From positions 1 through 64,000 of the forward strand of contig JAVYOA010000009.1 of the NCBI GenBank assembly GCA_038734945.1: DNA of 64,000 nucleotides, given 5' to 3'. Positions within the stretch are counted from its first letter, which is position 1; each line of letters starts with the position of its first letter. The stretch is from Fervidicoccaceae archaeon (GTDB taxonomy: Archaea > Thermoproteota > Thermoprotei_A > Sulfolobales > Fervidicoccaceae). This document shows, in pieces, positions 1 to 64,000 of this stretch. The position numbers were made by a program, and so were the translations under genes. The notes beneath the pieces are model-generated. The model saw only the letters and a program-made list of their open reading frames with translations, searched no databases and had not been told where the DNA came from.

Positions 1-120
1 TGCAGATTCCATCCAAGATGCCCAAGAGCTATGGATATATGCTCCAGGAAAGAGCCAGAGCTTGTTGAGGTGGAGAGAAATCACTTCGTTGCATGTCATC
101 TGTATGGAGGTAGTGCATGA
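1..120 (+). CDS. 3' end of oligopeptide ABC transporter ATPase (OppD/DppD-like), truncated by window edge
   Basis: Frame 1 reads CRFHPRCPRAMDICSRKEPELVEVERNHFVACHLYGGSA*, the Cys-rich C-terminal domain of Opp/Dpp ATPases. TGA at 118-120 overlaps the next ATG. Confidence 0.75.
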   Translation, partial: CRFHPRCPRAMDICSRKEPELVEVERNHFVACHLYGGSA

Positions 121-127
121 TGTCCCC
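1..127 (+). repeat. 127-nt exact direct repeat, copy 1 (copy 2 at 969-1095)
   Basis: Base-by-base identity read from the sequence. First mismatch at 128/1096. Confidence 0.95.
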
Positions 128-1088
128 AATTCTCTCAACTGAAGGACTAAGAGTTTACTTCAAGGGAGCTGGACTATTCAGGAGCTCTCCTTCAGTTAGG
201 GCGGTAGATGGTGTGAGTATAAACGTCGGGGAAGGAGAGGTGTTGGGAATTGTTGGGGAAAGCGGCTCTGGAAAAACAACATTGGGAAAAGCGGTAATAA
301 GGCTCATAGAGCCAACTGGAGGAAAGCTAATTTTCATGGGAATGGAAATAACCCATACCAAGGAGAAGGAGCTGAGGAGACTAAGAAAGAGCATGCAGAT
401 CGTCCACCAAGATCCCTATTCCAGCCTGAATCCGAGAATGAGAATAATAGATATTGTTGGCAGACCTCTTGAAGTGCATGAATTAGTCAAGAGCGAGAAG
501 GAGAAAAGAGAAGCAGTTGCAGAGCTTCTCAGGAAGGTGGGTCTAAGCGAGTCTCTGCTCTATAGATACCCCCACGAGCTATCTGGAGGGCAGAGGCAGA
601 GAGTCTCTGTTGCAAGAGCAATAGCTCCCGCGCCAAAGCTCATAGTTCTCGATGAGCCAACTAGTGCTCTGGACGTAAGCGTCCAGGCCCAACTTCTGAA
701 TCTTCTCAGGAATCTTAGGAGAGAAATGGGGGTATCCTATCTCTTCATAAGCCACGACCTCTCCGTTGTTTACTATATGAGCGATAGAATAGCTGTAATG
801 TATGCAGGCAAGATTGTAGAGAGCGGCTCAGCAGATGATGTCTTCTTCAACCCACTTCACCCATATACAAGCCTATTGCTCAAGAGCATACCACAGCCAG
901 ATCCCAGGAAAAAAATAGAGATATTAGCAGAGGGGGAGCCGCCAAATCCAGCTTCTCCTCCTCCAGGATGCAGATTCCATCCAAGATGCCCAAGAGCTAT
1001 GGATATATGCTCCAGGAAAGAGCCAGAGCTTGTTGAGGTGGAGAGAAATCACTTCGTTGCATGTCATCTGTATGGAGGTAGTGCATGA
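117..1088 (+). CDS. oppF: Oligopeptide/dipeptide ABC transporter ATP-binding subunit (OppF/DppF family)
   Basis: Walker A GESGSGKT, QDPYSSLNPRM, LSGGQRQR, LDEPTSALD, HPYT and CRFHPRC...VACHLY tail. Confidence 0.92.
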   Translation: MMSPILSTEGLRVYFKGAGLFRSSPSVRAVDGVSINVGEGEVLGIVGESGSGKTTLGKAVIRLIEPTGGKLIFMGMEITHTKEKELRRLRKSMQIVHQDPYSSLNPRMRIIDIVGRPLEVHELVKSEKEKREAVAELLRKVGLSESLLYRYPHELSGGQRQRVSVARAIAPAPKLIVLDEPTSALDVSVQAQLLNLLRNLRREMGVSYLFISHDLSVVYYMSDRIAVMYAGKIVESGSADDVFFNPLHPYTSLLLKSIPQPDPRKKIEILAEGEPPNPASPPPGCRFHPRCPRAMDICSRKEPELVEVERNHFVACHLYGGSA

Positions 1089-1095
1089 TGTCCCC
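969..1095 (+). repeat. 127-nt exact direct repeat, copy 2
   Basis: Identical to 1-127. Spans the ATPase 3' end, the stop codon and the first codons (MMSP) of the next gene. Confidence 0.95.
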
Positions 1096-2260
1096 CGAGC
1101 CGCTTCCAATCCTAATAAGAGGAGGGAAAGTGTATTCTCCGGAACCAAGAGGAACGCAGGATCTGCTTATCTGGGGAGGGAAAATAGCTTTAATGAGAGA
1201 GCAAATCGATGAAAGGGATTTAGAGAGGGCCCTGGGAAGGATCGAGGTAATAGATGCAGAGGAAAAACTGATCGTTCCTGGGCTAATAGACCAGCATGTT
1301 CATATAAATGGAGCCGGCGGCGAGGGTGGGCCTCTCTATAGAACTCCCCCTGTTAGAGCCCAAGATCTCCTCAGCTCTGGAATAACCACAGTTGTTGGAC
1401 TGCTAGGCACAGATGGAATAACGAGATCTCTCAGAGATCTCCTCATGAAGGCCAGGCAGCTAACACTGGAAGGAGTGACAGCTTACATCTATACAGGTTC
1501 CTATCAGGTACCTTCCCCCACATTAACAGGCTCCATATCATCGGATATAATACTGATAGAAGAGGTTCTGGGAGTGAAAATAGCTCTCTCGGACCACAGA
1601 TCAAGCCATCCAAACAAGGAGGAGGTTCTCAGGATAGCAAGCGAGGCAAGAGTTGGGGGAATTCTAAGCGGGAAGGCAGGGGTGGTCCATGTGCACATGG
1701 GGGAAGAGAGAACCAGGTTCAGTATCTTGATAGAGATAGCAGATGAAACTGACATCCCAATTACCCAGTTTGCTCCAACACATGTTAACAGAAGCAGAGA
1801 AGTCCTAGAGAGCTCGCTGGAGTTCGGAAGGAGAGGAGGATTTTTGGATGTTACAACAGGAGTTTCCAAGAAGAGCGGGTTCAGCAGATCTGTCAAGCCT
1901 TCCGAAGCGATACAGTTCCTATTGAAGAACGGAATATCTCCATATAGGATAACAATGAGCAGTGATGGAAACGGGAGCATGCCGGAATTTGACGAGAGCG
2001 GAAGACTCCTTCGCGTTTTGGTCTCTCCTGTGGATTCCCTTCTAAATGAGCTGAGGGATCTGGTATTAGTTGAGGGAATTAAGCTGGAGGATGCATTGAG
2101 GTTTTCTACAGCTAATGTGGCAGAGCACTTGATGCTGAAGGGAAAAGGAAAAGTTGAGAGAGGCTATGATGCCGATCTGCTTATTCTTGATGAGAATTCC
2201 TTGAAACCAATGGCAGTTATATCCCAAGGGGAGCTGAGATTTTCCACGCTGAAAAAATGA
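1085..2260 (+). CDS. iadA: Isoaspartyl dipeptidase / beta-aspartyl peptidase (amidohydrolase)
   Basis: PGLIDQHVHINGAGGEGG, GLLGTDG, TGSY, KIALSDHRSS, HVHMG, PTHVNR and SSDGNGSMP motifs typical of IadA. Confidence 0.9.
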   Translation: MMSPEPLPILIRGGKVYSPEPRGTQDLLIWGGKIALMREQIDERDLERALGRIEVIDAEEKLIVPGLIDQHVHINGAGGEGGPLYRTPPVRAQDLLSSGITTVVGLLGTDGITRSLRDLLMKARQLTLEGVTAYIYTGSYQVPSPTLTGSISSDIILIEEVLGVKIALSDHRSSHPNKEEVLRIASEARVGGILSGKAGVVHVHMGEERTRFSILIEIADETDIPITQFAPTHVNRSREVLESSLEFGRRGGFLDVTTGVSKKSGFSRSVKPSEAIQFLLKNGISPYRITMSSDGNGSMPEFDESGRLLRVLVSPVDSLLNELRDLVLVEGIKLEDALRFSTANVAEHLMLKGKGKVERGYDADLLILDENSLKPMAVISQGELRFSTLKK

Positions 2261-2268
2261 AAGCATGC

Positions 2269-2817
2269 TCATCCTTCAACTTCATCGGTGAGAGAAACAT
2301 TGACAAGCCTCTGAACCCCACCTATTTTCTCTATTATCCTGACAACTGCCGATGGAACTAGATTCCTCCACTCCACTCCATTGAGCATTTTTTCTCTTAT
2401 CCTTTTTCCACTGTATTCGCCTCTCATGAACATCGGCGGAACTAGAACTTGGTACCCCCTCTCCTTGAAAAGCCTAACAACGAGAGGATTTCTCGATGCT
2501 GCTCCATCGAAGGGTGGCAGAAGTGACTCTAGGTAAGTTACCCACACACTATTGTATGATATATCTGGAACTGGAACAACCATTACCCTCCTTCTATCAA
2601 TCTTCTCCTCATCAAGTGACTCAATGAACATGAGCATCCTCTCTCCTGCAGTGAAAGGATTCTCGAGGGTGTGGCTCTTCTGCGCGCTCCCTATTGCTAC
2701 TATCACCTCATCTGCCCTCTCGAGAAGCCATTTGATGACTTCAATATGACCTCTATGCACCGGCTGGAACCTTCCAGGAAACACTATTCTTCTCAATCTC
2801 TCAGCTACTTCAGACAA
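2269..2817 (-). CDS. nadM: Archaeal nicotinamide-nucleotide adenylyltransferase
   Basis: GRFQPVHRGH, GSAQKSHTLENPFTAGER, SGxxIR. Confidence 0.92.
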   Translation of the reverse strand: MSEVAERLRRIVFPGRFQPVHRGHIEVIKWLLERADEVIVAIGSAQKSHTLENPFTAGERMLMFIESLDEEKIDRRRVMVVPVPDISYNSVWVTYLESLLPPFDGAASRNPLVVRLFKERGYQVLVPPMFMRGEYSGKRIREKMLNGVEWRNLVPSAVVRIIEKIGGVQRLVNVSLTDEVEG

Positions 2818-3596
2818 ATCAGATCACCTACCTTTATGCCAAACCTCTCTGCGAAGTTACCCTTGTTAATTGAGAGTTCCAAAAAACCAAAGCTATTGAT
2901 ATACGCCGCCATCTCCCCCTCAGGTACTAGGCTGAAGGTTCTGCTCACTGTGGCCTTTCCCACCTCTTGATTGCTGATCTTCACGTCCAATTTACCCAAA
3001 GAAAGCACATGTTCCGCTTCTTCCTCAGCTGCAGACAAGACTGTGTCTCCAAACGAATCAATGTATATAACTTTGAAGCACCTCCACTCTCCAGACATCT
3101 CTGACCACCTTAGGGAAAGCCTCTTGAGGCTTTTCACATCAATTTTTTCCGCAAACTTTTCAACCTCCTCCTCGAGCGACAGCCTGGCTGAAGCAGGAGC
3201 AAAAACATCTCTTCCATGGAAAGTTGATGAGACCTGCCAGAAAGAAACTCTGTGCTCATCTATAGCATAGGCCTCAATCTCCTCAGCTCCCTCAGCAATG
3301 GGCCACAAGAGGCCGTTGTCTGGACCAACAAAATATCTATCTCCCACTCTCAGGATAATACCCCTCCTTTCGCCTCCAACACCAGGATCCACAACTGAGA
3401 CATATATCGAGTTCTCGGGATACCAGAGATAGGATGTATAGAGCACATATGCTCCACAAACGATGCAGAAGTGCTGAATGCCATGGGTGAGATCTTCTAT
3501 TATAGCGCTTGGATTTATCCTTTTTATGGCAGCTTTCATGAGGGAAGCATAGGGATCCCTGGTGCCAAAGTCTGAGAGAAGCACTATGGTCCTCAT
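2805..3596 (-). CDS. SAM hydroxide adenosyltransferase (DUF62, SAM hydrolase/halogenase family)
   Basis: LSDFG, DLTH, VVDPGVG, GPDNG, SSTFHGRDVFAP, IDSFG motifs. Confidence 0.9.
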   Translation of the reverse strand: MRTIVLLSDFGTRDPYASLMKAAIKRINPSAIIEDLTHGIQHFCIVCGAYVLYTSYLWYPENSIYVSVVDPGVGGERRGIILRVGDRYFVGPDNGLLWPIAEGAEEIEAYAIDEHRVSFWQVSSTFHGRDVFAPASARLSLEEEVEKFAEKIDVKSLKRLSLRWSEMSGEWRCFKVIYIDSFGDTVLSAAEEEAEHVLSLGKLDVKISNQEVGKATVSRTFSLVPEGEMAAYINSFGFLELSINKGNFAERFGIKVGDLICLK

Positions 3597-3648
3597 ATCA
3601 TTTCACAATGAAAAATTGGAAGCCTTGAGTTAAAAGGTTGACTAGAAA

Positions 3649-4419
3649 TCATTCTATTATCCTATGCAGCAGCTTGAGAGCAACCAGTATGGAAACAACA
3701 TCGAAGATAACAATATTCAGCATATCCCACCCTATGGAATATGATCCATCAACAAGAAGGGATCTAAGGGCATTAACTGTATAGGTGAGCGGATTCACCT
3801 CAGCGAGCAGTTGAATTGCTTTGGGCATGACGTTTATTGGATAGAGAGCGTTGCTTGCGAAGAAGAGAGGCATTGTTATGGCACCGATTATCCCCATGAA
3901 TCTCTCCCTCGTCTTGAGACCTGAAGCAATCAGAATTGAGAGAGCAGTGAAGCCCATGCTGGCTATTATTAGAACGATATATCCCAAGATAAGCTTCAGA
4001 GGATCCGATGTTATCTTCGCTCCAACTGCCACTGCAGCCAGGAGAACGATGATATATTGCGTAGATGCTCTGAGCCCTCCGGCTAGCGATCTTCCAATTA
4101 CTATGAAGCTCCTCGGAATTGGAGAGGAAAGAAGTCTCTTGAGCACTCCAGACTCTCTCTCAAATACAAGCATGATTCCATAGGATAGTGAAATGAACGT
4201 CGAGGACTGCAGAATGACTCCTGGAGAGATGAATGTGATGTAGTCTCCAGTAGATGGAAAGGCCCTCACCCTCGCCATTACGCTTCCGAAAATCGCTATC
4301 CAAAATATGGGCTGCACAGCTCTCGTAAAAAGCTCAATGGGATCATGAGAAATTCTCCTTAGCTCCAGCTCTGCCATAGCAATTATTGTTTCAAGCCTCT
4401 TCATCTCCAGCTTCATCAT
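3649..4419 (-). CDS. ABC-2 type exporter permease (DrrB-like)
   Basis: Six hydrophobic segments, ERESGVLKRLL and NPLTY. Overlaps the ATPase stop. Confidence 0.85.
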   Translation of the reverse strand: MMKLEMKRLETIIAMAELELRRISHDPIELFTRAVQPIFWIAIFGSVMARVRAFPSTGDYITFISPGVILQSSTFISLSYGIMLVFERESGVLKRLLSSPIPRSFIVIGRSLAGGLRASTQYIIVLLAAVAVGAKITSDPLKLILGYIVLIIASMGFTALSILIASGLKTRERFMGIIGAITMPLFFASNALYPINVMPKAIQLLAEVNPLTYTVNALRSLLVDGSYSIGWDMLNIVIFDVVSILVALKLLHRIIE

Positions 4420-5456
4420 CCTCCCCTCCTTATCATCTTCCTCTCGCTTACAAGCTCCTTTATGTTTCCACTCTCCTCGGTTATCCTCTTTCCAGTTAGA
4501 GCAATGAAGGCCTCATCCAAGGTAGCTTCCTGAACTTTTATTTCCCTTATTTTTATTCCTCTACTCTGCATGAAGGAGATTATAGAGGGGAGAATACTGA
4601 AAGCTCCTCTAGCAACGATCTCTATTTCATCTCCCTGAATTTTCTCGACCCTAATGTTGTCTATCTTCAGCAGAAGATCACTTGTTCCATCTATCTGCCT
4701 ATCCAACCTCATGGAAATTCTGTCCCCTCCTGCAGATGCCTTAAGCTCTTCAGGTGTTCCTGTCTGGATTATTTTACCTGAGACAATTAGACTGACAAAA
4801 TTGGCGTATTTGTCTGCCTCATCCATGTAGTGCGTTGCAAAGAATATGGTAGTGCCAAATTCCTTCTTATATTCAAGAATTTTCTCCCAAACAATTCTCC
4901 TGGCATTGGGGTCCAGGCCAATAGTGGGCTCATCGAGAATCATGAGCCTTGGCTTCACCATGAGAGCACACGCTATTTCTAGCCGCCTGAACATTCCTCC
5001 AGAGTAGGTCTTCACCAGCCTGTGAGAGGCCTCCTCCAAGTCCATGATATTGAGGACCTCATCTATTGCTTGTTTCCTCTGCTCCGAAGGAATTCCATAG
5101 ATCTTCGAATATATGAGCAAATTCTCATATCCCGTTAGATCTGTCCAGAGAGAAACCTCCTGGGGAACATATCCAATGAAATTCCTCACATCTGCTGCCC
5201 TTTTGACAACATCCAATCCAAATACCTTAGCACTTCCACTAGTAGGCAATAGCTGGGTTGTCAATATTCTAATTAGAGTTGTTTTTCCAGCTCCATTTGG
5301 ACCTAGGATCGCATGTATGCTTCCCTCTTCTACCGAGAGATCTAGTCCATCTAGAGCCCTTACTCCTCCGCTATAAATTTTAACTAAGTTCTTCACTTCT
5401 ATTGCATTCGTAAAAAAACGCCTCCAGAGAACTCTACGAATTCTCTGTATCCACAC
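4416..5456 (-). CDS. ABC exporter ATP-binding protein (DrrA-like)
   Basis: GPNGAGKTT, YSGGM, LDEPTIGLD, THYMDEAD. Start codon uncertain. Confidence 0.88.
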   Translation of the reverse strand: MWIQRIRRVLWRRFFTNAIEVKNLVKIYSGGVRALDGLDLSVEEGSIHAILGPNGAGKTTLIRILTTQLLPTSGSAKVFGLDVVKRAADVRNFIGYVPQEVSLWTDLTGYENLLIYSKIYGIPSEQRKQAIDEVLNIMDLEEASHRLVKTYSGGMFRRLEIACALMVKPRLMILDEPTIGLDPNARRIVWEKILEYKKEFGTTIFFATHYMDEADKYANFVSLIVSGKIIQTGTPEELKASAGGDRISMRLDRQIDGTSDLLLKIDNIRVEKIQGDEIEIVARGAFSILPSIISFMQSRGIKIREIKVQEATLDEAFIALTGKRITEESGNIKELVSERKMIRRGG

Positions 5457-5559
5457 ATGCCCTTTTATTCTTTAACCGAATAAAGTTAGTGGAAACAGTA
5501 TTATTCTTCTTTGCTTCATCTTCATCTTAGGCTTATCCAGAAAGGTGGGGTAGATTGGC

Positions 5560-6612
5560 ATGGAAAGCGCAGTGCTGATAGATGGAAGCTATGGAGAGGG
5601 AGGAGGGCAAATAGTCAGAACATCCATCGCCCTCTCCGCAGTCAGCGGTAGACCAGTCAAGATCTTCAACATAAGAGCTAGGAGGAAGAATCCCGGACTT
5701 CAGCATCAGCATTTATCTGCTATCCGCGCCATAGCAATGATCTCTGAGGGAAGGATCTCTGGAGCAACCCTTGGAAGCACAGAAGTTTTCTTTGTGCCAG
5801 GTAAGCTAAGATCTGGGAACTTCAGAATAGATGTTGGTACTGCTGGAAGCGTAACCCTAATTGCCCAAGCTCTTTTACCGATCCTTCCATTTCTTCCCGG
5901 AAGAACGAAGATCGAAATAATTGGGGGAACAGATGTTCCCTGGAGTCCCACATCTGATTATTTCTCAACTGTCGTTGTTGGGATATCTGAGGCGATAGGG
6001 CTGAAGTTCTCCTTCGAAATTGTGAAGCGAGGGTACTATCCAAAGGGAGGAGGCAGAGTTATCATAGAAATCGACGAGCCCCCAGGAGAGATCAGACCCT
6101 TCAAACTTATTGAGAGGGGAGAACTAAAGGAGATAATCATCTTGAGCACTGCACACAATCTTCCCAGACATGTTGCAGAGAGGCAGGCAAATTCAGCAGC
6201 TGAGATGCTGCAAAGTGCTATGAGAGAAGTGAAGCTAAGGAGAGTCATTGAGGACGACTCGAAAGGAGAGAGGCCTCTGGATCCGGGATCTTCTATAGCG
6301 ATAGTAGCACGCACTGAAAAATCCTTTCTCGGCTCTGACTCCCTGGGAGAGAGAGGAAAGAGGGCGGAAGTCGTTGGAAAGGAAGCTACAGAGAAGCTCA
6401 TAGAGGATCTCTCAACAGGAAAGGCCCTAGACAGGCACATGTCCGATATGCTCATTCCTATTGCTGCCCTCGCTGGCAGAGGAAGCGAGCTGGGTGGAGC
6501 TAAGCTAACAGAGCACGCTGCAACTAATGTCGAGATAGTCAAGCAGCTTCTGGGGGTAAGGGTTGAAGTAAGTGGAAGAAAGGGGGAGCCATTTACTCTG
6601 AAGATCCTTTAG
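5560..6612 (+). CDS. rtcA: RNA 3'-terminal phosphate cyclase
   Basis: DGSYGEGGGQ, PGLxxQH, GGTDVPWSP, RGYYPKGGG, catalytic His in TEHAATN. Confidence 0.95.
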   Translation: MESAVLIDGSYGEGGGQIVRTSIALSAVSGRPVKIFNIRARRKNPGLQHQHLSAIRAIAMISEGRISGATLGSTEVFFVPGKLRSGNFRIDVGTAGSVTLIAQALLPILPFLPGRTKIEIIGGTDVPWSPTSDYFSTVVVGISEAIGLKFSFEIVKRGYYPKGGGRVIIEIDEPPGEIRPFKLIERGELKEIIILSTAHNLPRHVAERQANSAAEMLQSAMREVKLRRVIEDDSKGERPLDPGSSIAIVARTEKSFLGSDSLGERGKRAEVVGKEATEKLIEDLSTGKALDRHMSDMLIPIAALAGRGSELGGAKLTEHAATNVEIVKQLLGVRVEVSGRKGEPFTLKIL

Positions 6613-7345
6613 CATGTTCTGCTGTTTCACACTCTTCACCCTTCTCCCTCTCTGGTAGACAAAATCTCCTCACAATCTCCAGTATTATAGAAGTAGTGCT
6701 GTTTGGAAAAACATTTGTATTTCTTTTCTCCAGCCTTCTCACATCAATTCCCCTAACCCCCCTTCTCTCCAGCTCTTCCTTAAGCTTTATCTCATCGACC
6801 TTCTGGTCTGGCCCGAGAATAAGTATATCAGGAGAAAGCTCAACAACTCTCTTCAGAAAATCCTCCTCATCTCCCAGAACAGCATCTTTAACCCATCTTA
6901 TGGATTTCACCATTTCGAGCCTAGATTTCTCCGGAAAAATAGTCTCTCTCCCCTTGATCTTTTTCACATTTACATCTCTGGAAACAATCACGTATAGTTC
7001 TCCGAACTGAGCAGCTTGCTTCATGAAGTACACGTGTCCAGGATGCAGTATATCGAAGGTTCCAGCTATTACAACCTTTTTGGCTTTCTCTCTCTTCCAC
7101 TCTATCTTCAGCTTCCCCCTCAATGCCAGAGAATCCAGGAGACCCTCTGCATATGAGATGGCGGCGATCGCGGTTGTGCAGTCCTCCCTTGAAAGGTAGT
7201 AGTCAGCATCCTTGACATAGAGCTCTGAGAGCTCCACAAGCTTGAGATCTTCGGGGGGTAGCTGCTCCATACTCCTTTTCGCCTGAGCCAATGCGTCCTT
7301 GACCATTGATATATAGAGTGATGCCCTGCTACATGCATCGCTCAC
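6593..7345 (-). CDS. ribL: DUF357 domain fused to FAD synthase (RibL-type cytidyltransferase)
   Basis: N-terminal YVKDADYY...AAISYAEGLLD (DUF357). C-terminal GTFDILHPGH, SRD, LGPDQ. Confidence 0.8.
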   Translation of the reverse strand: MSDACSRASLYISMVKDALAQAKRSMEQLPPEDLKLVELSELYVKDADYYLSREDCTTAIAAISYAEGLLDSLALRGKLKIEWKREKAKKVVIAGTFDILHPGHVYFMKQAAQFGELYVIVSRDVNVKKIKGRETIFPEKSRLEMVKSIRWVKDAVLGDEEDFLKRVVELSPDILILGPDQKVDEIKLKEELERRGVRGIDVRRLEKRNTNVFPNSTTSIILEIVRRFCLPEREKGEECETAEHAKGSSE

Positions 7346-8136
7346 TTCCTGTACACCTCAAGCGCCTCTTTTTCCATGAAGTGCAGCTTTCCCGGAACAA
7401 TGAGCGAGTCTGGAGGATTGAAATGCATTTCCATCAATTCTCCGGCTCTTCCTGCGATAATTCTCTCATCGGGCCAGGAGGCTCTCTCCACAACAACCAC
7501 CTCAATATCCTCCGAGAACGCTTTCCTCTTCTCAATCCCTTCTGCCTGCATTAGAAGCTTTATTGCCTCTGCAGCGCTGAGGGGTCCAAGCTTCTCATCA
7601 ATATCAAGGAAGAAAAAAGTATGCAGTCCTCTTCTCCTGTTTTCCTCTAGCACCAAATAAGGATAGATTGAGATAATTCCATCCTTTGGGTAAACTATTG
7701 TTGCACTCTCTCCAAACTTGTATTGAAACAGGCCAGTTGCTGAAACGGAATAGGAAAATATGTTGACCGAGGGTATATATTCCACTTGACATCCTCGTTG
7801 CATGAAGTGCAGCTTGAGAGCTAAATGAGTTGTTGCAATGTAGGGATCCCCTATAACAGCTAGAGCTACGGCTTTCCCAACCAATGCTTCCTTGAGAATT
7901 TTTTCCCCAGAGCTCTCTTCCAGATCCTTCCTTGACAGCCTGAATATTTTCTCCCTTCTCACACCAATTTTCTCCAGGGCAAGGATTGGTTCGGGATAGT
8001 AGAAGCTAGTGTACTCTTCCAAGTAGACCAGATCAGCCTCCCTTAGAGCTTCAGCAGCTCTAAGCGTTATGTGTCCTTCTTGGAGGCCGAGTCCAATGAA
8101 CGCAATTCTACCAATGCATCTGCTCAAGACAATCAT
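7342..8136 (-). CDS. dph5: Diphthine synthase
   Basis: IGLGL, EEYTS, GDPYIATTH, YKFG, GLHTFFFLDI, LHFMEKEAL. Confidence 0.93.
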   Translation of the reverse strand: MIVLSRCIGRIAFIGLGLQEGHITLRAAEALREADLVYLEEYTSFYYPEPILALEKIGVRREKIFRLSRKDLEESSGEKILKEALVGKAVALAVIGDPYIATTHLALKLHFMQRGCQVEYIPSVNIFSYSVSATGLFQYKFGESATIVYPKDGIISIYPYLVLEENRRRGLHTFFFLDIDEKLGPLSAAEAIKLLMQAEGIEKRKAFSEDIEVVVVERASWPDERIIAGRAGELMEMHFNPPDSLIVPGKLHFMEKEALEVYRK

Positions 8137-8198
8137 TCCCCGGAGCGAGTGAAATATTAGTTCGATAGCTCTATTTATTCATTCACAGATGATGAAGT

Positions 8199-9443
8199 AT
8201 GGGAATTGCATACATTAACGGAATATTGAGCATTGGAGGCATCTCTGCTGAGGAAATTGCCAAGGAGTTTGGAACCCCCATATATGTATATGATGAGGAG
8301 ACAATTCGCAAGAGCTATGAGAGAATAAGGGAAGCATTTTCCTACGAGAACCTTGAAATAATGTATGCAGCTAAGGCAAATTCCAACATCCACATTCTCA
8401 AGATAATGAGAGAACTGGGTGCTGGGCTTGATGCTGTTTCTCCCTATGAAGTCTTGTTGGGAAGGATGGCAGGATTTGCTCCGGAGTCAATTTTATTCAC
8501 TGGAAGCAGTGTGAGCAATGAGGACATGAGAATGGCAATAGAGGCAGGAGCTCTGATTAATATTGACTCGATATCGCAGCTCAGAAGATATGCATCTCTC
8601 TTCCCGGGAGGAGAGGTCTCGATCAGGATAAACCTTGGCTATGGAAGCGGCTATCATTCATATTTGGTGACTGGAGGAAGAACAAAGTTTGGAATAGATG
8701 CAATAGATCTGGATCTCGCTATCGATATAGCTATGAGAAATGGAATCAAAATCATTGGTCTGCATACTCATATGGGTTCTGGAATAGTTGACTGGAAACT
8801 CTATGTGAGGGCTCTAAAGGATCTTCTCACATTGGCCAGAAAGCTTGATGGCCTGGAATTTGTTGATGTTGGCGGTGGATTTGGCATCGCATATAGAAAG
8901 GAGGATCCATCAATTGAAATTGAAAAAGTAGGAGCCGAGCTTTCCCGAATGATGCATTCCTTCAACATGGAAATTGGCAGAAGCGTGAAGCTCAGAATCG
9001 AACCAGGAAGGTTCCTAGTTGCAAGGGCAGGAGCACTCATAGCTAGAGTGGTTGATGTGAAGGAGATCCGGCATGGAGAGGAGAGAGAGGCATTCATTGG
9101 GATAGATAGCGGAATGGGTCATCTCATAAGGCCAGCCCTTTATGAAGCATATCACGAAGTGGTTCCAGTGAGAGAGAAAGTGGGAGAGAGAATCAGGGCT
9201 CATGTAGTAGGTAATTACTGTGAGAGCGGGGATATAATAGCTCTAGATAGAATTCTTCCATATATGAGAGAGGGAGATCTGCTTGCTGTTCTGGATGCAG
9301 GAGCCTATGGGTACTCAATGAGCTCCAACTATAATATGAGGCCCCGGCCTGCCGAGGTCATGGTTAGAATTGGAGGAAAGGTAGAGCTAATTAGAAGGAG
9401 AGAAACCTTCGAAGACATGGTAAGAGGAATGATAATCAAATGA
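8199..9443 (+). CDS. lysA: Diaminopimelate decarboxylase (group IV PLP decarboxylase)
   Basis: FGTPIYVYD, YAAKAN (PLP Lys), HMGS, DVGGG, EPGR, IRPALY, CESGD, GAYGYSMSSNYN. Confidence 0.88.
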   Translation: MGIAYINGILSIGGISAEEIAKEFGTPIYVYDEETIRKSYERIREAFSYENLEIMYAAKANSNIHILKIMRELGAGLDAVSPYEVLLGRMAGFAPESILFTGSSVSNEDMRMAIEAGALINIDSISQLRRYASLFPGGEVSIRINLGYGSGYHSYLVTGGRTKFGIDAIDLDLAIDIAMRNGIKIIGLHTHMGSGIVDWKLYVRALKDLLTLARKLDGLEFVDVGGGFGIAYRKEDPSIEIEKVGAELSRMMHSFNMEIGRSVKLRIEPGRFLVARAGALIARVVDVKEIRHGEEREAFIGIDSGMGHLIRPALYEAYHEVVPVREKVGERIRAHVVGNYCESGDIIALDRILPYMREGDLLAVLDAGAYGYSMSSNYNMRPRPAEVMVRIGGKVELIRRRETFEDMVRGMIIK

Positions 9444-9558
9444 ATCTCAATAGGAAGCTGGGCTTGGATTCAGCACGAACCTATAATAGAAATCATCGAA
9501 TCATTTCAGTATTGCTGAAAAACGCATTTTCATGACAGATCCTGGGAAAAAGAAAAAG

Positions 9559-10710
9559 CTAGGGATAGATCTGTCCTGGCTCGATAATGGAGCCTGGCCT
9601 CAGGGCAGTACCTCCATTAACTATAGCACCTTCTCCAACTATAGCCCCCCTCTTTCTATAAGCTTCTCCCTTCTTTCTGGCCTCATGTACATCAAAGTTG
9701 AGCGTCACAACGAGAGGTCTGAGAGTAGCTCTTTCTCCGATGACACTGTCGGTCACGTTTGAATGAGATCCTATAGTTGCCCTCATTCCTATGTAGCTCC
9801 TCTTTACTTCAGCTCCCGAGCCAATGATAGCATAGGGCTCAACAGAAACACCTGCTCTAAGCAACGTATGTGCTCCCACAAATGCCCCCCTAGATATGTA
9901 GGCTGGTCCCTTTATTATTGAGTAATGGTCAATGACGGCATCATCCTCAATTATGACGGGACCTTCCAATATGGCAGTAGGGCTTACCTTTGCGCTCGAG
10001 CTTATATGCATGCCGACAGTCTCCGTGAGAAGCGATTTCACTATCTCGAGAAGCTGCCATGGAGATGAAATCGGGCTGTACTTTCCAGAATATATATAGA
10101 AGGATGGGTTCTCCTCATTGAGCATCTTCAATAGAACCTCATTCAAATTCCTGGAATTTTCCAACCTACTGACTATGCTGTCCCGCTCAGCAAACATAAC
10201 TCCTGTGAATAAATATGGAGATCCTATATCTCCCATCAGAGCAGCCCGCTTCACATATTTTCCTATGAACTCAACCTCAACACCTATCTTTCCTGCTAGC
10301 TCTTCATGTGGAATTTGGCTTGGGACAAGAACAGCTAGGCTCTTCCCTCCAGCTTCATTCCACGCTGCTAGAGCGCTTTGTAGAAAGTCCGAAGAGAACA
10401 TGTGGCTTCCGGCTATAAATGCTATATCGTTTTCCTTCGCCCTCGAAATAGCCTGCTGGGCGCATAGGATCTCGCTTCCTTCCTCACATTCAATCAGCGT
10501 TGTTCTTTCCCCTACTGCAGCCCTTACCTCCTGTGAAATATATGGATAAGCAACTATGAAGTCAGTGAAACCAGAATCCAGAACGCTCTGCGTCATCCAT
10601 ACAGCAACTGGCTTGCCAAGGATCGATATGTTTGAGACAGATCTATCTCTTTTTGTCAGAGGATATAGGTTCTCAAAACTCGTATGGCTTACATACACTA
10701 CTGAGACCAT
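9559..10710 (-). CDS. GlmU-like sugar nucleotidyltransferase-fold protein with hexapeptide (LbH) domain; N-domain degenerate
   Basis: LYPLT...ILGKP start, PWQLL, then hexapeptide repeats. Lacks the GxGTR signature. Downstream of glmS. Confidence 0.65.
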   Translation of the reverse strand: MVSVVYVSHTSFENLYPLTKRDRSVSNISILGKPVAVWMTQSVLDSGFTDFIVAYPYISQEVRAAVGERTTLIECEEGSEILCAQQAISRAKENDIAFIAGSHMFSSDFLQSALAAWNEAGGKSLAVLVPSQIPHEELAGKIGVEVEFIGKYVKRAALMGDIGSPYLFTGVMFAERDSIVSRLENSRNLNEVLLKMLNEENPSFYIYSGKYSPISSPWQLLEIVKSLLTETVGMHISSSAKVSPTAILEGPVIIEDDAVIDHYSIIKGPAYISRGAFVGAHTLLRAGVSVEPYAIIGSGAEVKRSYIGMRATIGSHSNVTDSVIGERATLRPLVVTLNFDVHEARKKGEAYRKRGAIVGEGAIVNGGTALRPGSIIEPGQIYP

Positions 10711-10716
10711 CTCACA

Positions 10717-12558
10717 TCACTCCACTGTGACTGTTTTTGCTAGATTTCTTGGTCTGTCTGGATCATGCCCTCTCCTTACAGCGGTATAGTATGCGAGGAG
10801 CTGAAATGGGGGAGTGAGGGCATAGGGCTCGAGCAGGTATTCTGCCTCCGGAACAGCTAAAACCATCTTTGCGCCCAGCCTCTCGCTTATCCTTCTGAAG
10901 GAAATAGCTACTGTAAACGCCCCTCTCGCATTCATTTCTGCTATGTTGCTCGCGATATCCTCATGTGAGTCAGAGGTAACAATGAAGAAGACAGGAAAAC
11001 CAGCTTCAACCAGGGCTATTGGACCATGCTTGGACTCACCGGCAGGATATGCTTCAGCGTGAATATAGGATATTTCTTTCAGCTTGAGTGCAGCCTCGTA
11101 TGCCAGGGGAACTCCAAGCCCTCTGCCAAGAAAATAGAGACTCTGAACTGATGCTATTCTTTCAGCCATCATCTTGGCTGGACCCTCCGTTAAGCTTATT
11201 GCATCACCTGCCACTTTTCCAGCAGAGCCCATGAGTTTCAAAAGATCTTCCTCCTCTTTGGTAGTGATTTTTCCTACCTTTGCTGCCAGCTTTATTGAGA
11301 GGAGGGATGCAACTAGAGCCTGGGTAAGAAAGGTCTTCGTGGCAGCCACTCCTATTTCAGGGCCAGCTCTCATAGGTATTGTGAAGTCAGACTCTCTTCC
11401 AATAGTGCTTCCCATAACGTTAGTTATTGACACTGCTATAGCTCCTCTCTCCTTGAAGGTCCTCATCGCCTTCATCGTATCTATGGTTTCTCCGCTCTGG
11501 CTGACAGCTATTATTATGTCCCCCTTTCTAGCCAAGCTTCCCACGGTTTTATATTCAGATGCTATGAACGGATATACTATTTTTCCAGTCAGCATTTCAA
11601 CATAAAGCTTAAGAAGGAGGGAAGCATGGAAGCTCGTACCGGCAGCAGTAACGAATATCCTCTCTCCCTTGGCCAGTACATCAGCCGCTCTATCGAGTAT
11701 GTCATCGCTCATGAGCCCATCGTATGTGCTTTTTAGAACCTGAGGCTGCTCATGTATCTCTTTTATCATGAAGTGAGGATATCCCCCCTTTCTAACCATC
11801 TCCGACTTCCACTCAACGAGGAGCAATCTCCTACTAACATCTACCTTTTCTCCATTCAGGCTCTCAATGTGAACTTCTTCGGGAGATATCCAACCTAGTT
11901 CTCCGTCAGAGAGGGGAATGAATGCATTAGTGTACTCCAGCATGGCTGGTATGTCACTTGCCAGGAAATTCATTTCCTTGGCAACACCAACAATCAATGG
12001 GCTCTCCTTTCTTGCAAAGAATATTTTTTTTGGCTCTTTCCTATAAATAACAGCAATCGCATAGCTTCCTTCCAGCATGGATACCGCTTTTCTGAAAGCT
12101 TTGAAGAAATCATCATTATTCTTAGAGAGCTCCTCGATGAGATGGGCAACTACCTCTGTGTCGGTCTCGCTTCTGAAGATGTGCCCCCTTGCATGGAGCA
12201 TCTTTTTCAGCTCGAGAAAGTTCTTTATAATGCCATTGTGCACTATAGCAATTTCCTCCCTGCAGTCAACCTGTGGGTGGGCATTAATTTGTGTTGGAGA
12301 GCCATGGGTTGCCCACCTGGTGTGGCCTATTCCAACAAATCCTGGCGTATCAGTAAAGTTGTATCTCCTAGCAACCTGGTCAAGCATGCCATCGCTCTTC
12401 TTGACAATTATTTTGTCCCTGTTGCTATCTATCATTGCAATCCCAACACTATCGTATCCTCTGTACTCGAGGGACTTTAGACTTCTCGTGATCATTTCAG
12501 CAACCTTAACCCTGTCTCCTAATAGTGAACTAGCGGCAACTCCTATTATTCCACACAA
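10717..12558 (-). CDS. glmS: Glutamine-fructose-6-phosphate aminotransferase
   Basis: MCGII, EYRGYDS, GHTRWATHG, SQSGET, KHGP, PRNLAKTVTVE. Confidence 0.97.
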   Translation of the reverse strand: MCGIIGVAASSLLGDRVKVAEMITRSLKSLEYRGYDSVGIAMIDSNRDKIIVKKSDGMLDQVARRYNFTDTPGFVGIGHTRWATHGSPTQINAHPQVDCREEIAIVHNGIIKNFLELKKMLHARGHIFRSETDTEVVAHLIEELSKNNDDFFKAFRKAVSMLEGSYAIAVIYRKEPKKIFFARKESPLIVGVAKEMNFLASDIPAMLEYTNAFIPLSDGELGWISPEEVHIESLNGEKVDVSRRLLLVEWKSEMVRKGGYPHFMIKEIHEQPQVLKSTYDGLMSDDILDRAADVLAKGERIFVTAAGTSFHASLLLKLYVEMLTGKIVYPFIASEYKTVGSLARKGDIIIAVSQSGETIDTMKAMRTFKERGAIAVSITNVMGSTIGRESDFTIPMRAGPEIGVAATKTFLTQALVASLLSIKLAAKVGKITTKEEEDLLKLMGSAGKVAGDAISLTEGPAKMMAERIASVQSLYFLGRGLGVPLAYEAALKLKEISYIHAEAYPAGESKHGPIALVEAGFPVFFIVTSDSHEDIASNIAEMNARGAFTVAISFRRISERLGAKMVLAVPEAEYLLEPYALTPPFQLLAYYTAVRRGHDPDRPRNLAKTVTVE

Positions 12559-12615
12559 GCTGGGATACCTCTACTTACTCATGATACTGGTGCATTGAAC
12601 TGATGCTTTATATCC

Positions 12616-13302
12616 TTAGCGAATAAATTTGAGCGGAAATGGAAAGCTTTCATCTCTATATGCTTCATCCCAAAATAGATATTCATAAATGGAGCTAAGT
12701 CTAAATGCTTCCTCAATCTCTCTCCACTTTTTCTGATCAACATTTTCCAGCACTTCATCAGCTATCCTGAGGATCCTGTTCACAATTTTCTCATAAGTTC
12801 CTGTGGAGTAAGTTTCTATCCATTTCCTGTACATCTCTTTTGGGGAACCTCTTGCCTCCAGCTGCCTTCCCACCTCCAAGTATATCCAGTAGCACGGAAG
12901 CACGGCACTGAGGCCTACAGGAAAGTCCCTCGAGAGTACTGAAGAAAGGAGATGATTGACGTAAGCTACATTGACTGGATTCGGAGAAGCTCTCTCTATT
13001 TCCTCCCTCGATATCCCCCAGACAGCAAAGAAGCTCTCATGCAGGCTCTTTTCAACTTCATATACTCCCAGAGCATCCTCTATGAGGATCCTCTGCCATT
13101 CCTCCGCCGGAGCTCTAAGAGCAAGGGCCGAAAGAGCCTTTGCGAACCCCCTCAAGTAAATCGTATCCTGAACCACATATACTTTGAAAAGCCTCTCATT
13201 GAGCGAGCCATCAGTGAGCCCTTTCAAGAATGGATGAGCAATTATTGCCTCAAATACATCAGCTATACTTTTCCAGAGCCTCTGCGTTGGCCTCTCGGCC
13301 AA
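12616..13302 (-). CDS. tenA: Thiaminase II / TenA
   Basis: HPF, QD..YL, catalytic Cys in LPCYWIY, WIETY, EYLFWD. Confidence 0.88.
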   Translation of the reverse strand: MAERPTQRLWKSIADVFEAIIAHPFLKGLTDGSLNERLFKVYVVQDTIYLRGFAKALSALALRAPAEEWQRILIEDALGVYEVEKSLHESFFAVWGISREEIERASPNPVNVAYVNHLLSSVLSRDFPVGLSAVLPCYWIYLEVGRQLEARGSPKEMYRKWIETYSTGTYEKIVNRILRIADEVLENVDQKKWREIEEAFRLSSIYEYLFWDEAYRDESFPFPLKFIR

Positions 13303-13402
13303 ACTTGAACACCATGGTTTTTTTGTTTTTAAAAAATATAAGGTTACTTTTCACGTTTCTTCTTGAAATTCAAAGAGAGTTTCAGGAAAAAGGGAATTTG
13401 GC

Positions 13403-14266
13403 TTGAGGGGATCTCAGAAGTATCTAGTCATCTACGTTGCAGTGAGCATACCGCTCAACTTCATCGCCAAAGATCTTCTGTTACTGTTTAATCCCTTCTT
13501 TCTCACGGCAATCCGCTCGCTTGTTATGATGCTTGTTCTAATATTTCTCAGAATGAGCTTCCCCAGAATCGAAAGATATCATGTTCTCATGGCAGCACTC
13601 ATCTATATCAGCACCATACTTTGGCTCGAGAGTCTCATTATCTTAACACCAGGGGACTCCATAGTTCTAGGTTACTCTATGCCCGTAATAGCAGTATTTC
13701 TCGGCTGGGTGCTACTTGGTGAGAGGGAAAAGCTTTGGCCAGCTATTATATCATTTCTTGGCTTCATCATATATGCTTATCCTATTTCCACTCGAGGAAG
13801 CATTGAGGGGGCAGTCATCTCTCTCTCAAATGCCTTTTTCTGGGCACTTTACAGTGTTCTCTACAGAAAGAGCAGGAACGATGATCCCCTGGAGACAAAT
13901 GCAGCAATATTCACTGTTCTCACACTGATGTCCATTCCTACAGCCCTTCTTGAGAGAGTTCCCCTTGAAGCCCTTCTGAGCCCTCGTTATATCATCGATC
14001 TTTTCTGGCTCTCCATAGCAGGAGGTGCGTTTCAATTCATTTCCTGGAACAAGCTTCTGCTTATAGATGGGGTTGAGAAAGCAACAGTTGAGAGCTATCT
14101 CGTTCCGATAGGAGTTCTCCTGACTCAATTCCTCATTTTCAAAATTTCTCCATATATTATCCAAATTGCTGGCCTCGGACTGGCCCTTTTTGGAATAATC
14201 ATATCAGCAAAAGTGAAGAACAATAGTCAGACTTCCACAAGGAAAGCTCTTCAAGTTGAAGTTTGA
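13403..14266 (+). CDS. EamA/DMT family transporter
   Basis: About 10 TM segments in two repeats, LLGER motif. Confidence 0.75.
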   Translation: MRGSQKYLVIYVAVSIPLNFIAKDLLLLFNPFFLTAIRSLVMMLVLIFLRMSFPRIERYHVLMAALIYISTILWLESLIILTPGDSIVLGYSMPVIAVFLGWVLLGEREKLWPAIISFLGFIIYAYPISTRGSIEGAVISLSNAFFWALYSVLYRKSRNDDPLETNAAIFTVLTLMSIPTALLERVPLEALLSPRYIIDLFWLSIAGGAFQFISWNKLLLIDGVEKATVESYLVPIGVLLTQFLIFKISPYIIQIAGLGLALFGIIISAKVKNNSQTSTRKALQVEV

Positions 14267-14314
14267 TCAAAGAGGAAGCATCAGGGGAGGTTCACTCGAT
14301 CATCCGATCTCCAT

Positions 14315-15535
14315 TTACGCTCTCATCATCTGCTCCTCGCTCAGCAATCTAGCTATGTGCTCAGCTATTTCTTCCTTCCTGAGAGGCAGCTGCACCCCCG
14401 TCCTCCTTATTCTTAGAACAGCTGAGCTGGTATCTTCTTCCTTCTTTCCAATCACAATAATGAGAGGAGTCCACAGCATCCCCCACTCTCTCAGCTTTTC
14501 TCCCAGCCTCTTCTGCGAGAGATCAATGAAAACTCTAGCGAGACCTGCTTTTCTCAGCTCCTGTGCTATTTCTCTAGCGTAGTTCTCGGAAGCATCGCCT
14601 ATTCTCAGCACAGTTGCCTGATACGGGGAAAACTCAATAGGTAGGGATGGAGGATCCTCCAATCCTTCTTCCAGAGCTATCAGTCTGTCGGCTATAAGGG
14701 AAACTATAAAACTATTCAATAGCATGTATTTTTCTTGTTCGGTTTGGATTCCAACCGGAATGGATATTTCCTCTCCATATTCTGCGATTATAATCCCTCC
14801 ACTCTCCTCAAGCTTGAGCTTTCTGAAGTCTCTCCTACAGGGGCTTCCATGAGAGTGTAGGAAAAAATCAACTAAGGACTCTCCTCCGGGCAATATTGAC
14901 AGTTTTATGTTCCCTCCCCCCTCGCAATGCTTGGCTGCCTCATCTAATGAGGAGGCCGTGCACATGAAATGAGAGGGAGTGACCCTCTCCATGATAATCT
15001 GAGACCAAGGCTCTCTGAACTTTGCGAACTCCCTGGAAATATCGAGGCCGAATCTCCGGAAATAATCATTTACAAGCTTCTCGTGGATCTTCCTAGAAAG
15101 CCTGAGGGCCTCTTTTCCTCTCTTTCTTTCAAAGCTCCTTGAAAGCTCAGCCAGAGGATGACCGTAAGCTTCTATGAGGAACTCCTTGTACCATCCGAAG
15201 GGAGCTCTCATAACCGAGCTGGCACATCTTTGAGTACGCTCAAACAGCTCCTTCAGCAATTGGATAGATCTATTTGGAGACTCCAAATTGCTTGATAAAT
15301 GTGCATAGGGATAAATGACTATTGTTGAGGCTTTTACTCTAGAGGCATGACTGCAGATCTCTCTCGCGACTTCTTCTACTTCCGCTTCTCCATCTCCTCT
15401 CTCTATTGTTGTGAAAACAACTAGAGCGTTCTCAGCTGAGGCCCCTTCTCCAAACCCTTCATCCTCAGCATTGTCCAACGCCTTCTCTCTTATCTTGTAG
15501 CTGAACCTCTTAGCATGAATCTGGAGAGTTCTCAT
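14315..15535 (-). CDS. Threonyl-tRNA synthetase editing subunit (Ser-tRNA(Thr) hydrolase, crenarchaeal ThrRS-ed)
   Basis: Archaeal editing domain (LQIH, YPYAHLSS, RAPFGWYK, GHPLAELSR) plus C-terminal anticodon-binding domain. No class II catalytic core. Confidence 0.85.
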   Translation of the reverse strand: MRTLQIHAKRFSYKIREKALDNAEDEGFGEGASAENALVVFTTIERGDGEAEVEEVAREICSHASRVKASTIVIYPYAHLSSNLESPNRSIQLLKELFERTQRCASSVMRAPFGWYKEFLIEAYGHPLAELSRSFERKRGKEALRLSRKIHEKLVNDYFRRFGLDISREFAKFREPWSQIIMERVTPSHFMCTASSLDEAAKHCEGGGNIKLSILPGGESLVDFFLHSHGSPCRRDFRKLKLEESGGIIIAEYGEEISIPVGIQTEQEKYMLLNSFIVSLIADRLIALEEGLEDPPSLPIEFSPYQATVLRIGDASENYAREIAQELRKAGLARVFIDLSQKRLGEKLREWGMLWTPLIIVIGKKEEDTSSAVLRIRRTGVQLPLRKEEIAEHIARLLSEEQMMRA

Positions 15536-15548
15536 TTGGAGATCACTG

Positions 15549-15971
15549 CTATATAGATAGGAAGCTTCTCTTTTCTCCAGTCTGCTGAGGCTGAAGTGTG
15601 GGAAGAGGAGGAGGTACTTGAAGCTCTCTCGATATCAATATGAGTGATGACATAATGTGAGGGAATATGAGAGAAGATACAACAGCTATTCTCTCCTCCT
15701 GCTTCCTCTTTTCGAAAAACTCAACCCTCTCCTCCTGATTCTGTGTCTGGATTCTAGCCTTTCCTCCTAGGTTAATTGTTATTGCCATAGGATCCGAATT
15801 CAGGCTAACCTTGAACTCATATAGTCCAGTGCCCGAGGAGGGATCTTCGCTTATTCTCGTAACGCTCATCTGGGTATTGTATCTGAAAATTTGCGGAAGA
15901 GCCTCCGATATCTTTTCTCCACTAATTCTTTCAACTATAATCTGTATCATTGGCAACACTACCACCTTCAT
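15549..15971 (-). CDS. Hypothetical protein (possible SecB-like alpha/beta architecture)
   Basis: 140-aa ORF co-oriented in the operon. Beta strands then a helix and a LxVPPPLP tail. Confidence 0.55.
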   Translation of the reverse strand: MKVVVLPMIQIIVERISGEKISEALPQIFRYNTQMSVTRISEDPSSGTGLYEFKVSLNSDPMAITINLGGKARIQTQNQEERVEFFEKRKQEERIAVVSSLIFPHIMSSLILISRELQVPPPLPTLQPQQTGEKRSFLSI

Positions 15972-16158
15972 TTCCTATTACGAGGGAAGCAACTTGTGAA
16001 GCTCTTTCCCTTGCATCTTCAACATCTTTTCCAGATACATTAATTATTATCCCTGTTCTCAATTCTCTGAACTTGAATCTTCTGGATCCATTTATTTCAT
16101 ACTCCTCAATCAATGTTAGCTCAAATGTTCCTGGGCTCATAATCAACGCCCTCATCAT
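15931..16158 (-). CDS. Small hypothetical protein
   Basis: Co-oriented ORF between HIT and the next gene with protein-like composition (FRELRTGIIINVSG). Start may be later. Confidence 0.55.
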   Translation of the reverse strand: MMRALIMSPGTFELTLIEEYEINGSRRFKFRELRTGIIINVSGKDVEDARERASQVASLVIGNEGGSVANDTDYS

Positions 16159-16214
16159 AATATTCAGCGATCGAAGACAAAATCATCGCCAAGTTTTATT
16201 TGATATACTGGTAA

Positions 16215-16724
16215 TTAAGGAGTTTTGACCTTATCGAATGCTTCTTTTAATTTTTTGTATGAGGATTCCAGAGAATCCGATATAACTCTCGTCTCGCCAA
16301 TGACGCTCAAGAAATTCGTATCTCCGATCCATCTTGGAACTACATGTATGTGAAGGTGTCCCTCAACCCCAGCTCCAGCTGCCCTTCCAAGATTTATCCC
16401 CATGTTTATTCCATCTGGCCTATATGAGCTTTTCAGTACTTTGGTAGATAAGGCAACAAGGTCCATTAGCTCCTTTCTCTCCTCTTCATCTAGCTCCTCT
16501 GGAGTTGATACATGTCGATATGGCACTATCATGAAGTGCCCTGAGGTGTAGGGGAATCTATTTAGAACAACAAAAACCCTTTTTCCTCTATAGACTATCA
16601 GGTTTTCGCTATCGCTCTTTCCATTTCTGAGCATCTCACAAAACACACATTCTTTCCTCTCCTCTTGAGGAGAGGAAAAGGAAGCTACGTATCTAGATCT
16701 CCAGGGAGCCCAGAGTATTTTCAA
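16215..16724 (-). CDS. HIT-family nucleotide hydrolase (FHIT/Ap4A phosphorylase-like)
   Basis: LWAPWR, CVFC, LNRFPY, HLHIHVVPRW triad. Confidence 0.9.
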   Translation of the reverse strand: MKILWAPWRSRYVASFSSPQEERKECVFCEMLRNGKSDSENLIVYRGKRVFVVLNRFPYTSGHFMIVPYRHVSTPEELDEEERKELMDLVALSTKVLKSSYRPDGINMGINLGRAAGAGVEGHLHIHVVPRWIGDTNFLSVIGETRVISDSLESSYKKLKEAFDKVKTP

Positions 16725-16739
16725 GCCTCTATCTGCCCC

Positions 16740-18263
16740 CTACTCCTCAGCATCCTTTATTCCGTTCTCGGTTATAGCAAATACTGCTTCTCCCTCTGGA
16801 AGGTGAGGGGCATCGACAACCCTCGCAATTCTCTTGTTCCCTCTGCTCTTTCTAAGCTGAACTCTCACCCCTGGTGCATGGTATAAGACATGACCTCCGA
16901 CTGCCTGGGTAGGATCTCCATAGAATACATCCGGCCTGGCCATCACTTGATTTGTTATAACAACAGCTATGTTATAGACTTCGGCCATTCTCATGAGCTG
17001 ATGAAGATGCCTGTTCAGCTTCTGCTGTCTGGAGGCTAGGTTCTCCCTTCCAGGATATTCAGCTCTGAAGTGACCTGTAACTGAATCCACAACCACGAGC
17101 TTCACGCCTCTCTCTGGGATTATTTCAGAAACCTCCTCTACAACTGCCATTTGATGATCGCTGTTAACAGCCCTTACATAAAGTATATTCTCCATAACTT
17201 CATCTGGATTAAGACCCAAATTCCTTGCCATGGCCTCTATTCTCTCCCACCTAAAAGTGCCCTCGCTGTCTATGTAAACAGCTTTTCCGTTCAGTCCACC
17301 CCTTTCTTGCGGAAGCTGAACGTTGACTGATAGCTGGTGACTTATCTGAGTATTGTGCAGGATTAAACCAGTTGAAGATATGAAATAGTGAAGCCTGGGC
17401 ACAACAACATCATATACATAGCCATTGTACTTTTCTATTTTGGAGTTCTTAACTTCAAGAGTTTCTGTGCTAGCTTTTCTTGAATCCATTCTCCTAATTG
17501 CTATTGTTCTATCACCTGGTCTGATTTCTGAGCTCCTCCTCCATTCCAGCCCATTTCTTCCCAGCAGAAGGAATGGATGATTCAGGGTCGTTCCGAGCTC
17601 GGTGCCATCGGATAGCTTTATCCTGACTATCTTGCCAACCCTCTGTCTGTAGATAAAGGGAACCGGCATTTTCACCAGTTCTCTGAAGAAAATGCTTGGT
17701 ACTTCAGCTCTGTTTAGTTCCACGGAGGTTCCTCCGTCTATTTTTTTCTCCTTTCCCTCACTCAGAGCCATATCGTATATCTCTGAAACAGAAATCGCTG
17801 GAATGAATTTTTTATTTATGTAGATTGCTATCTCTGTATCTGGAGTGAAGCACTTCCCTGTGCCAAACTCTCCAAAGAACTCGGTAACCGTCCTTGTCTC
17901 AACTCCTCCTCCCAGAAGATCGTCGAGAGCTCTGCTTCCGGTCGTGATTTTTCCTACCGTCTGCCTCTCCTTCTTCAGCTCTAGAGCAGTTTTGAACTTT
18001 ATGTCTAGAGCCTCCCTAGCTGCTTTTATGGCCTTCTGTGCCGTCACCAGAGGAATGCCGACTGCAGCACTTATCTCCTGGGGAGTTGCAACAGCAATTG
18101 CTTCAAGGGAAGCATAGCCAGCCTCAACGAGTTTCGCTGCTGTTGCAGGGCCAACTCCTGGAAGATCAGTTAGGCTCTTTATTTTTCTCTCTTCAGCTGT
18201 GGTGCCATTTTCTAAATCCTCCCCTCTTTCCTCCTTCTGAGCTTTAGGAGTCAATTTTCCCAA
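16740..18263 (-). CDS. radA: DNA repair recombinase RadA, intein-containing
   Basis: HhH LPGVG, GEFGTGK|TQ Walker A interrupted by an intein, [19 protein letters not shown]. Confidence 0.96.
17352..17852 (-). mobile_element. RadA mini-intein (167 aa, no homing endonuclease)
   Basis: Starts with Cys (CFTPDT), block B TLNHPF, block F VYDVVV, ends LHN followed by extein Thr. Too short for a LAGLIDADG domain. Confidence 0.93.
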
Positions 18264-18378
18264 CCTTTTCCCTCTTCCCTCTTTTTAATACCTATACTTC
18301 ATTGTTTAAATAAGTAGTTATCCGAAAATATTGTTTTCCTTGGACATGCAAGAATAGAAAAGGAGAAACACACTGCAT

Positions 18379-19572
18379 CTAAAAAGCCAGAGAGACTTGC
18401 GGCATCTCCAAGGCCGTCTCCTTTTTCCTGTTCTTTATCTTCTCCACTGCTCTTATGAAGTCAGACATAGTGACTACATCTCTTCCATCTCTAATGGCAT
18501 AATATCCAGCTTCAACACATGTAGCCTTTATCTCAGCACCAACGAAACCCTCAGAAATTTCAGCCAGCCTTTCGAGATCTACGTCCTTCCCTATATTCAT
18601 TTTCCTCGTGTGAACCGAGAATATTTCTAGTCTTCCTCTCTTATCTGGAAGCGGCACTTCAATTATCCTGTCGAACCTTCCAGGTCTCAGAATGGCTGGA
18701 TCCAATATATCTATCCTGTTAGTTGCCGCAATTATCTTGACGTTTCCGAGCGGGTCAAAACCATCCATCTCAGCAAGCAGCTGCATCATCGTTCTCTGAA
18801 CCTCTCTTTCTCCACTCGTTCCCATATCTATTCTCTTAGCTGCTATGGCGTCCAGCTCATCTATGAATATTATAGAAGGAGCCTTTCTCTTTGCAAGCTC
18901 AAATACCTCCCTAACTATTCTCGCCCCTTCGCCAATGAATTTTTGAACGAACTCGCTCCCAACAACCCTAATAAATGTTGCCTTTGTCTCATGGGCAACC
19001 GCCTTTGCTAGCAGTGTCTTTCCAGTGCCTGGTGGACCGTAGAGCAGCACTCCTTTTGGAGGCTCTATTCCTACCTTTCTGAATAGATCTGGCTTTAGGA
19101 GAGGGAGCTCAATTGTTTCCTTGATCTCCTCAATTTGCTTCGACAGACCTCCTATGTCTGAGTACGAAACTTCCGGCCTTTCCAGAACTTCCATCGCTTT
19201 AACATACGGATCTTCTCTATTGGGAAGAACCTCAACAATGCTGGATCCTCTTTGATTTATGGCTACTATGACTCCAGGATATAGCCTATCCTTCTGTATG
19301 TTTCCCCCAATGGTTACAATTAAATTTGGTCCCGAGGAGCTCTTAACAACAGCCCTCCCATCTGGCAGGATATCTAATACTACCCCCTCGATTAGTGGAG
19401 GAGCGAGTAGCTTCTCCATCTCCTCCTTATAGTATTTTACCTCTCGCTTTAAAACAAGCTTTTCTTCCTCGAGCTCCTTTATCTTTTTCTCCAGATACTT
19501 AACATATTCTGTTAAGCTGTCACTTTCTATTCCCGTGAAATCACCATCGCTCTCCATATTAACCCCTTTCAT
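18379..19572 (-). CDS. pan: Proteasome-activating nucleotidase
   Basis: N-terminal coiled coil, OB domain, [22 protein letters not shown]. Confidence 0.95.
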
Positions 19573-19642
19573 AATATTTTATAACAACTACACTAATTTA
19601 TTCTATTGTATCAGTTTAAATGGAATAGGGTGCTTTATTAGT

Positions 19643-20155
19643 ATGCCAGAAGTGCTTTATTGCGAGCTTTGCGGCTCTCCCATAGTTGGGAAGTCATATA
19701 AAGTGAGTGTAGAGGGAGTTAGCCTCACAGTATGTGAGAAGTGCTACAGAAAGCAGAGCGCTAAAGCTAAGGAGAAGGCAATGCCTGTTGAGAATAGGGC
19801 TCAGCATGCTTTGAAGGAAACCAGCTCAAGAAATGTCAAACAAAAGGCAAAGAAGGAGATAGAGCTTGAGGTGGTCGATGACTATTCTACAAGGATAAAG
19901 GAGGCAAGAGAAAGAATGGGTCTCTCTCTGCTTGTTCTCTCCCAAAAAGTGATGGAGAAGGAAACAGTTCTCAAGAGAGTAGAGCAAGGTAGGTTGAGGC
20001 CATCCATAGATTTAGCAAGAAGGCTGGAGAAGGCTCTGGGAATTAAGCTTTTAGAGCCGGTAGTCGATGAAGGCAGCAGCAAGATGTCTGCCGAGATAGA
20101 AGATGAAACTGAGGTAACCTTGGGAGACATTGTGAATATTCGTAAGAAGGGGTGA
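19643..20155 (+). CDS. mbf1: Archaeal multiprotein bridging factor (Zn ribbon + HTH)
   Basis: CELCG...VCEKC, IKEARE HTH, TLGDIV tail. Start set at ATG 19643. Confidence 0.9.
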   Translation: MPEVLYCELCGSPIVGKSYKVSVEGVSLTVCEKCYRKQSAKAKEKAMPVENRAQHALKETSSRNVKQKAKKEIELEVVDDYSTRIKEARERMGLSLLVLSQKVMEKETVLKRVEQGRLRPSIDLARRLEKALGIKLLEPVVDEGSSKMSAEIEDETEVTLGDIVNIRKKG

Positions 20156-21258
20156 TTGGAGCGACCAGAAACTCGGTCCTCCTCTACGATAGAAGAGCTC
20201 CTCAGTATATACTGAAAGAGCTGTCAGCTCTAGCTTCAGTGGTTGGGATAGCTATAGTGGAAAGTGTTTCTATAAGAAATGGGAGCTCAAGAACGAGAAT
20301 AAGCGACTTCAAGTTAAATGAGCTCAAGAAAAAGCTGATTGAGAGCAACTCAGATATTGTGCTTCTCGAGCCAGAGCTATTTCCCAGCCAAAAAATTGCA
20401 ATAATGAAAAAAACAGGTGCTGAGGTCATCGACAGAACTATGCTTCTTCTTGAGGTCTTCGAGAGAAATGCTGGGTCCAGAGAGGCGAAGCTTCAAATAG
20501 AGGTAGCGAAGCATAAGCATGAGCTACCCCTGCTCAGAGAATTGATCAACAGGAGTAAAAGAGGGGAGCTTCCTGGCTTTATGTCAGGCGGAACATATGC
20601 TATAGACAGACACTATAGGCAAATTAGAAAGGAGATAGCGAAGTCGAGGGAGGAACTTGATAAGATAAGGAAGAGAAGGGCTTTCTTGAGGGAAAGAAGA
20701 AAGGAAATAGGCCTTCCATCAATTGCCATAGTTGGCTATGCTAATGCAGGAAAGACTTCTCTATTCAATTTCATGACAGGAAGCAATAGAACAGTTGGTC
20801 CGATTCCCTTCACAACAATTTCCCCAAAGGTTTCCAGGCACAGATCTCTTCCCATAGCTTTAGTGGATACTGTTGGCTTTGTTCTAAATGTGCCTCCAGA
20901 GATTGTTGAAGCATTCTATGGGACACTTGAGGAGATAGGTGAGGCTGGAGGAATGATATTTGTGATAGACATAAGCGAAGAGGAGGAAGTTATAAGAGAG
21001 CAGATGATCCAGGCAGCGAGCATACTTTCAAACCTAGATTCTATATACAAACCAATATCAATTGCTGCCAACAAAATCGATGTCGCTAAAGGCCTTGAAA
21101 AAGAGAAGAAGATGAGAGAGATGGAAAGACTGGAGAGGGATCTTTTTCCAAATAAGCTTGGGATATTCCCCATTAGCGCCCTCAGAGGAGAAGGTGTAGA
21201 TAAGCTGGAGGGGTCAATTTGGCGCGCCTTGAACCAGAAACAGGAGTACTTAGGATAG
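20152..21258 (+). CDS. hflX: GTPase HflX
   Basis: VIDR, EAKLQIE, GYANAGKTS, DTVGF, NKID, ISA. Confidence 0.9.
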   Translation: MIGATRNSVLLYDRRAPQYILKELSALASVVGIAIVESVSIRNGSSRTRISDFKLNELKKKLIESNSDIVLLEPELFPSQKIAIMKKTGAEVIDRTMLLLEVFERNAGSREAKLQIEVAKHKHELPLLRELINRSKRGELPGFMSGGTYAIDRHYRQIRKEIAKSREELDKIRKRRAFLRERRKEIGLPSIAIVGYANAGKTSLFNFMTGSNRTVGPIPFTTISPKVSRHRSLPIALVDTVGFVLNVPPEIVEAFYGTLEEIGEAGGMIFVIDISEEEEVIREQMIQAASILSNLDSIYKPISIAANKIDVAKGLEKEKKMREMERLERDLFPNKLGIFPISALRGEGVDKLEGSIWRALNQKQEYLG

Positions 21259-21791
21259 GGCATAGACCGGAGAGAGACAAGAGAGTTACAACACACGTGG
21301 CGCTTGTTGCCAGAGCTTTCGGCGCCTCATACTTTTTTCTTTCCGATGTATGCGATCTTAGCGTTATGAGGAGCCTCTTCTCCGTCGAAGATAGATGGGG
21401 GAGAGGGATAAAGCACGCTTCATGTGGTCTGGATTACATGGAGTATATAGCTAATTGGAAATCGGTTGGAGGAAAGGTAGTGCACCTTACGATGTATGGA
21501 GAACTTCTAAATAGAGCCATCGAGGAAGCTCAGAGCTACAGAAAGCCCATTTTGATAGTTGTTGGAGCAGAAAAAGTTCCCAGGGAAGTCTATGAAGTAG
21601 CAGACCTCAACGTCTCTGTGGGCAATCAACCACATAGTGAAGTAGCAGCGCTGGCGATTTTCTTAGATAGATTATATAATGGGGAGGAGCTATATATTGA
21701 ATATGAAGGGGCAAAGGCCGTAATAGAGCCCACAAGGACAGGAAAGAAGGTTAGGCTCGTGGAGGAAAGCGAGAATGAGCTCCAAGTTTGA
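21219..21791 (+). CDS. trm56: tRNA (cytidine56-2'-O)-methyltransferase
   Basis: LRIGHRPERDKRVTTHVALVARAFGA, HLTMYG, GAEKVP, NQPHSEVAALA. Confidence 0.93.
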   Translation: MARLEPETGVLRIGHRPERDKRVTTHVALVARAFGASYFFLSDVCDLSVMRSLFSVEDRWGRGIKHASCGLDYMEYIANWKSVGGKVVHLTMYGELLNRAIEEAQSYRKPILIVVGAEKVPREVYEVADLNVSVGNQPHSEVAALAIFLDRLYNGEELYIEYEGAKAVIEPTRTGKKVRLVEESENELQV

Positions 21792-22338
21792 GAAGCTAAT
21801 AAAGGAGGAGGATCCCCAAGATTCCCTCGAAGAATATATTTACAAGCTAGCTCCCAAGGGATCTCTAACCCTTTTCCGCATGCTGAGAGACGAAGGAAAG
21901 GAGCTAACAGAGGACGAAATAGCTGAAATATTGGGAGCAAGCAAAAACATTGTCAGGAAAATTCTGTATAAACTCCACGACCTCAATGTATTAGTATATA
22001 GAACAGTTAAGGAGGAAAGCACGAACTGGAACACATACTACTGGAAGATAAATTGGGAGGGGCTGGCAATCTCTCTGTTGTATAGAAAAAAGGAGGTTCT
22101 CCAGAAGCTGAAGCAGAGACTAGCATATGAATCAACGAACAGAATAGTCTATCTATGCAGAAAGTGCGGAAGAGAATATAGATTCGAGGAAGCTCTTTCC
22201 AATGATTTTTCCTGTCCAATCTGCCACACTCCCTTGGACTACGTTGATAGATCTAAGCAGATATCAATATTGGAGGACTATGTGAGGAGGATTGAAAAGG
22301 AGCTTGCAGAGGAATCGAGAAGGCTTCAAAGTAGCTGA
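21775..22338 (+). CDS. tfe: Transcription factor E (TFE alpha)
   Basis: Winged helix (TEDEIA, VRKILYKL, YYW) plus Zn ribbon CRKC...FSCPIC. Confidence 0.9.
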   Translation: MSSKFEKLIKEEDPQDSLEEYIYKLAPKGSLTLFRMLRDEGKELTEDEIAEILGASKNIVRKILYKLHDLNVLVYRTVKEESTNWNTYYWKINWEGLAISLLYRKKEVLQKLKQRLAYESTNRIVYLCRKCGREYRFEEALSNDFSCPICHTPLDYVDRSKQISILEDYVRRIEKELAEESRRLQSS

Positions 22339-23284
22339 CCTTTTCTGTGGTGGAGGGGGCTTCGCGAGAGGGTTCAAGGAAAAAGGGTTCAGCATCCTAT
22401 TTGGCATTGATAACCTGAAGTCTGCTGCCAAAACCTATAAGGCAAATTTTCCCAAAGCTGTGGTCCTTGCCGAGGATATCAAGGAAATAACTGGCGAAAC
22501 AATAAAGAGCCTCGTTGGAGATGTGGATGTGCTGATAGGAAGCCCTCCCTGCGAGCCATTCACTGCTGCAAACAAACAGAGAAAAAGAGATCCTCTTGAT
22601 AGGCTCTACTCCGATCCGCAGGGCATCCTAACGCTGAATTTCTTCAGGATATTGAGCGAAGTTAAGCCAAAAGTCTGGGTGATGGAAAACGTTCCAGCCA
22701 TAATGGAAAACGGACTAAAGGACTCTCTGGCAAGAGAAGCAAGAAGAGCTGGATACAGCAGAATCTATTTCAACGTTCTAAGAGCGGAAGACTACTGCAC
22801 TCCGAGCAGGAGAACTAGGCTCTTTCTCTCAAACATCCCAATTTCTCCCGAGAGATGCAACAAGAGGGTAACTGTCTGGGAAGCAATAGGCGACCTTCCC
22901 CCTCCCAACCCCAGCTTTCCCCCAAATCATGAGCCCCCATCAATTAGTCCAAGAAAGCAGAAAAAGATCGGAAGACTTCAGCGGGGGAAGGCCATGATAT
23001 ACTACGAAGGTTTTGGAGGAAAACCCCTGCCCAATCTCATCAGATTAGATCCAGATGATATAGCTCCAACAGTTCTGGGAAGCAGCAGATTCATTCATCC
23101 CTACGAAGATAGGTTCCTCACTGTAAGGGAGCAGGCAAGGCTAATGGGTTACCCTGACAATCATGTTTTCATAGGAGGAAGAGATGAACAATATAACATG
23201 GTAGGAGAGAGCGTTCCAGTAACTTTATCATCCGCTATAGCTAATGAAGTTCTGAACTATCTTAGGAAGGAGGATGGGCTTTGA
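22292..23284 (+). CDS. C5 cytosine methyltransferase (Dcm fold), orphan
   Basis: Motif I DLFCGGGG, IV GSPPCEPF, VI ENV, VIII RRTR, IX LTVRE.ARL, X GESVP. Confidence 0.88.
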   Translation: MKRSLQRNREGFKVADLFCGGGGFARGFKEKGFSILFGIDNLKSAAKTYKANFPKAVVLAEDIKEITGETIKSLVGDVDVLIGSPPCEPFTAANKQRKRDPLDRLYSDPQGILTLNFFRILSEVKPKVWVMENVPAIMENGLKDSLAREARRAGYSRIYFNVLRAEDYCTPSRRTRLFLSNIPISPERCNKRVTVWEAIGDLPPPNPSFPPNHEPPSISPRKQKKIGRLQRGKAMIYYEGFGGKPLPNLIRLDPDDIAPTVLGSSRFIHPYEDRFLTVREQARLMGYPDNHVFIGGRDEQYNMVGESVPVTLSSAIANEVLNYLRKEDGL

Positions 23285-23739
23285 GAATAGCAGTTGCTCT
23301 TCACGATGTGAGCAGCACAACAAGATTAACGGACTTCGTAAGAACTCTTCTCTCCTTCAATTTAGAAGTTGAGCTTGTTATTTTTTCAAGGATAACGGGA
23401 GCAGCAGCTCAATACGGACTTCCTGAGGCCAGCAAGACACTTTTCAAGAGAGGAGTAAGGTTTCTTGTTCTGCAGGACATAGAAGATTATAGGGATATTT
23501 TCAAGGATTATAAAATAATGCAGTACTCAGCATCTAAGGGAAAACCTATCTCAAGGAAAGAGGAGCTTGGTATCGATTTTGCAAAAGACAAAGTATTGAT
23601 TATCTTTTCGGGAAACGATGCAGGATTCACAGCCCAGGAAATTCTCGAAGAAGCACTCGCGTTCAGATCCTTAGCAGCCCCAAAGGAAATTCCACCAGAA
23701 TCGGCTCTCAGTCTGACGCTTCACATGATTCTCTGTTGA
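23281..23739 (+). CDS. SPOUT-like protein (DUF2122/COG4080, historically called RecB-family nuclease)
   Basis: LHDVSS..RL.DF, GAAAQYGLPEASK, FSGNDAGF match the family pattern as I recall it. Confidence 0.7.
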   Translation: MRIAVALHDVSSTTRLTDFVRTLLSFNLEVELVIFSRITGAAAQYGLPEASKTLFKRGVRFLVLQDIEDYRDIFKDYKIMQYSASKGKPISRKEELGIDFAKDKVLIIFSGNDAGFTAQEILEEALAFRSLAAPKEIPPESALSLTLHMILC

Positions 23740-23800
23740 AGAAAGAGAAATAATTCTTAAAAAAATAGCTAAAATATTTTTAATACTAGTGTTTCTCAGC

Positions 23801-25222
23801 TTATGCTTCCTTGAACGCTTTTGCTAGCGGTATATACAGAATGAAGTTCAGCACTACTCCTATGTACCAGCTCAGATTCGTCGGCCACGGTATTGGTCCT
23901 GTCCAGGATATTTGTCCAATTGCCCAGCTGAATAGATAGGTTATCAGTATCGTTAGAACGTATGAGACTATTGCAGCATATGAATATCCTCCGTGGTACC
24001 AGTATCCCTCAGGTCCCTTTGTATATAGCTTCTGCAGGTCATAGCTTCTCTTCTTCAACAAGTAGTAATCAGCTATCATTATTCCTCCGATTGGTCCCAG
24101 TATTATGCCGTAGTTAGATGAGAAGGCAGTGACATAGTTCACTATTCCTGGTCCGCTATCAACTGCCCACCATGGCGCTAGGAAGAATCCTATGATTCCA
24201 GAGCCTATAGCAGCCCACTTTATAGGAAGCCTCAGCGTTGAAGTCAGTATGTTTATTGCTGCGGGTATGTTGGCTGTTATGTCTGTGCTGAACGGTGCCG
24301 CAAATGCGAAGATCTCCCCTAGGAGCATCGCCAAAGCACCTGGTGAACCATACAGAATGATCTCTTGTGGAGTTACCCTGCCTGTATATACTGAGAGGTA
24401 ATATCCAAGGAGAGATCCCACAATCTGCCCAACAACTATTCCCAATAAAGGTCCTATTATTAGAGCGTTGACTCCTCTTTTGTCAGCATATAGACCTCTT
24501 GACAAATCGCTTATATTGAGAGCTACTGTTGCCCACCAATTTGTTTGAACAGCTAAGTATATTGCGAACGGCATTGAGAAATATGAAACTCCTGCCGGCA
24601 CCTGTTCTACCGGAGTCCTACCGCTCAGGTAGTAAAGAAGCCATATGAAATAAAGGACGATGAGAGGTCCAGCAACGTCCACGAATCTAGCTATTGCTCT
24701 CAGTCCTTTCCACATAACGAAGGTAGCTAGGGCAACGTAGGGAAGTACGATTATTCCAACATATCTGAATGATGCTGCCGATATGAGCTCAGGATTTCTC
24801 CCTCCATATCCTAATGCATAGAGCAATATCATTATTATCGCAAGGCTTCCGTTATAGGCTTCAATCCCATACCATCCGAAGCCGACAATTCCTCTCAGAA
24901 CCACTGCGATCTCAGCTCCTCTGAATCCCCATGATGGCCTTAGCTGCACTGGATATGGTATTCCGTACTTCACTCCCACGATTCCGTTAAGCCAGAGAAC
25001 TACAACTGCAGCAAAGTTACCAACAGCAGCTCCTACAGCTACCTGCACTGGCGTTAAACCGAGGTTCAGACCTATTACTCCAAGGAAGAACATAGGTATA
25101 CAGACGTTCAGACCGAACATCATCCATGAGAATGATCTGACGCCATACAGCCTTTTATCAGACGGCATTGGCAAAAGTACTGGGTTCTCCTTATATCCCT
25201 TTGGTTCAACATTCCCACTCAT
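23801..25222 (-). CDS. NCS1-family nucleobase/hydantoin/HMP:cation symporter
   Basis: YGIPYPV..R..WG..G, GWYGI, W.T..LNISD.SR, PW, GIMIADYY. Start at 25222 (or 25273). Confidence 0.88.
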   Translation of the reverse strand: MSGNVEPKGYKENPVLLPMPSDKRLYGVRSFSWMMFGLNVCIPMFFLGVIGLNLGLTPVQVAVGAAVGNFAAVVVLWLNGIVGVKYGIPYPVQLRPSWGFRGAEIAVVLRGIVGFGWYGIEAYNGSLAIIMILLYALGYGGRNPELISAASFRYVGIIVLPYVALATFVMWKGLRAIARFVDVAGPLIVLYFIWLLYYLSGRTPVEQVPAGVSYFSMPFAIYLAVQTNWWATVALNISDLSRGLYADKRGVNALIIGPLLGIVVGQIVGSLLGYYLSVYTGRVTPQEIILYGSPGALAMLLGEIFAFAAPFSTDITANIPAAINILTSTLRLPIKWAAIGSGIIGFFLAPWWAVDSGPGIVNYVTAFSSNYGIILGPIGGIMIADYYLLKKRSYDLQKLYTKGPEGYWYHGGYSYAAIVSYVLTILITYLFSWAIGQISWTGPIPWPTNLSWYIGVVLNFILYIPLAKAFKEA

Positions 25223-25467
25223 ACTCAGATTACCACCACAGTTTGTGAATTCTAATAATGATAGATCTACCATTAATATTTAAATATTGTGTTAAAAAAA
25301 TATTGAAAATAGTCAAACAGCAATTGCTCATTGACAATTTTATCTTTTATGCACTTGCTATCTTTTTTTATAGATAATTTTTATAGATAAAGATGATAGA
25401 GATAATGAAGCAGAAAAATGTTGGTTCTATCTCTTAAAATCTCAATTAAACAACAGAACTATTTCTG

Positions 25468-26658
25468 GTGTTTGAGGGTTTGTGGTTTTACTTCGGAGTC
25501 ACATTCATGGCAATGCTCTCCCTCCTGGACATGGCAATCTTCACTTACATAGGCTATACGTTCAAGGTTTCGCCAATATACTACAGCATTGTAGCAGCAA
25601 TGTGGAGCATTGTCTACATATTTACAAACAAGGCTCTATCAGCTCTCGGAGATAGAGGAAAGAACAAAGAGCTGATGGTCTCCGGATTTCTCTCAATAAC
25701 CATAGCTCTTCTGCTCTTCTCCAGAAATACTCTAGGATCAGTTACACTTGCTTATATGTTCCACGCTGTAGCTGTCTCAAGCGCAAACCTCTCCATGAGC
25801 ACAAGCGTATACGAGCTATTTGATAGCTCAAGCTGGTGGAGATATTCAACACTGCAGAGGATTCTGCAGAATCTCCTAAGGGGATTTACTCTAATTTTAA
25901 TTTCCTCTGGGATACTAAGTATAACCCTACAGCACATACTCGTCTTCTCTTCTGCTGTAGGAATGCTGAATGTCCTCCTCCTCCCCTCGGTTGGCTTAGG
26001 TCTGGAGAGAAAGCTGCATATGATAGGCAAGGAAGTTAATGAGCTCGTTGGATTTGCTAGCAGCAGAGGTATTCTGGCATCTGCATTGGAAGGAGCATCA
26101 TCTATCAGAAATGGGATTGTTGGGATGCTCGGTATTTCAGGGTCCTCCAGCTCTCTCAGCAGAGGAAGAGTGCTTGTTTCGGTCCTGCTTGCAATCGCCA
26201 CAGGAGACTTCGTCTTCACTGCAATGCCATTGCTGATAAAATCATCAATATCTCTTTCGAACTACTGGATGGCTCAAGGAATAACTGGGATTGCGGTTGG
26301 GCTCTCAGCAGCGCTCATCAGCAGAGCTCTCCGTGGAGAGAGAAAAATTGCCATAGCCATAGTTGCTCTTAGAGGCCTGTGGCTCTCTTTTGCTATGCCA
26401 CTCATGTATAGAGAGGAGACTCTCATTTTCTATCTAATAGGCATGTATCTTCTTGGTCTGGCTATGGATGCCTCTCTCTTCAATCTCTACTCTGAAATAA
26501 ACAGCGGATACGGAGCCCATTCCTATTTCATATCTAGAGAGCTTGGCACTTTAACAGGGTCCCTGCTAGCAGGTGTAGCACTAGCAATAGGAATCCCTGC
26601 AGCAGTCATCATAGTTCCCCTCATCTTCACCATCGTAGCTGTAATGCAGCTTCTGTGA
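25468..26658 (+). CDS. MFS-like membrane protein
   Basis: About 12 hydrophobic segments, weak motif A (ALGDRG). Confidence 0.6.
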   Translation: MFEGLWFYFGVTFMAMLSLLDMAIFTYIGYTFKVSPIYYSIVAAMWSIVYIFTNKALSALGDRGKNKELMVSGFLSITIALLLFSRNTLGSVTLAYMFHAVAVSSANLSMSTSVYELFDSSSWWRYSTLQRILQNLLRGFTLILISSGILSITLQHILVFSSAVGMLNVLLLPSVGLGLERKLHMIGKEVNELVGFASSRGILASALEGASSIRNGIVGMLGISGSSSSLSRGRVLVSVLLAIATGDFVFTAMPLLIKSSISLSNYWMAQGITGIAVGLSAALISRALRGERKIAIAIVALRGLWLSFAMPLMYREETLIFYLIGMYLLGLAMDASLFNLYSEINSGYGAHSYFISRELGTLTGSLLAGVALAIGIPAAVIIVPLIFTIVAVMQLL

Positions 26659-26724
26659 GAACATAATAATCTGGTGTATTTTCTTGATCAGTTAACTAAA
26701 TTAGAAAATTGATCGTGGAAATCC

Positions 26725-27342
26725 CTACGGGAGGACAGGATCCGAGAATTCTTTTATTCCATCTTTTCCTATAATTACGCTGTCAACTCCGTCTCCAGTA
26801 GCTGAATCCCTTCTGAGGGCCATCTGAACAGCCCTGACAGCTAATTTTCTAGCTTCTTCTGGCTCCATCTCATCCTTATAACCCTCTTCCAGCACCCCTA
26901 TTGCTATGGGAGATCCGCTGCCAGTTGCAGCATACTTCTCCTCGAGCACGCTTCCAAACAAATCTAGAGAGAATAGCTTTGGAGAGCTATCATATCCCCC
27001 CAGAATGAGTTGTACGTAGAAAGGAAAATACTTGTACCTATAGAGAATGAGGGAGAGAAGATGCGCTGCTTCTCTGACAGTTACGGCCTGCCTTCTAGTA
27101 ATTGAAAGATATCTTATCTGCGCGTTGAGCCAATCTGCAAGAACTTGAGCATCAGCAACGAGGCCCGCCGTGGTTAGAGCCATTCTATCTCCCACCCTCA
27201 GTATCTTCTTTGTTCTCTTATGAGCAATGAAAGTCCCAGCAGTCGCTCTTCTGTCTGCCGCAAGTATTACTGCATCCTTTGCCAGCAGACCTACAGTTGT
27301 AGTCCCATGGAGACCTCTTTCCTCCAATTTTTCAGGCATCAT
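26725..27342 (-). CDS. psmB: Proteasome beta subunit
   Basis: Propeptide HG|TTTVG, AADRRAT, GLVADAQ, ATGSGS, RDSATG. Confidence 0.95.
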   Translation of the reverse strand: MMPEKLEERGLHGTTTVGLLAKDAVILAADRRATAGTFIAHKRTKKILRVGDRMALTTAGLVADAQVLADWLNAQIRYLSITRRQAVTVREAAHLLSLILYRYKYFPFYVQLILGGYDSSPKLFSLDLFGSVLEEKYAATGSGSPIAIGVLEEGYKDEMEPEEARKLAVRAVQMALRRDSATGDGVDSVIIGKDGIKEFSDPVLP

Positions 27343-27445
27343 TATACCACACCGCTTTTGAAAGCCTCATTATCTCAGAGTGCTTCCAGATAAATATAAT
27401 TAACGGATTAATATCATTAGAGCATTGATTCTGAGAGGATTTTTC

Positions 27446-28510
27446 ATGAGCTCAACAAAACATGTTATAGATCTCATGGAGAGAGTTGTAATAGGAAAGC
27501 AGCTCATTGAGAACCTGCGGGATTTCCTTCCAGAGAGGTTGAGAGGTCGCGTATTCAAGGCCCTAGTAGTCACTGGACCTAATGTTTGGAGGGCATATGG
27601 AGACAGGCTCTCTCGTGGTCTGGAATCAGGGGAAATAAATTACGAAGTGCACATATCAGAGAATCCTCATATAGATGAAGCGAAAAGAATAGCAGATGAA
27701 GCGGCCAGAATTAATGCAGATATCCTCATAGGATTTGGAGGAGGAAAGAGCATAGATCTTGCGAAATTTGCTTCGAATGAGAATAAAAGAGGCTTCGTTA
27801 GCATTCCAACAGCTGCTAGCCACGACGGCATAGCGAGCCCATTCGCCAGCCTGAAAGGTGGAGGATGGAGCACCTCAGTTAAGGCACAGCAGCCAACCCT
27901 AGTCCTAGCAGATCTCGACATAATATCATCATCTCCGCGGAGACTTCTTATAGCAGGGGCAGGAGATGCAATAGCAAAGCTAACAGCAGTCTCCGACTGG
28001 AGGCTAGCTCATTTGCTGAGAAACGAATATTATGGCTCCTTTGCTGCTGGCCTTGCGCTCCTTTCAGCAAAGCATATAATGAGGAATCGGAGAATCATTG
28101 CGAAGAGTTCAACAGAAGGAACAAGGATAGTGCTGGAAGCTTTGATTAACAGCAGTGTTGCAATGGGCATAGCGGGATCCACAAGGCCTGCTAGCGGGAG
28201 CGAGCATCTCTTCAGTCACGCGCTCGACAAGATTGCACCAAGGCCCGCCCTTCACGGCGAACAGACAGGAGTTGGGACAATAATGATGGCAAAGCTGCAT
28301 AGGATGAACTGGAAAAAAATCAGAAGAGTTTTGAAGATGATTGGAGCACCAACAAACGCGAAGGAGCTCGGGATTCCAGAGGACAAAATAATTGAGGCCC
28401 TCACTATCGCTCACAAGATCAGGCCAGAGAGATACACTATTCTTGGAGATAGAGGTCTAAGCTGGGAAGCTGCGGAGAGACTAGCAGCTGAAACGGGAGT
28501 TATATCTTAG
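27446..28510 (+). CDS. egsA: sn-glycerol-1-phosphate dehydrogenase
   Basis: GGGKSID, PTAASHDG, RPASGSEH, LHGEQ, IRPERYTIL. Start set at ATG 27446. Confidence 0.95.
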   Translation: MSSTKHVIDLMERVVIGKQLIENLRDFLPERLRGRVFKALVVTGPNVWRAYGDRLSRGLESGEINYEVHISENPHIDEAKRIADEAARINADILIGFGGGKSIDLAKFASNENKRGFVSIPTAASHDGIASPFASLKGGGWSTSVKAQQPTLVLADLDIISSSPRRLLIAGAGDAIAKLTAVSDWRLAHLLRNEYYGSFAAGLALLSAKHIMRNRRIIAKSSTEGTRIVLEALINSSVAMGIAGSTRPASGSEHLFSHALDKIAPRPALHGEQTGVGTIMMAKLHRMNWKKIRRVLKMIGAPTNAKELGIPEDKIIEALTIAHKIRPERYTILGDRGLSWEAAERLAAETGVIS

Positions 28511-28569
28511 CACACGGTATTATTCTAGTGAAAAACACCTTGAAAAAGTTGAGATGGACATAAAAAAGG

Positions 28570-29124
28570 CTAGAAGGACTTGAAAGCATCCTTCTCAGCG
28601 CCGCATACTGGGCACTTCTCTGGAGGCTCATCTCCCACATGAGTATATCCACACACTGGACATATCCAGACTTTACCCTTCAGTTCCATATCTTTTCCAG
28701 AATCTACACTTTCCTTTGCCTCTCTGTAGAGCTTTGCGTGTATCTGCTCAGCCTGATATGCGTAATTGAAGCTCCGAACAGCTTCATTCTCTTTTTGGAA
28801 CTTAGCAATTTCAATATAAACAGGATACATCTCTCTGACCTCGAACTCCTCCCCTCTTATGGCTAGCTCCAAATTCTTGCTTGTATTTCCAGGTCCAATT
28901 GGAACACCTCCACATCCTTTGGCGTCCTCGTTGTACTCTCTGAGAGCTCTATAGTGATTTGAAGCATGAACTTGTTCAGCATATGCGATAGCTCTAAACA
29001 GTCTCGCAACATTCTTGTAGCCCTCCTTTTCAGCCACATCAGCGAAAATCAGATATCTCATGTGTGCCATTGATTCTCCGCTGAACGCTGACAGAAGAGC
29101 TTCCTTTGTCATATCCTTGACCAA
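28570..29124 (-). CDS. rbr: Rubrerythrin
   Basis: AFSGES, EQVH, GE..E, EQIH diiron ligands, C-terminal CPVCG...CPVCG. Confidence 0.95.
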
Positions 29125-29322
29125 ACAGGATCACCTTTAGAAAATTGGAAGAACTTTTTTATAAATTTTTATAGAAATGCGTGCTGGTTCGAAGGAGAAG
29201 AATATGGCCTACAAAATAATCAAGGATCCTCCTTTGAGAATTCTCTTTTAATTAACATGAAACTGATTGAAAGCTAATTTGTTAAAAATAATTCTTCTCT
29301 ACTTTTTTTCCATTTTTGCAGG

Positions 29323-30096
29323 TTAGGCTGGCTGTTTATTTTCTGCTTCAACTTCAGTTTTTTTCTCCTCAGGCTGTGCAGATTTCTCCTCCTTCTGCTT
29401 TGCTATTTCCTCTACATACACAACTTTACTTATTCCATCTATATAGTTGAATATCTCTCTTGCTAGAGCTCTCTTTGCTAGCTGAATCTCCTGGTTCAGC
29501 ATATCCTGCTCCGGTATCCTTATTTCAACCAACCCTTCCTCCTTGGATATCCTTATACCATACTTTTCCGGCTCCCTAGCTCTGAATCTCCTCTTCAAAA
29601 GAGCTCTGATCTTCTCATCATCCGTCCTGAGCTGCTTGACTACCTTTACCTTGTATACTAGAACCTTTCCGGCAAGCGGGTGATTGAAATCAACCAGAAC
29701 TCTTCCTCCACTTACGTCCCTTATCACTGCCGGAACGCCGTTTATCTCAACTATTCTGCCCGGTATCGGTTCGATGTCACCCTTTCTGAACTCTCTGATA
29801 GGGATCCTTCTGAGCTTTGATGGATCCCTCTCTCCATAGGCTTTTTCAGGAGGAATCTCAACGACCTTCTCTTCCCCTTCTCCCATTTCCTTCAGAGCAT
29901 CCTCTAGCCCTTTCACAACTCTTCCTTCTCCTATCACAACTAGAATAGGCTCGTATATCTTCTCCTCATCAAATATGTTGTTCTGTTTTGCAGTCTCTCC
30001 ATCTGTTGTATCAACAACGCTTCCTGTTTCCTTGACAGTTGCAGTGTAGTCCACAATTATGAAGTCTTTCTCATTGAAGGTCATATATGCTGGCAC
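29323..30096 (-). CDS. Long-type archaeal FKBP peptidyl-prolyl isomerase
   Basis: DTT, GLEDAL, PPEKAYG, VDFNHPLAGK, plus C-terminal domain. Confidence 0.9.
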   Translation of the reverse strand: MPAYMTFNEKDFIIVDYTATVKETGSVVDTTDGETAKQNNIFDEEKIYEPILVVIGEGRVVKGLEDALKEMGEGEEKVVEIPPEKAYGERDPSKLRRIPIREFRKGDIEPIPGRIVEINGVPAVIRDVSGGRVLVDFNHPLAGKVLVYKVKVVKQLRTDDEKIRALLKRRFRAREPEKYGIRISKEEGLVEIRIPEQDMLNQEIQLAKRALAREIFNYIDGISKVVYVEEIAKQKEEKSAQPEEKKTEVEAENKQPA

Positions 30097-30166
30097 CTCT
30101 TTCTTATCGCTTTTAACTAAGAAAGAGCTTTTGGAAAAGGAAGGTTATTAAGATTTGTTATGTAGC

Positions 30167-30679
30167 TCAGTCTCTGAATCTAATGTAAGAGCCAACATCA
30201 ATAATAGGGGTCAGGGAGCTTCCAGAGAACCTTGCCCATCCGAGAAATTCATTCCTCTCATTGAAAACTGCCACTATTTCCGGGGAAAACCTAGTTTTTC
30301 CATCAAGCCTTATCGTTCTTCCGAACGTGAACTCCCTCTCCAATTCACTGCTCAAGACAACAATTGAATTGTGGGGGATGGCCCCTATCTCAGCAAGTTT
30401 CCAGCCAAGCTCAAGAGATGGAATAAAGACATTATTTCTTATATGTCCAAGGAGCATTCCCACATGATATATATTTTCTCCTACTTTATACAAGCTAAGA
30501 GCGAGCTCAAACACGGGATCCTCTGCACAGAAAATCCTTGTCCTATCTGAGCTGCTGAGGCAAACAAGATTCCTGCATTCGAATGAGCGGATCCCCAGCT
30601 CTCTTAAGAAAGCAAAGAGCTTTTCCCTCTCCTCTGCACAGCTATCTAGCTTCATTCTTTCCTCCTTAGCAGGCATATG
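30167..30679 (-). CDS. Nip7-like / PUA-domain protein
   Basis: GMLLG..F.PSLE, FTFGR, V.NER.EFLGW, DVGSYIR tail. Follows the m5C methyltransferase. Start uncertain. Confidence 0.65.
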   Translation of the reverse strand, partial: HMPAKEERMKLDSCAEEREKLFAFLRELGIRSFECRNLVCLSSSDRTRIFCAEDPVFELALSLYKVGENIYHVGMLLGHIRNNVFIPSLELGWKLAEIGAIPHNSIVVLSSELEREFTFGRTIRLDGKTRFSPEIVAVFNERNEFLGWARFSGSSLTPIIDVGSYIRFRD

Positions 30680-31647
30680 AAGAACCCCTCGGTTCCATCG
30701 GTGTGAGGATACAGCCTCAAGCACAACCTCACTTCACTTCTCAGAGGAACACCGTTGAATTCCTCAACTCCAGGAATATTGCTTGCTCCTTCCAATCTCG
30801 TCTCAAGAATCTCAATTTTTTCCTCTCTTTCCAGAGCCCTAGAGAGAACCAGCTCGTTCTCTTCAGGAGCTATGCTACATGTAACATATGCCATTATCCC
30901 TCCTGGTCTGAGAAGCTTATATGCTTTCAAAAGGAGCTCAACCTGATAGCTGCTCATCCTCCTCAGGTCTTCCATGGTTCTCGTAAGAAGCCTTTCCTTC
31001 TTGTATACTATGAGCCCCTCTCCAGTGCATGGAGCATCCAACATTACTCTGTCAAAGCTTCCCTCTCCAAACTTAATTTTAAGAATATCTCCAAGAACAA
31101 CTACAGTATTCCTCACATGCATTCTCTCTATGTTTGAGATGAGCTTGGATATCCTTTTCGCATCTACATCAACGCTCATTATTCTGCCTTCATTTCTCAT
31201 CAGCTGTGCCATATGTGTAGTTTTACCTCCCGGAGCGGAAGCCAAATCGGCAACGGATTCACCTGGCTTTGGGGAAAGGGCAACAACCGAAGCCATGCTT
31301 CCTACTCCCTGTATGAAGAAATGCCCCTGTAGGTGCTCTGGAGAAGAACCAAGGGAGAAGGGCTCATGTTCAACATAATAACCATATGGGACAATTCTCG
31401 ATCTCCTTAGAGAGAACCCTCTTTCCTCCATTCTTCTCACTAGCTCGCCACAGTCCCTCATGGTGAGCGTATTGCAACGAATGCTCCTGGGAATGCCCTT
31501 TATTGCTGCTTCCAGAAATGACTCTGCTCCCTCAGCTCCGAATAAAAGAATATATCTCTGGGCCATATAGGGAAGAACGCCGAATTTCCTCGAGAGCTTA
31601 ATAGCTTCAGCCCCTATTTTAACATCGAATATTCTGTCATATTCCAT
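30652..31647 (-). CDS. RsmB/NOP2/Sun-family RNA m5C methyltransferase
   Basis: IRCNTL, DLASAPGGKT, LDAPCTG, TCSIAPEENE, GFFI. Confidence 0.93.
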   Translation of the reverse strand: MEYDRIFDVKIGAEAIKLSRKFGVLPYMAQRYILLFGAEGAESFLEAAIKGIPRSIRCNTLTMRDCGELVRRMEERGFSLRRSRIVPYGYYVEHEPFSLGSSPEHLQGHFFIQGVGSMASVVALSPKPGESVADLASAPGGKTTHMAQLMRNEGRIMSVDVDAKRISKLISNIERMHVRNTVVVLGDILKIKFGEGSFDRVMLDAPCTGEGLIVYKKERLLTRTMEDLRRMSSYQVELLLKAYKLLRPGGIMAYVTCSIAPEENELVLSRALEREEKIEILETRLEGASNIPGVEEFNGVPLRSEVRLCLRLYPHTDGTEGFFICLLRRKE

Positions 31648-31679
31648 GAAGCTCGAAACACCATACTAAACATAATTAA

Positions 31680-33089
31680 ATGGTCGAGCTAATATCGTTG
31701 TTGAGGGTGGATATCTTGGGCCTGGATTTCTTCTTCCGGCCGAGGAGCATAGCTGTTGTTGGAGCTTCAGGAGATCCGAGCAAGCTAGGTCACGATATAT
31801 TCAAGAATCTCATTTCTTATGGAGGAAAGGTATACCCTGTGAATTTGAAAGAGGCAGAGGTCCTAGGAAGAAAGGCGTACAGAAGTGTAGGAGAAATTGA
31901 TGATGAAATTGACCTAGTAGTAATTGCTGTTCCAAGACAGCATGTTAGGGATGTGGTTAGGGAGAGCGGAATAAAGGGAGTTAAGGGGGCCATAGTTATA
32001 ACTGCTGGCTTCGGAGAGACAGGCGAGGAAGCCTGGAAAAAGGAGGAGAGGGAAATAGTTAATGAAGCGAGAAAGTGGGGAATTAGAATTATTGGACCTA
32101 ACTGTGTTGGAATCATGAACACCTCTGTCGGGCTCAACGCAACATTCATAATGTCGGCAAGACAGGGAAAAACAGATTTCATATCACAGAGCGGAGCTCT
32201 TGGAGCAGGTATTATCTACAAATTCGTGAAGGAGAAAGTTGGGATTTCAAGGTTTGTCAGCCTTGGAAACATGGCAGATATCGAGTTTTCAGATCTCCTT
32301 ATTGACTTTTCTGAAGACAGCGAAAGCAATGCTATTGTTCTATATCTCGAGGGAGTGAGAGATGGGAGAAGGCTGATTGAATCGATAAGGAAGGCTACAG
32401 AGAAAAAACCAGTCATCGTGATTAAGGGAGGAAAAGGGGCCTCATCCTCAGAAGCTGTATCCTCGCATACAGGAAGCATAGCGGGCTCCTGGGAAATATA
32501 CAGAGCAGCCCTTCGTCACTCCGGTGCAATAGTCGCGAAGACAATCGATGAAGCCTTCTCAATGGCAAGAGCCTTCTCGCAGCCATTGCCCAAAGGAAAG
32601 AGAGTTGGAATAATTACTAATGCCGGGGGAGGGGGCGTTCTTGTCTCCGATGAGCTCGAGGAGAGAGGTCTCCAAGTTCCCAGGCTCTCTGAGGGGACTG
32701 TAAGAGAGCTGAAGACATTTCTCCCACCTTTTGCTTCGTTCAGAAATCCAGTAGATATGATAGCTAGTGCCAGAGGGGAGGACTACAGAAGAGCAATGGA
32801 TTTAATGTTCCAGGAAGATTCTGTCGACATCATTGTAGCTATTTCAGTTGTTCCTACGTTCGGCGGAATTAGCAGGGATGAGCACGCAAAGGGGGTCATC
32901 GATTCCGTCAGAAAGTGGGGAAAAAAGAAGCCAGTCATCGCATTGTTCATGGCAGGAGACATAAGTTCTCCATCCAAGGAGATTCTTGAAGCAGAGGGGA
33001 TACCAGTCTATGAGAGGCCGGAGGATGCAGCAGCAGCAGTCTGGGCCCTTCATGAATTCTCCCGAATGAAGAGAGGCGAAGGAGCTTGA
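31680..33089 (+). CDS. acdA: ADP-forming acyl-CoA synthetase alpha subunit
   Basis: AVVGAS, GPNCVG, SQSGA, SSHTG phospho-His, TNAGG, NPVD. Start may be TTG 31716. Confidence 0.92.
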   Translation: MVELISLLRVDILGLDFFFRPRSIAVVGASGDPSKLGHDIFKNLISYGGKVYPVNLKEAEVLGRKAYRSVGEIDDEIDLVVIAVPRQHVRDVVRESGIKGVKGAIVITAGFGETGEEAWKKEEREIVNEARKWGIRIIGPNCVGIMNTSVGLNATFIMSARQGKTDFISQSGALGAGIIYKFVKEKVGISRFVSLGNMADIEFSDLLIDFSEDSESNAIVLYLEGVRDGRRLIESIRKATEKKPVIVIKGGKGASSSEAVSSHTGSIAGSWEIYRAALRHSGAIVAKTIDEAFSMARAFSQPLPKGKRVGIITNAGGGGVLVSDELEERGLQVPRLSEGTVRELKTFLPPFASFRNPVDMIASARGEDYRRAMDLMFQEDSVDIIVAISVVPTFGGISRDEHAKGVIDSVRKWGKKKPVIALFMAGDISSPSKEILEAEGIPVYERPEDAAAAVWALHEFSRMKRGEGA

Positions 33090-34969
33090 GTGAAAGAATC
33101 CTCATAGATCCTAATCCTCAGAAGCTCCTCTTATTGGGAAACGAGGCCATAGTCAGGGGAGCTCTGGAGGCAGGCCTTGACTTCTTCGCTGCCTATCCAG
33201 GTACTCCCAGCAGTGAAATCTTAGATGCGATGTTGAGCTTGGCAGATTCTGTTGGAATCTATGCAGAAGTCTCCGTGAACGAGAAGATCGCCTTTGAGTC
33301 CTGTCTGGGAGCATCGTGGAGCGGTCTGAGGGCTATGACCAGCATGAAGCACGTTGGATTAAACGTAGCAGCAGATTCTCTCATGAGCTCTGCTGCCATG
33401 GGCACAAGAGGAGGGTTCGTCTCAGTCGTGGCTGATGATCCAAATATGTGGAGCAGCCAGAATGAACAGGATACCAGGCTCTTTGCCAAATTTGCAAATG
33501 TTCCCCTAATAGAGCCTTCTTCTCCTCAGGAAGCTCTCGATCTCACTAAGAGGGCTTTTGAGCTCAGCGAAAAATATGGAACACTCATCATATTGAGAAC
33601 TACAACTAGGCTCTCCCACACAAGAGGGGACGTGAGGACCGGTTTCCTTCCCCAGAAAATTATTGAGGGAAAAAGAAGAGTAGGAGAGTTCAAAAAGGAT
33701 CCTTCTAGATTTGTTAGCCTTCCCCAGAACTCCAGAAGGCTGAAGGTAGAACACGCTTCTGTTGTTAAAAGACTAGAAAAGGAGGAAGGTGCGAGCTTCA
33801 TAGAACTTGAGGGAGATGAGGAGGCCAAGGTAGGCATTATAGCTAGTGGAACAGCATATGGGTATGTAAAGGAAGCATTGGAATGGATGGGATTAAGCAA
33901 AGTAAGAATCGCAAAGGTCCTCATGCCCTATCCATTGCCCAGAAATCCGCTCAAGGAAATTTTCTCTAATGTTGACAGGATCTTGATAGTAGAGGAGCTT
34001 GAACCTGTTATAGAGGAACAGGCAAAACTGCTTGCGTTTGAGGAAGGAATGAGAGTGGAGATTCATGGAAAGGACTTTGTACCAAGAGACTTTGAGCTCT
34101 CTCCAGAAAAAGTAGCTAAAGCAATCGCATCTTTCATGAAAAAGGATCTCCCAATAGACTTTGAGGAGCTGGAAAGCAAAGGGAAGGAAGCCTCCTCATT
34201 AGCTCCTCCAGTTCCACCAACACTATGTCCAGCATGCCCTCATAGAAATACCTTCTATGCTATAAGGAAAGCGGCGTCTCCTCGCTCGATTTTTCCAAGC
34301 GACATTGGATGCTACACGCTTGCCTTTTTCCCTCCTCTAAAGACCGTTGACACAACCGTTGATATGGGGGCCTCAATATCAATTGCCCATGGGATCTCGA
34401 GATCTTCCAAGGAAGAGAAGGGAAAAGCAGTAGTTGCAACTATAGGAGACTCAACGTTCTTTCATACAGGGATCCCTGCTCTGGCAAACGCAATAGCAAA
34501 TGGCTCGGATTTCATATTGGTTGTTCTGGACAATGGCACGACAGCTATGACTGGACACCAGCCAAATCCAGGAAGCACAGAGGGGACAAAGAGGAGACTA
34601 TCCATTGAGGATATAGCTAGAGCAATGGGAGCTGACTACGTTGAAGTTGTCGATCCTTATGACATTAAGTCAGTTGAGGCAGCTGTAAGGAAGGCAATGG
34701 ATGTTAGAGGAGTAAGGGTAATAGTAGCTAGGAGAGATTGCGCATTGAAGGTCATCTCCGACAAGAGGAGGAGGGGAGAAAGCTGGAATGTCTACAGAGT
34801 TAACGAAGATCTCTGCACGGGATGCAAAGTATGCATAAATGCCTATGGCTGTCCAGCCATCAAGTGGAACAGAGATAAGAGAAAAGCCTATATAGATCCC
34901 GAACTTTGCTGGGGCTGTGGGGGCTGTGCCCAGGTTTGTCCTTACAATGCTATAGAGGTGATGAAGTAA
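33086..34969 (+). CDS. iorA: Indolepyruvate:ferredoxin oxidoreductase alpha
   Basis: GNEA, YPGTPS, MKHVGLNVA, CPACPH, DIGC, GDSTFFH, C-terminal 2x[4Fe-4S] motifs. Confidence 0.95.
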   Translation: MSERILIDPNPQKLLLLGNEAIVRGALEAGLDFFAAYPGTPSSEILDAMLSLADSVGIYAEVSVNEKIAFESCLGASWSGLRAMTSMKHVGLNVAADSLMSSAAMGTRGGFVSVVADDPNMWSSQNEQDTRLFAKFANVPLIEPSSPQEALDLTKRAFELSEKYGTLIILRTTTRLSHTRGDVRTGFLPQKIIEGKRRVGEFKKDPSRFVSLPQNSRRLKVEHASVVKRLEKEEGASFIELEGDEEAKVGIIASGTAYGYVKEALEWMGLSKVRIAKVLMPYPLPRNPLKEIFSNVDRILIVEELEPVIEEQAKLLAFEEGMRVEIHGKDFVPRDFELSPEKVAKAIASFMKKDLPIDFEELESKGKEASSLAPPVPPTLCPACPHRNTFYAIRKAASPRSIFPSDIGCYTLAFFPPLKTVDTTVDMGASISIAHGISRSSKEEKGKAVVATIGDSTFFHTGIPALANAIANGSDFILVVLDNGTTAMTGHQPNPGSTEGTKRRLSIEDIARAMGADYVEVVDPYDIKSVEAAVRKAMDVRGVRVIVARRDCALKVISDKRRRGESWNVYRVNEDLCTGCKVCINAYGCPAIKWNRDKRKAYIDPELCWGCGGCAQVCPYNAIEVMK

Positions 34970-35580
34970 TGGAATACAATATAGTGATCGCGGGAATAGG
35001 AGGACAGGGAGTTCTAACGATTGCAAGGATCATAGGAGAAGCTGCTCTGCTGGAAGGCCTAAAAGTAAGAGTTGGAGAGATTCACGGTCTCAGCCAGAGA
35101 TTTGGAAGCCTGTTTGCTCATGTCAGAATGGGCAATAGTATTTACAGCGGCTTAATCCCGCTTGGGAAGGGAGACATGCTGCTATCCCTTGAGCCAGCAG
35201 AGGCACTGAGGCATTTGCAATACATGAAAAAAGGAGCAATCCTCATTTTGAATAGAAGACCCATCGAGCCTCCCCAAGTCTCCATGGAGCTCTTCAAATA
35301 TCCTTCTCTCGAGCAGATTAGGGCAATATCCTCAGAGAAGTTTGGCTTAAAAGTCCTTGAGCTCGATGCCAGAGAGATTGCCGAGAAGGCCGGAAACGCA
35401 ATTGCGCAGAACTCAGTTATGCTTGGTGCTGCCCTCTCTGCTCCAGGCATACCTATTTCAACGAAATCAGCAATCTCAGCATTGGAGAGAACTATCTCAA
35501 GGCGATTTGTAGATCTAAATATAAGAGCTTTGGAGCTTGGGATGCAGGAGGGAAGGAAGCTGCTGGAAAAAGTTTTTTGA
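34969..35580 (+). CDS. iorB: Indolepyruvate:ferredoxin oxidoreductase beta
   Basis: GIGGQG, EIHGLSQRFGS, EALR, N.VMLG. ATG overlaps the iorA stop. Confidence 0.93.
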   Translation: MEYNIVIAGIGGQGVLTIARIIGEAALLEGLKVRVGEIHGLSQRFGSLFAHVRMGNSIYSGLIPLGKGDMLLSLEPAEALRHLQYMKKGAILILNRRPIEPPQVSMELFKYPSLEQIRAISSEKFGLKVLELDAREIAEKAGNAIAQNSVMLGAALSAPGIPISTKSAISALERTISRRFVDLNIRALELGMQEGRKLLEKVF

Positions 35581-35643
35581 ATTTTATTAGCTTTAAAAAA
35601 TTTATTAACTTCCTCTTTCCAGATAACTTGAGTGTGATCTATA

Positions 35644-36378
35644 ATGGTCAAACCACCCGTTCCGATATCAGTCAATGAAATACCCTTCAAGGTAGAACTA
35701 ATAGAAGCATACCTCCATTCTTCTGAGGACCTTGTTGCTGGCAAGGAATATGTGCCAAAGTTATATACAACAAAGCAGGGAGACAAGATAGTTTTCAGGC
35801 TTGCCAAGAAGGAAGAAGCCCCAATAATTCTCAACACACTAAAGAAGCTGATGGATCCTCAATACGATAAGGATCTCTATCATCTGGTTGCTACTAGGGT
35901 CTACGGTGAAGTTCTCGCATGGGTGCAGTCAAGATATAAAGATGAATATGTCCTGATTGGAGTTCATGATGGAGAGCTGATAGGAGTCTGGAACGCGAGG
36001 ATGTGGAACAAGGACATAGCAATAAGCCTCCACAGCATCACGTTCAAGAGGCTGGGTGGCATTGGCACAGCAGGATATGCTGCTAAGGCGGAATATGCAT
36101 TTGAGGTCCTTGGAGCAAAGGAGTGGTGGGCAACTTTTGAAAGTCCGTTCGGATTCAGACTCGGAATGTACTTCAGGCATTACATGAAGCCCTATCCAGA
36201 GGTACAGCACGAGCTAGGAGGATCTCCCGTCTTCTACATGACAGCTGACGATTGGTTCAACTTCCACAAGAAGAGAGAGGAGCTGAAGCCATTCTTCGGA
36301 ACAAGGCCAGTTCCAGAGGATCTGCTGAAGAAGAGCTATGAGCTAAGGCCACCGCAAAAGATAGAAATAGAGATCTGA
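35644..36378 (+). CDS. Uncharacterised protein, probable GNAT (N-acyltransferase) fold
   Basis: FRLAK..E start, beta hairpin VHDGELIG, motif-A-like KRLGGIGT..Y, YAFEVLG. Intact aromatic-rich ORF. Confidence 0.6.
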   Translation: MVKPPVPISVNEIPFKVELIEAYLHSSEDLVAGKEYVPKLYTTKQGDKIVFRLAKKEEAPIILNTLKKLMDPQYDKDLYHLVATRVYGEVLAWVQSRYKDEYVLIGVHDGELIGVWNARMWNKDIAISLHSITFKRLGGIGTAGYAAKAEYAFEVLGAKEWWATFESPFGFRLGMYFRHYMKPYPEVQHELGGSPVFYMTADDWFNFHKKREELKPFFGTRPVPEDLLKKSYELRPPQKIEIEI

Positions 36379-36467
36379 GCTTAAGACTACAAAGCATAAG
36401 TTTTTTTAAATTTTCAGCCGGGCATTTCCTAAGCCAGAACAGATGATATGCTAAAAGAAACAACAAC

Positions 36468-37091
36468 CTAAAAGAGCTCTTTCAGCGCATTTTCGAGGTC
36501 TTCAGGTGTATCTATATCTCTCAACGTTCCAGGATCTCCCGTTTCCACACATAAGATCCTATCTCTGTATTTTTCCACAACGCTCTTCAGCCCTCTTCCA
36601 GCTTCGCTTATTCCTTTTATCTCGTTCTGAAGCTCAGGCTTGAATATAATAGGATGAGCATGTCTTCCATTAAAACATGCTACAGTAATTGGCATGCTGC
36701 TTAGTAGGTGAGACTGTATCGTCTTTTTGATTGATGCAGGACGTATGAAAGGAACGTCACCTGGGTGTATTAAAACGCTCTCTCCTTGATTGACAATTCT
36801 CATGCCGACCTTTATTGAGCTGCTCATACCTCCGCTAGCATAGCTTGAGTTAAATGCAAAGTATACACGAGAGAGATCATCTTGATGAACTCCATTTACT
36901 ATAGCACTGAAGACCCTTTCATGGTCTCTTCCGAGGACCACGATTATTTTCTCCAATCCAGAAGCTATGAATTTTTCAACCGTATGCAGTATGATGGGTC
37001 TTCTATTTACTTCATATAGCAACTTGTTTCCTGGAAACCTCGTTGAGAGACCTCCTGCTAGTATAATTGCTGCAATGCTACTTTCTCCCAC
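36468..37091 (-). CDS. Molybdenum cofactor cytidylyltransferase (MocA/YgfJ-like)
   Basis: ILAGGLSTRF..NKLL, GMSSSI..G, GDVP, HP, DIDTPED. Confidence 0.85.
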   Translation of the reverse strand: MGESSIAAIILAGGLSTRFPGNKLLYEVNRRPIILHTVEKFIASGLEKIIVVLGRDHERVFSAIVNGVHQDDLSRVYFAFNSSYASGGMSSSIKVGMRIVNQGESVLIHPGDVPFIRPASIKKTIQSHLLSSMPITVACFNGRHAHPIIFKPELQNEIKGISEAGRGLKSVVEKYRDRILCVETGDPGTLRDIDTPEDLENALKELF

Positions 37092-37974
37092 TTTTCTCCT
37101 CTCCCCCCTTCATGATCTGCTCAATCAATGAGGGAACAGCATTCTCCTGAACCCCTTGAGCACCCCTATCGATCTTCATAATTTCGGCCATAACAGCTAT
37201 CGCTATTTCCTCAGGCGTCTCGCTTCCAACGGCTAGACCAATTGGCGAGACGAGCTTTTCCTTGATTATTCCCGGATCTATTCCACTGCTGATAAGAGAC
37301 TTCAATATATAACCGAGCTTCCCCCTTCCAGCGAGGAGTCCCAGATATCTGGGTATTATGCCTTCCTTGAAGATTTTCTTGAGCACTTCTGCTTCTAGGT
37401 TCCCATCACCGTGAACAATAACTACAAAATCATTCTTGTTTATCTTTATCCTGTCGAGCTCGGTTAAAATATTCGAGGACGCATAGATTTCATCCGCATC
37501 TGGTATTTTTTCCTTATTGGCATATTGTGGAAAGTTGTCAACGACAATTACCCTGTAGTTGAGCATTTTTCCCAGCTTAGCCAGAGGCCTAGCCACATGG
37601 CCTGCACCTATAATAACCAGCCTCTGCACGGGCTTCAAAACATCAATGAACACATTAACAACACCACCGCATAGCTGTTCAGTTGCTATGACCTCCTCAT
37701 AAAGACTTTCTCTGAAAAGAGCCACCCTTCTCTCTCCGGGCTTTCTGGTCTCTAGCACCCTCTTGGCTTCCTCTATTACCTTTCTCTCGAAGTCCCCTCC
37801 TCCTATGGTTCCAATGACGTTCCCATCCTCGTCAATGAACATCTTTGTCCCCGGTCCCCGAGGTGCCGACCCTGCTTTCTTTGTTATCTCTATCATGGCA
37901 ACAAGCTTTCCTTGCTCGAGCCTCTCTAGCACCCATCTAAAGAATACAGGGTCACTTGGATACTCACCCATCAA
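37078..37974 (-). CDS. xdhC: XdhC/CoxI-family molybdenum hydroxylase maturation factor
   Basis: GSAPR, GTIGGG..E, CGG, GAGHVA, PIGL..GSETPEEIA. Confidence 0.9.
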   Translation of the reverse strand: MMGEYPSDPVFFRWVLERLEQGKLVAMIEITKKAGSAPRGPGTKMFIDEDGNVIGTIGGGDFERKVIEEAKRVLETRKPGERRVALFRESLYEEVIATEQLCGGVVNVFIDVLKPVQRLVIIGAGHVARPLAKLGKMLNYRVIVVDNFPQYANKEKIPDADEIYASSNILTELDRIKINKNDFVVIVHGDGNLEAEVLKKIFKEGIIPRYLGLLAGRGKLGYILKSLISSGIDPGIIKEKLVSPIGLAVGSETPEEIAIAVMAEIMKIDRGAQGVQENAVPSLIEQIMKGGEEKSGRK

Positions 37975-38824
37975 CCGGCATCACCTTGCACACATGCTCC
38001 AAGAACAAGACTCTTCGATATTTATATATGCTGTAGGCAGTTATAAGTCCTAGCCATATATATAAACCACTATCGTGCCCCCTTCTTAGTAACTGCAGAA
38101 AAAGATCATATGCATCCTGCTCATCTCCCCGCAGCAGGGATACGGCACTATCTAGGACTAGCTCATCCAATAAACCCATTGAGGCATATTTGATATATTG
38201 AGAACTGGCCCACGAGGTTCTTCTCAAAAGCTCTTTATCTATCTTTGGGAAATAACTCTCATCAAATGAAGCGCACTTTCTTGCAATGCTGAAAAGAGAG
38301 AGCATTCCAGCGAGAAAGTCGTCGCCAGAAGGAGTGAATCCACCTCCGGCTCCAATTATCTCTTTCAGAGCACTCCCCGAAGTTAAAAAGTCCCTGTTCT
38401 TGCATATCCTTCTCATTGTCTCGGAGCCGAAGAAATTGTTCCACGCAGTTGAGAGAACTACAAATGCTCCTTTGAGAAATTTGAAATCCTCCTCCTCAAT
38501 TCCTCTGCACTCCTCAATCTCTGGTTCTTTCTGTCTATACAGCTCAGCTTCCGTTAGAAGTATCTTAGTGCTATTGCCTCTTATGGCCTCAGAGGTAACC
38601 TCGAGAATTTCGCCAGGCAGGAAAAACGTATCGAGAGGAGATAAGGGGACATTTATGGTAAACGGAGATCTCCATCTGTGGGCAGAGATTAAAACAAGGC
38701 CATCGTCTTTTATGTTTCTCAAGTAAACAGTTGTTCTAAAAACATGTTCAATTTTGAAAAGGGAGGTTTGGAAAAAAAATATATGGGAACCATAGCTCGT
38801 TGCTTTGATCTCTCTCCAGTACAT
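37964..38824 (-). CDS. DUF2877 protein (YlbF/AllH/YahE-like)
   Basis: IGAGGGFTPSGDDFLAG and GHDSG motifs. Adjacent to DUF1116 and FdrA. Confidence 0.82.
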   Translation of the reverse strand: MYWREIKATSYGSHIFFFQTSLFKIEHVFRTTVYLRNIKDDGLVLISAHRWRSPFTINVPLSPLDTFFLPGEILEVTSEAIRGNSTKILLTEAELYRQKEPEIEECRGIEEEDFKFLKGAFVVLSTAWNNFFGSETMRRICKNRDFLTSGSALKEIIGAGGGFTPSGDDFLAGMLSLFSIARKCASFDESYFPKIDKELLRRTSWASSQYIKYASMGLLDELVLDSAVSLLRGDEQDAYDLFLQLLRRGHDSGLYIWLGLITAYSIYKYRRVLFLEHVCKVMPVDG

Positions 38825-38832
38825 TACCCTTT

Positions 38833-40098
38833 TTACGCTCCGTACTTCTCAACATATGCCTTGAATGCGTCCTTGAATAGCTCAAACGGAAACTTGACTA
38901 TCCCTGCTCCAACTTGCCCTATACCAGCCTTCTTGTGAGCTATCCCTGTATTGATTGTTGGAGTTATTCCTGTCTTCAGCACGTATCTGATATCTATTCC
39001 AGTTGGCGTTCCCTGGAACCCCAAGTAGGGTATTGTGAAGTATTTGTGCTTGCTATAAGTTATATTATACATGTTCTTCGTGTTCTCAACAGCGAACTCC
39101 ACCGAGCCGCCAACCCAGCTTACCACTGCAGGAGCTGCTGCCATCGCAAATCCACCAAATCCAGCCGTCTCGGTTATCGCGCTATCTCCTAGATCTGGAT
39201 TGGCATCATCCTGTGTAAATCCAGGGAAGAACACTCCCTTCGGAACAGGAGCTGGTGCTGTGAACCATCTATTTCCCAGTCCGCTAACCCATATTCCTGC
39301 ATCTGTACCATTTCTGGTTAGGACAGTGACTATAGTGCTATATTCTATGTTGTGAGCAGCCAACGTCATTGCTTTCGCTGAAGCCATTCCTATATTCAAT
39401 GTGAAGAAATTGTTATTCTTCATGAACTCCCATACTCTTGAGAACACATCCTTGGGCACATCTGCCCTCACGAGATATGTTGCTATTTCGTTCATGAACT
39501 TGCTAGTTGCAGCAACATATCTATTGTGGCACTCGTCTCCCATATGGAGAGCCTGCTGGATTATCGACTTGAAGTTTATGCCACCCTTATCCTTTCTGGC
39601 CTCATCCAGTGCTGCCTTCAGTGCAGGATAAAGTTCATTCCTCATCCAATTCAGCCTAGATATGACCTCGCTGTCATAAGCTCCATACCTGAGTACTTTT
39701 CCTATACCCTCATTATAATTGCTAAATGCTCTGTTGCCGAATTTTTTATCTTCAATAATATAGACTGGCATGTTGAAGGAAATAACACCAGCCATCGGAC
39801 CAACAGCATTGAACTCATGATTTGGTCTAAGTATTACTTCTCCTCTCTCTACAAGCTTTATTGCTTCCTCCTCACTTGATGCCTTCCCCTCATATATCAA
39901 AGCACCAATTATTGCCCCCTTCATCGGACCAGAAGCTCTTTCCCAGGTTATTGGGGGACCTGCATGGATTAGCATATCCTCTTTCAGACCAGGGATAGCA
40001 TCCTTTGCTAATTTTGTATCCACTAAATATGGCTCTGCTTCCATCATTCTTTCTACTGCCTTTTTGTTTGCCTCCTCAATTTTTTCCTTAAGAGACAT
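38833..40098 (-). CDS. DUF1116 protein (YlbE/AllG/YahG-like)
   Basis: HAGPP, AVGPMAG, EGIGKVLR.GA, MGDECHNR, RNG, GDSAITET, PTGID, INTGIAH, GQVGAG. Confidence 0.92.
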   Translation of the reverse strand: MSLKEKIEEANKKAVERMMEAEPYLVDTKLAKDAIPGLKEDMLIHAGPPITWERASGPMKGAIIGALIYEGKASSEEEAIKLVERGEVILRPNHEFNAVGPMAGVISFNMPVYIIEDKKFGNRAFSNYNEGIGKVLRYGAYDSEVISRLNWMRNELYPALKAALDEARKDKGGINFKSIIQQALHMGDECHNRYVAATSKFMNEIATYLVRADVPKDVFSRVWEFMKNNNFFTLNIGMASAKAMTLAAHNIEYSTIVTVLTRNGTDAGIWVSGLGNRWFTAPAPVPKGVFFPGFTQDDANPDLGDSAITETAGFGGFAMAAAPAVVSWVGGSVEFAVENTKNMYNITYSKHKYFTIPYLGFQGTPTGIDIRYVLKTGITPTINTGIAHKKAGIGQVGAGIVKFPFELFKDAFKAYVEKYGA

Positions 40099-40135
40099 TT
40101 TTCTCACGCCCCTCAAATTATGAACTTTTAAAAAA

Positions 40136-40306
40136 CTAGAGTAGATCTGAGAGCTTCTCCGCCAGCTCTTTTTCGAGCTTTGGCGGAGGCTGGTAGTTCA
40201 CCTGGACAGCCTTCACGCCCTGCCTCTTGAGATCCTCATAGAATATTCTTAGCCCTACATTTATTACTTTCAAATCTTCATCGAATAGTTTTCTTGCTTG
40301 AGACAT
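40136..40306 (-). CDS. Small 56-aa protein equivalent to the FdrA C-terminal module (not in ORF track)
   Basis: Translated by hand: MSQARKLFDEDLKVINVGLRIFYEDLKRQGVKAVQVNYQPPPKLEKELAEKLSDLL*. Preceded by AGGTGA. The INVGL..F...L..QG..V....PP pattern matches the FdrA tail. Confidence 0.82.
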   Translation of the reverse strand: MSQARKLFDEDLKVINVGLRIFYEDLKRQGVKAVQVNYQPPPKLEKELAEKLSDLL

Positions 40307-40311
40307 GCATA

Positions 40312-41955
40312 TCACCTTCCCTGCTTCATATATGCCTTGAGATATTCTTCATAGAGAACATCGAGCTTCTTGCTATCCAAATTTCCTCTCAGGGCAGCAG
40401 TTGCTGCCGCCAAGGCCGATATCGCGTTTGTTGGATAGACAAGCACACCCTCCGACTCCAGCTTTCTCACCTGCTCCTCAAATCCCTGGGGGTCTTCCTT
40501 AACTCCCAACACATAGCCTATGATAATGAGATGCCTACCATCTCTCTCAGCTATTCTCTTTGCTTCCCTTATAGCATCCAGATGAGCTCCTGCAGGATCT
40601 GGGTGACTTCCATATCCGAGCACGAAGTCCATTAGTATAACAGCAACTTCGGGATCCTTAGCTTCATCTATAAGTCTTATCCTTCTGATGGTTGGATCTA
40701 TCATTGGATGCGCTCTGCCAGCAGTAAATTCTTCCTCTCCTAGATCCACTACCGTATTGCCAACGCTCTTGAAAGGATCTTCGAGCTTTCTCTGTCCCTT
40801 TAGTGGGGCATTGCTGTATATCTCTATTCCAAGGAGATCGAATATCATTAGAGCCTCGCTGGTAAGCGTGCCTCCTGTATATAGTGCCCTAATGTACTTC
40901 TGCGAGCTTTTCAGCTTTTCATAATGCGGCTTAAGAGAATCTCTCAATTTCCCAAAAGGTATTGTGTATTTTTCCCATATCTGTTCATATGTTGATTGTG
41001 AAACCAATCTAACAGCTTCAAGTGCCGTTGCGTGCAGAGTTCTAGCGACACTTACCCTTTCTCCCATTCCTTCAGGTATCCTCATATCAACCTTTCCCAT
41101 GAAGCCAAGAACGATGGGCTTTTTTGTGTTCTCGGCTGCAAAATTAAGTATAGAGTCCAGCGTTTCCTGCTGCGGCGGCTTTGATACTATTGTGATTATC
41201 TTTGTGGAAGGATCCCTCTCCAGATAGAGGAGAGAAAGCTTAGTCATTAGCCCCCCCACATAGTTCTTAACATCTCCTCCCCCAACTCCTAGCCCATGAG
41301 AGATTCCAAGACCCATGTTATGAATTAGTGAACTCACTTCCTGAAGACCTGTTCCTGCTGCTGCTATTATTCCAATTGGTCCTCTCCTCACGGCGTTTGC
41401 GAATGCTATGGCTTTTCCATTGATTATTGATGTTCCTGCTCCAGGTCCAAGAACGAGAAGACCTCTCTCATAAGCGTATTTTTTCAGCTCAACTTCATGC
41501 TCCTCAGGAACATGGTCGCTGAACAAATGGACATGGATTCCTCTTTCGAGAAGCTTCATAGTAACGTCCCTAGCATATTCCCCTGGAACCGAGACTATAG
41601 CCAAGTTAGCGTCAGGCAATGCGCTAATTGCTGATTCCAGGTCGAGGTACTCCATTTCTCCACCAGATACCGGGGCGCTCAGAAGCTCCCTTGCTTTTGC
41701 TAATGCATTATCCAGCGAAGCATTGTCCTTCGCAGCAATAGCAATAAAGAGATCAGAATCACCGGCCTTTTCAACTTCAGGAAGGAGAAGTCCGAGCTGC
41801 TTGGCTATTTCCTTGTTGGTTTCAGTTCCCATTGCCACGATAGCTTCGAGAACCCCGCTGAGCTTTTTCAGCTCCTCGCTTATTTTCATGAGCTGAAGAC
41901 TATCTCTCATAAGGTTCTTTTCAACTATAACCCCACTTACTCTATCCTGCGACAC
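40312..41955 (-). CDS. fdrA: FdrA/AllF/YahF-like protein (succinyl-CoA ligase alpha-like fold)
   Basis: DSLQLM, MGT..N, SVPGEYA, FSD.V..E..LK, GTGLQE, SKPP, GGTL, HPMIDP, DFVLGYGSH.DP. Confidence 0.92.
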   Translation of the reverse strand: MSQDRVSGVIVEKNLMRDSLQLMKISEELKKLSGVLEAIVAMGTETNKEIAKQLGLLLPEVEKAGDSDLFIAIAAKDNASLDNALAKARELLSAPVSGGEMEYLDLESAISALPDANLAIVSVPGEYARDVTMKLLERGIHVHLFSDHVPEEHEVELKKYAYERGLLVLGPGAGTSIINGKAIAFANAVRRGPIGIIAAAGTGLQEVSSLIHNMGLGISHGLGVGGGDVKNYVGGLMTKLSLLYLERDPSTKIITIVSKPPQQETLDSILNFAAENTKKPIVLGFMGKVDMRIPEGMGERVSVARTLHATALEAVRLVSQSTYEQIWEKYTIPFGKLRDSLKPHYEKLKSSQKYIRALYTGGTLTSEALMIFDLLGIEIYSNAPLKGQRKLEDPFKSVGNTVVDLGEEEFTAGRAHPMIDPTIRRIRLIDEAKDPEVAVILMDFVLGYGSHPDPAGAHLDAIREAKRIAERDGRHLIIIGYVLGVKEDPQGFEEQVRKLESEGVLVYPTNAISALAAATAALRGNLDSKKLDVLYEEYLKAYMKQGR

Positions 41956-42004
41956 TATTTCTCACCTATGAATAGCGAAAAAGAGGAAAAAATTTTTAAA
42001 AAAA

Positions 42005-42889
42005 TTACTCAGGACCATTACATATCGCGAATATTCTTGCGAAGGCCGATTCTGCTCCTTCCACCTTAATTGGTGCTCCAGATATGAGGCAGCGCTTGTT
42101 TAGAACTTTTGATATCTCCCCTCCGAGGTTCTCAGCATGCAGCACTCCTCTTGGGAAAGTGTATGTGTGAAGCACCTGGTAGTTCTTTGGCCACGGCATC
42201 ACTTCGTCAACAGACTTTCCAAACTTCTCCTTGAAGAGATCTGCAATATCTGGTCTAACTCTCCTAATAACTGTATCGAGCGGGTGGTCCTGGCTTATGG
42301 CATCTACACCAGTCCACTTGAGCTGCTTCTTAACACACCACTCAGCAAACTCAGCAGTAGGTCCGGGATGCATTAGCTGATACCTCACAGTATCAGCGGT
42401 TGGCTGATCCCATTGATACTTGTGATATCCCGTGTGAATAATCAAAATATCTCCTGGCTTCAATTCGAGGTTGTGCTCCTTCAGCTTCCTCTCAATCATT
42501 TCCGATGTGTATATACTCAGATCCTCCACTTCATCACTTATATCAACGATCACTCCTTCTCCAACAAAATGGTCAAGAGGAATCATGTCTATTGATGGGG
42601 CTCCAGGGTCAAAATGAATTGGACCATCCATGTGTGTTCCGATGTGCCACGCAGTTTCAATAGCCTGCGCTTGGACTTTGTTCTCAGGAAGAGTCTTTAT
42701 CCAGTACATCTTGAATGGTGGATATGTTGGAAAGGGCGGCGCATATATACCGAGGGGCTGACTCAAGTCGTAAATTCTTGCCTCGTCCCAATTAATGAGC
42801 TTGCTCCACTTGTATTTTGGTTTTGGTATGTATGCCTTTATGTATGGTTTTTCCAACCTAGAAGAATAGTTTATGCTCAATTCCATCAC
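42005..42889 (-). CDS. Cyclase family metal amidohydrolase (kynurenine formamidase/isatin hydrolase fold)
   Basis: DLSQP, HIGTHMDGPIH (HxGTHxDxPxH), HTG, GVD..S.DHP, ENL, P.K..G.E.A.AR. Confidence 0.9.
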   Translation of the reverse strand: MMELSINYSSRLEKPYIKAYIPKPKYKWSKLINWDEARIYDLSQPLGIYAPPFPTYPPFKMYWIKTLPENKVQAQAIETAWHIGTHMDGPIHFDPGAPSIDMIPLDHFVGEGVIVDISDEVEDLSIYTSEMIERKLKEHNLELKPGDILIIHTGYHKYQWDQPTADTVRYQLMHPGPTAEFAEWCVKKQLKWTGVDAISQDHPLDTVIRRVRPDIADLFKEKFGKSVDEVMPWPKNYQVLHTYTFPRGVLHAENLGGEISKVLNKRCLISGAPIKVEGAESAFARIFAICNGPE

Positions 42890-43077
42890 TTCACTTTTTT
42901 ATTACAATTATTAATAACTAAACTTAACAATTATAAAAGTTTTCCTCTAATATTACCTGAATTCAGGCAGAAAATCCATCATCATAAATTTGGCTCCATT
43001 TTAACCTCCAATCCTAGCCTCTTGCCTGCAAAGTTTTAAATTCCCTTACGGAATCTTTTTATTGTTGAAATGATTGC

Positions 43078-43151
43078 GGGCCCGTGGCTCAGCCAGGTAG
43101 AGCAGCGGGCTTTTAACCCGTTGGTCCCGGGTTCAAATCCCGGCGGGCCCG
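43078..43151 (+). tRNA. tRNA-Lys(TTT)
   Basis: Acceptor GGGCCCG/CGGGCCC, D arm GCTC/GAGC, anticodon arm GCGGG-CTTTTAA-CCCGT, T loop TTCAAAT. CCA not encoded. Confidence 0.95.
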
Positions 43152-43281
43152 CATCTCATATCTCACTTGCTTGAGCTTGATGCTCTCTGCTCCTTAAAAT
43201 ACAAAGAAATCGATCACAAATCTAAAATAATGGATGGTCAAGTTATAAAGAAGTGAGTGCTTGTCTACATGGTGATTCAAT

Positions 43282-44028
43282 TTGTCAAAAGTGCTCGTAG
43301 AATATCCTGAAGCTGCAGTCTTCAAGAATCTATTCGAAGCAATATCAAAGCTACTTGAGGAGGTAAGAATATCCTTTTCAGAGGAAGGAATGAAGATAAA
43401 AGCCATGGATCCTAGCAACGTTGCCCTCATCGACGTATCATTCACCCAGGATTCATTCTCAGAGTACCAGGTAGAGAATCCAATGAGCGTTGGGCTAAGC
43501 TTGAGCACAGTGCTGAAGGTGATGAAGAGGGCGAGGAGAGGAGACAGGCTAGAAATAGAGGCAGACGAGGAAAACGTGCTCATGAGGCTGATATCCTCGT
43601 CTAGAAGAGAATACAGGCTGAGAAACATAGAGGTAGCATCACAGGAAATCCCAGAGCTGAACTTGAGCTTCACTGTGAAGGTTAGGTTGCTATCAGATCC
43701 CTTAAAGGTTATTTTGAAGGATGCTGAGCTGGCTGGGAGCAGTGCTGTGTTTGAGGCAACTGAAGATGGAAAGCTGCTTATTTACAGCGAGGAAAGAGGA
43801 AAATACAGAACTGAAATAACCAAAGACTCCAGCTCTGTTCTTGAGCTAACGGTAAAAGAGAGAGCAAAGAGCTCCTATGATATTCTCTATCTTTCTAACA
43901 TTCTCTCTCTGACTAAAGTGAGCGACTCCCTCTCCTTGGAGTTTTCATCGCAGGCACCATTGAAAATGGAGTTCGAGGTAATGGGGAAGGGGAAAATAGT
44001 TTATTTCCTCGCCCCAACTCAAGTCTGA
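43282..44028 (+). CDS. pcn: DNA sliding clamp PCNA
   Basis: AMDPSNVALID, KSSYD..YL, PLKMEF, YFLAP. Confidence 0.92.
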   Translation: MSKVLVEYPEAAVFKNLFEAISKLLEEVRISFSEEGMKIKAMDPSNVALIDVSFTQDSFSEYQVENPMSVGLSLSTVLKVMKRARRGDRLEIEADEENVLMRLISSSRREYRLRNIEVASQEIPELNLSFTVKVRLLSDPLKVILKDAELAGSSAVFEATEDGKLLIYSEERGKYRTEITKDSSSVLELTVKERAKSSYDILYLSNILSLTKVSDSLSLEFSSQAPLKMEFEVMGKGKIVYFLAPTQV

Positions 44029-44115
44029 GTTTCAGATGGAGTTATTCTTCCCTTTTTTTAAATGAGGAAAAATATAAAATTGCTCTCATTTAAAAAATAA
44101 ATGATGCTCAGTAGA

Positions 44116-44317
44116 GGGCCCGTAGCTCAGCCAGGCAGAGCAGCGGTCTTCGGGCATTCCCGTCCGGAGGCTGAAGCTCCAGTCAGCTATCGCTGGCCTG
44201 GCCCGTCATGCTATAACTTGACGGGTCTGTTGACCCATTGGGGATGAAATGTGACTGGAATAGGATAGCTTGAGAGAGACCCGAAGGTCGGGGGTTCAAA
44301 TCCCCCCGGGCCCACCA
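44116..44317 (+). tRNA. tRNA-Trp(CCA) with two introns (44147-44175 at 30/31; 44183-44278 at 37/38)
   Basis: Removing both introns gives GGGCCCGTAGCTCAGCCAGGCAGAGCA GCGGG CT CCA GA CCCGA AGGTC GGGGG TTCAAAT CCCCC CGGGCCC A CCA. Strict BHB around intron 1, relaxed BHB around intron 2. Confidence 0.88.
44183..44278 (+). ncRNA. Intron-encoded C/D-box-like guide RNA in tRNA-Trp
   Basis: CGGGTCTG + TTGA (D') + GGGATGA (C'). The N+5 rule points to C39. TGACTGGA is antisense to the anticodon region. Terminal C/D boxes not clearly recognisable. Confidence 0.6.
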
Positions 44318-44425
44318 CATATAAGGGAAAAAGGGCTCCTGGCATCTCGGTCCTCCACTTTTCCCTCTCAAATAAAGTAGATTAATTTAGAGATAGATAT
44401 TATTCTCAATTGAGGGATTGTCCAA

Positions 44426-45649
44426 ATGGTAGAGCCGTGGATAGGAAAAGCAGCAACTTTTAATTACTTCAGCGGAGCATCTCAGGATGGAGCATTTCTA
44501 GACTCACTTGTTTTCTCCATTCACAACATTGAAGCGATAATAATCGATCCCATGCTCTCCAAAACATTGGGGAGGGAAAATGCTATCCTAAAGCAAACAA
44601 AAGCAGTTAAGCTAGCTCTTTTTGCCAGAGACTTTCCAGCTGAAGCTTTGAGGTTCATATCAGAGCTCGACACACCTATCATACATTACGCGAGGGATAA
44701 AGATGCAATATTCTCTGTAGCAGATCTTGGCATAAGACCATCGGTGATCTTGGCTGACGAGAGCATCCCAACTGGCTTAGGATGCATGGGTGATTCTACA
44801 GAGAAGGCAAAATGCGTTTCCTCGTCCTCAGGATCATCCCATGTTCTACTCTTGGACAGAGACGAAGACATCTTCTTTTCGAAAGGAAGAACTAAGCTCT
44901 TCACAAAGAGAGGGGAAGAACCTGGGTGGAGGGCCGAGATTCTCTCAGCTCATATAACAGCTCTTATCGCTTCTGGTTTTGACGCAGAGAGTGCAGTCGA
45001 TCGTGCAGAGAGCGAGCTGGAAGACCTGCTCAAATTATCAGGATCCCACTCGAACCCAATCCTTCCCCTTATAAGAGAGAAGGAGAGGATGAGGGCAATT
45101 AGATCCGTGAAAACAGCAGTAGATATGATAATAAAGAGGTCCGAGCTTCTGAGCAAAATCTCTCCTGAGGTTGGTATTAACGTTGCAGAGAGCGTCCCAT
45201 GCTGGCTGATAACTGGAAGGGAAGATGTCGCTGCCGTAGAAGGAAGAATTGTCAGGGTCAAAGATACTCTAAGGCAGGTTGGATGTGTGGAGCTAGGTGC
45301 TTCGAGTCATCTTGCTAGAGCGCTGATTGAGAGCTGCCGGCACTCATCTTCCATCAGAGGAGTCGTAAACATAGCATACAGCCCAGAACTGGTGGAGGCA
45401 TCAAGGAGAATTGGGCTGAAGATAGTATTTGTGGACAGAAGAAAGGAGCCTCCAGAAATCAGGGAAAAGGAAGGAGCTACCATGGGATGGGTAATATCAG
45501 AGGCCTATAGAATGCTTGGGGGAGAGGCTCCAGATGCAATTTATGATGTGGGAGATGTAGGAAAAGAGGCAATGATTCGCTTTTTTGGGAGAACAGCACC
45601 GGAAGCAGTTGAAAAGCTGATAAAAACAGCAGAGGAAGCTCTCAAGTGA
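44426..45649 (+). CDS. thiN: ThiDN-like fusion: degenerate ThiD-like N-domain plus ThiN thiamine-phosphate synthase
   Basis: C-domain PEVGIN, AVEGRI, GASSHLAR, NIAY, DRRKEP, EG.TM.W, D.GDVGKE. N-domain has only SGA..G...D remnants. Confidence 0.75.
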   Translation: MVEPWIGKAATFNYFSGASQDGAFLDSLVFSIHNIEAIIIDPMLSKTLGRENAILKQTKAVKLALFARDFPAEALRFISELDTPIIHYARDKDAIFSVADLGIRPSVILADESIPTGLGCMGDSTEKAKCVSSSSGSSHVLLLDRDEDIFFSKGRTKLFTKRGEEPGWRAEILSAHITALIASGFDAESAVDRAESELEDLLKLSGSHSNPILPLIREKERMRAIRSVKTAVDMIIKRSELLSKISPEVGINVAESVPCWLITGREDVAAVEGRIVRVKDTLRQVGCVELGASSHLARALIESCRHSSSIRGVVNIAYSPELVEASRRIGLKIVFVDRRKEPPEIREKEGATMGWVISEAYRMLGGEAPDAIYDVGDVGKEAMIRFFGRTAPEAVEKLIKTAEEALK

Positions 45650-45683
45650 TTTTATATATAACGATGAGAAAGATATTTGGGGA

Positions 45684-46766
45684 ATGTACATGCTCTCAAA
45701 ACATCCTCTGGAGCTTCCTCCCAAGAGACAGCTCTCAAGGGAGGAAATAATGGAGGCCCTGAGGCTCAACATAATTGCTGAGCTTGATGCAGTGAACCTG
45801 TACGAACAATTAGCAAACTACACTTCAGACGATAATGTTAGAAAGGTTCTGCTCGATATAGCAAAGGAGGAGAAAACTCACGCTGGTGAGTTCCTTGCTC
45901 TGCTGAAGAGCCTAGATCCAGAGCAAGTAGCAGAGCTTGCAGCTGGGGCTGAAGAGGTGAAGAAACTCACAGGAATATCAGCAGAGGATCCCCCCATTTC
46001 CCAAGCAGAATTGGGCTCTAGGAACGGAACTTTTTTGGAAGGAATCAGCAAAAAGGTTCTAGATGCAGCTGAGGGAGCCAGATTCCTCAGAAACATCCTT
46101 CCTGTCCTCAAGCTAGGAAGAGGGACGGAATTCGTTCAAGTTGTATCATCAAACGGTGAACTAAAATTCTCCCAACTGCATGAAATAAGCCTCTCATTCT
46201 CAATAAAGCAGAGAGAACTTGATTTTTGGAAGAAAACAGGACAAATACCCGAGCTGGTCCAGGCACAAAATGCTGGAATAAAGCTGGCTATGCTCGAGGA
46301 CGACTTCATACTTAGAGGTTCAGAGAAGGAAAAATATCCAGGACTGCTCACTTGTGAATCTGTGCAGAGATTACAAATAAGTGACTGGAGTCAGCCCAAC
46401 AACAGCGTGGCCGATGCTGCGCTTGCTATTGGAGCCCTATTTTCCAAGGGCGCTCCCAGACCATATGCGCTGCTTCTAAGCCCAAGAGATTATGCAAATC
46501 TGCTCAGACATACAGAGAGAACTGGAGTTTCCGATCTCCAGAGAATTAAGGAGATATTTGACAGAGTAGTGATGATTCCAAGCCTTGAAGAGGGAAAGGC
46601 CGTAGCCCTCTCTCTGAACAGCGTAGTTGCTGATATTGTTCTGGGCGGAGATACTGAGGTAGATGAGGTTGGGCCGAGGGAAGATGAAGTAGAATATAGA
46701 GTTTGGGAAACAATACTGCTCAGAATAAAGTATCCAGCGGGAATAGTTGTTCTGGAAAAGAAGTAA
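45684..46766 (+). CDS. Ferritin-like protein fused to Family 1 encapsulin shell
   Basis: N-terminal ALR..IIAELDAVNLYEQ...EEKTHAGEF (encapsulated-ferritin type). C-terminal LA.LED..IL.G, PGLL, PY.LLLSP..Y, VWET...RIKYP. Confidence 0.9.
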   Translation: MYMLSKHPLELPPKRQLSREEIMEALRLNIIAELDAVNLYEQLANYTSDDNVRKVLLDIAKEEKTHAGEFLALLKSLDPEQVAELAAGAEEVKKLTGISAEDPPISQAELGSRNGTFLEGISKKVLDAAEGARFLRNILPVLKLGRGTEFVQVVSSNGELKFSQLHEISLSFSIKQRELDFWKKTGQIPELVQAQNAGIKLAMLEDDFILRGSEKEKYPGLLTCESVQRLQISDWSQPNNSVADAALAIGALFSKGAPRPYALLLSPRDYANLLRHTERTGVSDLQRIKEIFDRVVMIPSLEEGKAVALSLNSVVADIVLGGDTEVDEVGPREDEVEYRVWETILLRIKYPAGIVVLEKK

Positions 46767-46771
46767 TTTTT

Positions 46772-48097
46772 TTACACTTTTTCAGTTTCTTCCAAGGATC
46801 TGCCAGCAGTTTCCTTGCCTTTGCTCATCCAATATACCGAAGCAATAACCCCAAGAAACCAGATGAACGAGTTCAAAACTAGCATGGTCTTCGCTTCCAA
46901 TAGAATCATTGAACCTACAAAAGCAGAATTGAGAAGCCACGCTACTCCTGTTATGAACCCCGCTGCGGATGCTCTCATGCCCGTGGGAAAGAGCTCTCCT
47001 TCCAGCACGGCTATCGAGCCATATGCCCACTCAGCGAATATCATGTTTATGAATAGCGATATAGCAAAGGGAACAAAAGAAGTGCTTTCCAACAGAGCAA
47101 TTAACGAAATAGACGAGAAGAAGCCAAAAGCAAAGGAGAAGAGCAATGCATGCTTTCTGCTTCTGTCTATCAGCCATATGAATGGCAAGGCTCCGAGCGA
47201 AGCTCCAAGATTAGATATAGCAACCACAAGCGGCGCTGATTGTTCTCCGAAAGTGAAGCCTGGAGCATATGGAACGTAATAGGCTGCCAGGTTATAAGTC
47301 AGAAGCTGCGATGTAACCACAATGATAAGAACAGTAAATCTTCCAACATAGCGACTCAGGGCCTGTGAGAGGGAAATTGCCTTGCTCTCGCTAGCAATGG
47401 AAACAATGTCTCTTCTTCCAGTAAATCTCTCAACTATCATTTCTGCCTGTTCCCTCCTACCTCTCAGAAGGAGCCATCTGGGAGATTCAGGAATATGGAG
47501 TCTGGCAATAAACACTAAAATGGAAAGAGAGATGGCAGTCAGAAGTGTGTATATCATGACTGTTTGCAGGTCAGTTGTGAGCTTTGTATAGAATAGAGAG
47601 AGAGACGCAATGATTGCAGCCCCAACATTCCAGAAATTGAGAGAGAGCATGAGCATCTTTCCTCTATGCCTAGCTGGCATGAGCTCGGAGAGAGCTGCAT
47701 AAGATGGTCCGACTTCTGCCCCAACTCCATAGTTTATCAGGCTAGTTAGCAGTATTGCCTCAATGAAGCTGAGCACTCCAGAGTATGTCAGAATTGCAAA
47801 TAGGGAAGCAGAAATAGTGTATATCGATAGAGAAAGAATGAGTCCAATTCTCCTTCCAACCCTGTCTGAGAGAACTCCAAAGGTGAGAGAGCCAAGCATA
47901 AAGGAAAGGGAGTTCACCATTAAAATTGTTGAGGCTCTTGATGAAAGCTCAGGAAGCAAGTACAGTGTAGTTGGAACCAGAGAGAAGAGGACGCCGTCGA
48001 GAAAAAGGCTCATTGAAATTATAGTGAAGAGCTTCCAGTGCTCCCATCCAAGTGGAGCCTTGTCCAAGGGATTATCAGCTGTCAATATCAACACCAA
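46772..48097 (-). CDS. MFS transporter (sugar porter/aromatic acid-like)
   Basis: G.LSDRVGRR, ELMPARHRG, PESPRWL, ELFPT..R, ET.GRSLEE. Confidence 0.9.
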   Translation of the reverse strand: MVLILTADNPLDKAPLGWEHWKLFTIISMSLFLDGVLFSLVPTTLYLLPELSSRASTILMVNSLSFMLGSLTFGVLSDRVGRRIGLILSLSIYTISASLFAILTYSGVLSFIEAILLTSLINYGVGAEVGPSYAALSELMPARHRGKMLMLSLNFWNVGAAIIASLSLFYTKLTTDLQTVMIYTLLTAISLSILVFIARLHIPESPRWLLLRGRREQAEMIVERFTGRRDIVSIASESKAISLSQALSRYVGRFTVLIIVVTSQLLTYNLAAYYVPYAPGFTFGEQSAPLVVAISNLGASLGALPFIWLIDRSRKHALLFSFAFGFFSSISLIALLESTSFVPFAISLFINMIFAEWAYGSIAVLEGELFPTGMRASAAGFITGVAWLLNSAFVGSMILLEAKTMLVLNSFIWFLGVIASVYWMSKGKETAGRSLEETEKV

Positions 48098-48254
48098 AAT
48101 ATCTATGTGTTATAAACAGGTTATAAATGCACCTATAAAATATTTATTGAATGTTCAATCAACAATTCAGCAATCTTCACATTTGTATTTTCCAAACCAA
48201 AATTTATTATATATATTCCTACCTTTCATTATTAACAATAATGGTGATAAAAGG

Positions 48255-50327
48255 ATGAACAAAAACAAAACGATAAAGGGTTTTCTAGCAATTGCTGTTC
48301 TCGTTGCGGTTGTCAGTCTTCTATCACCAATTGTCACGCATGCTGCTACTGCTCCATCGATTTCTTTCCCGCTTTTCAGCGAGCCAGAAGCTGTGGTTCC
48401 AGGAAGCATTTTGAACGTTACTGTTTCTGGAATAACCGACCCTTCTGGACTCAGCCTGATGCTCTCTTCTGGGAACCTCACATACAATTTGAACTACACT
48501 TATGAGGTCACTGGAACAGGGCTGGTGCTGCACTCCAACATAGGGAGCATTCAGCCAGGGCTCTATGATGTTCTCATAGTAGCAGGTAACCAGAGCATTT
48601 ACTCCTACAGATCCGTTGTAGTTTTCCAGGAGTGGCCTTCAAAGCTCAGAGTTGCTCAGTTCACCGATGTTCATATAGGAGTCGTCAACAGCTATCCTAA
48701 GACGGAGGATGCCATAGATTTATATTCTAATGCCCTCTTCCTTGCACAGCTTCTTGGAGCCAATGTAATAATTGAGACTGGAGACATAGCAGATACTGCT
48801 GCGGTTGCGCAACAATATGTTGACTTTGTGAAGATAACACAGTTCTCATCGCTCCCAACGATCATCCTTCCAGGCAATCATGACTATTCAGGTGATTCCT
48901 CGCTAACAAATTGGCGCAAATATATTGGTGCAAACTACTTCTACCTTAGATGGGGGCCCTATCTCATAATAGCTCTTGACTCTGGCGCCACAGGAACAGT
49001 TCCACTTGATCAGCTCACCTGGGCTGAGAAGGTTCTCCAAAACAACACTGATGCTTCAGTTAAAATCATAGCATTTCACCACCCCCTATTTAGAACAGAC
49101 CTCTATGGAAAAATAAATGGCTCATACACAAACATTGCTGCCCTTCAGCAGTACTTCTACAGCTCATGGGCAGATGATTTAACCCTTGCCTCAAAAGTCC
49201 TTGAACTCGTCGAAAAGTATAATGTTTCTCTAGTTCTTTCCGGTCACGTGCACAGCGATGGTGCAGTGCTCTACAACGGAAAAACGTGGTTCATTACCAC
49301 TACAGCTCTAGGAGGGCCCGTTGGACCCATAAGCACAGCACCATATCATGGACATGCTGATTATCACGGCTTCAGGCTCATTGATGTTTATGCTAATGGA
49401 ACTGTCGTTGTTGTTCCAAAAGCGGACAATCCAGATGTATTTTCTGGACCAACTTCGATATCGGTTGAGAACATATATTCAAAATACGTAGCGACGGATT
49501 TTACAGAAGCATGGATACTTCAGACAAACGGAGTCAAGGAGCTTCAGCTTTTTAGTAAGGGAGCACAGCTGAATCTATCCATACATGTTCCCTTAAGCAC
49601 TATTCCGCAGGGAGCTAAGCTGATAACTCTGGGCAACATATCATCCAGCTCTATGAGCTGCGGCCCAACATCTTGCATAATAAACTTGGTTTTGCCACTT
49701 TCATCCGATCAAAATGCGAGAATAATCCTTAGCTCAGTGAACGATACTACACCACCCTCAATAAGCGGGACTCTAGTTTCTCCGAAGAAGCCAATAGCTG
49801 GCAGAGACAGCATCACAATCGATGTCCAGGTCTCAGATCCCGAATGGGGCATTGGAAAAGTAGTTCTCATATTCAAGCTGCCCAACGGTACCCAATCACA
49901 GCTCCTGATGAGGAGTGTGGGACAGGGATATTATGAAGCAAGCATACCACCAATAAGCGTTCCATACCTCCTCTATGATATTGTAGCTGAAAATGCTGGG
50001 GGCTTACAGAGTGAAACTGGCTGGAGCAATCTTTCCCTAACGCTTGCTACAACAACCTCATCACCAACAACAACTTCTGTAGCTACAACAACTCCTTCTC
50101 CAACAACAACCACACAGACTACAACAACACCTACTATGACAACAACCACAACAGCTCCAACGCAAACACAAACCACGCCAGCGCAAACTACAACACCTAC
50201 AACTACAGTCCAGCAAACTACTACTCAAGCGATTGGAGGTGTTGGAACCACTGGAACAATAGCTATAGCAGTAGTAGTAATAGTAATCATAGGAGTTCTG
50301 GCAGCTCTTCTAACTAGAAAGAAGTGA
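48255..50327 (+). CDS. Secreted, membrane-anchored calcineurin-like metallophosphoesterase
   Basis: Signal peptide from MNKNK (true start 48255), DVH, GD, GNHD, HHP, GHVH motifs, Thr-rich linker, C-terminal TM plus RKK. Confidence 0.88.
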   Translation: MNKNKTIKGFLAIAVLVAVVSLLSPIVTHAATAPSISFPLFSEPEAVVPGSILNVTVSGITDPSGLSLMLSSGNLTYNLNYTYEVTGTGLVLHSNIGSIQPGLYDVLIVAGNQSIYSYRSVVVFQEWPSKLRVAQFTDVHIGVVNSYPKTEDAIDLYSNALFLAQLLGANVIIETGDIADTAAVAQQYVDFVKITQFSSLPTIILPGNHDYSGDSSLTNWRKYIGANYFYLRWGPYLIIALDSGATGTVPLDQLTWAEKVLQNNTDASVKIIAFHHPLFRTDLYGKINGSYTNIAALQQYFYSSWADDLTLASKVLELVEKYNVSLVLSGHVHSDGAVLYNGKTWFITTTALGGPVGPISTAPYHGHADYHGFRLIDVYANGTVVVVPKADNPDVFSGPTSISVENIYSKYVATDFTEAWILQTNGVKELQLFSKGAQLNLSIHVPLSTIPQGAKLITLGNISSSSMSCGPTSCIINLVLPLSSDQNARIILSSVNDTTPPSISGTLVSPKKPIAGRDSITIDVQVSDPEWGIGKVVLIFKLPNGTQSQLLMRSVGQGYYEASIPPISVPYLLYDIVAENAGGLQSETGWSNLSLTLATTTSSPTTTSVATTTPSPTTTTQTTTTPTMTTTTTAPTQTQTTPAQTTTPTTTVQQTTTQAIGGVGTTGTIAIAVVVIVIIGVLAALLTRKK
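50085..50207 (+). repeat. 123-nt exact direct repeat encoding a Thr/Pro linker, copy 1 (copy 2 at 52063-52185)
   Basis: Nucleotide-identical to 52063-52185. Flanks diverge on both sides. Confidence 0.95.
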
Positions 50328-50471
50328 TATTCCTCAAATAACAATTTTCCTTTTTTGAAAACTGGCTCAATTTTCTCCAGTTTAATTATAATGACCATCA
50401 GAGAAAGTAATAGGTAATGTTTTTATACAATCCCATTAAAACTATATTGCAAAAATTGGGGTGAATTTATT

Positions 50472-51824
50472 ATGTTAAATAAAAAAATAATACCTTTCAT
50501 AACTGTTGCACTGCTGTTGGCATCCATTGCATCTCCAGCAATTGTGGCAAGAGCATCGGAGCCAGGAATCGTTGTCCTCGTGGATCTTGCTCATGGTGAA
50601 TCAGCCGCTGGTCTAGATATAGCTATAAAGGTTCTTCCCGAAGCTGAATTCTACGTTCTGGTCTCAAGCCAAGATCAAGCGAACTCTCTTTCCCCAATAG
50701 TGAAAGAGCTAGCCTACAAGATACTTATCGGAACATTTGATACAATTACAAACGATCTCAAGAACGTCAACGTCATTATAATTCCTCAGCCAACAATGGC
50801 TTTCTCACCAGCAGAGATACAGGCCATAGTTAACTGGTTCAACACTACAGCAACAATGCAGAAAGCCATATGGCTTGCGGGAGATAGCGACTATCCGGCA
50901 CAGGGAGGTAGCCAGGAAATAGCAATGCATCAGATCGACAAGATCGCCGAAGCTATAGGCTCCCACCTAAGGGAGGACTTTGTCTCAGTTGATGACTATG
51001 CAAGCAATGCTGGAGCAACATACAGAGTTGTTGGTCTTGTTCAGCCAGATCCAGGAGCAGAAGTTGTTGGATTTGCTGCGCAGAAGGTTCTATTCCATGG
51101 CCCAGGAATCGTTGCTTATGTAGACGATCAAGGCAATTGGCACAACTTGAACACGTCGACGCTTCCAAACATATACAGAATTGTGTGGACAACTAGTCAG
51201 GGAAAGATTTCGGAGAATCAGCCACAGCAACCTGGTGCTCCTGGTGACCTAGGAAAGACAGCAAGCGCAGGAGATACTGGAAAATACGTTCTCTTGGCTG
51301 CTGAGAAAATGATACTTAATATAGGGGGGACCAACGGAACTAGGTTCGTTGTTGTGAGCGGAGAGACTCCAATCGGAGGCTATCAGCCAGGAATATCCAC
51401 TTCCTACGTTGGTGTGAACCTCGATGGTCCCAGATTCTTCAGAAACCTAATACTCTGGATATCTGGCTATATGGGCGAGCTCAATTTTGTGCAGCAATAT
51501 ATAGCTGACAAGCAGACTTTGAGTACACAGCTCTCAAATTCGCAAAGTGCCCTGCAGGCTGCGCAGCAGACAATTTCGCAGCTTCAGCAGCAGTTGCAGC
51601 AGTCACAGAGTGCTCTGTCTTCGGCCAACAACCAGATCTCTCAGCTAACTAACCAGCTTAATCAGCTCAAAGCTTCTCTGAGCCAGGTCAACTCCACAGC
51701 CAATTCAGCGCTTCAAACAGCTAGCGGAGCTGCAAGCTCAGGTCTAGCATATGGTGGATTAGCCCTTGGACTGATTGCCCTCATAGTAGCAATTGTTGCT
51801 ATAGCAATGAAGCCGAAGAAGTGA
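50472..51824 (+). CDS. Surface protein: signal peptide, alpha/beta domain, Gln/Ser coiled-coil stalk, C-terminal anchor
   Basis: VDLAHGE, W.AGDSD, LFHGPG motifs. Heptad region QLQQQLQQSQSAL... then TM plus KPKK. Confidence 0.75.
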   Translation: MLNKKIIPFITVALLLASIASPAIVARASEPGIVVLVDLAHGESAAGLDIAIKVLPEAEFYVLVSSQDQANSLSPIVKELAYKILIGTFDTITNDLKNVNVIIIPQPTMAFSPAEIQAIVNWFNTTATMQKAIWLAGDSDYPAQGGSQEIAMHQIDKIAEAIGSHLREDFVSVDDYASNAGATYRVVGLVQPDPGAEVVGFAAQKVLFHGPGIVAYVDDQGNWHNLNTSTLPNIYRIVWTTSQGKISENQPQQPGAPGDLGKTASAGDTGKYVLLAAEKMILNIGGTNGTRFVVVSGETPIGGYQPGISTSYVGVNLDGPRFFRNLILWISGYMGELNFVQQYIADKQTLSTQLSNSQSALQAAQQTISQLQQQLQQSQSALSSANNQISQLTNQLNQLKASLSQVNSTANSALQTASGAASSGLAYGGLALGLIALIVAIVAIAMKPKK

Positions 51825-51951
51825 GAGCTTCTCTTCTAGCAATATTCAATTAATTTTTTAAATGCTCTCATACAAGATTCCATTGGAAAAAAGGGAGAAA
51901 ATTTTAATTATAAAAAATATAAAAATTGGGAGATTCAGAAAGGCGATAGAA

Positions 51952-53505
51952 ATGAATAGAGAAAGATCCATCTCTACAACCTTAGTAGTTGGAATCGTTA
52001 TTATCGTTGTTGCTATTGCGATCGTTGGAGCCTATCTCGCCACAAGAGGAGGTGGAGCTCCCACAACAACTCCTTCTCCAACAACAACCACACAGACTAC
52101 AACAACACCTACTATGACAACAACCACAACAGCTCCAACGCAAACACAAACCACGCCAGCGCAAACTACAACACCTACAACTACAACAACACCCCAAGCA
52201 CAAGGAGTTACACTGACAATTCTCACAAGACATTCTACAGATATACTTGACTTGGCAAGGAGAATGTTCCTTAACTCCACAATTGCCAAGCAGTACAATA
52301 TTGTGGATCTTCAATTCATCGTTGTTCCTCCAGGCCTTTGGCCCCAGACGGCCGTAGCAAAGAGTGTTGACCTAGGTTGGGGAGGGGGTCCAACACTCTT
52401 TGATACGATGTACTTGAACAATCTCACAGCTCCTCTAACACTTCCACTAGCCTTGAATGCATCAGCCCAGATTCCAAACCAAATAGCCGGTGTTCCAATG
52501 AAGAGAGTTGGGCCTAATGGAGAAATATATTGGGTTGCTGCAGCAATATCTTCGTTTGGATTCACGGTTAATACAGATTTGGCAAAACAGTATAATCTTC
52601 CAATACCACAAAAATGGGAGGACCTAGGATCACTAGCTTTCGGAAAGGTTTTTGCCAGTACTGGGCAAGCTCCTCTAGCTATAGCAGATCCCACAAGCAG
52701 TACTAGCAACACAAGGATGTATGAGATAATCCTTCAGGCATTTGGATGGGACCAGGGGTGGAGGCTTCTAACCCTTATGGCAGCTAATGCATATATTTCA
52801 TCGAGCAGCGAGGAAGTGAGAGATGTAGTAATAAGGGGAGAGAGGATAGTTGGCATAACAATAGACTTCTATGGCTATACAGCGCATTACCAGAACCCGG
52901 CATGCATATACATAATTCCTGCCAACGAGAGCATCGTTAATGGAGATCCCATAGCTCTCTTCACAACTTCAAAGCATCCCGTCGAAGCGCAAGCATTTAT
53001 TGCATGGGTATTAACTGATGGGCAGAAGGTCTGGCTTGACAAGAACATAAACAGGCTACCAGCTAATCCAAACATATTCAACACAACAGAAGGGAAGGCA
53101 AGACAGGATCTCTATCAAGCATTCCTAGCGGCATCTCAGACACCTTCAATAAACTTTAGCGATAACCTTGCCCTTAGCTATGAGTACATAATGCAGAACT
53201 ATTTCAAGGCGACTCTCACAGACCAGGCTCAGAATCTGCAGAATGCTTGGATAGCTCTGGTAAAGGCATATACAAGCGGAAAAATTAACCAAACAAGGTT
53301 CCAGCAGCTACAGCAAATGCTCACAGACTTCATTGTGTTCACTAATCCCCTCACTGGGAATAAGACAACATTAACACAGGATGTTGCTATTCAACTGAAT
53401 AGCGCAGTTCTGAGCAATCCTTCATTGCTCGATAACTTGATGTCCCAATGGAGAACAGCTGCTGCTCAGAAATATGCGGCGGTCATACAGGCAATAGGAG
53501 GATGA
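51952..53505 (+). CDS. ABC transporter substrate-binding protein (AfuA/FbpA-like)
   Basis: N-terminal TM anchor and Thr linker. WGGGP, P..W.DL, ADP..STS, IDFYG, FI.WVL..GQ. Confidence 0.85.
   Translation: MNRERSISTTLVVGIVIIVVAIAIVGAYLATRGGGAPTTTPSPTTTTQTTTTPTMTTTTTAPTQTQTTPAQTTTPTTTTTPQAQGVTLTILTRHSTDILDLARRMFLNSTIAKQYNIVDLQFIVVPPGLWPQTAVAKSVDLGWGGGPTLFDTMYLNNLTAPLTLPLALNASAQIPNQIAGVPMKRVGPNGEIYWVAAAISSFGFTVNTDLAKQYNLPIPQKWEDLGSLAFGKVFASTGQAPLAIADPTSSTSNTRMYEIILQAFGWDQGWRLLTLMAANAYISSSSEEVRDVVIRGERIVGITIDFYGYTAHYQNPACIYIIPANESIVNGDPIALFTTSKHPVEAQAFIAWVLTDGQKVWLDKNINRLPANPNIFNTTEGKARQDLYQAFLAASQTPSINFSDNLALSYEYIMQNYFKATLTDQAQNLQNAWIALVKAYTSGKINQTRFQQLQQMLTDFIVFTNPLTGNKTTLTQDVAIQLNSAVLSNPSLLDNLMSQWRTAAAQKYAAVIQAIGG
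52063..52185 (+). repeat. 123-nt exact direct repeat, copy 2
   Basis: Identical to 50085-50207. Confidence 0.95.
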
Positions 53506-53512
53506 AAGAGGA

Positions 53513-55321
53513 ATGTCCTCTGCCATTTTTAGAAGGCTGAGGTTCGAGCTCGATAGACTTCTCATGTTTCAAATTTTTTTCCCCTTAACCTATCTGGTTA
53601 TCTTCATGATTCTTCCTATTCTCACAATTCTTCTCTCAGCTAGAAACTATAGCCTATCTCTTCTATTTCAGCCCATGTACTTCAATCTGCATCCGATAGG
53701 ATCTCCAATCTCTGTTAATAGGTTTGGAGATACAATTTTCATACAAGTGACTGGCCTTTCATTTGGGGTTATCTTGAACTCCATAATAGTTGCTTCTGTA
53801 GTAACAATTTTCGCTAGCCTACTGGGAATTCTAGTGGCATTTGTACTAGCTAGGTACAAATTCAAGTTTAAGATGGCGCTGAGGATCATGGCAATAATAC
53901 CCCTTCTCATGAGCCCATTTATAAACGCCTACGTCGTAAAGAAGCTGATAGGGCCTGGATTTGGCTACAATACTTTGAGCTGGATAATACATGGATTAAC
54001 AGGACTGGACATAAGGCTATCATTCAGTGGAATAGCCGGAGTTATACTCACACAGATAATCACATATTATCCAATAGTTTACTTGAACGTGTTCTCATCA
54101 ATGATGAATATAGACCCAAGTATGGAGGAACAGGCAGAAAATATGGGAGCAAGGGGCTTTAAGCTTTTTCGCAGCATAACTCTCCCTTTGAGCTTTCCAG
54201 GTCTAATAGCTGGATCTGCTCTCGTCTTCATATTTAGCCTGGAAGATGTTGGAGCTCCAATAATTTTCGGGGTAAGGGACGTTCTCTCATACCAGATCTA
54301 CAACTACTTCCAAGGAGTAAGGGTGAATGTGACCTCGCCTGAGACAGGAGCTCTAGCCCTAACAATGTTGCTAATATCACTAACAATATTCATTCTCATA
54401 AGGAGACAGACGAGCCTGAGGCAATATGCCATGATAAGCAAGGGAGGAAGGTGGATCCCAAGAGAAAGAAGTCTCGGGATTAAAGGGAAGCTAGCAGTAT
54501 ACCTGCTCGTTTTCCCATTGGTAATAATAACCATGCTTCCCCAAATAGGCGTTTTCATGCTGGCATTCTCGGAAAGATGGGGATCGGATCCGCTCCCATC
54601 AGGATTCACAATATCGAACTTTGTACAGCTTGTTGAAATAAAGGGGGTCTTCAGGGGAATACTAAATAGTCTTTTCTATTCAACTGCAGCAGTGGCCATT
54701 ATTGTTCTTCTAGGACTGAGCGCCAGCTATGTTGTAGCGAGAATCAGGCTCAGAGGTATAAGCTTGCTTGACTATTTGTCTACAATGCCTCTCGCAATAC
54801 CAGGATTAATATTTGCTTTTGGTTACTTCTATTTCTTCCATGAATATTTTCCAAATACAATACTGGATCCCCTCTACAACCCTGCACTCCCACTCATACT
54901 AGTCTATTCAGTGAGAAGGCTCCCATTCACCTCGAGAAGCGTGTTCGCAGGGCTTCAGCAAACCCATATTTCCCTGGAGGAATCAAGCCTCAATTTAGGG
55001 GCTTCTAGGCTAAGAACCCTGGGTTATATAGTGATTCCTCTGATTGCCCTAAATATAGCAAGCGGAGCAATGATAACCTTTGTTTACTGCATGGGAGAAA
55101 CCAGTGCAAGCATAACCCTTGGAGGGCTGGGCGGAGACGTATCCAGTCCAAACCATAAGGGACCAATAACCATGGTAATGTTGGATTTAATAACGAGTGG
55201 GAGGTTGGCTGGAGTGAACTTGGCAGCCGCTCTGGGAGTTCTGCTCATGGGGATCCAAATAGCTGTTATTGTTATTATAACAATGATATTCAAGCAGAGC
55301 TATGCCTTCATAGGAGTGTGA
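53513..55321 (+). CDS. ABC transporter fused double permease (AfuB/FbpB/ThiP type)
   Basis: Two EAA loops (MEEQAENMGA, LEESSLNLGA), about 12 TM segments. Confidence 0.9.
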   Translation: MSSAIFRRLRFELDRLLMFQIFFPLTYLVIFMILPILTILLSARNYSLSLLFQPMYFNLHPIGSPISVNRFGDTIFIQVTGLSFGVILNSIIVASVVTIFASLLGILVAFVLARYKFKFKMALRIMAIIPLLMSPFINAYVVKKLIGPGFGYNTLSWIIHGLTGLDIRLSFSGIAGVILTQIITYYPIVYLNVFSSMMNIDPSMEEQAENMGARGFKLFRSITLPLSFPGLIAGSALVFIFSLEDVGAPIIFGVRDVLSYQIYNYFQGVRVNVTSPETGALALTMLLISLTIFILIRRQTSLRQYAMISKGGRWIPRERSLGIKGKLAVYLLVFPLVIITMLPQIGVFMLAFSERWGSDPLPSGFTISNFVQLVEIKGVFRGILNSLFYSTAAVAIIVLLGLSASYVVARIRLRGISLLDYLSTMPLAIPGLIFAFGYFYFFHEYFPNTILDPLYNPALPLILVYSVRRLPFTSRSVFAGLQQTHISLEESSLNLGASRLRTLGYIVIPLIALNIASGAMITFVYCMGETSASITLGGLGGDVSSPNHKGPITMVMLDLITSGRLAGVNLAAALGVLLMGIQIAVIVIITMIFKQSYAFIGV

Positions 55322-55327
55322 TGAAAT

Positions 55328-56416
55328 TTGGTAAAAGTTGTGCTGGAAAATCTAAGGAAAACATATAGTGGAGGAAGAGTAGTAGCAGTGGATGATGTAT
55401 CCCTATCAATCGATGAGGGGGAATTCTTCACAATCCTCGGTCCAAGTGGTTGTGGGAAGACGACTACACTTAGGCTAATAGCTGGCTTCGAATTCCCGGA
55501 TAGCGGAAAAATATTCTTTGGTAATGAGGAGGTTACTTATAAGAAGCCATATGAGAGAAACACCGCTATGGTGTTCCAGAACTATGCTCTATGGCCTCAC
55601 ATGACTGTCTTTGAAAATATAGCATATGGACTGAAGATAAGGAAAGTCAAGGAAGACGAGATTAAAAGAAGAGTAAAGGAAGTTCTCGAGCTAGTCAAGC
55701 TCTCTGGATTGGAAGATAGGCATCCTTCACAGCTCTCTGGTGGGCAGCAGCAGAGGGTTGCTCTAGCAAGAGCACTCGTTGTTCAGCCAAGAGTTCTTCT
55801 GCTCGATGAGCCCCTTAGCAACCTTGATGCCAAGGTAAGGGTTGAGGTAAGGGGCTTTCTGAAGGAGCTTCAGAGAAAGCTGAAGATAACCACGATTTAT
55901 GTCACGCATGACCAAGAGGAGGCTATGAGCCTTTCTGATAGAATTGCTGTGATGAACTCAGGAAGAATAGCTCAAGTTGGAACACCGGAGGAACTTTACT
56001 TTTCACCGAAAGACTTGTTCGTTGCTACCTTCTTCGGTAAGCCAAATATCCTAGATGGAAAGTATAGCGGAAAGGGGAGAGTTGAGATAGGAGATGGCAT
56101 AGAGATTCAGGCAACTCCAGCCGTCAGTGAAGAGGAAATCAAGGAAGGGGAAAGCGTAAAGGTCGTCATAAGACCAGAGCATATATACGTACAGGGAAGA
56201 GGCAGAAGCAGCTCAGGAGAAACAACAAAGCTTACCGGAAAAGTAGTCATGAGAATGTTCACGGGAGTGAGCCAGGAGATAAAGATAAGCATGAAAGGGG
56301 AGGAAGGTCCCTTCATCTACGCTTCTGCATCATCCGATCTATCTATAGCTGTTGGACAGGATATAGAAATAGAGATACCAGCAATAAGGGCAATTATCTT
56401 CAAAGCTAAAAAATGA
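55328..56416 (+). CDS. ABC transporter ATP-binding protein (AfuC/PotA type with TOBE domain)
   Basis: GPSGCGKTT, VFQNYALWPH, LSGGQQQR, LDEPLSNLD, VTHDQEEA. Confidence 0.92.
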   Translation: MVKVVLENLRKTYSGGRVVAVDDVSLSIDEGEFFTILGPSGCGKTTTLRLIAGFEFPDSGKIFFGNEEVTYKKPYERNTAMVFQNYALWPHMTVFENIAYGLKIRKVKEDEIKRRVKEVLELVKLSGLEDRHPSQLSGGQQQRVALARALVVQPRVLLLDEPLSNLDAKVRVEVRGFLKELQRKLKITTIYVTHDQEEAMSLSDRIAVMNSGRIAQVGTPEELYFSPKDLFVATFFGKPNILDGKYSGKGRVEIGDGIEIQATPAVSEEEIKEGESVKVVIRPEHIYVQGRGRSSSGETTKLTGKVVMRMFTGVSQEIKISMKGEEGPFIYASASSDLSIAVGQDIEIEIPAIRAIIFKAKK

Positions 56417-56504
56417 AATAGAAAAGCCTTTTTATTAACAAAGTTTAAAGAAACTTGGTGCACCGAAACTGAAAAAACTCGCACTTCCTCCCAGAATAAA
56501 GATC

Positions 56505-56927
56505 TTGGAGGCACTTTCAGCTGTAGCTGAGGGAAGAATAAAGCAACTGAGCGATAAGGAGGCTACAGTCGTTTCTTCAGACGAGCAGAGAGAATATAAA
56601 GTTTATTTGGATCTGGATAGGGGCATAGCATCATCAACCGACAATGGCACCAAGTTTAGAGGATACATAGGCTACCCCATACTGGCATTGATGATGCTCA
56701 AAGGAGCCCTTCCATATAATGAGGATTTAGCATCAAAACTCATAGGAGTAAAGTGGAGAGCACTCAATGAAAGGTACAAGAGCTATAGAATCGTGGAAAA
56801 AATAGTTATGGATGAGTATAAAAAGAAAGGGGGAGATTTGGATAGACTTGAAAACTTAGTTAAGGAGGTCATGGAGAAGCTGAAGAACATCGAGCTGTTC
56901 ACTCCTGAGGAGGGCGAAGAGATATAG
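56505..56927 (+). CDS. Hypothetical protein
   Basis: Intact ORF with EAL.A.A.GR, V.SS, S.DNG...RGY.GYP, W..LN..YK.Y pattern. Start uncertain. Confidence 0.65.
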   Translation: MEALSAVAEGRIKQLSDKEATVVSSDEQREYKVYLDLDRGIASSTDNGTKFRGYIGYPILALMMLKGALPYNEDLASKLIGVKWRALNERYKSYRIVEKIVMDEYKKKGGDLDRLENLVKEVMEKLKNIELFTPEEGEEI

Positions 56928-57125
56928 CGTTATCTCTCAACTTCTTCTGTACCGGGCTTTTGTAAGTATTCCTACGATGGATTGTCGGATTCAGCTTTTC
57001 ACAATTTACAAATGAAAGCTTCACCCTTTAGCGCGGAAAAGACGTCAGACCTCAATCCTACAGATGCATAGCATAATGGGGCGAGCCTACCCGTCATAGA
57101 AAAAAGCGAAACGATGTGCAGAAGA

Positions 57126-58658
57126 TTAAATAGGATGTACTCTTTTCCCACCAATATAGCTTTCAAGCACTCGAAGTGATGCTAGATCCTCGTTGAAAGG
57201 ATCACCGCTGACAATTACGAAGTCTGCAAAGTTCCCAGGCTCTAGCCTTCCAATGCCTTCTGCTCTCATCAGCTTTGCTGAACCAGCTGTATAAGCATGG
57301 AGAGCCTCCTCGATGCTCAGCCTTTCATCTCTAGTTAGATTGAACAGCTCCACCCCCTCCTTTTCTCCTCTATTAACAGCTGCATCGAGCGTGATCCAAG
57401 GATCAAGAGGCTCAACAGGAGAATCGGTTGAAAAGCCAATATCTATACCCGCTTTCATCATTGTTTTGAATCGATAAGCATATTTAGCTCTCTCCATGCC
57501 AAGCCTTTTCACGAGCCACCAGTCTGATATTATGAAATGAGGCTGTACCGAAGCTCCAATACCAAGTGAAGCCAGTTTTTGTATCTGGTCGTCCATAACA
57601 ATTGAGGCATGCTCCACCCTCCCCAGGTTTCCTCTAATTCCCGACTTCTTAAAAGCCCCAATTACATTGTCTAGGGCAGCATCGCCTATAGCATGAATTG
57701 CACTCTGGAGCCCCAGCTCCTTGGCTCTATTGGACCAATAAGCTAGCTCGTTCTCTCCCATAACAGCTACACCACTTGTCTCTGGGCTATCAGCATATGG
57801 TTGAGACAGAAGGGCCGTTCTCGCACCTAAACTACCATCAGCAAACAGTTTTATGCCATTAATCCTGAGAAGCTCGTGATCAATTGAACCATTTACCTGC
57901 TTGAGAGCATCGATTTCCTTGTAATCGAGATAGACAAAGACTCTGGTTCTAAGCTCATTCCTTTCATTCATCATTTTCAGGATTTCGAGGTCTTTTATCT
58001 TAGCTGACATGAAACCAACAGAGGTGACACCAAGCCTAGCTGCCTCCATTGTTGCTTTCATCATAATTTCGTGTTTATCCATCCACTCTGTCATCCTAGT
58101 GAGAACTATTCCAACTAGATCCTCAAAGATCACTCCAGTAGGTTCACCTTTATCATCCCTCTGGATGTAGTCTTCCATGCCCTCCTCAAGGGCAATTTCT
58201 AGAGCCAGGCTATTGAGGACAGCAGCATGCCCGCATACTCTAACAAGTACAACAGGGATATCGCTGATTACAGCATCTAAATCTGAGGCTCTGGGCCATC
58301 TTCCCTCGGAGAAAAGCTCCTGATCCCATCCCCTTCCTATTATAACTTTCTCTCCCCCCTTTCTGAAGCTGGAAAGCTTCCCTTTGAGCTCACTTATCGA
58401 TTTTGTACCTCTCAAATCCAAAGTCATGAGGCTTATTCCAAGGCTGTTTAAATGCATGTGAGAGTCGATGAAACCAGGGAGGACAATTTTCCCCCTTCTA
58501 TCTATTATTTCTCCTCCGAGCTCTTTTGCCTTTTTTATGGCAGATTCCTCATCTCCCAAAAATACAACCTTTCCATCACTTACAACCATTCCTTTTGCTG
58601 TCTTTATTGGGTTAAACGAAGCGTATATCTTTCCAAGCAAAGCAAAAGCTTCCATCAT
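57126..58658 (-). CDS. YtcJ-like metal-dependent amidohydrolase
   Basis: PGFIDSHMH, GWD, CGH...NS, KLFADGSLGARTA, HAIGD, RVEHAS, STDSPV, YT.GSA. Confidence 0.9.
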   Translation of the reverse strand: MMEAFALLGKIYASFNPIKTAKGMVVSDGKVVFLGDEESAIKKAKELGGEIIDRRGKIVLPGFIDSHMHLNSLGISLMTLDLRGTKSISELKGKLSSFRKGGEKVIIGRGWDQELFSEGRWPRASDLDAVISDIPVVLVRVCGHAAVLNSLALEIALEEGMEDYIQRDDKGEPTGVIFEDLVGIVLTRMTEWMDKHEIMMKATMEAARLGVTSVGFMSAKIKDLEILKMMNERNELRTRVFVYLDYKEIDALKQVNGSIDHELLRINGIKLFADGSLGARTALLSQPYADSPETSGVAVMGENELAYWSNRAKELGLQSAIHAIGDAALDNVIGAFKKSGIRGNLGRVEHASIVMDDQIQKLASLGIGASVQPHFIISDWWLVKRLGMERAKYAYRFKTMMKAGIDIGFSTDSPVEPLDPWITLDAAVNRGEKEGVELFNLTRDERLSIEEALHAYTAGSAKLMRAEGIGRLEPGNFADFVIVSGDPFNEDLASLRVLESYIGGKRVHPI

Positions 58659-58714
58659 CTTACCACCGAGGACTCAAAAATTGAATTATGAGAATAAAGC
58701 TACAAGTTAAATAT

Positions 58715-59047
58715 TTAACTTCTTCCCTTGGGCTCTACCTTCCTTTCATATATTGCGTGAATTACCCTGGGAACTTTCTCAGAGCATTCGCCTACAATCT
58801 TCCCAACAAAATCTCCCTTTTGGAACGGTCTCTCCGAAATCTCTCCGCCATTTCCAAGGCACTTTATAACTGTAACAGTTTCATAGTTATCCTGCGTTCT
58901 CTTTGGTTGCATTTGAATCATTATGTAGTATAGAAATGTGAGGGAAATTGCCATTAGAAGAAGAGTTAAGATCCCCTGGACTTCTGGAGAAAGTATTGTG
59001 CTATTGTTCCCAAAGAGCTGAAGTGAAGCCTGAGCAGGATTGAGCAT
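58715..59047 (-). CDS. Small membrane-anchored hypothetical protein
   Basis: One TM segment, then T.I.C...RPF..GDFV....C..I..IY. Co-oriented with DUF1512. Confidence 0.65.
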   Translation of the reverse strand: MLNPAQASLQLFGNNSTILSPEVQGILTLLLMAISLTFLYYIMIQMQPKRTQDNYETVTVIKCLGNGGEISERPFQKGDFVGKIVGECSEKVPRVIHAIYERKVEPKGRS

Positions 59048-59056
59048 GCTATCACC

Positions 59057-60160
59057 TCACAAAATTCCTACAGTATTTCCTATTCCTGCAATTATTACGC
59101 TCTGCCCCTCTGGTGCTTTTCTAACTAGTTCCTTCACTCTCTCTACAGCTTTCTCAACAGCATCGCTTATTTCCTTCTTCATGGTCAATATTGCTTCCTC
59201 CATGCTCATTTTCACAATTATGGCATGGAGAGGCACTCCATAAGCAGATGCTGCCCTTTCTATTCTTATCTTCTCTGGACCAACATCACCTATAGCAGCT
59301 CCAGCTCCTTCAGCTACTTCTCCTGTAGGCTCACCCTCCAGCTTAAGTGCCGCATCAACTGTAATTATCATCCCAACTTTTTCATTTCTCTCGCTCAGCT
59401 TTCTAAGAAGCTCCTCTACAGCGAAGCCCGGGTGCCCTACGTTGCTCTCCGGACCGCTTGCCTTGATTAGATATACTTTTCTATTCTCTATTTGGCTTTC
59501 ATAGTACACAGTATCTTTGACAATCTCTGTTGGAGTAGCAGATGGTCCAACAAGCCTTTGAACAAGAAGTGCTCCAGCCCCATCTCCAATCGGCTTTCCT
59601 TCCAAGAATACATCGAGAGCTTTGCTGTATGCCTCTGCCTGTTTTATTATGGTTGGAAGAACCATTTCCAACTGCATTATCAGTATCCAGTTGTTTGTTT
59701 TCTGCCCTGTGATTAATAGATGCCTCACATATTTGTACACAAAGGTGAGCGCTGCGCTTATCTCTAGGGCTGTGGAGGCTATGCTTCTCTCAACCTTTCC
59801 AGCATTTGGGAGGGCTTCCTTAATTATTCCCTCTAGCCTCTCCTCCCTCGTCGAAAAGAGAACATCCATCCTCTTTATTATGTCAGTCGGTTCTATGCTG
59901 ACTGGCTCAATTGTGAAGTAGTTTATTCCTCTCTCTACAACTTGTTCCGGTTTCTCCAGCCCTAAATTCCTCATATAGCTCATTGTCTTGCTCTGTGAGT
60001 CATTCATCATTTTCTCCAAAATTCCAAGCTTCATTTTTATGTTTCTCGATGATATGTATATCTGGAATTTCTGATTGAATCCCAAGAAGAGTAGCATGAA
60101 TATGACTAGAAAGGCTAACTGTGAAATAGCCGATATCCAATCAGTTATTGTTGAGGACAA
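59057..60160 (-). CDS. DUF1512 family protein
   Basis: N-terminal TM, PIGDGAG, KA.GP...VG.PG, ITVDAALKLEGE, G.GPEK, GIGNTVGI. Confidence 0.82.
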   Translation of the reverse strand: MSSTITDWISAISQLAFLVIFMLLFLGFNQKFQIYISSRNIKMKLGILEKMMNDSQSKTMSYMRNLGLEKPEQVVERGINYFTIEPVSIEPTDIIKRMDVLFSTREERLEGIIKEALPNAGKVERSIASTALEISAALTFVYKYVRHLLITGQKTNNWILIMQLEMVLPTIIKQAEAYSKALDVFLEGKPIGDGAGALLVQRLVGPSATPTEIVKDTVYYESQIENRKVYLIKASGPESNVGHPGFAVEELLRKLSERNEKVGMIITVDAALKLEGEPTGEVAEGAGAAIGDVGPEKIRIERAASAYGVPLHAIIVKMSMEEAILTMKKEISDAVEKAVERVKELVRKAPEGQSVIIAGIGNTVGIL

Positions 60161-60257
60161 TCGTTACACTCTCCTACTCTCAAGTTTTTTTTCAGTACTG
60201 CGCAGATAATTAATTTATTCCAAATATAAATGCTCTCTTGATAAGGAAACCCAAATA

Positions 60258-60340
60258 TGCGGGGGGTGGGATTTGAACCCACGCTGGCCTACGCCAACGG
60301 ATCTTGAGTCCGCCCCCTTAGTCCGCTCGGGCACCCCCGC
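60258..60340 (-). tRNA. tRNA-Leu(CAA)
   Basis: Reverse complement GCGGGGGTGCCCGAGCGGACTAAGGGG GCGGA CT CAA GA TCCGT, long variable arm, GTGGGTTCAAATCCCAC CCCCCGC A. Confidence 0.95.
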
Positions 60341-60379
60341 TCACTAAAAACTTTTCCTCGGGGAATAATTAAGTTTTTA

Positions 60380-61000
60380 ATGTCCCACGAAAAACTTCTT
60401 TCCCACCGTGGAGGGCTCAAGTTGCTAGATGCTGTCCTTCAGGGAATTGCTCTGGGAATAAGTCTTGCTGCTCCTCCTGGGCCTGTTAATGCTATAATAG
60501 CCTCAAAGAGCCTGAGGAGCTGGAAAAGAGGAGCATCGGTTGGATTCGGTGCACTTACTGCAGATTTGATATTTATGATAATGAGCGTCTATCTTGGTTA
60601 TCTTATCCCACCTAAATTTATGCCCGCAATCTCTCTTCTCGGATTCGCCTTTCTTGCTTGGCTTGCTTATGGGGTCCTCAAGTCCTCTGCTTCATACACG
60701 GAAAAAGTAAAGGAAAAAAGCGGATCTAGCTATTTTACTGGGCTGGCCATGGGTCTAACAAACCCATTCCAGATAATGTGGTGGGTTACAGTTGGAGTTT
60801 CTCTTGTGAAAAGCCTCGGTCTCCAAATATTTTTGGGCTTCGTTTTTGGTATAGCTTCCTGGGTGATATCTTTCTCTTATCTGATTAACAGGTTTGGCTT
60901 CTCTCGAAAGTTTGCTGTAGCAATAAAATGGTTCAGCTTTATAACACTGTCGGCATTCTCAATATACTTGTTGTATACAGCCGTGACTCTCCTCATTTAG
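60380..61000 (+). CDS. LysE-family amino acid exporter
   Basis: G.SLAAPPGPVN, G.GA..AD, G....LTNP..I.WW. Confidence 0.88.
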   Translation: MSHEKLLSHRGGLKLLDAVLQGIALGISLAAPPGPVNAIIASKSLRSWKRGASVGFGALTADLIFMIMSVYLGYLIPPKFMPAISLLGFAFLAWLAYGVLKSSASYTEKVKEKSGSSYFTGLAMGLTNPFQIMWWVTVGVSLVKSLGLQIFLGFVFGIASWVISFSYLINRFGFSRKFAVAIKWFSFITLSAFSIYLLYTAVTLLI

Positions 61001-61634
61001 ATTCAAGAGCCAGAATGAGCTCTACTGGTTCTCTCTCTATAACTTCATCTGCTACTTTCATTAGCTGCGACTTTGCCTCAGAAACAACGATCAGCTCAAC
61101 TCCACCGAACACCTTTGATACCCACGGTATCAGAGCCCCTGGAAGGAGCTGATCAGCTTTTCCGAGCACAAGCATGCTATCACTCGACATTGATATCCTA
61201 ACAGCTCTGTCAATTCTCCTCGAGAACCACTCCATCCTGTTGCTGAACATTGGTGTTATTGGAGAACCACAAGCTGGGCAGATCTTAGGAGCTGAGTGTG
61301 ATGGAAAGGATCTTCCACACTTGATGCAGAAATGCTTTCTAGCATCACCTAGGAAATCAACTTTTTCCACATTATCTGGGAAAAAATCTGCTAAAGACGG
61401 GGACAAAAAAACTATTCCTGATAGCTTGAAGAGCGAAGAGAGAATTTGAATCATCTTCTCTTCTTTATCTTTCCTTTTTCTCAGCTCGTTGTAGCATTCT
61501 CGCAATTCAAAGTCTGTTGAAGAAAGAGGATCCATAATGAAGCTTAGGCACGCATCAGGAATTGTCAGAGAAAAAAAGACTATCACAGACTTATCTCTCA
61601 ATAGACTTTTTAGGATGAGGGCATCATCCAACAT
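60993..61634 (-). CDS. Degenerate Sir2/CobB-like protein with Zn ribbon
   Basis: CIKCG...CPACG..I.P, then SD.MLVLG and ADEVI in sirtuin order. GAG.S, TQN.D and HG motifs absent. Confidence 0.5.
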   Translation of the reverse strand: MLDDALILKSLLRDKSVIVFFSLTIPDACLSFIMDPLSSTDFELRECYNELRKRKDKEEKMIQILSSLFKLSGIVFLSPSLADFFPDNVEKVDFLGDARKHFCIKCGRSFPSHSAPKICPACGSPITPMFSNRMEWFSRRIDRAVRISMSSDSMLVLGKADQLLPGALIPWVSKVFGGVELIVVSEAKSQLMKVADEVIEREPVELILALESK

Positions 61635-61637
61635 TCT

Positions 61638-62243
61638 CTATTTCAGCCTCATAAGCGCTACATTTCTCTTCTCTACATCGATTAATGCATATCTTCCGCT
61701 CTTTAGTGCACCAGGGTTTACTATAAGTGTTTGACCGATTATCTCATATCCAAACGATTCATGTATATGTCCGTGCATATGCAATATAGCTCCAAATTCT
61801 TCATCCAGCTCCCTTAACTCAGGGAGTCCTGCATGCACAGAGCCCATGGCAAGATCCGTGGATGTGGATAGAGGAGGATGATGAGAGAGAATAATTATAT
61901 CTCTTCCTCTATAAAGAGGAAGCATCTCCTTCACTCTTGTGTATGATGAGTAAAAGCTCAACCCACCTATTCCTGCTATCACATAGTTGTCCAATTCAAT
62001 GACCTTCGAATCAATGTTGAAATTTTCCCTCGAGAACTCCTTTGCTATAGAGATATCGTCCATGTTCCCTGGAACGAAAACAATTGAAGAGGAAATCGCC
62101 TTAAGTAGATCAACCACGTCTCCATTGCATTCAACATCTCCATGGACTGCTAACAAATCAAACTGCAGGGATGCGCTTTCCTCCCTCAATCTTTTTAAGT
62201 TTGCTACATTACAGTGAATGTCCCCCAGCTGGAGGATCTTCAA
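61638..62243 (-). CDS. Icc-like metallophosphoesterase
   Basis: GDIH, GD, PGNMD, SHHPP, HGHIHE, NPG. Confidence 0.88.
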   Translation of the reverse strand: MKILQLGDIHCNVANLKRLREESASLQFDLLAVHGDVECNGDVVDLLKAISSSIVFVPGNMDDISIAKEFSRENFNIDSKVIELDNYVIAGIGGLSFYSSYTRVKEMLPLYRGRDIIILSHHPPLSTSTDLAMGSVHAGLPELRELDEEFGAILHMHGHIHESFGYEIIGQTLIVNPGALKSGRYALIDVEKRNVALMRLK

Positions 62244-62320
62244 TCAACATCAGCCCAAAGCGCTATTGGAAGAAATCGTTAATAAACCAATTTAGCAAAC
62301 TTCAAGTGGGTAGGAGCAAT

Positions 62321-62599
62321 ATGCCAAAGCAAAAGAAAGAGGAGAAAGGACAGACGGGAAGGAGCGCGATTCAGCAGGCAGAAATGAACGTATCCGCACC
62401 AACTGAGCTCATAAGGAGAGCTGAGAGAGAGGTAAAGGGAATGGAGTACATAACCCCATTTTCCCTAGCACAGAAGCTCGGAGTCTCGCTGAGCACTTCA
62501 AAGAAGATTCTAAAGGCTCTCGAGCAAAATAAGCTGATTGAGGCTGTAAACAGAAACAGAAGATCTCCCATATATATTTCAAAAAAGAATGAGCAGTAA
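62321..62599 (+). CDS. rps25e: 30S ribosomal protein S25e
   Basis: ITPF.LA.K..VS.S..K.IL..L...LI...NRRSPIY. Start at ATG 62321 after AGGAG. Confidence 0.85.
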   Translation: MPKQKKEEKGQTGRSAIQQAEMNVSAPTELIRRAEREVKGMEYITPFSLAQKLGVSLSTSKKILKALEQNKLIEAVNRNRRSPIYISKKNEQ

Positions 62600-62779
62600 A
62601 TTTCTCAATTAATAATTTAAAAAACTGATTTTTGCTCAAAATTTTTTGGAAAAGGTTTATTTAGTAGAAGAAACTTTAATGCGATCTCTGAATGCAAAGC
62701 TCCCTAGAATATGGAGCATAAGCATATAAGAAAGTGATTCGAATATAAAAATGGAATAAAAAATTGGGGTGAAATTAAA

Positions 62780-63139
62780 ATGAAGCTAAAGTCCATCTAC
62801 GAGGATGAGGATGTGGTCGTTGAGGTAGGACCTCATGACGACGAAATCCCGCAACTCATAATGGATCTCTTCAAGAGAAGAAAGAGACCAATGACATGGC
62901 AGCAGCTGAGAGAGCACTTCAGCGCTGTTATCGGGGAAGATAGGCTGAGAAGAGCTCTGAGACAGCTAGTTAAGGAGGAGAAACTTGTTCAGCTAAACAG
63001 AACGACGTATGCAGATCCAGATACGCTGACACCAGAAATGATAGAGGAGCTCGAGGCAAAAAGAAGGATATATTCAGCTAGAGCAAGAAGCTACCTCTAT
63101 GAGTCTATGAGAAGGAGCCTTGAGTCGGAGTCCAACTGA
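62780..63139 (+). CDS. Winged-helix putative transcription regulator
   Basis: PMTW..LR..FS...GEDRLRR.L..L...L.....T.Y wHTH pattern. GGGGTG RBS. Confidence 0.65.
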   Translation: MKLKSIYEDEDVVVEVGPHDDEIPQLIMDLFKRRKRPMTWQQLREHFSAVIGEDRLRRALRQLVKEEKLVQLNRTTYADPDTLTPEMIEELEAKRRIYSARARSYLYESMRRSLESESN

Positions 63140-64000
63140 TCAAACTTCAATCAACACATCCATTCTGTTCAAAGGCTTCCCCCCATTCTCTGTAACAACT
63201 ACAGTATTTTCCACTCTCATGCCGAGCTTTCTCGGTATATAGAATCCAGGCTCTATGGTCACAACATCTCCCTCCATGAGGACTTCCTCGCTTGCAGGGG
63301 ACAATGTTGGTGGCTCATGGACCTCAACTCCTACACCATGACCCAGTGAGTGTATGAAGTTGATGTCCAGTCTCCTCCATGAAAGAGCACTCCTCGCCTT
63401 TAGGTCCACCTCCTTTGCAGGTATTCCAGCCCTAAGCATATCCAACGATTCGGAATAGGCAGAAATAAGGGACTCAAGCAAGGGCCTATAGGATGATGCT
63501 CCAAAGAGAATAGTTCTTGTCATATCTGAACAATATGAACCCTTTTTCGCACCTAGGTCAAAGACAACAGCATTCCCCCTCCTCAGCTTCCTTTCTCCAG
63601 GGATAGCATGTGGGTTTGAGGCATTTTCTTCTATAGCAACAATCGGATCGAATGCCAAAGCATCAGCACCCTCTCTAAATATAGTGGAAAGAAGCTCTGC
63701 ATAGATCTCCTTTTCGCTTAATCCTGGTCTCAGTATGTTGATTATCCTTTCAAGAGCTCTTTCGGATATTTCCGAAGCTTTTGAAATTAGCTCAATTTCT
63801 TCTGTCATTTTTATTCTTCTGACCATAGTGATTTCCCTGGAGGCATTAACTACTCTCTTTTTCTTCAAAACTTCCTGAAAGGAGTTGAGCAAAATGGGAT
63901 CGGAATCTACTGCAAGGCTTTCAATGCCTTCGGAGATTTTTGAAACAGCGTCAGCCACAGACCCCAATATCACCGGATAGTCTGGGTGGCTGTTGAATGC
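63140..64000 (-). CDS. pepQ: Xaa-Pro peptidase (M24B), 5' end beyond window
   Basis: PH, D.GA...Y.SDMTRT, HSLGHGVG.EVHE.P, TIEPG.Y, RVE. Frame stays open to 64000. Confidence 0.9.
   Translation of the reverse strand, partial: AFNSHPDYPVILGSVADAVSKISEGIESLAVDSDPILLNSFQEVLKKKRVVNASREITMVRRIKMTEEIELISKASEISERALERIINILRPGLSEKEIYAELLSTIFREGADALAFDPIVAIEENASNPHAIPGERKLRRGNAVVFDLGAKKGSYCSDMTRTILFGASSYRPLLESLISAYSESLDMLRAGIPAKEVDLKARSALSWRRLDINFIHSLGHGVGVEVHEPPTLSPASEEVLMEGDVVTIEPGFYIPRKLGMRVENTVVVTENGGKPLNRMDVLIEV

Follow-up and report, generated by a model that had tools for sequence, protein, structure and literature searches.

The seven-gene operon analysed here, from a hot-spring Fervidicoccaceae archaeon, probably represents the hydrolytic and phosphorolytic half of nucleobase catabolism, with the oxidative half encoded elsewhere in the genome. 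According to this reading, to which we assign a probability of about 0.75 on the grounds of gene content and conserved gene context, a Mo-hydroxylase would act on a nucleobase-type ring together with a ring-opening hydrolase and an acylurea carbamoyltransferase. A specific route, leading from uracil/thymine via barbiturate and ureidomalonate to carbamoyl phosphate, is put forward tentatively, with a nearly even chance of being correct.

The operon is located in the window (the whole stretch of 64,000 nucleotides that was analysed) as a minus-strand run of seven consecutive ORFs, extending from 42889 down to 36468 in the ORF listing. An earlier note on this DNA had described seven co-oriented, mostly abutting genes beside a tRNA-Lys, and this arrangement was confirmed by the ORF listing, Pfam and the tRNA call:

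43078-43152, plus strand: tRNA-Lys(UUU)
42005..42889, minus strand: Cyclase-family (PF04199) metal amidohydrolase leading the operon, 294 aa, Pfam 128 bits
40312..41955, minus strand: FdrA/AllF-like subunit, 547 aa, PF00549 and PF02629
40136..40315, minus strand: small subunit encoded by its own ORF, called at 59 aa, matching an AllF/YahG segment
38833..40116, minus strand: AllG/DUF1116 subunit, 427 aa, PF06545 AllG, 295 bits
37964..38824, minus strand: AllH/DUF2877 subunit, 286 aa, PF11392 AllH, 61 bits
37078..37974, minus strand: XdhC-family Mo-cofactor insertion chaperone, 298 aa, PF02625 and PF13478
36468..37091, minus strand: MocA-like molybdenum-cofactor cytidylyltransferase, 207 aa, PF12804 MobA-like
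35644..36378, plus strand: conserved neighbour with a GNAT-like acyltransferase fold, convergent to the seven-gene run

Junctions between the operon genes are either overlaps or gaps of 8-49 nt, and the whole seven-gene run keeps its synteny in two further archaeal assemblies, with protein identities of 47-94%.

In regard to the putative carbamoyltransferase, the genes for FdrA, AllG and AllH are adjacent, and each product scores above its own Pfam cut-off. The FdrA protein has a succinyl-CoA-synthetase-alpha-like fold and reaches 397.5 bits against the NCBIfam model NF004760 FdrA, which is under the cut-off of 433. Its identity to E. coli proteins is 41% for YahF and 35% for AllF, and its His416, within the motif FTxGRxHPMIDP, is invariant across 24 sequences, AllF and YahF included. 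The AllG protein shows 46% identity to both E. coli AllG and E. coli YahG, while AllH carries a GxGxGxTPxxDD motif conserved across 25 sequences. The 59-aa ORF is a genuine gene, probably encoding a subunit of 56 aa that starts at the ATG at 40306. In E. coli, its counterparts are the C-terminal part of AllF (residues 509-554) and the N-terminal part of YahG (residues 1-53), so that what is free-standing here forms part of a larger protein there. Of 27 related archaeal loci, 23 gave a match, as a separate ORF in at least 12 and fused to AllG in 2, while in the remaining 9 the ORF caller gave none of at least 55 aa. Mean column identity in an alignment of 12 such sequences is 63%.

Of the known systems, E. 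coli AllFGH-AllK (FdrA-YlbE-YlbF-YbcF), an oxamate carbamoyltransferase with a catabolic carbamate kinase used for anaerobic allantoin utilization, shares with the operon all three protein families and the tail segment, AllH being 32% identical over part of its length. It would also share the chemistry, in which an N-acylurea and Pi give carbamoyl phosphate and an amide. In contrast to that system, the archaeal tail is a separate ORF, the operon has neither carbamate kinase nor allB/C/D/E, and it is led by a cyclase-family hydrolase, with XdhC and MocA downstream. Another related system is the uncharacterised paralogous E. coli cluster YahEFG-YahI-YahJ, members of which (YahE/G/I/J) are reportedly named in the y-ome paper. 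The archaeal FdrA is closest to YahF, the tail segment resides on the DUF1116 protein in YahG as it does in two archaeal loci, and YahJ falls into the cytosine-deaminase-like amidohydrolase group whose members are repeatedly found next to the archaeal clusters. However, the Yah cluster has no cyclase and no Mo-hydroxylase.

The leading gene is the single PF04199 gene in the whole genome, and its true start is probably the ATG at 42886. Its assignment to this family follows from the domain match and the conserved metal motif: H82, G84, T85, H86, D88, H92, H202, H241, H251 and E253 are invariant among 16 orthologues, the first six of them fitting the HxGTHxDxxxH metal motif of the Cyclase family. 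The best Foldseek matches of its AF2 model (pLDDT 76) are the cyclase-fold hydrolase 3krv, isatin hydrolases and KynB, with 18-21% identity. The characterised PF04199 enzymes isatin hydrolase and kynurenine formamidase share with it the fold and the His/Asp metal motif and cleave an amide or lactam bond by hydrolysis, as the cyclase is proposed to do. Their identity to it is nevertheless low, their genomic partners are entirely different, and the score against the KynB equivalog TIGR03035 (47.1 bits) is far below the cut-off of 223.

The association of these genes is conserved well beyond this genome. When 27 archaeal loci were searched by tblastn, FdrA was present in 25, the cyclase in 23 and the Xdh large subunit (XdhL) in 18. 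Cyclase-fdrA linkage is kept in 23 of these loci; it spans about 9 GTDB families of Thermoproteota and is also seen in metagenomes. Of 401 Thermoproteota genomes sampled, 26 had AllG, 23 had the cyclase subfamily (E <= 1e-100) and 22 had both. The Mo-hydroxylase domain PF02738 occurs in 24/26 AllG-positive genomes vs 114/401 overall, and carbamate kinase in 26/26 vs 145/401. Likewise, 80 metagenome loci with cyclase relatives included 47 with FdrA-complex genes, 42 with Xdh genes and 62 with either; when only the 26 loci of at least 15 kb are considered, these numbers are 23, 20 and 26.

An indole/isatin/kynurenine-type substrate, which the earlier note had kept open next to a purine/pyrimidine, would make the cyclase an isatin hydrolase or formamidase tied to the adjacent indolepyruvate oxidoreductase (IOR). 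The fold matches to isatin hydrolases and KynB agree with this, as do the IOR and ACS genes located in the window, 0.9 kb downstream of the operon. However, this adjacency was found only in L012 and L077, near-identical copies from one lineage (1/27 archaeal and 1/80 metagenome loci). Besides, the low identity and the KynB score given above speak against such a function, and an indole product would give the carbamoyltransferase no ureide. Because the IOR genes adjoin the operon in a single lineage only, the indole/isatin substrate was rejected and retains hardly any probability, leaving the nucleobase part of the earlier proposal, within which the comparative evidence points to a pyrimidine over a purine.

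No gene but the operon XdhC matches PF02625 in this genome, and the protein has both the PF02625 N-terminal domain and the PF13478 Rossmann domain, scoring below the cut-offs of NF045664 (194 bits, cut-off 350) and TIGR02964 (102 bits, cut-off 161.6). The best NCBIfam model for the MocA-like protein is MocA/YgfJ TIGR03310 (125.7 bits, below the cut-off of 186.45), far higher than MobA (54 bits, also below its cut-off). These two proteins would mature Mo-hydroxylases encoded at a distance. The search for Mo-hydroxylases in this genome, which is 99.95% complete, revealed four CoxLMS-type operons with L, M and S subunits (PF02738/PF20256, PF00941, PF01799). None is in the window; they lie at least 58 kb from the cluster or on another contig, which counts against the uracil/thymine route. 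Cluster-adjacent Xdh large subunits of other genomes group with the copies at C1:18.5 kb (support 100/99) and C9:101 kb (support 100/100). Among solved structures, the cluster-linked Mo-hydroxylase comes closest to 4-hydroxybenzoyl-CoA reductase, CO dehydrogenase and quinoline oxidoreductase, which say nothing on its substrate.

Such distances also bear on whether the juxtaposition is a matter of chance, with XdhC and MocA serving housekeeping Moco maturation and simply abutting an FdrA operon that is independent of any Mo-hydroxylase. This would fit the distant location of the Mo-hydroxylases in this genome and the presence of XdhC together with MocA inside the cluster in just 3/27 archaeal loci (XdhC in 9/80 metagenome loci). 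On the other hand, structural XdhLMS genes are found within or beside the cluster in most other lineages, and the co-occurrence of Mo-hydroxylase with AllG described above also speaks against it; a chance neighbourhood is held to be very improbable. The comparative context supports the scheme of the earlier note, in which a Mo-hydroxylase would oxidise a heterocycle, the cyclase would open the ring and the FdrA complex would phosphorolyse the resulting ureide.

For the uracil/thymine route, the following steps are proposed. Cytosine would be converted into uracil by a cytosine-deaminase-like hydrolase encoded on contig C4. A CoxLMS-type Mo-hydroxylase, for which the operons at C1:18.5 kb and C9:101 kb are the candidates, would hydroxylate uracil/thymine at C6, giving barbiturate/5-methylbarbiturate. 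The cyclase-family metal hydrolase would then open the ring into ureidomalonate, an N-acylurea, and the four-piece FdrA/59-aa/AllG/AllH complex would use Pi to split ureidomalonate into carbamoyl phosphate and malonamate, by analogy with the reaction demonstrated for purified E. coli AllFGH (oxamate + carbamoyl phosphate <-> oxalurate + Pi) in PMC11326118. In the last step, carbamoyl phosphate could yield ATP through carbamate kinase, the search for which returned a single gene, outside the operon (C1:170798-171733), or could feed biosynthesis.

The classical oxidative pyrimidine pathway comprises uracil/thymine dehydrogenase (EC 1.17.99.4), barbiturase (EC 3.5.2.1) and ureidomalonase (EC 3.5.1.95). 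The proposed route would share with it the initial oxidative hydroxylation and the intermediates barbiturate and ureidomalonate, but the ring opener would have a cyclase fold instead of the AtzD/barbiturase fold, and the ureide would undergo phosphorolysis, giving carbamoyl phosphate, where the classical pathway hydrolyses it to urea. To our knowledge, there is no gene on record for uracil/thymine dehydrogenase, and no reference sequence for it was found in the literature searched, nor was a published description of this operon route.

Several neighbouring genes give hints about the substrate. Cytosine-deaminase-like Amidohydro_3 genes are found near the cluster in 5/27 archaeal and 10/80 metagenome loci, NCS1/NCS2 permeases in 8/80 metagenome loci as well as in L045 and L081, and a Bmp/PnrA-type ABC binding protein, of the nucleobase/nucleoside transporter type, in 6/27 loci. 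An mmdA-like carboxyltransferase of the (methyl)malonyl-CoA decarboxylase type is present in 10/27 and 15/80 loci, frequently accompanied by OAD_beta and a biotin carrier, five of the mmdA/OAD_beta loci sharing one genus and not being independent. These neighbours may belong to propionate metabolism instead, and PrpD and methylisocitrate-lyase-like genes are situated close to them. A dicarboxylate CoA-transferase III accompanies the cluster in L045 and in 4/80 loci, and tblastn found none in this genome. Amidases of the AS family stand beside the cluster in 3/27 and 8/80 loci; they are generic AS enzymes with GatA as the top PDB match, malonamidase E2 being reached only at E 1e-36, for one of them. 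The only AS amidase in this genome is GatA itself, next to GatB.

A purine-based alternative is that the complex works as a genuine oxamate carbamoyltransferase on purine-derived oxalurate (xanthine -> urate -> allantoin-like), with the cyclase replacing the upstream amidohydrolase. According to PMC11326118, the only characterised member of the AllFGH family, the E. coli complex, does use oxalurate. The Pfam names of the subunits are AllG and AllH, the best NCBIfam models for the Mo-hydroxylases are those of xanthine dehydrogenase (all below cut-off), and the CoA-transferase III of L045 also resembles CoA:oxalate transferases. However, the search for a canonical all pathway elsewhere in the genome found neither AllD/Ldh_2 nor AllC (best match 18.9 bits, cut-off 597). 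The lone allantoinase-like gene scores 364 bits with TIGR03178 (cut-off 357.85) and 356.6 bits with pyrC (cut-off 279); it adjoins pyrB and, from these scores and position, reads as a dihydroorotase (pyrC). Furthermore, the FdrA protein is nearer to YahF than to AllF, the conversion of urate to allantoin requires more enzymes than the conserved core supplies, and mmdA-type decarboxylase neighbours suit a C3/C4 product and not a C2 product. A purine origin is accordingly held to be improbable, and the substrate of the archaeal complex is probably not oxalurate.

Other acylureas could be considered as well. On enterobacterial plasmids, the order AtzD-NCS2-DUF2877-FdrA-DUF1116-CK was found, with AtzD, a cyanuric acid hydrolase, matching its equivalog at 580 bits, and in P. 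acidaminophilum a BiuH-like gene stands alongside the FdrA trio. Such bacterial analogues place a ring-opening or ureide hydrolase in the position of the cyclase, and by analogy they make other acylureas, such as biuret, plausible substrates of the family. Ammonia-oxidising archaea and comammox are reported to carry allFGHK adjoining biuH, noted for the archaea only as annotation in the accessible text of PMC12625717, which mentions no cyclase or Xdh partner there. A nucleobase-type permease, a ring-opening or ureide hydrolase, the trio and carbamate kinase recur in these systems, which differ from the archaeal operon in using other hydrolase families and in having no Mo-hydroxylase. In the corresponding alternative, biuret/carboxybiuret/allophanate/triuret-type acylureas would yield carbamoyl phosphate and urea or carbamate, and the cyclase would open a cyanurate-like or other trioxo ring. 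Yet s-triazine/biuret breakdown has no role for a Mo-hydroxylase, the most conserved archaeal partner, and the genome has no match to the AtzD/TrzD family TIGR02714, a weak null given that the control also matched no genome. The prospects of this alternative are slim.

It is also possible, if unlikely, that the carbamoyl phosphate supplies pyrimidine/arginine synthesis instead of energy conservation, which concerns the use of the product and is compatible with the uracil/thymine route. The large subunit of CPSase was not found in this genome, while the control matched 14/14 genomes; pyrB and the pyrC-like gene lie interspersed with two more of the Mo-hydroxylase operons, and carbamate kinase is outside the operon. 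Against such a supply role, carbamate kinase could by itself provide carbamoyl phosphate, and its gene is within the cluster in several relatives (L045, L081, L087 and G357), as in the catabolic E. coli operons.

Taking up the uracil/thymine route again, we see rather less than an even chance that it amounts to an oxygen-independent oxidative pyrimidine pathway in hyperthermophilic archaea. There, the CoxLMS-type Mo-hydroxylase would be the orphan uracil/thymine dehydrogenase, the cyclase-fold enzyme a non-homologous barbiturase and the AllFGH-type complex a ureidomalonate carbamoyltransferase, turning the ureido group into ATP or into the cell's only carbamoyl phosphate (no CPSase) instead of urea. 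If so, steps of oxidative pyrimidine breakdown for which no gene is known to be on record would gain candidates, and the AllFGH family, with its one characterised member, would act on a range of N-acylureas. The recycling of the nucleobase ureido group would have an alternative to urea release that yields ATP or carbamoyl phosphate, and many archaeal genes annotated as 'form II CO dehydrogenase / xanthine dehydrogenase family' would acquire a function.

Finally, the convergent neighbour at 35644-36378 gave no match in Pfam and NCBIfam searches. The top Foldseek matches of its AF2 model (pLDDT 82) are the GNAT enzymes Rv0802c (E 3e-6), PatZ and SpeG, with TM 0.45-0.5, and its homologues adjoin the cluster in 8/27 archaeal and 13/80 metagenome loci.

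The seven-gene, minus-strand operon described in an earlier note, which was made from the sequence alone, was confirmed by the ORF listing of the window and by Pfam matches. Its consecutive ORFs overlap or are separated by gaps of 8-49 nt, and an eighth ORF, resembling GNAT acyltransferases, is convergent to them.

42889-36468, minus strand: operon of seven ORFs, in the following order
Operon, minus strand: cyclase (Pfam PF04199)
Operon, minus strand: FdrA-type protein (PF00549 and PF02629)
Operon, minus strand: 59-aa ORF, no Pfam family
Operon, minus strand: AllG/DUF1116 (PF06545, 295 bits)
Operon, minus strand: AllH/DUF2877 (PF11392)
Operon, minus strand: XdhC (PF02625 and PF13478)
Operon, minus strand: MobA-like NTP transferase by Pfam, with MocA/YgfJ as the best NCBIfam match
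35644-36378, plus strand: GNAT-like ORF, no Pfam or NCBIfam family

A tRNA-Lys gene is found upstream of the operon on the opposite strand, and a functional tie between the two was rejected. Elsewhere, the window encodes PCNA, ThiN (44426-45649), a rubrerythrin/EncFtn-like domain fused to an encapsulin shell protein (PF04454; 45684-46766, plus strand) and a C-5 cytosine DNA methyltransferase (PF00145; 22292-23284, plus strand).

The enzymes of the operon look intact. In the cyclase, the H82/H86/D88/H92 cluster, together with H202, H241, H251 and E253, is invariant among 16 orthologues, and the structures matched by the AF2 model (pLDDT 76) are those of cyclase-fold hydrolases, isatin hydrolases and KynB, with an identity of only 18-21%. 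Its nearest neighbours in the protein atlas, which are a lead only, all belong to bacterial clusters (Sysuimicrobiota, Chloroflexota, Dormibacterota). His416 of FdrA, within the motif FTxGRxHPMIDP, is likewise invariant and common to AllF and YahF, and we take it to be possibly the catalytic histidine by analogy with the succinyl-CoA synthetase alpha subunit. The 59-aa ORF can be aligned both with the C-terminal 46 residues of E. coli AllF and with the N-terminal 53 of E. coli YahG. Of the 27 related archaeal loci, 23 contain a counterpart of this ORF, free-standing in at least 12 of them and fused to AllG in two. Because of these matches, its recurrence and its occurrence in both free-standing and fused form, it appears to be a genuine, mobile segment of the complex that is separately encoded in the lineage of the window. 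A predicted complex of this ORF with FdrA residues 120-547 and AllG scored 0.76, compared with 0.63 when FdrA was swapped for an unrelated protein, and was given no weight for or against their association. Sequences matching the operon were also found in environmental data: contigs of 180-257 nt from the RNA library X11, a type of library in which DNA is possible, match the cyclase, the cyclase/FdrA junction, FdrA and AllG with 0-5 differences, and at least 90% of the sampled words were present in the hot-spring DNA runs X1-X4, among which may be the sample of origin. No matching reads occurred in the approximately 3% sampled of the hot-spring RNA run X13.

In regard to the conservation of the cluster, AllG was detected in 26 of the 401 Thermoproteota genomes that were sampled, representing about nine GTDB families besides that of the window. 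The 27 archaeal loci comprise up to 20 kb around the 25 other AllG matches and two loci syntenic with the window; by tblastn, 25 of them contain FdrA, 23 the cyclase (at least 44% identity) and 18 an Xdh large subunit. Two of the four loci devoid of the cyclase are short contigs, and a third has a fragmentary AllG. Members of the cyclase subfamily (E <= 1e-100) occur in 23 of the 401 genomes, 22 of which are AllG-positive; a Mo-hydroxylase was found in 24 of the 26 AllG-positive genomes versus 114 of 401 overall, and carbamate kinase in 26 of 26 versus 145 of 401, these co-occurrence figures, with overlaps read off by eye, being descriptive counts and not tests, as related genomes are not independent. 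Furthermore, metagenomes scanned with an alignment of 16 cyclase sequences yielded 577 relatives, and among the best 80, which were kept, 47 loci encode FdrA-complex genes, 42 Xdh genes, and 62 either of the two. For the 26 of these best 80 loci that reach at least 15 kb, the respective numbers are 23, 20 and 26. A contig scan with a single cyclase protein returned only 2 loci. The cyclase-fdrA linkage is thus kept in 23 of 27 archaeal loci and in metagenome loci as well, and this conserved context supports the core of what had been proposed from the sequence, namely that a Mo-hydroxylase acts together with a ring-opening cyclase and phosphorolysis by the FdrA complex.

The genome to which the window belongs (1.34 Mb, 9 contigs, 99.95% complete) contains the expected Mo-hydroxylases, in the form of four CoxLMS-type operons at C9:191.6 kb, C9:196.7 kb, C9:101 kb and C1:18.5 kb, each composed of large, FAD and 2Fe-2S subunits. 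It also contains one carbamate kinase above the arcC cut-off (C1:170.8 kb). No canonical all pathway was found, with Ldh_2/AllD not detected in this genome and the top AllC match there reaching 18.9 bits. The sole gene passing the allantoinase cut-off, by a narrow margin (364 vs 357.85 bits), scores equally well as a dihydroorotase. This pyrC/allantoinase-like amidohydrolase gene is flanked by two of the CoxLMS-type operons (C9:191.6-201.4 kb), and a clear pyrB lies downstream, directly after the second one. The XdhC and the cyclase of the operon are each the only member of their family in the genome; since no other XdhC is present, all four hydroxylases presumably depend on it.

The position of the structural hydroxylase genes was followed in a tree of 25 Xdh large-subunit ORFs longer than 600 aa (from 26 matches, one being left out for length). 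Large subunits located between the cyclase and FdrA in a family of relatives (f23) group with the C1:18.5 kb copy (support 100/99), and the cluster-adjoining large subunit of the relative genome G357 falls together with the C9:101 kb copy (100/100). Outside the cluster-linked clade, the pair of copies flanking the pyrC-like gene occupies long branches. As the cluster-linked subunits of relatives group with distant copies of this genome, the structural hydroxylase genes appear to have moved off in the lineage of the window, with only XdhC and MocA staying with the operon. The same layout, with XdhLMS elsewhere, is present in loci L012 and L013, while in L042 XdhC and MocA stand beside a cluster still holding the XdhLMS genes. 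The window represents the split form of the module, with the sole XdhC and MocA in the operon and the hydroxylases elsewhere. A ThiS/MoaD-like small protein, probably the small subunit of molybdopterin synthase, is found in or near the clusters of 8 of the 27 loci (L043, L047, L052, L054, L055, L059, L060 and L063), and in the genome of the window one immediately precedes the Mo-hydroxylase operon of C1 (C1:18.05-18.35 kb; L008:9053-9346).

The nearest solved relatives of the hydroxylase say nothing on the substrate. The one characterised member of the FdrA family is E. coli AllFGH, with oxalurate chemistry: according to the parts of the report consulted (PMC11326118), the purified complex interconverts oxalurate and Pi with oxamate and carbamoyl phosphate. 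In bacteria, the FdrA trio with carbamate kinase adjoins other ring-opening or ureide hydrolases, which makes biuret-type acylureas plausible substrates of the family too. On more than 100 enterobacterial plasmids, the trio is accompanied by an NCS2 permease and by a cyanuric acid hydrolase of the AtzD equivalog (in NZ_MZ753460.1: transporter-like, AtzD-equivalog, NCS2, DUF2877, FdrA, DUF1116, carbamate kinase, LysR), with an AllG 51% identical to the archaeal one, and a carbamoyl-phosphate-yielding cyanurate or biuret route is possible there. Likewise, a P. acidaminophilum megaplasmid (NZ_CP007453.1) carries PucR, two xanthine-type permeases, a BiuH-like cysteine hydrolase, DUF2877, FdrA, DUF1116 and carbamate kinase. 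In ammonia oxidisers, archaeal allFGHK are annotated beside biuH, the cyclase and Xdh being unmentioned in the relevant passages (PMC12625717). By analogy, the common denominator of these contexts would be the phosphorolysis of an N-acylurea, R-CO-NH-CO-NH2.

For the archaeal operon itself, a pyrimidine is considered the most likely substrate. Neighbours of the related clusters, counted among the 27 archaeal loci and the best 80 of 577 metagenome loci, include a cytosine-deaminase-like Amidohydro_3 of the E. coli YahJ group (5/27; 10/80), NCS1 and NCS2 nucleobase permeases (8/80), a Bmp/PnrA-type ABC transporter (6/27), CoxG (29/80), carbamate kinase (7/80), amidase-signature amidases (3/27; 8/80), a dicarboxylate-type CoA-transferase III (4/80) and an mmdA-like carboxyltransferase, often with OAD_beta and a biotin carrier (10/27; 15/80). 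Nearly the whole set stands in sequence in locus L045 (CoA-transferase, amidase, XdhSML, cyclase, FdrA, tail, AllG, AllH, NCS2, NCS1, carbamate-kinase-like). The conserved core, in which a single Mo-hydroxylase is joined by a single ring hydrolase and a single acylurea carbamoyltransferase, would be exactly enough for three steps, in which uracil would be oxidised to barbiturate, barbiturate opened to ureidomalonate, and ureidomalonate converted to carbamoyl phosphate and malonamate, with thymine giving the methyl analogues of the same products. Cytosine deaminase would feed this core route, the amidase, CoA-transferase and (methyl)malonyl-CoA decarboxylase could dispose of the carbon, and carbamate kinase would harvest ATP. 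The literature searched contained no description of a module of cyclase, FdrA and Mo-hydroxylase (the synteny supplements of PMC12625717, Figs S12 and S15, being outside its scope), nor of an anaerobic barbiturate route, nor any characterisation of E. coli YahEFG. The indole derivative that had been offered as another substrate was rejected together with any functional link to IOR and ACS, since these genes adjoin the operon only in the near-identical lineage copies L012 and L077, as local synteny.

No large subunit of CPSase was found in the 99.95%-complete genome of the window, whereas the control gave a match in all 14 of its 14 genomes. On this account, the carbamoyl phosphate formed may go into biosynthesis no less than into ATP, and this genome may possess no source of it other than carbamate kinase or the FdrA complex. 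As for the carbon, two cluster amidases compared with PDB matched GatA and generic AS enzymes first, with malonamidase E2 reached by one of them at only E 1e-36, so that their sequences lend no specific support to a malonamidase-type activity. The only amidase-signature protein in the genome of the window is GatA, adjoining GatB, and no CoA-transferase III was found there. Its mmdA/OAD_beta set lies on another contig than the operon, and decarboxylase genes of this kind beside the clusters may instead be part of propionate metabolism.

Homologues of the convergent GNAT-like ORF stand beside the cluster in 8 of the 27 archaeal loci and in 13 of the best 80 of 577 metagenome loci. Its AF2 model (pLDDT 82) matches GNAT acyltransferases (E 3e-6, TM 0.45-0.5), and a comparison with PDB sequences gave one chance-level match only. 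The window also encodes an NCS1-family permease of the cytosine/purine/uracil/allantoin type (PF02133; 23801-25273, minus strand), at a distance of 17 kb from the operon, and the same genome has another such permease at C3:31331-32770 and a cytosine-deaminase-like amidohydrolase at C4:29966-31177.
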